Origin: the human T2T-CHM13v2.0 reference genome, Homo sapiens
Assembly (NCBI RefSeq): GCF_009914755.1
Contig: NC_060933.1
DNA: 64,000 nucleotides
Strand: one strand, 5' to 3'
In this document: in pieces, positions 1 to 64,000 of the stretch
How positions within the stretch are numbered: position 1 is the stretch's first letter
How the letters are laid out: each line of letters starts with the position of its first letter
Made by a program: the position numbers and the translations under genes
The notes under the pieces: model-generated
Seen by the model: only the letters and a program-made list of their open reading frames with translations
What the model was told of the DNA's origin: nothing
Database searches by the model: none

Positions 1-319
1 AGGACTCTGATCAGTTTTTGCTGATTTCATGGTCCTTTCTGTGGCCTGAGGTGGTGTGGGGAGTTACAGTTGTCCAACCGCACTAGAGCGGAATAGGTGG
101 AGAAGGGGAGACTCCATCCTCATTCCAATGGGGAGTGCTGTTCCCAGAAAGAGGGAGGAGTGCTAGGCAGACAAAAGGTAACTGCTCATTACAGCCAAAG
201 AGCATTGATTAGCACAGATTCCTGTCTGAAGAGAAAGCCAAGTCTTGCATTCATCCACTTTTGATGTCTTCGTCCACAGCCACCCCTTCTAGGTCAGGAC
301 ATCATAGGTTTTCCTCATC

Positions 320-550
320 ATCAGCATCATATTTATTTAGTGAGCACCAGCTATATGCTAGGCACCAGACCAGGTAATCGTATATTATCTCATGTATTTC
401 TACAATAATCCTATGAGGCAGAAATTCTTTTCCTACTTTGTCAAGGTTCGGCCACATTAAATAATTTACCCAAGGTCACATACCTAGTAAGTGGAGAATC
501 TGCAATTTAAGTCCTAGTCTGACTTCAGAGCCTGTCTTCTTTCTGCTACC
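320..550 (-). mobile_element. MIR SINE fragment
   Basis: MIR core-like text such as AATAATCCTATGAGGCAG and AATTTACCCAAGGTCACATACCTAGTAAGTGG; boundaries approximate. Confidence 0.65.
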
Positions 551-1309
551 TTATTACTGCTTAGGATTTGGGCAGCTCTAGGATGAGAAATACTCCTAAT
601 AACAATATGTAATTGAACTCAAAGACTTTTGCCCTCCAACCACGCCCTCTAAAATCTCCACTGGAAATTCTCTGTCTGTGATGATTTGTGAACATGTTTT
701 ATGAAAGCTCCAGGCATAAGGAACATCGTTTGGAACAGGTTTGGAACAAACAACTCTTTAAGCCCGTTTACCAGTCTAAATCTGAAGGTGGTCATAGTTG
801 GCTAACTGGCAAAATGAGTGGGCGATGAACCACACTGATTATTCATTTTGATGGAACCAATTATGGTGTCCATGATTATTATTTTTTTAGAGTGTTTGAA
901 AAAACAAGCTGAAGAAATGCCATAAAAATCTGTTATGTTCCCAGGAGAATGTTCTGTGTTTATCTCTAGGCCACAACAGAGTCTCAATTTTAGTTGACAA
1001 TAAAATAGTAAGAAGAATAATGGCAATAGTAATGTCCATAGTCTGCCACTGGTTCTTATTTTCCTCCAGTAGTGAAATGCATGAAAATAAGGTAAATTTT
1101 AATGTTATTTTGAATAAAAGAATCAAGATATCCTACAACCTCTTAGTGTAATATGTAAAGATTAACTTAGTGTTTTAGTTTCAGAATGAGTGAAGTTGAT
1201 TCCTCTTATAACATTGAAAGTAATGATGAGTGTATCATTCATCCGTTGAATATTTTTCTGCCCCTGTGAGGAAAAGATATTGTATGTGGGGGAAACCTGC
1301 GTGAAGGAT

Positions 1310-1570
1310 TGCCTGGGTTAGTATTTGCTAAGGGATTAGAACAGAGCCTGGCACACAGTGAGAACTATAAATGTTGGTTAAATTAAACTATAGTGCTTGG
1401 AAGTTTATGAGCCCTTGCATATATGATACACTTTTTAATTCTTGCAACAACCGTGGGAGTTGGTATAACAGTGATGATTATTCCCACTTTACAGATGAAG
1501 AAAATGTCATACAGAGAAGTTAAAGGACTTGCTTAAGGTCACCCAGCTAGTAACTAAAAGGGATTAATTT
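1310..1570. mobile_element. MIR fragments
   Basis: AGAACAGAGCCTGGCACACAG, then CCCACTTTACAGATGAAGAAA...GACTTGCTTAAGGTCACCCAGCTAGTAA. Confidence 0.6.
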
Positions 1571-2098
1571 ATAATTCAGGATTCTATTTCCCTTTTTGGT
1601 GCTCAGGCCACTTGATCAGCAGTAGCCAAGATTTGGTTTTCATGGACCAGTTTAACAATTGGGGAAAATTATGCAGCTTATTCCTCATTTCTCGTCTTCC
1701 CTCATTTCATTCTGGACCCATCCCTGGCCTGCTCTGTGTCCAAGAGGCTGACCTGTGGGCTGTACCAGCTCCTTGCAGGCTGGCTTCCAGTTGACCAGTG
1801 GGGGTCCCTGGCAGGAGACTGAGTAGTGACAGGAGAGAAACTCTGCTGCAGTGTGGCATGTCAGGGGTAGTGATACTCCTTCAAAGTTATGGCTTCTGCT
1901 GGTGGCCCCTTCTCCATGGCTCCAGCACTCACCAGCCTTCAGTGACACAATTTTCTCCCCTTGACCCTTCTGGGCATCTCATTGCCCTTGTTTATTCTCC
2001 CACCCCTCCCAGCTTTGTGAGTGGTTCTTTCATTAAAGTCTCTCTATTTGAACCATCTGGGGTGAATTCTGTTTCCTGCTGAGACCCTGACTGTTACA
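1570..2098 (+). mobile_element. Old ERVL-type solo LTR (LTR33-like)
   Basis: Resembles LTR33 (CTGCTCTGTGTCCAAGAGGCTGACC...GGCTTCCAGTTG). Has an ATTAAA poly(A) signal and the ERVL-type end TTCCTGCTGAGACCCTGACTGTTACA. Confidence 0.6.
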
Positions 2099-2509
2099 AA
2101 GACCAATATTGACTTGCTTATTTTTAGATGCCAAGTAAGGGCATAAACAAATAAGCAAGACCCAAACAAAACTGCTGTCTACTACCACTCTATTTATCTT
2201 ACTAAATGAAGATATTTTAGCACCGAAGAAAGGAAGAAGGGAATAATTGTAGAAAATCTAACTATATTACTTTATTCTTATTTTATTATGACCTACATAA
2301 AAAGTAAAACCTTTATTAGAAATTGGATGTGGTCAATGAGCCAATGTTTGGAAGTAAATGGGTGTGCTCACTTGATCACTCCAGCAATTTGTTCCCCTGA
2401 TATTTAACGAAGTTAGAGATCCTAATACATTATACATGCAGTGCCCAATACTTACAGTGCACTTACGGAGTTCCATAAATGCTCCATGGGCTTTTTTTCA
2501 ACAAAGCTG

Positions 2510-3190
2510 CATTGAACATCTATTCTGTGTCCTCGCCAAAGCTGGGAATATACTGATATATAAGACATAATCCCTCCTGCCATCACAGTCTACTTAGGGG
2601 GAAAGACAAGAGGCAATTGTAACATATTGAGAACAATGCTAGGAAACAGGTCAGCAGAGGGCTGAAGGAGCATATCACAGAGACAGCAACTAATTTGGGG
2701 GGCTTTAGGGGTGGGTGCTGATGTCTAGACCAGGTAGTGTGTGACCGGAAGCTCTGAAGCATTATAGGAGCTGCCTAATGGACAAGGGAAAGGGCATTTC
2801 CAGCAAAAAGCCTGGCTTGAATGAAGGCATGGGTACGTGGCAGAATATGGTACCCGTGGGAGTGTGTCTTGAAATTAACTTGGGGAGGCTGAATTTTAGG
2901 GTTGAAAGTGAGTTGCAGAAGGGAGCCAGAGGATGAGGGAACTTTAGATTCAGTAGAGATTTATTTTTCATCCTGAAGGCGGATGTAGTTTATTGGAAGT
3001 TTAAAATTTTTTTTTTTTTAAGTAAGGGATGTAACATGGTCAGATTGGCATTTTACAAAGATCGCTAGTTGTCACTGAAGAGATAAATTGGAGGGGACTG
3101 AGATTAGGCATTCAGATTCCAGTTACAATGTTACTGCAATGGGTTAGAACATTTAAAAAAGTAAGGTTCTTGATTAAAGTGACAGAGTAG
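2510..3190 (-). mobile_element. L2 LINE fragment
   Basis: L2 3'-end reverse-complement style (ATTGAACATCTATTCTGTG, CATGGTCAGATTGGCATTTTACAAAGATC). Confidence 0.55.
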
Positions 3191-5044
3191 TTGTGATATT
3201 CCTAGTGCAAATCCCCTCAAATCCACCTGCTGATCAAGGGGGAGGTCAGGGAGAGGCTTCCTTTGAACTTTCTTCTTAGCTTTAGCCTCCAATCTGCCAC
3301 CTAGTAACCCCAGACCCCACTAGTCTGTGAAAGGCAGCAATTAAGAAGTTCCCACCCTCTCATGAGTGTTTGGATTTGCATGGAGTTAGGAATCTCACGA
3401 ATGCTATGCTTTTACAAAGTAGTGCACTGGTGAAATAAAAGGCAGACTTTATATACCAGGAAGTATCCCTGGGCAAGTGCCACTTCCTTTGGTGACTACT
3501 TTGTCTGTGTGTTTATATAATGAGGGCCCGAGGTTTTGGGAAATCTCTGCTCCGTGTGTGTGTGTTTCCTATTCTCCCCATGTCCTCTTGCCTGCTATCA
3601 CCTTGGAAAATGAAACCTTGTTTGCCATCTGCTTAGGAGCAAACCTTCCCATCGCAAAGTTGGACTCAGTGAATTTTCAGATACTGCTATGTGATTGGGG
3701 CTACATTTCTCTGGCCTTTTTGTCAGGTTTTTCATTCTAAAACAATGAAAATTTTATACACACACACTGATCATTTTTATGAGCTCTGTAGCATGGGGAG
3801 TTTCAGTTTTATTTATCACATGTATCACTTTGTCTATGTCTTTATATATGTATTTTAGAAATTTTCTTAGTAGTTCCATGGGAAACGGAATCCTGGTTTA
3901 CGTAAGGTAAACTCCAGCATCTTTCTTTATTGAGAGTGAAGCATTGGGCAGGTTACTTAACCTCTCTGAGACTCAGTATCATTATGCGTAAAATGAAAGT
4001 GTCTTATAAACTCTAAAGTGCATCCTGAAAACTATTGCTTTTGTTATTATTATTAATAACACAGTTTGAATATATTTCAAATGTCAGGGTAACCTTTGTA
4101 AATCTTTCTTACTGTGGTTATAGTGAATCTAGACGGCTCTTAGAGATATCAAATCTGGTATTTTTTTTAGGTGAATATAAGAGGAACTACTCTCAACTGA
4201 GGACAGAGTATTTGTTGATTTATGTGTTTAAGTTCTTGAGAAATTTCTACTGTAGTTTCTGCCTATAGCTAGCTACTGTTATTAATAATTTATTATGAAA
4301 AACAAAAACTTTTTAAAGTGCTTGCTTGACTGCTGATACTGCATTTTCACATGATCAGCTAAACTCATCTTCACAATTACCACGAGGGTGAATTTAGATG
4401 ACCACCGTTATTCCCATTTTACAGATGAAGAAATGATCTTGAATTCCAGCCCTGGCTGACCTTGTTGACTTCAACATCCTTGCTGACATCCCTTCCCAGA
4501 GGCTAGTTTCACAGTTCCTCAGCCTCTTGAAATCTGTGACCTTCAGCTATACTCCATACATCAAATCTTTTAAGCTAGAAAAAAAAATCGAATTTTAGCC
4601 ATTCAGAACAGGAAGTGCCCTTATCGATCATTTAATTCAACCCTATCATTTTTCAGATAGGGTGACAGAAGAAGGGACTTGACCAAGTGAGTTATTAGCA
4701 GAGCAGAGAATAGATCCCAAGTGTCTTTTTTCTGTTTGGGGATTCTTTTTGCTGCACCACTGCATCTTCCCAGACAGACTCCTTGTCTTATTATCAGCAT
4801 TAGCGTGCAACCACGTACATAAGACATACCCAAGGTGGGGGCTACTGTGAACTTGAATCAAAACATGTGAGGTTTAGCTTCAATGTGGAGAATATTTTCA
4901 TGCTTCTACTTTCTTCCTGTTTGATATTTATAGAAAAACAATTCAGAGACTTCATTCTAATTTACGTTAGTCCACAAGATTTTCTTAACCAGATAAGCAT
5001 TATTTGAACTTACTCTCTAGGAACTTAAGACTAGAATGATTTCA

Positions 5045-6090
5045 GTTCAATTTGAGATACATTTATTGGAGGCCTACATGTTAGGTACTGAAAACACAGG
5101 TACAGTGCCTGTGTTTTCCAGAAACTTACACACCTGGAGCAGAGAGACAGATGTCAGGAGTTAAATGCAATACAAGGTGAGAAGAGGGGTAGCAGAGGTA
5201 TGCATACAGTGTTCAGTACTGCATGGGTGCCGAGAGGGAGGGGTCACCCTGGCCTAGAGAGGCCAGGTATGAATCACAGAAGAGGTGACTCTCTTAAACC
5301 AAATTTTAAGGGTAAATAAATGTTTCCCAGATAATTGAGCTAGTAGTGGTGCTGATGAGGGATCATGGAGGTGAGGATTGTGATGTATCCGTTGGCTTGT
5401 GCAATATGGAGTTCACAGGTGTTCTTGGTGAGAGTGTCTAGGGTTGAGTTGAAGAGTGAATGATAGAATCTAAGCACAGTGAAAGTGGACAACTCTTTCT
5501 AGACACTTGGTTATAAAAAGAGGGAAGGAGAGGGTGGTAGCTACTAGATAGGGATATGGGAAAGGGAGGGACATTAAAGTTAGGAGACACTTGCTCATGC
5601 TTCCCAGGAGTAAAGGAAGGATCCAGGAGAAAGAAGGATCTGGACCATCACAGACTGAAGGACCACTGGTGGAAAGGAATAAGATGAAGAACAATCAGGA
5701 GGAATGTGCCTGGAGCAGCAGGAGGAACATATCTTCCTTGGGCACTGCAGGGAGAAGTTCAAGAGGGAGTGGGTGAGTCAGATGGTTGTTGGTGTAGACG
5801 AAAGAGGATCAAGAAATTCAGGCTGGCTCACTTGTTTTATCTGTTGAATATTGTCTGTGAGATCATCTGAAGGAGAGGGATGAAGGGAAGACATAGGGGG
5901 CTTGAAGTGAGTGGAGAGGTTTGGAGCCACCATTGAAGGGGCAAAGAAGGAACTGGCCACAGATGACTAAGAGCAATGCCTGTTAAGTCACACTAAGGGC
6001 TCAGCTGATGTTAAAGAGCTCAGACCTCTCCTGGCAACAATCTAAAGAGCTGTGGCACCATCCTGGATGCCACTGTGGATGGTGTCTAGG
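5045..6090 (-). mobile_element. L2 LINE fragments
   Basis: ATACATTTATTGGAGGCCTAC start and purine-rich L2-like body (GTGGACAACTCTTTCTAG). Confidence 0.5.
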
Positions 6091-6599
6091 GTGAAGGTTT
6101 TGTTGTTCTGTTAGGGTCTCTATAAATTTGTATGTTTGGTTTAGGGTTTTATCAGTGTTATTTTCTGAACACTTGATTTCTTATCTCTGTTTTCAATTTT
6201 TTAAAAATTTCCATAGGTTATTGGGGAGCAAGTGGTGTTTGGTTACATGAGTAAATTCTTTAGTGCTGATTTGTGAGATTTTGGTGCACCCATCACCCAC
6301 ACAGTATATACTGCACCCTGTTTGTAGTATTTTATCCCTCACCCCCCCGCCACTCTTACCCCAAGTTCCCAGAGTCTCTTGTATCATTCTTATGCCTTTG
6401 TGTCCTCATAGCTTAGCTCCCACATATCAGTGAGAACATACAAGGTTTGGTTTTCCATTCCTGAGTTACTTTACATAGAATACTAGTCTCCAATCTCATC
6501 CAGGTTGCTGTGAATGCCATTAATTCATTCCTTTTTATGGCTGAGTAGTAGTTCATCATATATCAATCGTTGATTGATGGGCATTTGGGTTGGTTCCAC

Positions 6600-10544
<3,945 letters not shown>

Positions 10545-10623
10545 TCATCATACCATTTGTTGCCTGTATACCCTGGTTTTTTGTTTTTTAAATTGTATGT
10601 TTGTTTTATAGGTCCTGTGAGAT

Positions 10624-11640
10624 TTATGTTTTAAAGAGGTTCTGTTTTGATGTGTCTCCAGGATTTGTTTCAAGATTTAGAGCTCCTTTGAGCAGTTCTT
10701 GTAGTGGTGCCTTGGTAGTGGCAAATTCTCTTAGCATTTGTTTGTCTGAAAAAGACTGTATCTTTCCTTCACATATGAAACTTAGTTTTACTGGATACAA
10801 AATTCTTGGCTGATAATTGTTTTGTTTGAGGAGGCTGAATATAGGGCGCCAATCCCCTCTAACGTGTAGGGTTTCTGCTGAGAAATCGGCCGTTAATCTG
10901 ATAAGTTTTCCTTTATAGGTTACTTGGTGCTTCTGTCTCATAGCTCTTAAGATTCTTTCCTTCATCTTAACTTTAGATAACCTGATGACAATGTGGCTAG
11001 GCGATGATCTTTTTTTGATGAATTTCCCAGGTGCTCTTTGTGCTTCTTGTATTTGGATGTCTAGGTCTCTAGCAAGGCTGGGGAAGTTTTCCTCGATTGT
11101 TCCCCCAAATACGTTTTCCAAGCTTTTATATTTCTCTTCCTCAGGAACACCAATTATTCTTAGGTTTGGTCATTTAACATAATCCCAGACCTCTTGGAGG
11201 CTTTGTTCGTATTTTCTTATTCTTTTTCTTTGTCTTTGTTGGATTAGGTTAATTTGAAGACCTTGTCTTTGAGCTCTGAATTTCTTTCTTCTACTTGTTC
11301 AGCTATATTGCTGAGACTTTCCAGTTCATTTTGCATTTCTATAATGTGTCCATTGTTTCCTGAAGTTTTGATTGTTTTTCAATTATGCTATCTATTTTCT
11401 TGAATATTTCTCCCTTCACTTCTTGTATCATTTTTTGGATTTTCTTACACTGGGCTTCACCTTTCTCTGGTGCCTCCCTGATTAGCTTAATAACTAACCT
11501 CCTGAATTCTATTTCAGGTAAATCAGGGATTTCTTCTTGGTTTGGGTCCGTTGCTGGTGAACTAGTGTGATTTTTTGGAGGTATTAGAAACCTTGTTTTT
11601 TCATATTACCAGAGTTAGTTTCTGGTTCCTTCTCATTTGA
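10624..11640 (-). pseudogene. L1 ORF1p remnant
   Basis: ORF 10624-11121 (ENFPSLARDLDIQIQEAQR...YQPRILYPVKLSF...REFATTKAPLQELLK) matches the ORF1p RRM/CTD; the N-terminal boundary is approximate. Confidence 0.88.
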
Positions 11641-13019
11641 GTAGGCTCTATCAGAGGGAAGGTCTAGGGCTGAAGGCTGTTTGTCAGATTCTTTTGTTCC
11701 ACAGCGTGGCCAGAGCTGTAGTGATTGTTGCCTCTTTTCTGGATCTGGCCACTCTGTATAGACAACCCCCAGTACCAGCCCGGAGCCTGGTAGACTTGGT
11801 GCTTCTCATGTACTACTGCTACCACCATGATGCTGTCCACTAAAGAACACTTTTTGGTACTGGGGGTTGTCTGTACAGAGTCCTGTGTTGTGAACCATCT
11901 GTCAGTCTCTCAGCCATGGATACAAGCACACTATTTGGGTTGTCTCCTGGGTCCTACAGGAGCAATCCGCTTCCTTCAGGGAATCTGTGGGTCCTCTCAG
12001 GTTTCCCGATTTATGCCTGCAGTCATTCTGGAGTAAAAATTCATGATAGGCGCCTCCACATGCTACTCTGTTCATCTAAGTCAGAGCCACAATGTATTCC
12101 TGCCTCCCATCTGCCATGATCACCTCCCTCACTTTTGATTCTTCATCTCTTGATTCCTCTCCAGATGCTTTTATGATTCTACAAATCAGGGTTGCCCAGG
12201 ACAAGGATAACAGCAAGAAATATCTCAAATTCCCTCTGAAAGCTCTAGGATCTAATTAGCACTTATATGGAAAAGTCACATTCCTAATAAAAATAAGATG
12301 CAGAAACCTCCAAGTTGGCACTGTAAGAAGAATTTCTTAAAAAGGAAAGAAAAATGAATTAAGAAATCCCAGCCTTTCTTTCCAAGCTTCACCCTCCTCC
12401 TGGCGCTTCTCACATACTACTGCTGCAACCATGATGCACGAAAGAACACTTTCTGCCTTTAACATTTGTGGTAAGTATCTAGGTAAAAGACTCATCCACT
12501 TGTCCAGCTGCATTGTACAACACCAGTTGCATGGAGACAGAAAGGGGAAAATAAAGAGAGGATTTGTGAATTTAGATCTTCATTTAAGCTACACATTTCT
12601 AGCTTAAAGTACCCATAGGAGTTTCTGCCTTCCTTTCTTTCTCTCTCCCTTTGCAGACAGGACACCCTTTTATCATCCACCTTTCAGGAGAGCAGCTGCA
12701 GACATCTCTACCTCTTAACATTAGATCCAGAGAGAGAAGTGAAACTCTGTCTCCTGCCTACCTAGAACCCACCGTCATAGTTCTCATTTCTTTCCTGAGG
12801 AACAACTTTCTTCTACAGGTGGCTTCATCTTTGGGGATATCCCTATACTTAGCCATGAATGAGCAGCCTTCTTTATAGGTCTCAATCAGATAATGGTAAC
12901 AACCTACAGCACAGTGACTCCAATGGTCAAAGAACAAGATTCACACACGAAGAACTTTTGTCTTTATAACAAGCATGATAGAGATATAGTAGCAGAAACA
13001 GCAACAAAATTATTTTTAG

Positions 13020-13420
13020 TTACATTTCTTAGACAACTATTATGTGTTCTATGATTTATAAATGTTATCTTCAATCCTTATATAAACTTGTTGGGAAGAA
13101 TATTATCTCATTTTAAGGATGTAAAAATGAAGTTCTGAGAGATAAAGTCTAGGTCACAGAGCAAGTAAGATGTGTCTGTTCCCTGCATTGCCAGCCAGCC
13201 CTGTATCACCCTTGATTCTAGATTGCATGCTCAAGTTAATCAGAATCCAGCCATACTGCCATTTACTCACTATGAGACCTTGGGCATAGGTTGCTTCCAT
13301 GCCTTCTACCTCAGCTTCCTCATCTGTACAATAGGGTACTAAAAGTACCTATATCATAGGACTAGAGTGAGAGTTAAATAGAAAACGTTCCATATAAGTT
13401 TGCTATTATTATCATTATTA
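13020..13420. mobile_element. MIR fragments (two, opposite orientations)
   Basis: TATTATCTCATTTTAAGGATG...GGTCACAGAGCAAGTAA and ACCTCAGCTTCCTCATCTGTACAATAGGG. Confidence 0.55.
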
Positions 13421-14458
13421 GAGCAAGCTAATTTGTTTCCATCTTGCTTTCCTGTCTGGATTTTAAAATCACCTTGTTCCCATTGTAAGAAACATGCAGA
13501 AAATACCTCTAATTTAGTTTTAGATGGAGCATTTTGGTCTAGAGACATATTTTAATCAGGGAGGCAAGGGTCATCTCTTTAACTTTCATTTTGCCCTTTT
13601 ACAGAGCTTGAGCATGCTCAGAGGGTAAATAGAAACCTCTTCGGCTAATTTTTGGAAGGAAATGCCACAGCCAAATGATGAGGATGATGTGGGGACTGAT
13701 CCTCCCTTTCAGCCAGGATAGTTGGTTCTGATAAAAAAAAACACTTAGAGCTCTATCATTTATCTAGTATTTTAAAAAATCTATATGTTATTAAATGCTC
13801 ACAGATTTTTAGTTATTATTCTAATTTTAAGGGTATGAAAACTGAGACTTATTCCATATCTACAAATAGCCAAGACTTGATCAAGGTCCCCTGATTCCAC
13901 ATCCTGTACTCTTTGTACTCTCACTTACTGGGTAGAAATTAAATGGGAAAGCTAATTTTCCCTTGAGGTCATGGAGACACAATCTGGCTACTCAGTGGTT
14001 TCCTTGTTCAAGGGTTAAGAGAAATGCTGGCCAGTGTGAAGCTCCTTCCTATATATTTTCCCAAACCTTCACTGGGGACGATGGGTGAAACACAGCCTGC
14101 TTGATTGTTTAGAAACCCACAAGTTTCTAGTAAATACCATACATTTTCTTGAATTTTCCAAATGTGTGGACTCTTGATGGGTTGGAAAAAGTAGCCTTGG
14201 GGTTAAAAAAAACTCCTATCCTTCTACCCCTTATTACTCCCTTTGAGTTTTACAGAAGTATCATTTTCAGTTTTAAACTTCCTGATTTTGTAGCATTAAT
14301 AATTTGTTTTGAGTCTATTTATATCTAGTAATTTAGAGTACTTTAGATAAACTTCTAGGATGTTGACTAAAGAAAGAGGGAAATGTGGTTGGAGAAATGA
14401 GTCTGTGGTAAGGGAAGTTTGTAAACCAACACGGGGAAGCTTAAAAATTCTGCAGCCA

Positions 14459-14864
<406 letters not shown>

Positions 14865-16526
14865 TCATCATCTCTTTAATGTCATACTTTCCACCCATCT
14901 CCTCTCTCCCTCCTTTGTAGCACTCTTTCCTTTCCTTCCCTTCTTTTACCTCCTTTCTTTGCTCCAACACCTTGGATATTGAGTTTCTTTTCGATGAGTG
15001 TTCTCTTCAATAAAATAAGCCAATACCTAACAAACAGCATGAAGGAAAGAAAATTGCTTAAGGAGAAAAATACAGTCTTTGTTTAGGAGAAATAGTGATT
15101 TGTTTCCTGGGAGGATTACCAAAAAAGAGGCTCACAACCACTTCTTTGCAGATCAAGGTTGTGTTTCTGCTTACAGATAATTGGAAGCAACGTGTAGGTT
15201 TGAAAAATGACCCATTCCTTCACAGGTGAAACTTAGACTATCCCCCTTCTATCATAATTATCGACAGATTTAGATTGAAGTGATTGTGGAATGCATTGTC
15301 CTTACAGATATTCAGGGACATGATGACGAGTGACTCTGATGAGAATGACTGAAAATGGTACAGTTCACCATCACAGCCCCTGAAAAGGCTGAGATATGCA
15401 AAAGTGCTGGTTTGATCCAAAAGGTATAAATAGCACTCGAAGGGGAAGGCTGAGCAGGGCTTGCAGGCTGCTGTGTTGGAGGAACAATTTGACAGAGACA
15501 GAGCAAGAGGATGATAACTTGCAAAAAGGATAATTTGTCATGATTACCTCTTCCCCCCTCCTCCCTAGAGAGAGTAGCTTTCACCCATTGGAATTCACGT
15601 GTGGGGGAAAAAAGCATTGTAACCAAAAAAAAAAAAATCATTTTATATTTTCCTTTTCTGGGTCTACACTTTGGGTGCATGGAGGCATCACATTGTGAAA
15701 GCTCTGCTAAAAAGATGTGCCATGTTGCAGGATTTCTCTAAGGTTTGAGACATTTTAGTTCCAGTAGCTTCTTCGTTAGGAGGTGCTGCTCCTAGATGCA
15801 AATACTTTGGATTTATTATTGCTTATGCAGTCATCAGACAACCTAGCCACCTCCACCAATTTTGCTACAAATGCATTTGCCCCATAAACTCAAATGGTGC
15901 CAACTGCTATCATGGGTTTGAAGACAAATCCTAAAATTTTTGTAGCAAAAACTTTGAATAGCCTGCCTGCTTTTCCTTTTTAAAATAACATTTACTATTT
16001 TTAAAAATAAAAGTAGCACATATTCAGTGTAGCACTTTTTGAAATATAAAAAAGTGTGAAGATGAAGGAATAGAATATTATTGATAATTCCATCACCCAT
16101 GTGTGAGTATGTTAAGACTCCCTGCGGACCTTGGAGTCTTCTGCCTGATTCACGTTAGATGTGGTTTTCTTTGTTCCACCACTCCTCTTCTCTTCTCTGC
16201 TCATAGTTGCCCTTTCTCTCATGTCTCCTGTCTCCTTTTGTGTCTGTGATTTTGGCTCATTGACTCTGCCTTTGGGGTACTCACTTGCTTCCTTTGGAAA
16301 CTTCACTGGGGGAGCATGGTGATACTTTCTTTACACCAAAACCTGATGGGCCACGGGAATGTTTTACAGAAAATCAGCTCCATCAATTTCCGTATGTAAA
16401 GTTGCTCTAGAGCAGCGTTTGGAGATTTCTACCCTGTGGTAAGAAAATGCCTCCCCAAATCCATCACTCTGGGAGATGAGGGTGGGTTACGATGGCAAGC
16501 CCTGGTGGAAGGAATAGGGCTGAAAC

Positions 16527-16660
16527 CAGGGTTGCCAGATTTAGCAAATAAAAATATAGGATGCCCAAATGTTTTCTGAGGCATACTTATATTAAAGAAA
16601 ATTTTGTTGATCTGAAATTCAAATGAACTGGGCACCCAGTCTTTTGTCTATCAAACTCTA
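16527..16660. mobile_element. MER53-like hAT DNA transposon (internally deleted MITE)
   Basis: CAGGGTTGCCAGATTTAGCAAATAAAAATA...ATCTGAAATTCAAAT with an 8-bp TSD GCTGAAAC/GCTGAAAT typical of hAT. Confidence 0.75.
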
Positions 16661-16879
16661 GCTGAAATAGTAGTTAAAATTCCAGAAAGGCAAGGGATTA
16701 TGGAACAGAAAAAGGTGACTAGGGAAGGTGGCCTCATCTCACTTCAGTGCATTCATGGGAGCCTTGTTCCTTTCTAGACATGGATGGCCCCACCCACCAG
16801 GCCTAAGTCTGACCTGTACTCTCCTTTCTCTACTCTCAAATGGTCAGCTTCTGATGGGGATTCTGATGCCTTAAAACTC

Positions 16880-17230
16880 TTTATCCACCATTGCCTCCAT
16901 CCCTGTCCAGTTCAGGCCTTTGCCGGTGGTCACCGGGACCACTGTGATGCCTTCCTAGACCAGCCTCTAATATGAACAAAATGAAAGCTCCTCCAACGCA
17001 GCTTTTACAATGCTGCTGAGAGCTCTTTCTAAATGTAAATCTAGGGAAGTCCACTCCCTCTGCTTAAAACCTTTCAAAACGTTCCCAATGCTCTTAAAGT
17101 CTCCACTCTAGAAAGCCTGACCAGGCTTTCCTGATATGGCCTCTGTCCTCCTCTTCACCCTCATGCTAGGTTTCCCCTTATTCCTTTACATTCATCCTAA
17201 TTTTCCCTCCAGTTCTCTGAATAAAATGTG
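16880..17230 (+). mobile_element. L2 fragment
   Basis: CACTCCCTCTGCTTAAAACCTTTCAA-type L2 3' region. Confidence 0.55.
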
Positions 17231-17578
17231 TTCTTCTTGGATTGTAGACATTGTACATTAAAAAAAAAATTCACTCAAAAAGCATTCATTTCTTCTCTAC
17301 CAAGTGCCATTTGTAGAGGCGAACAAGATGTGGTTCCTATCCTCATGTAGGTCTAGGCCAGGACTCAGCACTCAGGTATATAGGGGCTGGGACGGCCATA
17401 CTGTGAGGGAAAAGAGTGGGTGAAACATGGTTTTCTTGCTCTATCCTACCTTTTTCCACTTTTGGTAGAAACATGAACGTAAGAAACATTTTGTTTTTCC
17501 TTGAGCTGTACTATTAGAAAGACAATAGCACAAGCTTAATGATAAGTGGAGCTGACCAAGGCCTCACTGCTAGGGGCA

Positions 17579-17963
17579 TGTCTTAGTCCATTCTGGACTC
17601 TGTAACAAAGTACCTTAGACTGGGTAATTTATAAATAATAGGAGTTTATTGCTCATAGTTCTGGAGGCTGGGAAGTTCAAGATCGAGGGGCCGGCTGCTT
17701 TCATGTCTGCTCCTCATAGATGGAAACTTTTTGCTGTGTACTCATGTGACAGGAGAGATGAACAGTGTCCTCACATGGTAGAAGGAGAAACGGGGCTCCC
17801 TAAGGCTCCTTGTATAAGGGCACTAATCCCATTCATGAGGGCTCTGCCCTCATAACTTGGTGGCCCCAAAGGCCCTCACCTCTTACCATTCTCATATTAA
17901 TAATAATTAATTGCCATTAAGTTTTGACATATGAACTTGGGGGGATATATTCAGACCATAGGA
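17579..17963 (-). mobile_element. MaLR solo LTR (MSTC/MSTD/MLT1A-like)
   Basis: TGTCTTAGTCCATT...TTCTGGAGGCTGGGAAGTTCAAGATC...ATTCAGACCATAG with 5-bp TSD GGGCA/AGGCA. Confidence 0.85.
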
Positions 17964-19364
17964 AGGCACAAGAAAAAGTGATAGCAACTGGAGTAAATCA
18001 GACCCCATTTAAAGGGGTAGTCATTACTCAGTTCTAGTCAGTTGTTACCATGAGGGTATTTCAAGAGAAATCAGAAATCAGAATTTTAATGTGAAAACCT
18101 TCATTGATGACAGTAATTAAAAACAACAACATCCACAAACCTACAAAGCTCTGAGAGCCAGATTAACTAGATCTGTGGCTTTGCTTTTTCTCTTGAATAT
18201 CTAGTATGAGAACTCTGCCAACTGCTTGGTTCACTCATCACATCCTATTGACCTAGAAAACTCTTACTCATTCTTAAATGTATCAAAACACCCCATTGCA
18301 CCCCATAAATATATAGAATTATTATTTCTCAATTAAAAAAATGTTACTTCTGACAATAACCTTTCTTAGCTCCTGCCCTTAACCCTTGGCTATGTCAAGT
18401 TCCCCTCCAGGGTGTTTCTGTAATAGGAGGCACTACAGGAAGCCTTTCTTTCCCTATCCCAGCACTTATCCCACTGTGTTATAGCTGCCTAGGCAGTTAT
18501 TTCTCTTCCTTCATCATCTGTAGTAACCTCCACATGGGCAGTAGCTCTGTGTATCCTGCTGGCTTCTGTTCTCACGTGCAGTATACCTGTCTCCAACCTG
18601 CGCGGCCACGAACCTGCCGTAACTTCTCTACTACTCCCTTAGGAATTGGGCTATTTGTTTATTTGCAGGATTCTGCCCACCCCCTCTGCCTTTTCCTCAT
18701 CTTCATGCTCCAGGCTTGGGTCAGCCACTGTGCTCTAGGAGATGTGGGGGGTGGGGGGGTGGGGGCGGACTGAATCCTGCTTGCTTATTGCCACAAAGAT
18801 CAGAGTATGAATTATAAGCAGATCTCTTGTTGGACAGAAGCATGAATGCTCTGGCGCTTCCTGTGTAACACATCCAAGGTGACCCTTCTTTCTCCCACCA
18901 ACTTCATGAGTGCTAATGTTTAGCCATTCTGTGCGTAAGATCATCTGGCTTCATAAATGCTCCTCAGTATTCAGCAAAATGTACCAAACACTTTTGATAC
19001 ATAAGGGCAATGCACTCAGGAAGAAGTTTTATGACAAAAGCTACTTCAGGTAAGACCTTGATGTTATTCTAAGTCAATTCTTCATAGTAAATATTCTACT
19101 GTATTTGTTTAGAAGCCAAGCTTTTTTATCCCCTTAAAAATGTATCCTTGATTTATCAGTTCAATTTCTGATGTTCTGTATGAAGACTGAGAGGCACTTT
19201 ACAATATGTAAGGGAAGGAGATAGGGTTGTGTGTGTGTGTGTGTCCCAGTGTTATCTTGGTGGGAGATCTTCTGCTGGTTGCATCTAGTCTCGCTTCCAC
19301 AAACATGAGGATAACCACTCCTGTGTCTTCTGGGCCCTATTTTCTACTCAGTGCATGGGTGCAT

Positions 19365-19389
19365 GTGTGTGTGTGTGCAGGTATGTGTA

Positions 19390-19434
<45 letters not shown>
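19365..19434. repeat. (TG)n microsatellite
   Basis: Direct reading; imperfect 5' part then a pure TG run. Confidence 0.95.
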
Positions 19435-19436
<2 letters not shown>

Positions 19437-20584
19437 CCCTACCAGTGACCTGGGCCATTGAATGAAGCATTTTTGACATGGGGTGGATTGTATAAGAGGT
19501 TAGGAAATCTCTAAAGGCGGAAAGGAGGTGAACATCTCATGGGTGATGCACTGGTTTCTATTGATTGGTAGTTGTTAGTAGATAACAATGGGGAGGCCAG
19601 GTTTTCTTTCTGCTCCCAGGCTGATGATGATGATAAATGGCTCCTGCTGGGGCACATGCCTGTGGTCTCTCCATCTCACTCATTTTGTCTATGTGATTCT
19701 TCCTCTTCCTTTCTCTTGGCCGGTGGAGACTTTTATCTAGTCTAGTGGCAGAAACAATCTCCTCTCAATATCTGCTCTCAATCTTTCTGTTTTACACCTA
19801 GCCCAGTGGCTTTTGAACTCAATATTTAAGAATAGTCCCTTGTGGTTTTCTGGTTCTTCAGTGTGTCGTTTACCTCCAAGCAGTAGGTGTCTTACATCTA
19901 GGTGTCTAGGCAAAGAGGGGATGTCCTTGGAGTAACAGTGAGGAAATTCCATGACAGCAGACATGAAGGAAAACACACTAATTACTACTTCAAATTATTG
20001 TTATATATTATGTCCTACTTGCTTGTAAATATATATGCAAGATTTTAATAGGAGAGCATCTGTAGAGGGTAGACTTTAAAAAAATTCAGGCATATTTGGT
20101 AAGCTGACCTTAAATCAAATAAGGATGATAATTAGCCTCACCCTTGGTTTGCAAAGTGCTTTTACATGTGATGTTAATCTCATATCCAGCTTGTGAAACA
20201 GGCAGGATCTGCAGTGTTTTTCTGTTTCATGAAAGAGGATCAGAGAGGTTATATAACTTCCACAGAGTTGCAAAGTGAGTACATGTCAGTGGACCCAAGA
20301 CTTTGGACTCTAGTCCAAGTCTCATTCTGCTACCCAAAAGCTGCTTCTCTATGATTTGGAAGGGTTAGCCCTGTCACTGAGTAAGCTATGCCTTGTAAGT
20401 GCACATGTACGCACAGGATGTTTCTTTATCTGTGGCATCGTACATACCATCCTTTGTCCCACATACAGTCAGTTCTAGATGGATAAGCTGCCCTAAGCGA
20501 TCTTTCACAAACAGGCCCTCTTGGTCTTTTTTTTCTACCACAGCTTACGGGACTGCTGAAAACTTTGACCTATTTCATAGATAA

Positions 20585-21560
20585 GTATTTAATTAATTAG
20601 TTAATCCACCTGTCAATTATTTAGTGATGCCTAGTCCTGGGTTAGGCTGTGGGGAGAGAAATGTATAATTTGTTCTTTGGCCAGAATGCACAGGAATGAG
20701 GAACAACAAATGAGGCTTAGTAAGTGGCTGACTGCCGTTTGCAGTGATAGAGGTGTTTTTACAGTTGTGAGAGAACAGGGGCAGGACCATTAAGCAAAAT
20801 CAGGGCAGGGAAAATTTTCATGGAGTGAACTGAAAAGTTGATCAGGCCGGAATAGGGAAAGGACATCCTAGCAAAGGGTTAGCCTTGAAGAAAATCATGG
20901 AAGGCTGGGAGTGCAAAGGCCAGTGTGACTGGTGTTGGGGTGAGGGGTGAGTGATGGGACAAAAGCCATGGAAATTGACAGAGGTTGGATTGTGAGGGGC
21001 CCTAGAACCTAGACTATATCTGGACTTTATGCCGAGGAAGGTGGGAATTGCTTGGAGATGGTAATAAAGGGGGTGATAACAGTAATTTAAAAAAATCTTT
21101 CTTGCAGCAGAGGATGATTTAGAGAGAAATGGAACTTTTAGGCTGTAACATCAGTTAGGAGAGGAAGAGGGCCTTGACCTGGGCACCATCAAGGCTGTGG
21201 GAGAGGACAGGGATACATTTGTGAGGTGTTTAGGAGAGGTAATTGACGTTGGTAGAGATGGATGGGTTGTGGTGATGCTTAAGAGAGGAAAATCCTTAGA
21301 CACCATCTAATTTCTGGACAGGTGGAGGATACTGTCTCTCATGAGAAAGGGAACCCTTGGGGAAGAGGAGGTGATGAGCATGAGGGTGATAGTTTGCATC
21401 ACCCTTGGTTTGCAAAGTGCTTTTACATGTGATGTTCATTTTATACCCAGCTTGTAAAATAGGCAAGATGGGTAGGGTTTGGTCAGATACATCAGAAGGT
21501 CCCATGGCAGTATTTAAAAGGCAGGGGGGAATGGTGATCCAGTGTGAGCAGAGGTACACA
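20585..21560 (-). mobile_element. L2 fragment(s)
   Basis: Purine-rich L2 reverse-complement style (AAGGCCAGTGTGACTGG, GATTGTGAGGGGCC, GGACTTTAT). Confidence 0.5.
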
Positions 21561-22155
21561 CTTCCAGCCCTAAATTAACTCACAGGGAAGCTCTTGTTGC
21601 CTCTTGGGCCATCCAGTGATATCAACCTGAGATCTGAGGGGGGATCTGGACTAGTAGGAAAGAGGTGTTCTCAGCTGCACTCTAAAGGTTTGTCTTTATG
21701 CTACAGGATCTTCATCTCATGAGCTTAACACCTGGAGAGAGGAAAGGTGAGAAATTTGTGAAGCAGCTCCAATTAAAATCAAGAATTAAAGAATAATGTT
21801 CTTTCCTGATCTGCTAGGGAACAAGAGAAATAACTTCAAATCAAACCTTAGTTGATCCAGATCTAAAATAGATTTAAATCAGCTCTCCAAAGCCTGGGCA
21901 GGTTTTTAAATAAAAACCTGTGTTTCAGGTTCCTTTTGTTAAAGAAATGCCCTTACTTGATGGAACATCAAAACCTCATTATATTGCAAACATTGGACTA
22001 TAAAAGATGGAGAATGAGCAATTCTACTTAGCCGCTGCAGCCCTCCACACGGTGCCCCAGAAGGACAATGAGTTCCAAAGGTCAGGGTTACACATGGCGT
22101 GGTAAGTGTTTTTCTCCTTCTAACACTCAACAGGCTTGGAAAATGGCCAATGTTA

Positions 22156-22250
22156 GAGACAGAGAGAGAGAGAGAGGGAGAGGGAAAGAGGGAGGGAGAG
22201 AGAGAGAGAGAGGGAGAGAGGGGGTTGGGGAAGGGGAGAGAGAGAGAGAG
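22156..22250. repeat. GA-rich low-complexity / (GA)n tract
   Basis: About 95 bp of almost pure purine on the + strand. Confidence 0.9.
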
Positions 22251-23997
22251 TCAGTCTGTAGTCAGGCTTCTTCAAGAATGAAAAATAAACTTTCTTCCCC
22301 CCCTGCAGAAAAAAAAAAATTGAAAAAAGACAAACCCTGAAGAAAAGCAGACAGCTGCTAACTAGTTGTCTAGCTGTCTATTTGTGGACACTTCCTTTCA
22401 TCTTGTCATATCTTTTGTGGTGTTTGAAATGTTTGGAGCTTAAGAGTGGAAGAACACTCAGTGGAATCCAAACTTTTATTAAAAGAAAGGGAAAGAGAGA
22501 CAGCACAGTTCTGACAACAAGTGAGTATTTCAATGTTGGGGCCATATTCTGCCCAAATATCAAGCAGAGGAGCCCTCTATTTCTAGCTAAATGAAGCAGA
22601 AAACATATTTCGATTAAAAATACGCAAGAAGATAACGTGTAGGAAACCAACTTATTTTGTGGGAAGGCTGCAGAGGGATACAAATGGACCTTAAGAAGGG
22701 GCCAGGAGGAGAGGGGCCTCCTTCCCAGGCTTGGCCAGGGTCCCTTTGTGCTGGTTCATTGGAATGCTAATTTCTGCTCCATTGTCCCTGAGAAGCCACT
22801 CTGCTTTCTCGCACTGGAAGCCCTTTCTCATTCTCTTGTCTTTGGTGGTCTTCACCAGCTGCTTCTATTAGCTTAGAGCCTCAGGAGATTTTATTTCCAT
22901 GAATGTTGTTTTGTGCAGACCTCTGTTTCTATTTGATCGATTCATCCATTTGATTCTCATTCCTTCTTGCATTCATCCTCAGGGGTTAAACCACCAGATT
23001 ATGGTTTCCTTGTCAAAATTAGAAACCCAAAGTGGACTGTCACAAGGATCCTGGGGATTTTGTCTTTGACATCCATTTCGGAGGAAATGGAGATTGAAAT
23101 CTTAGCAGGAGAATCTCTTCAGGGACTCTGATTTTTCTTTAAAAGGAACCAAGTCCTGAATTAAAATAAATACCTAGACTTCAGATGAGGCATCAGAGAA
23201 TCAACAGAAGGCCTAAGTCTTTGTTTCACTGGCTGTCTGTGTGCACCATAATTAAGGGGAAAGAGCTTAGGGAATTATCCACAGCTCAGCTTTCATAGCC
23301 AGTTTTCTTTTCAAATTGGATACTTAACATATCGCTCAGAGAATGTATTTCAGAGACTTCGCTAGGTGCCTATGGTATGCTGTGGCATTGACAGATGGGC
23401 AGAAGCTGGAAAGATGGGTGGGTTCTGTTCCTTCATGTCCTAAAATACCAACAGCTGTTAGGCTGCACATTTCTGTGCTACTTGGGGCTTTTTACCTAGC
23501 ATTGGAGTATGTTGTGCTCTTCTCTCCTTTCCTCTACTGCATGAGGAGGCAACTGGTGTAGAGTGACAAGGTGGGAAGAACAAAAGCAGAGTCTTTCAGA
23601 TCTGGTTTCTGCCACCCCTCCTCTCTGGGCCTCATCTGTAAAATGGGGTAAATCTGCTCTGTGGCTGTGAGGATTATATGAGATCACATATGTAAAGTTC
23701 CAGGGATCTGGAAGGCATTCGAGAAAAATTAATCACATACTCTTCTATCCTTCACCCCTACCCTCATGGAAGATTGAGGAATGACTCTAAACCTAATAAG
23801 CAGTTTATTGCTGTCCCTCAAATGTGTCATGCTTCTTCCTGTCTCCATGATTTATTTGGCACTGCTGCCCTTCTGATTGGAATGGTCGTTCCCTAGATTC
23901 CCCCCATGGCTGGCTCCTAGGCATCATTCAAGTCTGAGTTCAAAGGTTGCTTTTTCCAAAGGCTCTTCTTGCCCTGGTTAAAAATAACCCTTGGCTA

Positions 23998-24460
23998 CTA
24001 TTCACAATAGTAAAGACATGGAACCAACCTGAATGCCCATCAATGATAGACTGGATAAAGAAAATGTGGTACATATACACCATGAAATACTATGCAGGCA
24101 TAAAAGGGAATGAGATCATGTCCTTTGCAGGAATATGGATGAAGTTGGAAGCCATCATCCTCAGCAAACTAATACAGGAACAGAAAAACCAAACACTGCA
24201 TGTTCTCACTCATATGTAGGAGCTGAACAATGAGAACACATGGACACAGGGAGGGAAACAACACACACCAGGGCCTGTTGGGGAAGGGGATGAGGGGAGG
24301 GAGAGCATCAGGACAAATGACTGACGCATATGGGGTTTAATACCTAGGTGACGGGTTGATAGGTGCAGCAAACCACCACGGCACACACTTACCTGCACAT
24401 TCTGCTCGTGTATCCTGGAACTTTAATGTAAAAGAAAAGGAAAAAAAAAAAAAAAAAAAC
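23998..24460 (+). mobile_element. 5'-truncated L1PA (about L1PA8-L1PA11) inserted in L2
   Basis: ORF2 C-terminus (TWNQPECPSMIDWIKKMW), 3'UTR and A tail; TSD AAAATAACCCTTGGCTA / AAACAAACCCTAGGCTA. Confidence 0.9.
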
Positions 24461-26632
24461 AAACAAACCCTAGGCTAGTCCCTTAAGTCATCTAGTTTTT
24501 TTTTTCCTAGTACAGCAATCTCAAGTGTTCTTTTTTCTTACCTTGATGCATATTATCTGCTTCTCTCTGCTAGAACGTAAGAACCAAGAGTATATAAACT
24601 TTGTCTCATTCACTAGAATACTGTGTGGCACAGATGTTTATGTACTTTGTCCTGGTGCTGCCTGGGGATATGGGCATGAATAGGACCCAGACCCTACTCT
24701 CCAGGAACTTTCAGTCATGTAAAGAAATAGTTTATAATGCACACAAGATTCTTGTGACTACTTTTGGTTTTCACAGAGTAGGGAGACATAGACACATACA
24801 ATTTTATATAGTAATCTGAGGCCAGTGCATCAATAGAAGTGTGTTCTAGGTGATACAAGAAAGATTTGATGATTCTGCCTGGGTGTGCTAAGTAAGGTTT
24901 CCAGGAGGAGAGGTAATTCAGCTAGGATTTGCAGGATTAACTGCAGGTCCTGGTTAGGTAGACTGTGGTGGAAAGGCATTCTCAGCAGGAAACCTGGAGC
25001 TACAACACAGCACACAGCACACAGCATATAGTGGCAAATAGCTTGTTCAGGTTTTTATATTAAGCCTGTAGGATTTCAGCATACTGGCTTCTGCTCTGCA
25101 TTCCAACCTTGTAGGATTATTTTCAATTCTTCATCCTGACATGTGCGATATTAAAAATCTCTCCTGACTTGGAGTCATCTGAAATATGTCCATAAAGCCC
25201 TATAAAACTGGCCAGTGGCTGGAATTGAAGGGGTAAGAATGGAAATGGGCATAGAAGGGAGATATTTACCTGAGAAAGGTTTAAAATAGAACCAATCATG
25301 GGGCAGGAGTGTGGGGTGGAAAGAGCTCTGGGCCAGAAGTTAGAAGATCTGGTCCCTCACTCTTTCTGTCACTTGTGCAGTCTTAGATTATTTCATGTAT
25401 CTAAGCCTCAGTTTCTTCATAAAGCAACAACAGCAACAACAAAATAAAATAACGAAGTGTGGCTAGTAATACCTGGTAAGATTGGGAATCACAGAAAATG
25501 AGTTTGAGCTTCCAAGGAATCTTCACTGCAATTTAAGTGATGCTAAGGGCTATGAGAATACCTGGAGGTGCTAGGATTCTATGGACTCTAAATGCTTATT
25601 GTTATTTGACTTTTTTCCTAACCATTTTCAGGTTTAGATTTGCAAAATATTTTCAATTCCTTGTTTTTCCCAATCTCCCCTACATTCATTTGTAATCAAT
25701 AATGTCGGTTTTTCCATATTGTCAGCCAACAGCTTAGCATGGGATATTTCTATCCCAGATATTCCTCCAAAAAGCTAATCAAATAATACCAGTTTTTTGC
25801 TCAGACAGATGTTAGTGAAGATTAGAGAGAGTCACTGAGAATCATGCCCTATGTCAGTACGTTGAATCCATTTTTCAAAGTTTTCAGGGTGTAGGTCTCT
25901 CTGTTGCCACGAGATGAGCTGGGGTTGAGCCCTCAACTGGCTGGACTGTTGGCATGTGTCCTGTGAAAGCTTTAAGGAACCCTGGGCATGATCTGATCCA
26001 CCTACCTCATTTTACAGAAGAATAAGTTGAGGCCCTAAGAGGAAGGAATTCGTTCAAGCTTTGACAGTCAGTAAATGAGCTAAAACAAAGTGAAACAGAC
26101 AACAAAGCAGGAGAAATCACCTGTGGCATAGCCTTCCCTATTCTATTTTATATTTAAAATCTATTTTAAAATTATCAATATATGAATTTGTCTCAGAAAG
26201 GATCAGACTGACTTTTAAAAATATACACTACAAAAAGTTTTCTAAAAAGTAATTGAGAATGACAGGGCACTCGCCCACAGACGGAGAGAAAATATTTGCA
26301 AGAGATGTGTCTGATAAAGGACTGTTATTCAAAATATACAAAGTACTGTTAAAATTCAACAATAAGAAAATAAACAACCCAGTTACAAAAATGGGCAAAA
26401 GATCTGAACAGACATCACACCAAAGAAGATACACAAATGTTGAATAAGCATATAAGCACATGAAAAGATGCTCACATTATGTGTCATTAGGGAACTGAAA
26501 ATTAAAACAATGAGATACACACTTTTTAGGGTGACTAAAATCCAAACCACTAACACCACCAAATGCTGGGAAGTGGTGGAGCAAGAGGAACTCTCATTAG
26601 TTGCTGGTGCGAGTGCAAAATGATACATCCAC

Positions 26633-27292
<660 letters not shown>

Positions 27293-27401
27293 GCCACTTT
27301 GGGAGACATTTTTGCAGTTTTTTTTACAAATTAAACATATATTTACCCTACAATCTAGCAGTTGTGCTTCTTGGTATTTACCAAAAGGAATTAAAAACTT
27401 A

Positions 27402-27479
27402 CCTGTGTAACAAACCTGCACATCCTGCGCATGTACCCCAGAACTAAAAATAAAAATTAAATTTTTAAAAAACTGAAAA
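27402..27479 (+). mobile_element. Extremely 5'-truncated L1PA tail
   Basis: CCTGTGTAACAAACCTGCACATCCTGCGCATGTACCCCAGAACT plus A-rich tail, flanked by AAAAACTTA repeats. Confidence 0.8.
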
Positions 27480-28824
27480 AAAAACTTATGTTCACATAAT
27501 AACCTGTACACAGATATTTAACACAGTTTTATTCATAATTGTCAAAACTTGAAAGCAACCAAGCAGTTAGTGAATGTATAAATAAACTGGTGTATCCAGA
27601 CAGTGGAATATTATTCAGTGTTAAAAAGAAATAAACTATCAAACCATAGAAGAACCTTAAATGCATATTACTAAGTGTAAGATCAATCTGAAAATGCTAC
27701 ATACTGTGTGACTACAACTGTATGACATTCTGGAACAGACAAAACTCCGGAGACAGTAAAAAGATCAGTGGCTGCCAGAGATTTGGGAGATGGGAGGAAT
27801 GAATGGGCAGAGCACAGATGATTTTTTGGTCAGTGAGCTACTCTGTATGATACTATAATGGTAGATACAAGTGATTATACACATATCAAAACCCATAGAG
27901 CATATAACACCAAGAGTCAACCCTAATGTAAATGATGGATTTGGGATGAAAAGGATGTATCAATGTAGGTTCATGGAATGTGACAAATGTATAATATCAT
28001 TCTGGTGTGTGATATTAATAGCGGGAGAGACAGTGTGGCTGGGGGCAGGGAAGAGGAGAATATGGGAACTGTACTTTCTGCTCAAATTTGCTGTGAACCT
28101 AAAAGTACTCTAAAAAAATAAAATCTGTATTTAAAAAAGCAATTGAGGAAATGAGGACAAAAAGAAAATAATAACAGAGAAATAAGTTCAAAACTTGGAT
28201 AAGGTTAATGAATAAAATGTGTGCACATTTCCTAGAGATGGGGTACACATTTAATTTCTGAGCAGTTAAGGCAAAAACAATAATAGTATCCATAAGTGAA
28301 AAACAGTTTAGCATACTTAATCCTGGGACTAAGACCAGAGAAGAATTTCTCTTACGTTTCTTTTTACCAGAGACAGGATAAAGTAGTGAACTATGTCCTC
28401 AACAACATTTGCTAAGTAACAACAACAACAAAATAATAATGAGTTTCATAGGGTAGAAGTCTTGGCTTTATAATAAATACACATTCCCCAAAGAGGTCCT
28501 ACTTTGAATGACCACCAGGGATGCACTAGTCTGGCAGCGTGGGTCTGCACGAGTAAGTGCCTGTCAGGCCTTCTGAAAGAAGTGGTAGACGTGCTGGGGC
28601 TGGCTGCTCCTTGTCAGGGGAGAACATGATGTCCTCAATTCTCAGGCAGTGGACTGGATGCCAGGAAGGGCTGACATTCACCAGACATTAATTAAATACC
28701 AGGATAGTGAGGTGATTTGGGGTACAGCACTGTCATGGTGTTGACCTCCTTCCTTCTAAGAAACTTGTCTCAGCTTCTGAAAGAATATTGGACAAAATTG
28801 CAAGAATGAGGAGATTTTAAAACC

Positions 28825-29320
28825 AGTTTTATTGAGGTATGATTTGCATACATCAACATTTATGCATGCTAATGTACAGGTTGTGAACCCATGTAACTCT
28901 CACTCCAATAGAGTTATAGAAGATTCCCATTTCCTTAGAACATTCTCTCAATGTGTCTTTCTTTTCATTCTCTTCCCCCTGCCTCTGGTACCTACTCCCC
29001 CATTCCGGACCAATGCTGATTTACTATCTCTACAGATTAGTTTTGTCTTGCTAGCATTTCATATAAATGGAATCATATGATATGTGTCTTTTCATGTCTG
29101 GGTCTTTCACTTTGCACATCTGTGAGATTCACCAATACCATCGAGAGTATTAGTAATGCATTCCTGCTTATTGCTGATGACTATTCCATTTCACAAATAT
29201 ACCATAATTATTCATTCACCTGTTGAACATTTTGGTTTTTCCCATTTTGGGATATTATGAATAAACTTGCTATGAACTTCCATGTACAAGTCATTGTGTG
29301 GACATAAGTTGTCATTTCTA
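28825..29320 (-). mobile_element. Old L1M (L1ME-like) 3' fragment
   Basis: TTTATTGAGGTATGATTTGCATAC...TTTCATATAAATGGAATCAT...TGCTATGAAC. Confidence 0.75.
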
Positions 29321-29577
29321 CTGCTACTGCCACTAATGGGTTGTGTCCTGTGTTAAAGGTAACTACTGCTCATATGCAGTGCCCCTTTCTGCCTGCTTTC
29401 CTCTTCCTTTTTCCTTTCTGGAGCTCAACATAAGACAGCTCCTCTTGTATTTCTTATTCTGCTATGGTAACACATACTCAGATAGTGCCTCCTCTTTATT
29501 GAGGCACATCATTCTTTCTGTCCCACCTTTTTACTGAAGGACTGAAGGGCTCACTGGAGGTGTGCCTCAGCCTCTAA

Positions 29578-29953
<376 letters not shown>

Positions 29954-32644
29954 ACAGCTTTTCCCAGAGAGAAGAACACTGTGGGTTAGGTACTGCTTGC
30001 ATTGTTTACTAAACCCCACCTGCCTGTTATTTTCTCTTATAAAATCTAGTTATTTGCCTTCATTATATTTATCACAGGTTGTAATTACATACAACTTATT
30101 TGTGGTTTATTGATCAATGCATGCCTCCTTCACTAGAATGTCATTTTATTAACCACTATGCACCCAGTACATGGCATGCGGCTTTGGCTTGAGCAGATAC
30201 TCAAATGTATTTGTTGAATGAATGTAGGGGTTCCAGCCATTGTCCTGATGGGACTTTGATAAATGTGACTCTGATCCAACATCCATTATTACACAGTTCA
30301 GACTAGGATGGCTAAAGGTACTGTTTCAACATATAGTTGTCAGCACCCTGATCCTGTGAGAAAGTTTGGGGTCAATTTTCTAAGGACACTCAGGTTTTCT
30401 TTCCTTCACTAAATGTACATACAATGCAGAGATCTTCAAAACACCACTGGTGCTTCGAAGTTATGTAACTTTGCCCTTGTGCAGATGGAGACTTGAGACC
30501 CAGACAGGTTTTTCTAAGACATCAAGATCTTTCCAGTTCAAGCATAATAATTTTATACTTAATTTGGGTTTTAGAATTAGACCTGAGTTTGACTCCCAGG
30601 TATATATCACCAAGTCATGGTGTGATTTTGATCAAGTAACTTAACTTCCTTGAGCCTCAGTTTCTAGTCTAATAGGCCTTTTGCTATTGACTATAGCTCT
30701 TATGCCTCTGCAGACCATCTCCAGGCCAAACAGCTTTTTTGTTTGTTTTGTTTTATTTTGTTTTGTTTTTGACAGGTCTAATTTTGTTATAGGTTTGAGT
30801 TTGCTTACCTTACCGGTATGCTCAACTGAATATGTCTGTTTTTTTTCATTCTCAGAGTGTGGAATCTCGAGCTGAGGGCAGGTAGCCCTCAGGATGTGGC
30901 CTGGCTAGTGCACAGATGAGCAGGGCTGTTTCCCCATTGTTCTGGGTGCTAGTCTAACATTGAAACTGAGGGCTGCATCATTTTCTGTGGCGATCACGTG
31001 GCTCTGCTGATTCAGGTTCAGTACCTCATCGACTAATAACCCTACATTCACCCTTCATGTCAGCCATTATTATTATTGTTGTTATTATTTTTAATGTTTA
31101 AATTCAGTTTTAAGTTCCCTTGCCATCCTTGTCAATCTAGAGATACAGAGTCAAACTCTTTTGGTTATTTTCTAGTTAGTTCTGAATTTATCTTATTGCC
31201 TCTTGCTAAATTAGTGCCCTGGTGTCCAGGCAAAAATAAGACTTAAACCACCAAATTGAATTATTCTCTTGTTCTTTGCCTATTCACCTCTATGGGAGAA
31301 TCCTTAGGGAAGGGTCATTTAACAACATTCCTGAATTATTATTATGTGCCAGGTCCTGTGTCCCATTCAGTCCAGAAGACAGAGAAGTAGAAGATTACAG
31401 TGCAGTGTAATCAGTGCAATGACAGAGGGAAGTCTCCTCTGCTCAAATAGCAGAGGAGAGGACCCAGACCATGAAGACCAGAGAAGCAAGCCAGCTGTTC
31501 AGTGTCCAGGCTGGAGGTATATTCAGGCTTGATCCCTAGAAAATCTGTGTCTAGTTCTTCAAATCCTTAGCATTTTGAGGCTTATCCTCTTCTCGGTTTT
31601 CCTGTACCATTCAGGTAGCACCATATCAAGAGGAACTCTACAATCTGATGATTCATTCATTTGTTCATTCCATGAATATTGGAGGACCTTTTAGTATGGG
31701 GTTATACAAGGGAACAAATGAAATAAAATCTCTGTCCTTGTGGGCATGCCATTCATGTCTTTGGCTTGAACTACTTGCTTTAGGCCATTTCATACTTTGT
31801 TTCTTGACCTGTGTCCAATATTGTTGGTTTCTGACTTCTTGGTTATTTGCTTGCTTATTGCTTTAGCTTAAACTTGTAGCAAAGACCTGAGACTGCTTCT
31901 CTGGATTTTCCTCATTGATGTGACCCAGACTCTTTCTCTGGAGAGATATATATATATGTTAGTAGATGCTAAATGTTTAGAACAGCATTCAGCGCATTTG
32001 TAAGAAACTTTGTAAGTGCTTGTCATTATAATAATAATTATTTTATGTATAATAAAAATTATATATATCCAGGGAAGTAAAATAAATACTAGGAAAAAAA
32101 TACATATATACATATATTCAGTATTTTCCCAAGGCCTATATCCCATAAAAAATACTACTCAGCTTGATCAGAGCCCTGGGACCTGTTACCTTCAGTCACT
32201 TGCCTCTCCTCTGGGTCCCTCTAGGTTCCAGACCTTACTGGGTTTGTTTTAGCTACATATACCAAAACTAGAGAGCTGAGAAGGTGAGTAGGTCCAGTCA
32301 GGTGTGATTCTTGATATCAGAGCATATTTTGGTTCATGGCAGAACTCTGTGTTGCAAATAAAGAGAAAAGTTGCACCTTACTGGGAAAGGGAGCTAGTGA
32401 GAGCCTTGTCATGTCTAGGACATAGTTAGGTGGCTGAGATTTTGGGCAAGGATCTAGGCTCAGGAGAGAAATCAAGCCAGAAACCGCTCATATAGCCTAT
32501 GACAAGTGATGGTGGTGGTGGGAAGGAAAATAATTATAATAATAATAATTATAATGACAAGCACTTACAAAGTTTCTCATAAATGGGCTGAATTTTGTTC
32601 TAAACATTTAGTATATATTAGCAAATTTAATCCTTCTAGGGATC

Positions 32645-33723
32645 TGTTGCGGGAAGTCAGGGACCCCAAATGGAGGGACCGGCTGGAGCCACGGCAGAGG
32701 AACATAAATTGTGAAGATTTAATGGACATTTATCGGTTCCCAAATAATACTTTCATAATTTCTTATGCCTGTCTTTAATTCTTAATCCTGTTATCTTCGT
32801 AAGCTGAGGATGTATGTCACATCAGGACCACTGTGATAATTGTGTTAACTGTACAAATTGATTGTAAAACGTGTGTTTGAACAATATGAAATCAGTGCAC
32901 CTTGAAAAAGAACAGAACAACAGCAATTTTTAGGGAAGAAGGGAAAAGACAACCATAAAGTGTGACTGCCTGTGGGATTGGGCAAAAAGAGCCATATTTT
33001 TATTCTTGCAGAGAGCCTATAAATGGATGTGCAAGTAGGAGAGATATCGCTAAATTCTTTTCCTAGCAAGGAATATTAATATTAATACACTGGGAAAGGA
33101 ATGCATCCCTGGGGGTAGGTCTATAAACGGCCATTCTGGGAATGTCTGTCTTATGTGGTTGAGATAAGGACTGAGATACGCCCTGGTCTCCTGCAGTACC
33201 CTCAGGCTTACTAGGGTTGGGAAACTCTGCCCTGGTAAATTTGTGGTCAGACCAGTTCTCTGCTCTCAAACCCTGTTTTCTGTTGTTTAAGATGTTTATC
33301 AAGAAAATACATTCACCACTGCACATAGACCCTTATCAGTGGTTCTGTTTTTGCCCTTTGCCCTGTGATCTTTGTTGGACCCTTATCAGTGGTTCTGCTT
33401 TTTCCCTTTGTCCTGTTCCCTCAGAAGCATGTGATCTTTGTTAGACCCTTATTAGTAGTTCTGCTCTTTGCCCTTTGAAGCATGTGATCTTTGTACCTAC
33501 TCCTTGTTCTTACACCCTCTCTCCTTTTGAAACCCTTAATAAAAACTTGCTGGTCTGAGACTCAGGAGGGCATTATGGTCCTACTCATATGTGATGTCAC
33601 CCCTGGCGGCCCAGCTATAAAATTCCTCTCTTTGTACTCTTTCTTTTTATTTCTCAGCTGGCTGACACTTATGGAAAATAGAAATAACCTACATTGAAAT
33701 ATTGGGGGCGGGTTCCCCCAATA
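32645..33723 (+). mobile_element. MER11A-like solo LTR (HERV-K11/HML-8)
   Basis: Starts TGTTGCGGGAAGTCAGGGACCCC and ends GGTTCCCCCAATA. Has TATAAA and AATAAA boxes, and a perfect 6-bp TSD GGGATC (32639-32644, 33724-33729) typical of ERVK. Splits a MIR. Confidence 0.92.
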
Positions 33724-36700
33724 GGGATCAATTCTCATTTTAAAGATGCAGGAACTGAGGAATAGAGAGGTTAAATAACCCAAGGTCCTTCAGTTAGGTA
33801 GGTTAAGATATGGAATTCACATGGATGTCTAGGCCCCTCTTGAAGAAACGGGCCCTGTTTCTAGACCTTAGAGTTGAAGTTGCTGAATTGCTCCACTGGT
33901 TACAGTCTGGGCAGGTGGAGGACTTTGAGCCGACAGCTGGGCAGGGCTGGTTGTTGAGGGAGGATTACTAAGGTGGGTCCTGAATGGGAACTGGAGCAAA
34001 GTGTACGGGGGGTTTAGTTGGGGTCTGAGCACAAAACTGCAGTGATCAACGTTTCTCTTCATGTTCTTCTCCAGTTAGTTATTGCTGCAACACTCAAGCA
34101 TCTTCTGTTTTCTTGTCTATGGATGGGCCACCTAATGACCTACATTCTCATTAACCTTGAAATACTCGTAACCATACTGTCCAAATCTCTTTCTTTTCAG
34201 CATTAAAAAATAATGTATGTAAATGTAGTGCTGTCTAATCTAGTAATGCTGGATATTGGGGAAGGACATGTAGATTCAAGTGATACTTCCACAATCATAA
34301 TACCACTTTGGTAGCATTCTTCAGTATATTCTTTGGTTTAGTCTAGACTTTTCCAGGGCTCTTGTAATGGTGCAATTCATTACTAGATGCCAAGAACCCT
34401 CAGAAGAAGCTAAGATCATGAGATGATACAATTGAGAACAGATATCTCTACAGCAGAGCTAAGGGCTCTCTGTGTTCCTTTTGTCCCTCCTGAAAATATG
34501 CCTCATGCTTTTCATACTTGACTATCATAATGCTGGGAGGATTCTGGAAAATATGTGCTGTTATGGTGTGGTGTGGTGGGGAGGGGATTTTAACCTCTCT
34601 AACCTTTGTTACATCTGTTCGTTGGTACTTGGAAGAAGGTTTGACATGACCTGCTGCTATGGTTTGTAAAGGAGGATCATGAAGCCAATAAGGATTCTGA
34701 AGAGTCCATGAGCCAGACTAGTTTTTGCTTTTTCATTTGTTATACTGGAAACTGAAGGAGACCTTGACTTCAGATGGAAGTTCTGGTAGTGGAAATGCTA
34801 GGCAAGGCAGAAGCTGAGCTGATACCAGCTTCTCTTATGAATGAGCAAGGGGACTTACATTTGCATGCTGTATAATCTTAAACCTTTTAGAGAACAGGAG
34901 CCATGCTTTGTGCTTCTTGGTTCCATGGTATCTTGACTTCTTAGGAAATATTTGTTGACTTGAATTTAAGGGTGGGCTTTCTTTTCACATGATAGTTGGG
35001 TAAGATGACCTGAGGGTTTCTATGGATTTCTCTAAGACTGAAAATAAGTAGATGAGTGAAATAAAACCTAATGCTCAGCACATAGTAGAGGGTCATTAAA
35101 TATTTGTGAATAAAAGCCTTTTTCCTGGCTGCATGTTAAATTATAAACTGAGGTCAAAAGGAGATCCGAGACTTACCTTGTTTAAGCAATATTTCTTACT
35201 TTCAACCTTTTCTGTTCAATAGAGAACCCTAAGTTCCTCTAGTAGATAATTCACACAGTCTGACAAATGGCTCCTGGTCTGGAAGGACACATGCAGTGTT
35301 CTCCATGTAAGCTGGGGTACTTGACTTGGTAAGCATTTGTAGGAACTACCCAAGAACGTTTGGACCAGTACCTCAGCAAAATCCCTATTGTAGAGAAAGA
35401 AAGCCATACAAAGATGCTGTCCACAAAGACTTACTCCCCCACTCCTCTTTATTCCTGCTTGAACTGTGGATCCTCCATTTCCTGACATGTGAGAAGTATA
35501 AGCTGAATCCGTAATCAGCTCTTAAGTCACAGGTCTGCAGCTATTTTCTCTACTGAGCTCCTAAAACTCTTTCTTAGTCTCTTTCATTGATAGACATTAT
35601 CCTTAATATTTTGTACTTTCTGGAAAACAGCTTTGCTGTGTTCAAGAGACTTCTGTTTGCAGTTGGACATACATGTTTTTGAATCTAGTACACTGTGACT
35701 TTGAGCAAATTATTCTTTGTTTCATTATCTTGAAGAGTGGAAGCAATACCACTGTACCGGGTTGCTGTAAATGAAAAAGAGATGATATGCAGTATGGGGC
35801 AACTGCTAAGCATTCAAGAAATATTTGTCCCTTCCTTCCCTGTTGCTGCCTTAATTTTTGTTTCCTACCCTGGCATTCGGCTTCTTTGTCATTTTTTTTT
35901 TGGCAGAGCTGAGCATAATGAGCCTACATAGAGCCCAGTTGCCCTGTCTTTGGGTCTTGATTGCTTTTGCCTTTCCCCCTATAAATGAAGCATCACCTCC
36001 TGGTTCATTGTTGATTTTCAGAGGCACGACTGTTTGACAAACCATTTCAGGTGCTGTCTGCAGGCTGCCTAATGAGCTCTCATCTTTCACATCACTGACT
36101 GTTCAACTGATTTAGGGAAAAGTGCCCCCCGCTGATGTGTAAGAAACAGATGCAGCATAATTGTTCCATATCTTTCCTCGTTTTCTTTTTCTCTATCTCC
36201 ATTTCTATGCATGCTTTCCCATGCATAGGAGATCTAATAATTTCCAGTACCATTTCTCTACTGGGAATATATTCCAATAATGCAATGTTTTTTGGTAATC
36301 GAAGTACTATATTAATTGATATTTATGGGTGTTTTTCTTAATCTAATGTTTGTTGCCGTTTCATCTAATTCTTATTATTTAATGGCCTGGTTTCGCATTT
36401 CTAGATTGCTTTAAACATTGAATGTGCTTTTAGCTGGCCTTTGAACATCACCTCTATTTCTTCCTGGTTTGGCAGCTCTCCCCTTCTTGCCTTTCCTTCG
36501 CAAGGCAGTAAATAGAAATGCTTGTGTGCCTGTAGTTTAACTGGTGCATAAGTGCCTTTAGCAAACTTCTCTAGCTATGTGATTCAAAGCAGCAGCACTT
36601 AAATAGAACCTATGAGTCTTATTTTCAATCTGGTTTCCCTCATAGACTTGTAGTTTGTATCCTAGAATAGCAAGACACACATTCGAATCATGGGTTCCCA

Positions 36701-37389
36701 GGGCTGTATGGGACCTGAAAGGAGGTCTAGTTCAAATCCCTATATGATGCTTTTCTTGACTTCCTTAGGCAATATAGGGGTATCAGAACCCCTCACCTGT
36801 TTATGAGCTGGACAAACTAGAAAAAAAAAGCGTGGTACTGAATTCTGCAGACAAACTTCATTTTGGTGAATACATCCGTGGTTGTGTTAATCTCAAAACA
36901 GCAGACTTCTTTTTTTCTTTGTTAAATTAGAATGTGTTGACTGTCACGAGTTCTAGAGAATTGGTGGTCCCTTGGTAATTTGTGGATAAAGCCTTAATAC
37001 TCTGTCACAGATGTGTTTCACGCTTATGGTAGCAGTCTTCCCCAGGGTTGCAGAAGGAACTTGGACATAGTGATTCAATTAATCCAGTTTTGTAACTAGG
37101 ATGAAAGAATTCAAGAAAAAGTCAATTGCCTCTGCCAAAATTTAGAAACTTGATGCTAAGGAGCTGCTTAATTGCAGTGGTTATTTTAGGCATAATTATT
37201 TAAACCAGGGATTCCCATCTTTTTTGGAAATGCATTTCTATCCTGGCCTCTTCCACAAAGGATTTGAGGCAGCTCAAATATTTTGTTTCATTACACAGCA
37301 AACCTTATCCTCAAAGAATTGAATGGAATATATTTATTTTTCAAATTTACATAAATTAAATTGTATTTTGAACATTTTTCAAAAATTAG

Positions 37390-37750
37390 GAAGGGGAATG
37401 TAATAGGAAAAGCTCTACAGTTGGAATCAGAGAACCTGGGCTCCATTCCCAGCTTTGCAGATAATAGCTGCATGCTCTTGGACAAGTCATTTTTGTTTTG
37501 CATCTGTAATATGGGGAAAATAATATAGATAATATAATACTAACAGTTTCCATATATAATTATTAATATGTGTCAGGTATGTATTTTAGCTCCAGATCCC
37601 TCTATAATCCTGCAAAGTATGTTTGATGCCCCCTGTTTTAAAGAAAAGAATAATGAAGGCTGAGGGAACTGATATGACTTGTTCAAATGAGCCCATATAA
37701 GCACAGGAATGGCAGAACATAGATTTTTATGGCTTTTCCCATAATGCCAG
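37390..37750. mobile_element. MIR fragments (opposite orientations)
   Basis: TTGGAATCAGAGAACCTGGG...CATCTGTAATATGGGG and GAAGGCTGAGGGAACTGATATGACTTG. Confidence 0.55.
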
Positions 37751-38017
37751 GACATCTCTAGGAAGAAGGGAGGACCCAGATGAATCCGATTCTGTTCATT
37801 GTTTGTTTTTCATGCTTATGGAGAGGTGGTCAATGAGCATAGCTCCTTAGTGAAGGGATAGCCACTTAGTAGTGGGACACTGGGGCTGCTGAGCCCCGCC
37901 TCAGTTTGGTTTACATTTTATAAGCTTGCTGTAGCTGCATAGCTTGGTTCTTACTTGTGCAACTCAAGAAAGAAACGTCTGTGATAGAATAATCTCGGTT
38001 CAAGTCTAGCTCTGCCT

Positions 38018-38525
38018 GCGTTAGTTATCTAAACATAGTGGCTTGAAACAACACACATTTATTATCTTGTAGTTTCTATAGGTCAGCAGTCTAAGCATGG
38101 CTGAGTTGGGTCCTCTGCTCAGGGTCTCAAAGGCTGAAATCACAGTGTCTAGCTGGCTGCATTCTCATCTGGAGGCTTGGCTGAAGAAGAACACACTTCC
38201 AAGCTCATTCAGGTTATGGGCAGAATTCATTTCTTGGTGGTCTACGGGAGCTGGGGGCCTCAGTTTCTCTCTGGCTATTGGCTGAAGGACATCTGCAGGT
38301 CCTACAGTTCACCTGTGGTTCCCCACCATGTTGCCCTCTACCTTGGCAGTTCACAACATAACAGCTTCCTTCTTCAAATCCAGCAGGAGAGCCAGACTGA
38401 GTCTACTAACAAGGTGGAGTCTTATGTACAGTATCCTCATCACAGGAATGACATCCCACCCCCTTTGCTGTATTTTATGGGCTAGAGGAAAGTCCCAATT
38501 CCTGCCTACACTCAAGGGGACTGCC
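38018..38525 (-). mobile_element. MLT1 (E/F-like) MaLR LTR
   Basis: AGTGGCTTGAAACAACACACATTTATTATCT...CTTCCAAGCTCATTCAGGTT...GGCAGAATTCATTTC. Confidence 0.8.
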
Positions 38526-40868
38526 AAAGCTGGTTTGGAGTTTCTGTGGAAGCTGTAGCTTTTAAGAAAAATCACTAACATGTGGTCTTTTGGCTGAGAG
38601 GTTTTTTGGTGGAGCTTCAAAAGAGCAGTGAGGGGGAAGGTGACACCTGCCTGGGTGATCACATTAACCAAATCTGCTTGAGGCATCAGTGTTGAAGCCA
38701 AATCTTGTTACACAGAACTGATGTTTGGACAGTCACTCACTCTTCTTGAATTTTCTTTGTTAAATTGGAATCTTAATTACTTACCTTATGGAGTTGTGCT
38801 GGAATGGTGTATGTCAAAAAAGTTACTTGGAAACAGTAACACAACACATTTACTAGTCACCTTTCTGCCTGGAAGATACAGGATCCCCATCCACATCAGC
38901 TGCTCAGAGTTGGCATGGTGCCAGCTTCCTTTCTAGGAATTCATCTGTCCCAACCACACAAAAATAAAAATGCAAATACCTTCTGGCATGATGAAAAATA
39001 ATGCAATGATTTTCACATTTTGGATGATGCTTAAAAATCAACAGGGGCCATTGTAAAGACTCTTCCAAGCATCTTTAAAAAGGACTGACATGTCATCATT
39101 TTGTTGGGAGTTTTCATCCCTTTTTCATTCCACCTTGTAATTTTCCTTCTGGACCAGTTAGCAAAAAAAAAAAAAAAAAAAAAAAAAAAGCAGCAATAAA
39201 AGAAAGCCTTAAGAAAACACTCCCATGTCTCATAGTTAGCCAGAGGTTTCTGAAATGGTCACTTCCTGCCTAATCCTGGCCTCACATCCTTATTCAGGTG
39301 CCTGAGTTGGGTTGGGGCTCCTTGGTTAAGAAAGCAAGGGCATAATGATATCTTCTGTAAACATATGCTCCCTTTTAAAGGGATTCTTATGATTACCAGA
39401 ATACTTATAATTTTCATCTCAAGGATTGGCTGAGTTGGAAGGTTTAGTTTTTGATGGTTCCAAATCTCAATATGTTTCTGACAAATGGTGGATGGCCTTG
39501 TCTTTAGCAGTCACTCTGTATATTCATGAAATTAGGTGGTTGGCTCAATTTGATTATTACAGTTTTCTGTATTCCTTCTGGGGTTACCATTAACAATGTT
39601 CAGCAATTTTAAAAACAATTTTTATTGTACTTTTGTGTATAATGCACGCTAACTTTCACTACTTTTGGCTCACTGCTACATTTGAATGACCCAGTTTTGA
39701 GGAAGATATTGGTACCTACACTTGGCTTCTCCAATCCCTCCATAATCCATAGATTTACTGGTTTTCTCTATGCATGGAATCACCCGTAATGCCCCATCCA
39801 GTTATCTAATTGTGGGTTTGATTTCTTTAGGATAATCTTAACAATGCCTTCACTAAATCAGGAGAATACCTAAACAAACACAACAGTATTTTACATGAAC
39901 CTTTTTTTAAAAAAATTTGCATTTGGAAACTATTCTCTCAGAAAACTTTTCTGAGCACCTATTCAGTGTCAGGCATTCTGCTTAATGTTTGAGTACAAGA
40001 AGAAGTACAATCATCATAGCATTGGTTATAAGTTCTTTGAGGGCAGTAGCTGTGTATTAGTCACCCTTGAATATGCCAAATACAAGTACTTAAAATATAC
40101 TAATAATCATGATAAAATAAGTAGTGTTAATACATAGTTATTAATAAAGTACCCTGGAGCCATATGGCTTTAGTAGTGAATTATTTCAAAATTTAAAGAA
40201 CAGATACATACATACATTATTTCACGTAGAAAATAAAGGAGTTTTTCATGTAGGAAGCATTTTTTATTGTGAGGGAGGTAATGCATCTTCTGAGCTCTTT
40301 TCCTACATTTGTGTGAGTTTTTATAGGAGGCAAGACCCACATCCCATAATATATTCTCAGATAGCCATATAATTGCTCTCCTTGGATACAGAAACTGGGC
40401 CTTGTGCAAGCTGCCATCCCAGGGTTTTGAATCTGAATGAGTAAGGCAAAGAAACAGTAGCAGAGCAAATGTTCTGAAGTGGTAGGAGTGGCTCCCGGGC
40501 CCAATGATGGTACTGCCCATGACGACACACTAGCTGTGGGCTGGCGTATTTGGTTTCCCTTGGTTTATGGGCTTGGTCTTCTAGCTTTGTAATTTATTAT
40601 GTGAGCTATTCACTGTCTTACTAATCAAACCATTCTTTGATGAAGTTTCCCAGTGTTAATGTCTGTTATGACAGTTCTATTTGATAATACCTCTCAAATA
40701 CACTCGAGTATTCCACCAGTTTCTTTAAGTGTTTTTCCTGTACCATAGATTTGAATGCACTTTCCTTCACCTGGAAATATTTCTGTTATTTTCAACCAAG
40801 AACCCTAACTGGTGTAGAAATTTTCATAAGAGAGGATTACATGCAAATGATTCTCAGAAGGTAGGGAA

Positions 40869-40915
40869 GTGTGTGTGTGTGTGTGTGTGTGTGTGCACGT
40901 GCGCGCACATGTGCA
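40869..40915. repeat. (TG)n plus alternating purine-pyrimidine extension
   Basis: (GT)n followed by GCACGTGCGCGCACATGTGCA. Confidence 0.9.
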
Positions 40916-41129
40916 ACTGGAATTGTTTATTTGCCCTAATTAGAAATGAGGGTGGTGAAAATCCAGATTGTCAGTGAAACTGGCAGTGCCTGGCATGCAT
41001 TTATGAAACAGCAAATTATTATATAACTTGTGGTCGCGTAGAATGAAGTGCCCAGTGGAGGCTTTAGGAAATCAAGGGGCCATCACCATGAAATAGCCTG
41101 GCATGGAGAGGAGAAGGAATGCCAGAATG

Positions 41130-42310
41130 GTCAGAGAGAGTAGGTGCTTCTAATAGCTCTGAGTAACTTAAAGAAAGAGAAAGACTTGTTCAAATGTCTT
41201 GGCTCAACAAATAAATAGAAACCCAGGAAATGTTAATATCTGTGCCAAAGAGTTGTCTTTCCTTTTGCTAGTTCAAACAAAATGTGGTTTACTGAGGTGC
41301 AATGTCAGCTGAATGCATAGACTTAACAGGTTTATTATGTGAAAGGTATGGAAAAGAATGACACCGGAAGACTTGGAAAGGAGATCCCATCCCCCAGCTT
41401 TCCTTGTTAACCAAATAGCCCATTCTCTCTTACATAATAATGCTAGTAATATCTTGCTAAATGATACTGTAACTTCTTTACCAGAGGGCATTACTTTTTA
41501 AAGGAAAGCCAGTTTGTACTCCTGTCCTTCTTTATTTCTAAACAAACTAAAAGAATTCAGCACATCTCAGAAGACAACCCAGAAGAAAAAGACTTCAACA
41601 CCAAAATGATTGTAGGACTTTGCCAATTTATGTTGCCAAGACTCTGAAGAATGTGTATGAGAATGCTTGCCTGGGTGCTGAATCAGGGAAGGAAAAACAG
41701 AACTTTAGATAGGGCTGAATACTTTGAAATGGGTGTGCTTATCAGAAATTCTGGATTCAGTGTGCCATATTTAGCAGATGGAACAGTTCTATTTGGTTGG
41801 TTGACTGAAATCAGGATATTATTTTGTAATCTTGTTCCTTATTAAATGAAGCTTAGATACAGAATTTTCTTTACTGACTGTAAGACAGGGGATACTGATG
41901 GGAGAAAGCAGCATTTACTGATGGTGAAATCAGCATGGGAAGATTTGGAGGTGAAGACACCCATTCATGACATTTAACAACTAGGGGAGCAAGATCAGAG
42001 GTTATCACCATTATCAGAATCTGCAGGGATCTTTGGTTAGTCACTAGGACCAAAATGGAAGGCAGCACACTAAAGTTCTTCACTTGTATGATTGAAAAAA
42101 GAAAATTCCCTGCAATCTGATGAACTATGGCCTGACATGAGCTACTAAAAAGATCATGTCCAGTAACCAAATCCCCAGACCTGAGTAAGGTCATGACATA
42201 TTTTGATTAAAGAGGAGACTGCATTCCTGGAATGGCATAACCCCACAGTCACATCACAGCTATGTACTGGGAGTCTTCCTCCTAATCTTATTCAAAGGGA
42301 CCTGCCACAC
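41130..42310 (+). mobile_element. Ancient ERV-L internal fragment: gag to pre-protease region
   Basis: ORF 41651-41845 (WVLNQGRKNRTLDRAEYFEMGVLIRNSGFSV...LFGWLTEI) aligns by eye to ERV-L Gag (RVWDNGGRNIELDQAEFIDLGPLSRDSAFNV...LFAWLAEI). About 41295-41385 resembles LQRKV..QV..VK..GKEWDP.TW.GD, and 42277-42310 reads PPNLIQRDLPH. Confidence 0.75.
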
Positions 42311-42857
42311 TGTGATGGTACATATTGAGTGTCAACTTAATGGGACTGAAGGATACAAAGTATTGTTTCTGGGTGTGTCTGTGAGTGTGTTGCCAAAGGA
42401 GATTAACATTTGAGTCAGTGAACTGGGAAAGGCAGACCCACCCTCATTCTGGATGGGCACCATCTAATCAGCTGCCAGAGCAGCTAGAATAAAAGCAGGC
42501 AGAAGAACGTGGAAGGACTAGATTGGGTGAGTCTTCTCACTTCCATATTTCTCTTGTGCTGAATGCTTCCTGCCCTCAAACATCAGACTCCAGGTTCTCC
42601 AGCCTTTGGACTCTTGGACTTATACCAGTGGTTTGCTACGGGCTCTCTGGCTTTCGGCCACAGACTGAAGGCTGTATTATCAGTGTCCCTACTTTTGAAG
42701 TTTTGGGACACGGACTGGCTTCCTGGCTCCTCAGCTTGCAGAAAGCCTATTGTGGGACTTCGCCTTGTGATCATGTAAGTCAATTCTCCTAATAAACTCC
42801 CCTTCATATATTCATATCTATCCTATTAGTTATGTCCCTCTAGAGAACCCTAATACA
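42311..42857 (+). mobile_element. MLT2A2-like solo LTR (HERV-L LTR), 547 bp
   Basis: TGTGATGG...CTAATACA termini, AATAAA at 42791, and an extra ~100-bp internal segment relative to the two provirus LTRs. Confidence 0.9.
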
Positions 42858-42871
42858 CCTTGTAAAGTGTG

Positions 42872-43315
42872 TGTATTAGTCAGGGTTCTCTAGAGGGACA
42901 GAACTAATAGGTTATATATATAAAGGGGAGTTTATTAAGTTGTATTAACTCACATGATCGCAAGGTCCCACAATAGGCCATCTGCCAGCTGAGGAACAAG
43001 GAAGCCAGTCCAAGTCCCAAGGCTGAAGAACTTGGAATCTGATGTTTGAGGGCAGAAAGCATCCAGCACAGGAGAAAGATGTAAGCTGGGAGGCTAAGTC
43101 GGTCTAGGCTTTTCATGTTTTTCTGCCTGCTTTATATTCTGTCTGCACTGGCAGCTGATTAGATGGTGCCCACCCAGATTAAGGGTGAATCTGCCTTTCC
43201 CAGCCCACTGACTCAAATGTTAATCTCCTTTGGCAGTACCCTCACAGACACACCCAGGATCAATACTTTGCATCCTTCAATCCAATAAAGTTGACACTAA
43301 GTATTAACCATCACA
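42872..43315 (-). mobile_element. HERV-L 3' LTR (MLT2A1-like), 444 bp
   Basis: TG...CA termini; preceded on the minus strand by the polypurine tract ACAAGGGGTGGACT (43316-43329); AATAAA at 42931-42936 (minus). Confidence 0.93.
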
Positions 43316-46300
43316 AGTCCACCCCTTGTCAACTTGAACCCATACCCATCTCCTGAGATCATACATAATCTTCAAATAAAGACAATAATAAGGTCATAAT
43401 TATGCTTAATAACCATACAACCAGAAATGCACCAATCTCAACCCAAATACTATTACATAAAGTTAACAATACTTAAATGCTGATATGAAGTCAATAAATC
43501 TTATGTCACATGATAAAGAATAGGAAATAAAATGAAGATATTTTCTTCGTACAAGTGTATACATGCACAAACATGTTTTTAACAAAAGAAGGAAGAAATA
43601 CTCATGACAATTACAGTCCTCGTTTCTACAACTGGTCATGTGGTCATAGCTGGTATTGATGACTACCACCTTCTACTACCCATTCTGTATTTGCTTTGCC
43701 TTCAACAAGCACCTCAGCTGGTCATGTTTTTTTCCTGGTGGAGTGACCCAAACCTTCATTCCTGAAGGGCCTGGGCCATTTGTAGTCCTGCCTGGCTTGG
43801 GCTGTTGTAGTTTCCCACTGACCTTAATCACAGGGCATGGTAATGCTAAGAGACACCCTAATGGATTTCCTGTATTCCATGTATACTCTTCCTTACCTCC
43901 ATTGTGGAGTAGTAGACTGATTTCAATTTGATGGTCCAGGTCAGTCACACCAGCTAACCCCAGCCAACACTGTAACTCCCTTCTTAGCCTGTTGACTTAA
44001 AGGTAGGAGGAGCCCAAAGTGTCCAGGTGGCAATCTTAACTTCCAGTTTAATGGAATTGTTGTTGCGTCCTCCTGGTGGCAGTATTCCTCCCTCTGGAAC
44101 TAAGACCTCTAGGCCAGCAGAACATAATGTTGCAGGAGCAGGAAGCAAAAGTTTTGCAAGTGGATCATTAGGGGTGATGGAGAGTGGTGCCACTTCCACT
44201 TCCACCCCTTGATTTCTGGACCTGTGAATCCTGGCTATGGGATAAACAGTACCATATACTGGATGCTGATTCAGAGCATATATGGCCTTCTGGAGAACTT
44301 TGCCCCAGCCCTGCAAAGTATTGTCACTTCGTTGGCATTGTAATTGTGACATCAAAAGGCCATTCTACCATTCTATCAATCCAGCTGCTTCAGGATTATG
44401 AGGAACATGGTAAGACCAGTGAATTCAATGAGAATGAGCCCACTGCTGCACTTCTTTAGCTGTAAAGTGAGTGCCTTGGTCAGAGGCAATGCTATGTGGA
44501 ATACCATGATGGTGGATAAGCATTCCATGAGTCCATGGATGGTAGTCTTGGTAGAAGCATTGCATGCAGGATAGGCAAACCCATATCCAGAGTAAGTGTC
44601 TATTCCAGTGAGGACAAACCTCTGCCCTTTCCATGATGAGAGGTCCAATATAATCAACCTGCCAACAGGTAGCTGGCTGATCACCCCCAAAAATGGTGCC
44701 ATATCAAAGTCTCAGTGTTGGTCTCTTGTTGGCAAATTGGACACTTGGTGGTAGCTGTAGCCTGATCAGTCTTGATGAGTGGAAGTCCATGTTGCTGAGC
44801 CCATGCATAACCTCCATCCTTGACACCATGGCTACTTTGTTCATGGGCCCATTGGGCGATGACAGGGGTGGCTGGGGAAAGAGGCTGAGTGGTGTCCACA
44901 GAATGGGTCATTCTATCTGCTTGCTTATAAAATCTTTCTCTGCTGAGGTCACCTGTTGGTGAACACTCACATAGGATACAAATATCTTCACAGTTTTTGC
45001 TGACTCAGGGAGGTCCATCTACATACCTTTTCCCCAAACTTCTTTGTCACTAGTTTTCCAGTCATGCTTCTTCCAAGTCCCTGACCATCCAGCCAAACCA
45101 TCAGCTACAGCCCATGAATCAGTATATAATCACACATCTGGCCATTTCTCCTTCCATGCAAAGTGCACAACTAGGTTAACTGCTTGAAGTTCTGCTCATT
45201 GGGAAGATTTCCCTCTGCCGCTGTCTTTCAGGGATGTCCTAGAAAGGGGCTGTAGTGCTGCAGCTCTCTACTTTCTGGTGCTACCTGCATACCATGCAGA
45301 ACCATCTATGAACCAGGCCCTAGTCTTCTCTTTCTCTGTCAACTGATCATAGGGAACTCCCCATGAGACCATCAGTGCAGGCTGGGGGAGAGCAGACAGG
45401 ATCACAGGAGTGGATGGGCATTTGAGCCATTTTTTCATATAATTTACTTGTGCCTTCCGGGCCTGTTCGAACCCGATCACATATATACCACTTCCATTTG
45501 TTGATAGAATGCTGCTGTGCATGACCCACTTTATGGCTAGATGAGTCAGAAAGCACCCAGTTTATGATAGGCAGTTCAGGTCACATGGTGACTTGACGAC
45601 CCATAGTCAAATGCTCAGTTTCTGTCAAAACCCAGTAATAGGCCAAGAGCTGTCTCTCAAAAGGAGAGTAGTTATATCTGCAGAAGATGGCAGGGTCTTG
45701 CTCCAAAATCCTAAAAGCCTTTGCTGTGATTCACCTATGGGGGCCTGCCAAAGACTCCAAACAGCATCCCTATCTGCCACTGACACTCAAGCACCATTGG
45801 ATCTGCTGGGTCATTTGGCCCAAGTGGCAGAGCAGCTTGCACAGCAGACTGGACCTGTTGCAGAGCCTTCTCCTGTTCTGAACCCACTCAAAACTGGCAG
45901 CCTTTTGGGTCACTCGATAAATGGGCCAGAGTAACACACCCAAATGAGGAATGTGTTGCCTCCAGAATCCAAATAGGCCCACTAGGCATTGTTCCTCTTT
46001 TTTGGTTGTGGGAGGGGCCAAATGCAGAAACTTATCCTTTACCTTGGAATATCTCAACAGGCCCCCCACATCACTGGATCCCCAGAAATTTTACTAAGGT
46101 AGAAGTTCCCTGAATTTTAGTCAGATTTGTTTCCCATCCCCTGGTACACAAATGTCTCATCAATAAGTCCACTATGTTTGCTACTTCTTGCTCATTGGAT
46201 CCAATCAGCATAGTGTCATCATTGTAATGGACCAGTGTGATGTCTTGTGGAAGTGAAAAGCAATCAAAGTCTCTCTGAATAAGATTGTGACACAAACCTA

Positions 46301-47059
46301 GAGAATTGATATACCCCTGAGGTAAGACAGCAAAGGTATATTGCTGGCCTTACCAGCTGAAGGCAAATTGCTTCTGGTGGGCCTTATGGACAGGAATGGA
46401 GAAAAAGGCATTTGCCAAGTCAATGGCTGCATACCAGGTAAGAGGAGATGTGTTTATTTGCTCAAGCGATGAAGCCATATCTGGTACAGCAGCTCCAGTT
46501 GGAGTCACCACTTGGTTAAGCTTGTGATAATCCACTCTTATTCTCCAGGATCCATCTGTCTTCTGCACAGGCCAAATGGGAGAGTTGAATGGGGATGTGG
46601 TGGGAATCACCACCCATGCATTTTTCAAGTCTTTGATGGTGGCACTAATAACCATCCTTCCAGGGATGCAATATTGTTCTTGATTTACTATTTTTCTAGG
46701 TAGAGTGCAGATCTAATGGCTTCCACTTGACCTCTCCCACCATAATAGACCTCACCCTACCAGGTAGGGAGCCAATGTTGGGGTTCTGCCAGCTGCTAAG
46801 TATGTCTCTGCCAATTATGCATTCTGGCACAGGGGAAATGACCACAGGATGAATCCAGGGACCCACTGGACCCACTGTAAGTTGGACCTGAGTGAAAACT
46901 CCATTAATTACCTGTCCTCCATACTACTAGAAGCAGAGTCCTTAGCATTTTTAGGTCTAATCATATTAAGTAGCCAGCTCCAGGAACCCCCAAACCAATG
47001 GAAGAACTTAATATTCCTTAATATTCTGTTCCTCTAGAGCCAATCCTGGTATGAAAATC
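43316..47059 (-). mobile_element. HERV-L internal region, gag-deleted, with decayed pro-RT-RNaseH-IN-dUTPase
   Basis: RT motifs [29 protein letters not shown] and HYNDD; RNaseH WFIDGSA; IN HHCC (WAHEQSSH...CPICQ), GIDTYSG and SDQGTHF; dUTPase-region LEVLVPEGGILPPG downstream of IN; no env. Degenerate tRNA-Leu PBS region GATTTTCATACCAGGATTGG next to the 5' LTR. Confidence 0.95.
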
Positions 47060-47101
47060 TGTATTAGTTCAGGGGTTCTCTGGAGAAACAGAAATAATAG
47101 A

Positions 47102-47162
<61 letters not shown>

Positions 47163-47543
47163 CATTAAGTAGTATTAACTCACATGATCACAGGTCCTGG
47201 AATAGGCCATCTGCAAGCTGAGGAGCAAGGAAGCCTGTCTGAGTCCCAAAGCTGAAGAACTTGGAGTCTGATGTTTGTGGGCAGGAAGCATCCAGCACAG
47301 GAGAGGATGCAGGCTGGGAGGCTAAGCCAGTCTAGCCTTTTCATGTATTTCTGCCTGTTTTATATTCTGGCCACACTGGCAACTAATTAGATGGTGTCCA
47401 TCCAGATTAAGGGTGAGTCTGCCTTTCCCAGCCCACTGACTCAAATGCTAATCTCCCTTGACAACACCCTCACAGACACACCTAGGATCAATACTTTGGA
47501 TCATTCAATCCAATCAAGTTGACACTCAGTATTAACCATCACA
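47060..47543 (-). mobile_element. HERV-L 5' LTR (MLT2A1-like) with internal (CA)n expansion
   Basis: Same orientation as 42872-43315 and about 90% identical by manual count over the first ~175 bp; adjoins the PBS; (TG)n run at 47109-47161. Confidence 0.93.
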
Positions 47544-48070
47544 CAAAGTAAGTATACACTGGAGTATGAAAAATATCCAGATTCTTCCAGGATTCTTAGA
47601 CAGGGACTATGAGCCCACATTAATTCTTGGGAGCCCAGAATACTACTACATTCAACCAGTCAGAGTGGGAATTTACTAGGTTCAGGTGATAAATAGAGTT
47701 CTGCTTTGAGTGTGCCTCACATGAGCTGTGTCGGACCCTGATTCTATTCCCATTCTATAGTTGTTTTTCTATTCCCTGACTGTACAGAAGGAATATACAA
47801 CCTCAGAAACTAGAAAAATTCTTATCTTGGCTCTGTGAGTATTAGATAAAGGAATGATATGGTAGAAAAGGCCAAATGGAAGTCTCTGGAATTCTCCCAT
47901 TCTGCTAAAAACCATAAATTTAAAGCAATATTCTATTTTTTGGGGGAACTTATAGTGATTAGTGCTTCCATTAGAGAAGTAAACATTGTGGGGATGGGAA
48001 TTCTTATATTTATTTCTCCATGTATGTTCAATGCACAATATAAATAGATTTTTGGAGTGACATAATACTA
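47544..48070 (+). mobile_element. Continuation of the ancient ERV-L internal region: protease and start of RT
   Basis: Reads KVSIHW...GFLDRDYEPTLILGSP...VRVGIY*VQVINRVL (cf. RVTVHW...GLLDTGSELTLIPGDP...VKVGAYGGQVINGVL). ORF 47859 MVEKAKWKSLEF...ISASIREV matches MVGKAKWKPLEL...ISATIKDL. Confidence 0.8.
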
Positions 48071-48079
48071 ATCTTATAA

Positions 48080-48900
48080 GAAAGAAAACTATAGACATTC
48101 TTACTATGTATTTGATACAGATATCTTAAATAAAATTATAGCAAACTGAATACAGTTATATGTCAAAAGAATCACCCCTAATTACTAACAGTGATTTATT
48201 CTAGGAATATAAAGATAGTTCCTTTATTCCACAATAAAAACAAATTGATTAACATAGTACATCACAACTCTAGGCAAAACAACAAGAGCTACACAATGTT
48301 AGTAGGTGGTAAAAAGGTGTTTAATAATATGCTATTTCAGATTTTGAAAAACAAACTAAGAGTAGGATTTTTGCAATGTGCTGAAAATGAACTATTTAAA
48401 AATAATCATGATGATACTTAATAGTTAATAGTGAAATATTAGGCTTATTGCCACCAAGATCAGGAATGAGATATTTTTACGTAACTTTTTTTCTGAAAGT
48501 TCTGGACCACACAATAGGACATCAAACAGAAATAAGAAACATAACTATTGTGAAGGAAGAGACAAAGACATGATGATTTTCATGCATTTATATTCATAGA
48601 AAGCCTGGAAATATCAACCATAGAACTCTTAGAATGAATGAGTTTAGTGAAATCACCACATATGAGGTAAATATATAAACATTAATAGATTTTATGTAGT
48701 AAGTAGAACAAAAAAATTTTTAGGTGATGTGATAGAGAAAAACACCTAACTTATAATTGTGACAATAAAAACAGTATATTTTTAAAGCATGAAGAAATTT
48801 AAAAATTATACAGAGTAATACAAAGAATATTTTGATAACTAGAGTGACACAGCTTGTTCTATATTGTTGAATGAGAAGACTGACTAGCACAAAATTGTCT
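48080..48900 (+). mobile_element. Old L1M ORF2 fragment
   Basis: Decayed RT region (LINIVHHNSRQNNKSYTM...KKVFNNM; AAGATCAGGAATGAGA). Confidence 0.75.
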
Positions 48901-49249
48901 TATTCTCTTAGAATGCTGTGCTCAGTTCATTCTAAGTCTTTTCAAGTGGGAGATAAGAGATTGGGTCTGATCATGAACCAGTCATCATTACCTCTTTGCA
49001 ATACAAGTGCCATAATATAACCTATGGATAATATAACACCATGACTCTGCTAGCAGGATAGGAAACTGTATGCAGGACCTTGACATTCAATTGAGATACG
49101 GCTTGCAAAAGACATGGTAGGAAGACAGAAGAGACTTGGTCATCTTCCACTTGAGTGCTCCCATTCCTTGTCAGTGCATCACCACAGACAAGCAGATACC
49201 CACTACTGCCACTCAAGGAAACTGGTAAATACTTGGGAAGCCTCAGTCA

Positions 49250-49735
<486 letters not shown>

Positions 49736-50399
49736 ACACTACAGTAAAACACAACTTGTATGAGATGTCAGAGTATTCACATTTTTTCTGTCCTCAAACT
49801 CAGCTGCTACAGGACAAATTCAGTTTAGTACTATCTCAATCAAAATTATCCTTTTAGGACCTCCTAACAGAGGTAGTTCAAGAACAGCAAGGAGTTCATG
49901 GTGACTAGAACAGGGAGATGGGATAAGAATAATAGGCAGAAGGTGCTACCAGAGAGGTAGGTTGAGGCTAGACTCTGAAGAGGTTTGCATACTATGCAAG
50001 GAATTTGGATTCTATCCAGTCGACAATGAGGATGATGTGAAATAGTTTTTAAATTATAAAAATAAAACACACAGTAAAACTGAAAGAATTTTAACATTGA
50101 ACAACTGTATACTCACCATATAGATTCTATCATTAACATTTTATCATACTTTAAAAAATTACATAGCTCTAAAAGATTTTCAGCAGGGAAGCAGGATCAA
50201 TGCAAAGGATATGGAAGATGCACTGGAGGCAGAGAGATGGGTGGAAAGGAGACCAATTAGGAGGCTCTTCCAATATTACATATAACACAAAATCACATGA
50301 AAAAATGATTTCCTTTAGCTCAAAATACTCATATTACAAATCATAGTATTCAGAATGCTTTATTACGTCCTGATATTTTGGTTTTCCAGAGTAAAATTT

Positions 50400-51100
50400 T
50401 GAAGCCAGTCTGAATTTTGTTTCTTTCAAGATAACAACCCCCATGCTTCCCTTAACTACATGATTAACAAAAATTCCAGATATCTAGGTTTGGGCTTGTT
50501 TATCTTAATTTTTCTGGGTCAAATTTTTTTTTAAAAGTAATTTTTTTTTTTAGCTCTGGGAAGTTTTCTTCAGTTATGTCTTTGGTTATTTTATCTTACT
50601 CAAGATTTCTGAAATTATCTCATTCTTAAATTATATCGTACTTTTCTTTCTCTTTTTCATTATTTACTTAATTAATTAAAAATTATTGACTTCTCCTTTG
50701 AGTTCTTAGAGACTTCAGTTTTCCCTCTATATGAGTGTCTTGATTTGTCACAATACCAATTCTATTTCTAACAGGGATATTGTTTCTGTTATTGCTTTCT
50801 AATCTTACCTGGCTCCTGTTTTAATCTCAGTTAACTGTCTTGCACCTTATCCTATTATCCTTTTACCTCTCCTTTCTTTTTAGTCTTTTATTTATTATTA
50901 CACTTATTATTTTTGTTTTATAGAAGTCATGCCATCTTGAATTCCTTTGGAAATTTATTGTAATATAATAAAATTATCTTTTGGTTTATATGTTATTTTT
51001 CAAAGGTATCATGTCTTCTTGGATTACTAAGGATGATGCCATCCTTCCCTCTAGCTGCAATTTTACTTCACATGCTCTATATTGGATTTTTCTTTTATTC
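50400..51100 (-). mobile_element. Very old L1M/HAL1-like fragment
   Basis: T-rich, with AGCTCTGGGAAGTTTTCTTC ORF1-region-like text. Confidence 0.45.
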
Positions 51101-52879
51101 ATGTGCACATAAGGGAATATCTCTCCAGACTTGTATTTGAATAGGCAGAATGCATGGATTGGCTAATGACTTTATTGGCTTCTTGGGTACAGATAAAGCT
51201 ATTCTTACATCTAGAACTATGGGCACACTGTTGTGAACATATTCTGGTCCACATACCATGGATATTATTCTTTTACTGACTACCAATGATATAGGTTGAA
51301 GTGAGATCATATACTGTACAACCACCTGGTTCTCTGATTCTGTGAACCAATGGAGTACATAAAAAATGGCTATCTCCATCATATACTGTCGTATTCACCT
51401 CATAACACTTTGCCTACTAAAATGCAATGGGTCACTGATACACCCCATAAGTCAAAGAGAGTTAGATTATTAAGCTGCAGGTCAGTGACCACATGTAGTA
51501 TTATATTGCCCAGCTTATAATCATATTGAAAGATGACTTAGAGAGTATTGATGATAATGATTTTGATTATATAAAACAGATCTTTTCTACCATGTGTAAC
51601 TTTAATTTGGCCCTTGCATTTATGATTTCTGGAGTTATATTCTTTGGTATGTGCTGAATCTCCTTAGATTAACTCCCTAGGGGAGTCTAAGGTCAGGACA
51701 GATGCCCAGTGGGAGAGATTTCTCCTCCTATTCCTTCTACACATGAACATTTCCCTCCACTGTTTTGCAAGTGAGGGTTGTCTCATCTACCTTTAAGATT
51801 TATTAATCTTACCTGTGCTGAAAAATTCCCAAGTGTGTGCATTCCTGCTGATGGCCAAAGTTGTATTTCTGACTAATCTCAACATGCCTGTTTTTTGAGT
51901 AGACATCAGATGTGCCACAGGGGTGGAGCATGTGTACTAGGTATTTGGGTGGAGGTATAGAAAACTCAGGGTTTTGGGGTCAGGGGAAAGAAAGGGAGGA
52001 GACTTAAGGGAGCATATGTAACTTGGATCTTAGAGCTTATGGTGTTCATTATCCACTAGGACAAAGAAGGCTTAAGGAAGGACAGTAATGCAAGGCAAAT
52101 TTATTTAGAATGTGTAGTAAATCCAATTTTTCTCCCACACAGCTGTCTAAAGAGCTTTGTGAAAGAGGTAAAGTTGTATTAATATTATGATTAAAGATCT
52201 TTCCTAGTTCCTCATTTCCTAGAAGACAAAGTACAAATTTGGTAGCATGTCATTTATGGTTCCTCAGAGTTGGACTCTACCCATTGTTCCCCTATATGCA
52301 TGTGTTATACTTCAGCTGCTCTAGGTATTCTTGCACACCTCCATACTTTCATTCAGGATGTCCTTTCTGATTGGAATGCTCTCTCTTCCCACCTTCATCA
52401 GTCTTCATTCTGTGTCAACAAATAATGGCTCCAATGCCATTATTTCAGCAGAGTCTTTCAATATTTCTCCACTTAGAATTATTTATTTCTCTATGCTTCT
52501 ATAACATGATGATAAGAGAACTTAATTAGAGTTCTGTCAATTTGTCTCCTCCAATAAATTGAGTGTAATCAGGATGACATTTTGAATATTTGCAGTAGAT
52601 ATCAAAATAACTGATACTAATTTGTTCAGTGAACATATATTTATTCAACACCCACCATATGACACACACTGTACTTGGCCCTTGGAATGTAGGAATGAAC
52701 AACGCAGAAAAGGTTCCTGACTTCATGAAGGTCACAGTTCAGCGATGGGATGATACATGACAAATAAATAAATAATTTCAAATGGTGACCCAAAGCAGCT
52801 GCTTACAAAATGTTTGATGAATTAATTTTTTGGATGAATATTTGGTACTATCAGAGAATAAAGAAGTACAGTTTTTGCA

Positions 52880-53300
52880 GCAGTTACTTATGGCTTTAGA
52901 GCATTCAATACCCACAAAAGTCTGGGCATTATATGACAAAAAGCATTTTTTTAAGCTCACGTGCCTGTGGGTCAGCTCAGCTGATCTAGGCTGGCTTCAC
53001 TCATATGTCTGTAACTGACTGAGTATAGCTCATCTAGATTGGGCTTGGTTGGTGTAACTCATCTGTCTTTTGCAACCAACAGGTTAACTCTGGCATAACA
53101 TATAAGAGTGCAAGTCCCAGTAAACAACCCTATTGCAAGTCTTTGCTTGTGTTGTGTCTGCTGCCCTCCCACAGATCAAAGTAAGTCACATAGTCAAGCA
53201 CCCAGTTAAAGGGTAAGGAAGTATAGCCCACTTAAAGGGAGGGCACCACAAAGTTACATGGCAAAGAATTATAGATTTATAATTCTGTTATTGGGTAGGA
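52880..53300 (-). mobile_element. Old MLT1 (H/J-like) MaLR LTR fragment
   Basis: GCTCAGCTGATCTAGGCTGG...CAAAGTAAGTCACATAGTCAAGC...CAAAGTTACATGGCAAAG. Confidence 0.65.
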
Positions 53301-53579
53301 AATGAAAAATTGAAACAATAATCTAGTTTGCTTCAGGTCTCTTAATATGTATGACATAAAATGATAAGAAAGATTGGAGCCTATTAAATCCTCAAGCCAG
53401 TGCTTTGGTAACTCTCTTTACCTTTCCCTGTCTTTTCTTTATCCCCACCTTACCCAACCCTTCACCGCTACCACATACTTGCTCATTCGCTTGATCTTGG
53501 TTCATTTATGTACTCAGTGATGCTATGGTTTCCAGCATCTGCATTTCTTGCTTGAAAGACCCTTCCTCCCCACTGTGGG

Positions 53580-53582
<3 letters not shown>

Positions 53583-53627
<45 letters not shown>
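53583..53627. repeat. (TG)n microsatellite
   Basis: Direct reading. Confidence 0.95.
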
Positions 53628-53629
<2 letters not shown>

Positions 53630-53699
53630 TGAGTTGCTTCAGAATAAACAAAATTAACGCCAGACTGAAGTTTGTGTATAAATACCATATTCACTCCCT

Positions 53700-53905
53700 C
53701 AAAGGGGAAACATCTGAGGTGACTCCTCTACAATGACCCCAGAGTTCTCCAGTGGAATCAAACTTCTGGCTTGGCAAGAAACCCTTCATTGACTGTCTCA
53801 TGTCTCTGCTCCCCTATTGGAATTTCCTGGGATTGCTCCTACATAAACTACTTACATTCCCATCTTTGTCTTCGGGTCTGCTTCTGGGGGAAGCCAAATA
53901 AGAAA
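53700..53905 (+). mobile_element. Old ERVL LTR 3' fragment (LTR16/LTR41-like)
   Basis: Ends ATAAACTACTTAC...GGGTCTGCTTCTGGGGGAAGCCAAATAAGA. Confidence 0.55.
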
Positions 53906-54009
53906 ATATGTACTGAAAGTCTACTATGAGTGGAAAGTAACTTACTCTAGTAAGTTAATCCTGAGAAGTTGTATTTGTTACTATATCACGTTTTTAAAAA
54001 AATCAAATA

Positions 54010-54480
54010 GGTAATAAAGAATGTGAGCTTTGCAATCAGACAGACCTGGGATCTAGCACTTTCTCCACAACTTACTTTCCTAACCTTCCTGAACTTCAGT
54101 TTTCTCATCTGTAAAATGGAGATAATAGCCCTCTCCTAGTGTGAGGAGTAGATGCAATAACACCAGTAAAGTGCCATCTACAGTACCTGACACATAGTAG
54201 TATTTAGTAAGTTGTAGCTATCTTTATTGTTAAGGCACCTGCTCCTTTCAGATAATAGTAAAAATAACATTTATACAATGCTGTGAGTAGGCATTATCTT
54301 ATCACATGTTCATTGTAAGTGTATGAACAGGTATTATTATTTTTATCAGACACATTTTACAGAAAATGAAGCTAAAACTCAGAGAAGCCCAGAGACTTAC
54401 CCTGTATCACTTAGCCAGCACTGGTATCGGAAACAGCTTTTCTGACTTCAGGATTTGTATTCTTTCCATTATACCTTGTC
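54010..54480. mobile_element. MIR pair (opposite orientations)
   Basis: CTTCAGTTTTCTCATCTGTAAAATGGAGATAAT and CATTTTACAGAAAATGAAGCT. Confidence 0.7.
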
Positions 54481-55833
54481 TTCCTTCAGCCATTTTAGTT
54501 ATTTATTCTCCGCCTTGCCTCATCTAAGTTCCTTAAAGACAGGAATAGATTCATTCTCCCCATGGATTTCTGGGGCTCCACTCAGGGAACTTGGTTATTG
54601 AGAAAGGAATTAAATAACTGTCGGGGGAAAGACAGCTCATAGGAGAATGTAATAAATCCAGCCAAGAAAGCACCAAGGGCAAAGACACATGCAAAACTGG
54701 TACCAGAGGTCAGGCCTGTAGGCTGTTGCTTAATAAAATTAACAGCTCATATTTGTCTAGCATTTTACTGTTGTCAAAGTAGTTCCTGATGTTTAATCTT
54801 ACTTGATTCTCGCCACAGCCCTGGGATCTGAGGTGACTTCCTTTGTCAGCATTCTTATGGCAGGAAACCGAGGCTCAGATAAAACAAAGGATCGACTTAA
54901 AACAATCCAGCTAGTAAATGTTGGCGCTAAAAGATTTGGGAGAGTTTGGAACCCAGATCTGTTGCCAACTTCCAGGGTTTAGTAGGTAGAACATTTTCCT
55001 ATCCTTTAAACTACAAAATCATGAGTTTCTCCATTACAGCACTGGACCCTAAATGGTCCCTAAATGCAGCTTCCCTAATCACAATGGAGAAGTCACTTCT
55101 CTTGATCTAGTCCTAGCTTTTTCCTAGAGAAAATTTTCCTTTTTCGCCTTTGCCTATCTTTAGTTCCTAGTCAAGATCAGAACAGTCCTCACAGGGGGCA
55201 GGAAAGAGGCCACAAGGAAGGTCTTGGCATGAGCACAGATCTGCCCATTTGTTAATGAAGATCAGCTGGGCCTCCTGAGCCTCTCCTCTGCCAGAAGCAG
55301 GGAGGTGTCTCACTGAGTTAAAAGCACAGCTTCAGAAGAGACATTTCTCACCAGGACCTAGTGTGGCTGCCTGGGCAGGGTGGAATCCCTGGGTCTCCTG
55401 AGAAAAGCCTTCTATTTATCTATTGTCCATCCACCTCTCGTCTACCCACTGGGAAGCACAGTAATGAAGACAGGGAGGAGGAGGACCAAAGCTGCCATGC
55501 CATGCCTCTTCCACATGAGAAACAGCTTCCTGCTTGTAAATAGCAGAGGGTCTGGGGGAAGACCAAGCTTTGGTAACACATCAATCCAGGGAACTTTTAT
55601 ATCAGTTGCAGAATCTGGGTGTTTATTTTTCTTTGCTTGTATTGCAAATTTATTACAAGCTGAGAAAAAAGCAGACCTCTTGTTTTTTTTCAGTTGGCCT
55701 CTCACTCTCTTCCCCAAAAGGTCTGGGTTTCCCTCAAAGCTACCAAGTGCTAATTTGAAAAATATGTTGCTGACAAGCAGGAGAAAAGCAGGCATCCAAT
55801 GTGAAATGCCCTTTGGGGCATGAGGGAGCTCCC

Positions 55834-55885
55834 AGAGAGAGAGAGAGAGAGACAAAGATAGAGAGAGAGAGTGTGTGTGTGTGTG
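55834..55885. repeat. Compound (GA)n(GT)n microsatellite
   Basis: Direct reading. Confidence 0.9.
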
Positions 55886-56687
55886 AGCATGCCAGGGTTG
55901 CATGCACTCTGAGCAACGGAAGGAAAGGGGAGCAGGAAGAAAGATGGGCCGGTGGACCCTAAGACACAGGAGCCCACATGCAGTTGGATAACATTGTAAA
56001 CTGCTGGAGAAACCCTCCATTGCATTTGAAGCATACACAAATTTCATTGTTGGTGTTATTCACTGCTGCTTCTGAGGAACCCATATGTTTTCTCCTCATG
56101 AATATGTCACTAATTAGTTTCTGATTTTCCTTTGTCTATTGGGAAACTTAGGGGAAAATTTAAAAACAGTTATGGTAGGGATCCCATCACCTGCTTAACA
56201 ATATTCTGTTTTTCTCTTGACTTGTCTCTCTCATTCTAATTCAATTTCTTTTTCTTTTGTTGTGATGATTTAGAAACAAATAGTTTACTATTTTTGTATG
56301 TTATATGAATGGCTTCAAAATCTTTGTCTAATGAGGTGATATATAAGTAAATAAAAAAAATGTATGAATAAGCCTTGCTAGAGCAACCTTTGAGTGAGCA
56401 AATTAAGGGGATGAGTGAGCAAAGGCAGGAAATCCCGAAACTGACTTCAGGCTTTTTCTCATATATATCCAATTCCATAACCTCATTTCCTAGCTTCTAC
56501 CACCCTTGAGAAAGACACTACGAATGGAGACAACATTCATGAAAAAGCTAAGAGAAGTGGCCATAGTGTATGGCTGCTAACCTTGTGCTCTTCTTGTCGG
56601 CAGACTGCCAAAGACTAAGAGCACAGAATTAAATTAAATGTGAACATTTCAGAGAGCTCTTCCCCTGGATTTGTCTTTGGGCTTTCT

Positions 56688-57448
56688 TTCTTTTATTTTT
56701 TAATTATACTTTAAGTTTTGGGATACATGTGCAGAACGTGCAGGTTTGTTACATAGGTATACATCTGCCATGGTGGTTTGCCGCACCCCGTCGACCCATC
56801 ATCTACATTAGGTATTTTTCCTACTGCTATCCCTCCTCTAGCCCCCAACCCCCTGACAGGCCCCAGTGTGTGATGTTCCCCTCCCTGTGTCCATGTATTC
56901 TTATTGTTCAACTCCCAGTTATGAGTGAGAACACAAGGTGTTTGGTTTTCTGTTCCTGTGTCAACAAATAGAAAAGGCTCATCATCACTGGTCATTAGAG
57001 AAATGCAAATCAAAACCACAATGTGATACCATCTCACGCCAGGTAGAATGGTGATCATTAAAAAGTCAGGAAACGACAGGTGCTGGAGAGGGTGTGGAGA
57101 AATAGGAACACTTTTACACTGTTGGTGAGAATGCAAATTAGTTCAACCATTGTGGAAGACAGTGTGGTGATTCCTCAAGGATATAGAACCAGACATACCA
57201 TTTGACCCAACAATCCCATTACTGGGTATATACCCAAAGGATTATGAATCATTCTATGATAAAGACACATGCACAGATATGTTTATTGCAGCACTGTTCA
57301 CAATAGCAAAGACTTGGAACCAACCTAAATGCCCATCAATGATAGACTGGATAAAGAAAATGTGGCATATATATGCCATGGAATACTATGCAGCCATAAA
57401 AAAGGATGAGTTCATGTCCTTTGTAGGGACACGGATGAAGCTGGAAAC
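56688..57448 (-). mobile_element. 5'-inverted (twin-primed) L1PA7/8-like insertion
   Basis: Poly-T plus 3'UTR on the minus strand at 56688-56961, then an ORF2 C-terminal segment in the opposite orientation at 56962-57448. TSD TGTCTTTGGGCTTTCT / TGTCTCCGGACTTTCT. Confidence 0.92.
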
Positions 57449-58419
57449 TGTCTCCGGACTTTCTAACTTCTTCAAGGCAGTCTGCTTTTTTTAAGTATTG
57501 GAAACAGCATTGGATTTTAAGGCCAAAGACTAAAAAGTTTCTTGCTCCAACTTTGAGGACTTGGGCCTGACCTCTCTGACTTTCTGCAAAGAAGAGAAAA
57601 TAATAACTTAACATGATTAATTTAAATATCAAGTGAAAAGGTGAAAATGCTATGTAAATTAAGCAAATCTCATTACAAAGCATCAGGAATTCAGGATTCT
57701 TTACAATTTTTCCCCCTCACCATTTGTGATCTTATTACACAACACACGCCCTCTACCATATCCAGTGGCTCCTGTGCACCAGTCAGTTTTTGGCCATGCC
57801 TCTGCCTGGGGTGCCTGTCTCTTCCCTTTGCTTCTGTGATCAACTCCTATACAACCTTTAAAGTTCAACTAAAAAATCACCACCTCGATGAAGTCATAGC
57901 CCTGCCATTCACAAAGTAAATGTTACTTTTTCTCTGCTCTTGGTCCATACTTGGTTCATGCTATTAATGTTGCTCTAGTTGTATTGCAGTTGGTTGTTTC
58001 CTGCTTACCACCTCTCAGTGCAGCTTCTCACTGGCAGGAACTGTCATTCACCTTTAAATCTCTAGCACATTGAGGCACATCCAGCTTCCAGATGTTAAAA
58101 CAAATTGCAAACTAAACATAGGGTTTGATACCTTTGAGTAGAGAACAAACTTTTCTCAATATCTGTGTGTACCTTACATATATTTTGTGCTATGAAAATG
58201 CAAGCTGATAAAAATGAAATGCCAGGCAATAGCATTGAAATGGACTGTTTCTTTTATGACTATCAAATGGGGACGGGTAGATGCTCTCAATTTCCTCTGA
58301 AAACTAAAATATATTCCTGATTTCCAAGTCTAAGGCCACATTAATACATGACTGGAGCACTGGGGACATTTTATTTTTAGAAAGGAAACAAGGCAGATTG
58401 GACCATGGTGGGAACAGCA

Positions 58420-58625
58420 GAGCAGAGAGATTTGGAGTTCAGGCTGTGGCATCAACTGGGTAGGCAATTTAATTTCCTTGTGTTCCCACATTTGAAAAAT
58501 AGGGATAATAATAGCAACTACCACTTTGGTTTGTTTCAAGAATTAAGTGAGATAATACATGAAAAACACAAAGTATGGTGTCTGGCACATGGTAAGTGCT
58601 TAACAAATGTAATTTCTTCTCACAA
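58420..58625 (+). mobile_element. MIR fragment
   Basis: ATTAAGTGAGATAATACATG...GTCTGGCACATGGTAAGTGCTTAACAAATG. Confidence 0.7.
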
Positions 58626-60584
58626 TTAAATTGCAACCTCATTTTCACATAGAAGGTCTAAATAGTCCCTGAGCTTTCAGAGTTATGATAGCTCAATTGT
58701 TGCCTTCCTCCCTTCTAAGCGGACCTGTGTACTTGCATTGTGTGAAAAAGAGGAACCTTTGCTGGGCTGCAGTGGCTGCCACAGGAGTGCTGGGGCCCAC
58801 AGGTACTCTGACTGAAGGCCCATGGCCCAGCATCGCTCTATTCATACCTCATCAAAAGCATGAACTCATATCTGGATGCAGCACCTGGGGAGGAGCATCG
58901 ACAAAGAGGCCCATGTTCAGAAACATTTCCCTATCTGTATCATGAAGGTGACAATCCCTATGTTATATAGTTTCTGGAAAGAACACATGATATAAAGTAT
59001 GTTAAGTTGCCTCATAAATAAAAAAGAGAGCTGGCTATATCTTTGTTATTTAATAATAACAACCTATGGCTGAATTTAGTCCCATGGACAACAATATCAA
59101 AACAGTCAAGTGTACTTGAATGGCTATCCACATTATACTAGTAATAGCCATCAAGCCCATGTGTGGGGTATAGTCCCAGGCACGGAAGAATTGTGAGAGA
59201 AGATAGATTTCAAGGGTGTCTTTCAGCACTTTGTGCTAGGTGTGAAGTTTATCCAAACAAAAAGAGGGGAGAAATTCTTCTAGGCTACAAATGAAACTTG
59301 GAGTAATCTCTCCCCATTGACAGGGAACCACTATAACCTCTGCTGACCTAAGAGAGCTGCTCCTTGCATTATGTAAGGTTGTCACAGAAATATTGCATTC
59401 ACTTAGCCAAGGGAGCTGCATCAGCATTTTAGAAGATTGCTGAACTCAACTATTTACAGAGCCCTATGTCTTCTCCCAGACAGGGTACCACAGCAGTGGT
59501 GAGGATGAGAGGGAACAAGACTGTTGGAGCAGAGGCTTGGTGATTTAAACTCAGCCCCTGCTCACTTTGATAATGGGCATCAAAGCAGGAAGGATCTTGT
59601 CCTAATTTTGAGTGTTCTTCATTTGGGAAATAGCTATATTCATGAAGATTCGTGTGCAAGGAAGATTTTTAGAATCAGATGATTTAAAAGCTGTTTGAGA
59701 AGACCAGTATTTGAAGAAATTCATTGAGGACTCTGGAAATCTTTTTGTGATGCCAGTTTTAGATGCTTTGTACATTTGAAGTTTTGTAAGTTGGATTGTT
59801 TTTGAATGGTGGGCAATACTAACAAAAATGTGCTTGTTTTAAGCTTTACTACATATCTTGTAAATATTTGCTTGCTCGTATTACCTTTCCTTTGTGTAGA
59901 ACTTTGTCAAGTATTGCAAAGTTCTCAATTTCATTGAAAATTAATTCAATTAAAGTAGCATGGATAGTTTGCTTTGCTTCAAGCGCTGTGTAAATCCAAT
60001 TTTTTGGCATCTTACAAAGCAAAGGGGTTGGAAATTGATGTATATTTCACATATCTACAATATCCATGTCTCTCAAGTATTCCTTTGAAGTGTGGAGATA
60101 GCTGTTAAATATTCACAAAATGTTTCTATAAGATAGCTAAAGAATATGAAGTGTTTATTTAACATTACTTAATTTAATATGTTGGGAAATGAGTTTGCCT
60201 ATAAGCTTTGCCTTGTGCCTCCATAAATGGAGCATCTATACTCTACCTGTTATTGTTCTGGATATTTCTATATTCCTTGTCTTATTTATTTATCTATCTA
60301 TCACAACAGATATTATTTAATGTGCATTACAGATAAGGATCTGAGGCTCAGAAAATTTAAATAAATTGCTTGATGCCAGCAGTACAGTAATTTGCAGATC
60401 TAGGACTTAAAAGTGATTCTTTTAAGATTTATGTTTTTTTAATATAGTCATATAAACAGTGAGCAAAATTAACTAATGGTTTGAATCAAGAATGAAGGAT
60501 ATGGGAGTAGAAGGAAGAATTTTAAATTAGTGGCTGAAGATATAGTTGGCAAAGAATGGAAAAGCTTCTTACTATGGCTATCAT

Positions 60585-60800
60585 AACCATATGGCTACCA
60601 TTTATCAAGTGCTTACCGTGAGCCAGGCATTGTGCTAAGTGTTTCTCATTATGACTCACAAAATTCCCAGGAAGTACTCCCTTATTATCCAATTGCACAG
60701 ATGAAGAAATTGAGGAACTGAGATTTAAATGAACTTGCCTCAGGTCATACAAATTAATAAGCAGGGGCATTTGGACTCAGACCTATTTCTATCTCCCTCT
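60585..60800 (-). mobile_element. MIR fragment
   Basis: ATTTATCAAGTGCTTACCGTGAGCCAGGCATTGTGCTAAG...ACAGATGAAGAAATTGAGG. Confidence 0.75.
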
Positions 60801-61320
60801 AAATTCATTCTCTGTCTGTAATACTCTGCGCTCACCATCCAGACTCTTGAAATGTAAAGGCTTTTGCCTGTTAATAACAAATTTAGGCCCCAGTCTTAGG
60901 GTTGTCCATAATATATAACATCACAAAACCATACAACAATGTACTTTGAAGCCTAACAACCAACATTTTCTTAACAGAACAAAAAAATCTTCTTTGTTGC
61001 TATTAAGGCAGTAAAAATATAGAAATTATCTTCCCTAAGATGTTGCAGAGGCTTAAAATATGGCAAGATAGCTTTTTAAGAATATATTTTTGTAAAAATT
61101 ATAAGAACACAGTTAAAGTAGTCAAGGAATTTTACATAACTTACAATAGAAAACAGCCATCTCCAGCCTCCCATGCCCTTTCTGTTCCTACCCATTTCTA
61201 CTTCCCAGAAGCAGCCACTTACATTTATGTTTGCCTCCATGTTTTAAATATAATGTATATACTGTTATTTCTTTTTTAAAGGTATTGTATTACTTTATTA
61301 GGGCTGTCATAACCAAGTAC

Positions 61321-63046
61321 TATCACGGGATCCTTGGGGTATTGCTTCACCAGCTGGACACGTCTGTGGCCAGTGGCACCTTTTGCCTGAGTATTGCTCG
61401 TGCCCACCAGGCTCATTTTGCCCACTCAGCCCAGCAAACTGTGCTTGGCTCATGCTGCCAGCCTGGATCCCACACCTGCCAAGGTTGAGCCAGGTGTGGA
61501 GTGGCAAGGAGTGTGTGGTGGAGCAATCATGGGGTCCAGCCACTGCACTCAGCCAGGCATGCTGGCTGCTGTGGTGGGGTGGGCAGCTCCAGACACCAGC
61601 ACAGGTGCCGGCTTCATGCGAGGCTGCGGCTGGACCAGATGTACTGCCCATGGCTTCTGTTGTGGGCACCCGTACCTGGACGAGGAGAGCACGGTGGTGC
61701 CCAGAAGCTTGGACATGCCAGGAACCACAGATCCCCCAAAGAGGGTGTGATAGACCTGGCTTGGGGAGCCCCTAGGTCTGGGCTCTCAAAGGGCCACAGC
61801 TCTTCTCTCCTTCTTGTCACCCACAACTTGATGAGTGGGGTGGGTGGGTGTGTTTCAGCCTCATTTGTGATACAGCTGTTTTTCTCAGTCCCAAGTTCTT
61901 GTTCTGCATCCAGGAAGAATGAGGTACATGGACAACTGGAAGGTGAGCAAGTTGAAAGGAGTTTCATTGAGTGACAGAATGTTTTCAGGAGACCTGAAGT
62001 GGGGTAGCTCCTTTCCACAGGCAGGTCATCCTGTCAAGTCTGCAGCTCTCAGTGGAGAGGAGACCCAGAGTGGGTAGCTCCTATTTGTAGGCAGGTCATT
62101 CCATCATCTCTACAGCTCTCAGTACAGAGGAGACCCAGAGTGGGTAGCTCCTAACCACAGGCAGGTTGTTCCAATATCTCTACAGCCCTCAGCGGAGAAG
62201 AGACCTAGAATGGGTAGCTCCTATTCGCAGGCAGGTTATCCCAATGTCTCTACAGCCCTCAGTGGAGAGGAGACCCAGAGTGGATAGCTCCTATCTGCAG
62301 GCAGGTTGTCTGGTGGTTGGCCTGAGTCTGGTTGAATCCACAGTTTTTATGGGCTTCAGAGGGGAGGAAGTTGCCTGGTGATTTGTCCATGGGTGGGCCC
62401 AGAAAAAGCACTGTAAGTTCTCATTCCAGTCTGCAGAACTGGCAGCCTGGCCCCAAGGCTTCAGGCTATCCCTGGCTTGAAAGTGGGGCTTCACCAGGGA
62501 CCCATCCCCTTCCACCCAGGAGCCTGTCTGCCCCCTGCCACCAGTTATATGTCATCCATGGTGCCCAGGCTGTTCATGATGAGGGGGCAGCTGCAGGTCT
62601 GCACCAAACCCCCCTCAGCTTCCCCTCGGCCTTTCTCCCATGCTCGTTGGTGCCCAAAGCTTGGAGGGGGCTGAGGTGGCAGGGGGTTGGTGTATCAGCA
62701 CCACCCTAAGTGCGTTCATACCAGGCTGGGTCATGACAGCACCCAGGCTCGGCCACAGCTTTGCTCCGAAATTGGAGCAGGGAGAGCCCATACGGTGGGA
62801 GCAGGCACTTCTGAGCCTGTGGGGGCAAGAGGGCTTCCCAGGCCCCCAAGAATGTAGGGATGCTTGGGTCTGCAGCAGCAGCCAGGTGGCTGCTGCTGTG
62901 CCTGGGAGGGTGGGGCTCCAGCCCCTCCGTCTCAGAAAGGGGTGGGGCTCCCACCTGCTCTGCGGAGCATGCAGCCTTGACTGCACCTCCCCCACTGCAG
63001 CCGGTGTTACGCAGCAGCCGCTCCAGATGGGCCACTGCTGCCATCA
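61321..63046 (-). mobile_element. MER52A-like ERV1 solo LTR (~1.7 kb)
   Basis: Termini TATCACGGGATCCTTGGGG ... GCTGCTGCCATCA, GC-rich body, 4-bp TSD GTAC (ERV1-type). Confidence 0.85.
61988..62308. repeat. ~61-bp tandem repeat (about 5 copies) inside the MER52A-like LTR
   Basis: Unit approximately GGAGACCCAGAGTGGGTAGCTCCT...GCAGGT..TCC...TCTCTACAGC.CTCAG.GGAGA. Confidence 0.9.
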
Positions 63047-63415
63047 GTACCACAAACTGGGTGGCTTAAACAACAGAAGTTCATTGTCTTACGGTCTGGA
63101 GGCTAGAAGTCCCAAATCGCTTGTCAGCAGAGTGGGTTTCCTCCAGGGCTGTGAAGAAGAGTGTTCCATGCCTGTTCCCTAGCTTCCGGTGGTTTGCTGG
63201 CAGTCTTTGGTGTTCCTTAGTTTGTGTATGCATTAACCCAATTACTGCCTTCATCTTCACGTGGCTTTCTGTCTGTCTTCTTCATGTGGTCTTCTCTCTG
63301 TGCATGTCTATCTCTGTGCCCAAATTCCCCTTCTTATAAGGACACCAGTCATATCAAATTAGAGCCCAACCTAATGACCTCCTTTTTACTTGATTACCTC
63401 TGTAAATATCCTATT

Positions 63416-63713
63416 ATTATTATTTTTTATTTGAGGCAGAGTATTGCTCTTGTTGCCCAGGCTGAAGTATAGTGGCGCAGTCTTGGCTCACTGCAAACTC
63501 TGCCTCCTGGGCTCAAGCGATTCCCCTCCTTAGCCTTCCTAGTAGCTGGGACTACAGGCACCTGCCACCATGCCTGACTAATTTTTTATTTTTAGTAGAG
63601 ACAAGGTTTCACCATGTTGGCCAGGGTGGTCTCAAACTCCTGACCTCAGGTGATCCACCTGCCTCCACCTCCCAGAGTGTTGGGATTATAGGCGTGAGCC
63701 CCCACACCTGGCC
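63416..63713 (-). mobile_element. AluS
   Basis: Dimeric Alu on the minus strand with TSD AAATATCCTATT (63404-63415, 63714-63725). Confidence 0.92.
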
Positions 63714-64000
63714 AAATATCCTATTTTTAATTAAGGTCACATTCTGAGGTACTGGGTATTAGGACTCTAATATATATTTTTCTGGGGACACAATTCAACC
63801 ATACAGGTTATCATCCATTGTATTTTTACCATAAAATATGAGGATTTAGTTCTTATACTTCTTACATCTTCCTTCCATTCACTTTCACTTTTCCCACCTT
63901 CTGAGAATAATTTTTTTGTTATGACAAGATTCAGTGTTTACCTTATTATGACTGTACAAATATTATTTACATCTGAGTCATGTCATCAGTTTGATTAAAT

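What the first reader, a model, noticed from the sequence alone, without database searches (positions are those of the whole stretch)
42306..47548. Swapped TSDs reveal a micro-inversion of the 14-bp spacer between two tail-to-tail HERV-L LTRs
Seen: CACAC [MLT2A2 solo LTR, +] CCTTGTAAAGTGTG [HERV-L provirus, -] CAAAG. Neither element has matching direct TSDs as it stands. The reverse complement of the spacer is CACAC-TTTA-CAAGG, which restores both 5-bp ERVL TSDs (CACAC/CACAC, and CAAGG/CAAAG with one mismatch). It also restores the host ERV-L frame GAC CTG CCA CAC TTT ACA AAG (DLPHFTK), followed after a one-base slip by VSIHW (cf. DLRPFTRVTVHW). The subfamily-like features of the solo LTR and the provirus LTRs are not exchanged except possibly in the last ~40 bp. 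Inference: only the hairpin loop flipped, by template switching or recombination between the inverted LTR ends. It may be recurrent or polymorphic.
Basis: partly seen in the sequence, partly recalled or inferred. Interest (0 to 1): 0.8.

Follow-up and report, generated by a model that had tools for sequence, protein, structure and literature searches.

The report
Flipped 14-bp spacer between inverted LTRs
Two ancient retroviral insertions sit tail to tail in human chromosome 9, and the 14 bases between them have been turned around; this is a clean but ordinary example of a known kind of small inversion between inverted repeats.

Summary
A 547-bp solo ERV-L LTR (+, 42311-42857) and a gag-less HERV-L provirus (-, 42872-47543) lie tail to tail, separated by CCTTGTAAAGTGTG (42858-42871). 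Neither element has direct 5-bp target-site duplications as it stands. The reverse complement of the spacer (CACAC-TTTA-CAAGG) restores both: 0 and 1 mismatch. Chance gives this in 58 of 1,000,000 spacer permutations.

An independent test agrees. In 31 of 31 fetched HERV-L paralogues of the interrupted host element, the homologous 14 nt match the reverse-complemented spacer better than the present one.

Subfamily markers show no LTR chimerism. The solo LTR is long-type at 95 of 108 marker columns and short-type at 1. Both provirus LTRs are short-type at 108 of 108. So the breakpoints lie within about 39 bp of the spacer. The alternative is the outermost 14 bp of the whole 5.2-kb complex, a rival that gives the same product and that one genome cannot exclude.

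The most likely cause is inversion of an inverted-repeat spacer, by replication template switching or by exchange between the hairpin arms. This class is already documented in human-chimpanzee comparisons, and the swapped-duplication logic is published too. Polymorphism or recurrence was not testable. It is a new member of a known kind, of low to moderate interest.

The parts
42197..42310 (+). Left flank of the host: an old, degenerate ERV-L-like fragment just upstream of the protease. Its last 5 nt, CACAC (42306-42310), are the left copy of target-site duplication 1.
   Evidence: The nucleotide alignment to HERV-L paralogues is co-linear. It ends 8-11 nt before the paralogue position that matches the right flank, with z >= 3 in 8 of 11. 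The peptide matches are weak.
42311..42857 (+). Solo LTR, 547 bp, long ERV-L LTR type, TG...CA termini. A private 4-nt deletion lies about 8 nt from its 3' end.
   Evidence: 29 genomic copies are 85-88% identical over positions 1-541/547. It is long-type at 95 of 108 diagnostic columns, neither type at 12 and short-type at 1. Boundaries were checked. No internal sequence lies on either side.
42858..42871 (.). 14-bp spacer CCTTGTAAAGTGTG, host DNA in inverted orientation. It is the reverse complement of [duplication 1 right copy CACAC][TTTA][duplication 2 left copy CAAGG].
   Evidence: duplications and chance controls. (31 of 31 paralogues favour the reverse complement).
42814..42919 (.). Core of the quasi-palindrome: 38-nt arms that are 92% complementary (42814-42851 and 42882-42919) around the spacer.
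   Evidence: pair I7. As single-stranded DNA, 42780-42950 folds to a hairpin of -50.6 kcal/mol, z = -13.8 against 200 shuffles.
42872..43315 (-). 3' LTR of the provirus ('near' LTR), 444 bp, short type.
   Evidence: 29 genomic copies are 88-92% identical. It is short-type at 108 of 108 diagnostic columns and 89% identical to the far LTR. Boundaries were checked.
43316..47070 (-). Internal part of the provirus, about 3.75 kb: pro (C-terminal part), RT and integrase remnants in many short frames. gag and the start of pro are absent.
   Evidence: tblastn with a HERV-L pro-pol open frame (L009) gives 72-85% amino-acid identity at 46923-45908 on the minus strand. Pfam RVT_1 matches 46712-46074 and rve matches 44703-44428. 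The frames are stop-ridden.
47071..47543 (-). 5' LTR of the provirus ('far' LTR), 473 bp, short type, carrying a (GT)n expansion at about 47110-47161.
47544..47548 (+). CAAAG, the right copy of target-site duplication 2. It has one mismatch to CAAGG in the reverse-complemented spacer. Paralogues carry G at that position, so the spacer copy looks ancestral.
47545..48002 (+). Right flank of the host: an ERV-L-like protease region, degenerate (the DTGS motif is replaced), about 45% amino-acid identity to HERV-L copies.
   Evidence: At least 150 paralogous matches in the same genome. tblastn hits at 47545-47757 and 47730-48002. Nucleotide alignment z = 5.2-15.3 in 11 of 11.

Best explanation
Two ERV-L-family integrations hit the protease region of an older ERV-L-like element only 4 bp apart and in opposite orientation. 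Each made a 5-bp target-site duplication. One is now a long-type solo LTR (+). The other is a short-type HERV-L provirus (-). Their 3' LTR ends face each other, forming a 450-550-bp quasi-palindrome with a 14-bp loop made of duplication copy, TTTA and duplication copy.

Later the loop was reverse-complemented, with at most a few tens of bases of each LTR end. The exchange took place between the two inverted arms close to the loop. The most likely cause is an inter-strand template switch during replication (inverted-repeat spacer inversion). A hairpin- or cruciform-associated break with recombination between the arms is the other possibility.

The event is neutral. It has no coding or known regulatory consequence.

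What is shown: the anatomy, the inverted state of the spacer relative to both flanks, and the absence of detectable LTR chimerism. What is inferred: the order of events, the molecular mechanism, and that only the loop moved rather than the whole complex.
For: The duplications are restored only by reverse complement: 0 and 1 mismatch, against 4 and 4 as the spacer stands. Chance is 58 in 1,000,000 permutations.

The host paralogues fix the ancestral orientation. In 11 of 11 and 20 of 20 the reverse complement fits better at the register set by both flanks. The length between the flanks fits two 5-bp duplications: 25 nt in the window minus 10, against 14-15 nt in the paralogues.

The LTRs are not chimeric. 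Near and far are short-type at 108 of 108 diagnostic columns. The solo LTR is long-type at 95, neither at 12 and short-type at 1. The 98-nt block found only in the solo LTR is intact. Derived states shared by near and far lie at LTR positions 128, 199, 478 and 508, against one for solo=far and one for solo=near. This puts an inner breakpoint beyond position 508 of 547.

The arms next to the loop are 92% complementary over 38 nt, and the single strand folds at -50.6 kcal/mol, z = -13.8.

Spacer inversion between inverted repeats by inter-strand template switching is documented for the human lineage (PMC5453318, passages read) and named as such in PMC8604942 (start of the abstract as listed).
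Against: No orthologous or pre-inversion allele was seen. The ancestral state is inferred from paralogues of one family, which share ancestry and so count as roughly one comparison.

If the spacer may slide by +/-5 nt, the margin shrinks to typically 9 against 7 of 14, because the paralogue site is itself partly self-complementary.

The left-flank homology is weak: z < 3 in 3 of 11.

The final sequence is identical to what an inversion of the whole complex through its outer termini would give. Nothing in one genome separates template switching from break-and-rejoin.
Confidence: 0.82

Rival explanations
1. Whole-complex inversion. The provirus originally lay on the plus strand flanked by CACAC/CACAC, and the solo LTR on the minus strand flanked by CAAGG/CAAAG. 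A 5.2-kb inversion with breakpoints inside the outermost 9-14 bp of the two elements (the terminal inverted repeat TGTGATGGT...ACCATCACA) turned everything, spacer included.
For: It gives exactly the observed sequence and restores the same two duplications (reasoning). No diagnostic marker exists in LTR positions 1-14 to exclude it.
Against: Both breakpoints would have to fall in the outermost 14 of about 450 homologous bases. From position 15 onward the solo LTR is long-type and the far LTR short-type. Nine bases of identity 5.2 kb apart are a poor substrate, whereas 38-nt arms that are 92% complementary lie right next to a 14-bp loop. In the retrotransposon-mediated inversions of PMC2603318 the breakpoint elements become chimeric. 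That is not seen here.
Confidence: 0.08
2. Homologous recombination between the inverted LTR arms with a crossover well inside the LTRs (classical retrotransposon recombination-mediated inversion). This would leave chimeric LTRs.
For: An inverted homologous pair at the breakpoints and non-matching duplications are the published signature (PMC2603318, methods passage read).
Against: Chimerism was tested and not found. No marker switches between positions 15 and 471, and shared near=far states reach position 508. The arms are only 79-87% identical, with a 98-nt indel. The published size range was 166 bp to 81 kb.
Confidence: 0.04
3. No inversion. The swapped match of the flanks is chance, or the elements never had regular duplications.
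For: Five-base words are short, and CACAC is of low complexity. The present orientation still matches paralogues at up to 7 of 14 positions when slid.
Against: Chance is about 6e-5 to 1.4e-4. Paralogues independently favour the reverse complement in 31 of 31. Without two duplications the host would carry 10 extra bases relative to its paralogues.
Confidence: 0.03

Closest known systems
Inverted-repeat spacer inversion by replication template switching (Ripley-type quasi-palindrome mutation; four-point model of Loytynoja and Goldman 2017, PMC5453318)
   Same: A short segment between two inverted arms is replaced by its exact reverse complement, and the arms can form a hairpin. The class is documented between human and chimpanzee, for example a 6-bp spacer.
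   Different: Here the arms are two independently inserted retroviral LTRs of 444 and 547 bp, not short repeats. The ancestral state is read from target-site duplications and paralogues, not from an orthologue. The event is undated.
Retrotransposon recombination-mediated inversion (Lee et al. 2008, PMC2603318), with the same duplication-exchange logic used for Galileo in Drosophila (PMC2775673, search listing only)
   Same: A pair of homologous retroelements in inverted orientation at the breakpoints. The loss or exchange of matching duplications is the diagnostic.
   Different: Those events involve Alu and L1, span 166 bp to 81 kb and leave chimeric elements. Here the elements are LTRs, the inverted unique DNA is 14 bp, and no chimerism is detectable.
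Hairpin-loop 'flip-flop' inversions in plastid non-coding DNA
   Same: A small loop between inverted arms flips, often recurrently and neutrally.
   Different: A different genome and different replication and recombination machinery. Recurrence at this locus is untested.

Membership tests
Inverted-repeat spacer inversion (template-switch class) | Inverted-repeat arms directly flank the changed segment | tested here: met
   Arms 42814-42851 and 42882-42919 are 92% complementary, and longer arms are 79-87%. Hairpin of -50.6 kcal/mol, z = -13.8.
Inverted-repeat spacer inversion (template-switch class) | The segment is the reverse complement of the ancestral sequence | tested here: met
   The test is indirect. 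The duplications are restored with 0 and 1 mismatch, and 31 of 31 paralogues fit the reverse complement better. No orthologue was seen.
Inverted-repeat spacer inversion (template-switch class) | The ancestral state is seen in an orthologous outgroup, so that a single event is shown | not testable with these tools
   Only one human assembly is searchable here. No primate genomes are held.
Retrotransposon recombination-mediated inversion | Homologous elements in inverted orientation at both breakpoints, with non-matching duplications | tested here: met
Retrotransposon recombination-mediated inversion | The breakpoint elements are chimeric | tested here: not met
   No switch at any of 108 diagnostic columns (positions 15-471). 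Shared near=far states reach position 508. The last 39 bp are uninformative.
ERV-L (class III) LTR and provirus | LTRs with TG...CA ends that have many full-length genomic relatives | tested here: met
ERV-L (class III) LTR and provirus | Internal pro-pol related to HERV-L | tested here: met
   72-85% amino-acid identity to a HERV-L pro-pol frame. Pfam RVT_1 and rve matches.
ERV-L (class III) LTR and provirus | 5-bp target-site duplication (the length is recalled) | tested here: met
   Met only after reverse-complementing the spacer.
ERV-L (class III) LTR and provirus | Subfamily names MLT2A2 (solo) and MLT2A1 (provirus) | not testable with these tools
   No Dfam or RepeatMasker library is on hand. 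Only a long type (547 bp, with a 98-nt extra block) and a short type (444 bp) were shown.

The most novel reading that the evidence does not exclude
The loop is a neutral flip-flop. Because the quasi-palindrome persists, the 14-bp spacer may have inverted more than once, so its orientation may differ among primate lineages or even among human haplotypes in a way that conflicts with the species tree. A bolder variant is that the flip happened during gap repair of the second integration itself, with repair synthesis switching template to the inverted LTR end 4 bp away.
Probability: 0.1. Interest if true: 0.5.

Novelty: new member of a known kind. Interest (0 to 1): 0.25.

Why it matters
The locus is a tidy natural example in which two target-site duplications act as built-in orientation tags for a 14-bp segment. 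An ancient micro-inversion can therefore be diagnosed from a single genome, without an outgroup. It also shows that a long LTR quasi-palindrome with a 14-bp spacer, about 80-87% arm identity and a 98-nt indel has survived for a long time.

It does not reveal a new mechanism. Spacer inversion between inverted repeats and the swapped-duplication diagnostic are both in print (PMC5453318, PMC2603318). No gene or annotated functional element is affected; the site lies in an intron of a predicted lncRNA, according to the hub's table.

Its practical value is as a marker locus for scoring template-switch homoplasy across primate assemblies, and as a caution for aligners and repeat annotation.

Tried and rejected
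- blastn of both host flanks against the provirus found no similarity, so the provirus could not serve as the paralogue.
- A DNA search of the genome with the left flank found only the locus itself.
- Pfam found no family for either flank peptide. The protease assignment rests on paralogues.
- I tested whether the last ~40 bp of the LTRs were exchanged or homogenised. The solo and near LTRs agree there against the far LTR at six of the columns outside the microsatellite. The comparison with 58 reference copies shows these to be private changes of the far LTR, not shared derived states. There is therefore no evidence for exchange or conversion.
- I asked whether the provirus's internal sequence begins at the same pro position as the host insertion site. 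The first alignable pro residue is about 79 of the L009 frame, while the insertion site is at about 31-36. I rejected this as a coincidence of numbers.
- I looked for other tail-to-tail ERV-L LTR pairs. A shorter exact pattern found one place on contig C21. It has no similarity to either LTR type at E <= 1e-5 and is only a 12-nt inverted repeat at the edge of another repeat. This exact-match search is insensitive and says nothing about frequency.
- A literature search for this locus or for LTR-pair micro-inversions found the general mechanisms but nothing on this site. That covers three searches of the held library, not all print.
Full report
**Anatomy**

Read on the plus strand, the region is laid out as follows:
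- The host sequence ends ...GACCTGC CACAC (CACAC at 42306-42310).
- A 547-bp LTR, TGTGATGG...CTAATACA, runs from 42311 to 42857.
- The 14-base spacer CCTTGTAAAGTGTG lies at 42858-42871 and is unique in the window.
- A minus-strand provirus starts with TGTATTAG at 42872 and ends ...CCATCACA at 47543.
- CAAAG follows at 47544-47548, and then host sequence again.

The provirus has a 444-bp LTR next to the spacer (42872-43315) and a 473-bp LTR at the far end (47071-47543), which carries a (GT)n run. These two are 89% identical over 238 and 113 nt.

The internal 3.75 kb matches a HERV-L pro-pol frame at 72-85% amino-acid identity on the minus strand, at 46923-45908. It holds Pfam RVT_1 (46712-46074) and a piece of the integrase core (44703-44428). 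It is cut into many short frames. gag and the first part of pro are missing.

**Boundaries**

I compared each LTR, with its flanks, to 29 long-type and 29 short-type copies from the same genome.

| LTR end | Most frequent limits of similarity (of 29 copies) |
|---|---|
| Solo LTR, start | 42311 (13); 42310 (5) |
| Solo LTR, end | 42851 (10, just before a private 4-nt deletion); 42857 (5) |
| Near LTR, start | 42872 (7); 42871 (5); 42874 (4) |
| Near LTR, end | 43315 (12); 43316 (6) |
| Far LTR, end | 47543 (18) |

**Target-site duplications**

As the sequence stands, the five bases on either side of each element differ at 4 of 5 positions. The reverse complement of the spacer, CACAC-TTTA-CAAGG, matches the outer flanks with 0 and 1 mismatch. 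Only 58 of 1,000,000 permutations of the spacer do as well, and 9 of 63,986 14-mers of the window do, the real one included. This is more than chance.

**An independent test from paralogues**

The peptide of the right flank (47545-47676) finds at least 150 places in the same genome at 36-48% identity. These are the start of the HERV-L protease...RVTVHWGKGNDQTFQGLLDTGSELTLIPGDP....

In all 11 loci first fetched, the DNA reads ...GACCTC (C/T)(A/G)GCC TTTTACC AGG GTAACTGTGCACTGG, translating as GDL(R/Q/W)PFT|RVTVHW.

The host's left flank aligns co-linearly with the bases just upstream (z >= 3 in 8 of 11; 0.6-1.4 in the other 3). The right flank aligns just downstream (z = 5.2-15.3 in 11 of 11).

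The table gives the number of matches, out of 14, between the paralogue interval and the spacer in each orientation.

| Paralogue set and register | Spacer as it stands | Reverse complement | Reverse complement better |
|---|---|---|---|
| First 11, register fixed by both flanks | 3-4 (sum 35 of 154) | 8-10 (sum 96 of 154) | 11 of 11 |
| 20 lower-scoring matches, fixed register | 2-5 | 5-10 | 20 of 20 |
| Same 20, spacer free to slide +/-5 nt | 5-7 | 6-10 | 20 of 20 |

Against my reading, the margin under sliding narrows to typically 9 against 7. The paralogue site is itself partly self-complementary (CCT...AGG). All these paralogues also belong to one family, so together they amount to about one independent comparison.

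The lengths fit as well. The window has 25 nt between the homologues of GACCTC and GTAAC, and the paralogues have 14-15. The difference is the 10 nt expected from two 5-bp duplications.

**Were the LTRs exchanged?**

The solo LTR carries a 98-nt block and a 5-nt block that both provirus LTRs lack.

Using 29 long-type and 29 short-type copies, 108 alignment columns separate the two types at 75% or more in each set. Three further trailing columns are artefacts of sequence ends. The near and far LTRs have the short-type state at 108 of 108. The solo LTR has the long-type state at 95, neither state at 12 and the short-type state at 1. The markers span LTR positions 15 to 471. None exists in positions 1-14 or 472-547.

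Derived states shared by two of the three LTRs against the reference majority are as follows:
- near=far at positions 128, 199, 478 and 508
- solo=far at position 143
- solo=near at position 231

In the last 40 bp the solo and near LTRs look alike against the far LTR. Those differences are private to the far LTR. There is thus no sign of exchange or of arm homogenisation, and equally no marker that could show one within about 39 bp of the spacer.

**What happened**

Only two inversions turn a regular two-insertion site into the observed order.
- (A) The spacer alone flipped, with breakpoints in or near the inner LTR ends.
- (B) The whole 5.2-kb complex flipped, with breakpoints in the outermost 14 bp (terminal inverted repeat TGTGATGGT/ACCATCACA).

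Both give the same sequence, so one genome cannot separate them.

I favour A, for two reasons. The inner ends offer 38-nt arms that are 92% complementary around a 14-bp loop, and the single strand folds at -50.6 kcal/mol, z = -13.8. B needs both breakpoints to fall in 14 of about 450 homologous bases that lie 5.2 kb apart.

A classical crossover inside the LTRs is disfavoured by the missing chimerism.

The mechanism is inference. An inter-strand template switch at a replication fork is documented to invert spacers of inverted repeats in the human lineage (PMC5453318, passages read; PMC8604942, start of the abstract as listed). A hairpin-associated break with exchange between the arms would give the same result.

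The order of the insertions is also inferred. The solo LTR is 85-88% identical to its kin, against 88-92% for the near LTR, which suggests that the solo LTR is the older.

**Comparison with what is known**

There the range was 166 bp to 81 kb and the elements became chimeric.

The present case works like an inverted-repeat spacer inversion. It fails the chimerism criterion of the recombination-mediated class. I therefore file it as a new member of the spacer-inversion class, with unusually long, transposon-derived arms.

Three library searches turned up nothing on this locus.

**Not tested**

I could not test orthologues, other human haplotypes, or polymorphism and recurrence. I could not check the subfamily names against Dfam, so MLT2A1 and MLT2A2 are recalled labels. 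I also could not measure how common such LTR pairs are. The one exact-pattern scan was too insensitive to say.

**Verdict**

The event is real, neutral and of a known kind. Interest is low to moderate.

Noticed in passing
window 42849-42857: The solo LTR lacks 4 nt that nearly all reference copies and both provirus LTRs have, about 8 nt from its 3' end and right beside the inverted spacer. It may be an unrelated slip between short direct repeats or a scar of the inversion event.
   Followed up: partly
window 47110-47161: A (GT)n run of about 26 units sits inside the 5' LTR of the provirus, where other copies have a short AT-rich stretch. The far LTR also carries a cluster of private substitutions in its last 40 bp.
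   Followed up: partly
window 42306-42310 and 42858-42871 with 47544-47548: Two independent ERV-L-family integrations landed 4 bp apart, between their duplicated pentamers, in opposite orientation, inside the protease region of an older ERV-L-like element. I did not examine whether the first LTR end favoured the second integration.
   Followed up: no
window 46924-47070: Between the 5' LTR and the first alignable pro residue (about residue 79 of the L009 frame), the provirus holds about 150 nt with no match to pro. gag and the start of pro appear to be deleted.
   Followed up: partly
L094 1501-1536 (G000 contig C21): A perfect 12-nt inverted repeat with a 12-bp spacer lies at the edge of another LTR-like repeat that also begins TGTATTAGTCAG. 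It has no similarity to either LTR type of the window at E <= 1e-5. It could be an inverted repeat created by a template switch.
   Followed up: partly
window 38861-39010: A weak tblastn match (36% over 56 aa, E = 7e-4) to a frame just downstream of the protease region of a HERV-L paralogue, about 3.3 kb left of the insertion site. It may be another fragment of an old ERV-L-like element.
   Followed up: no
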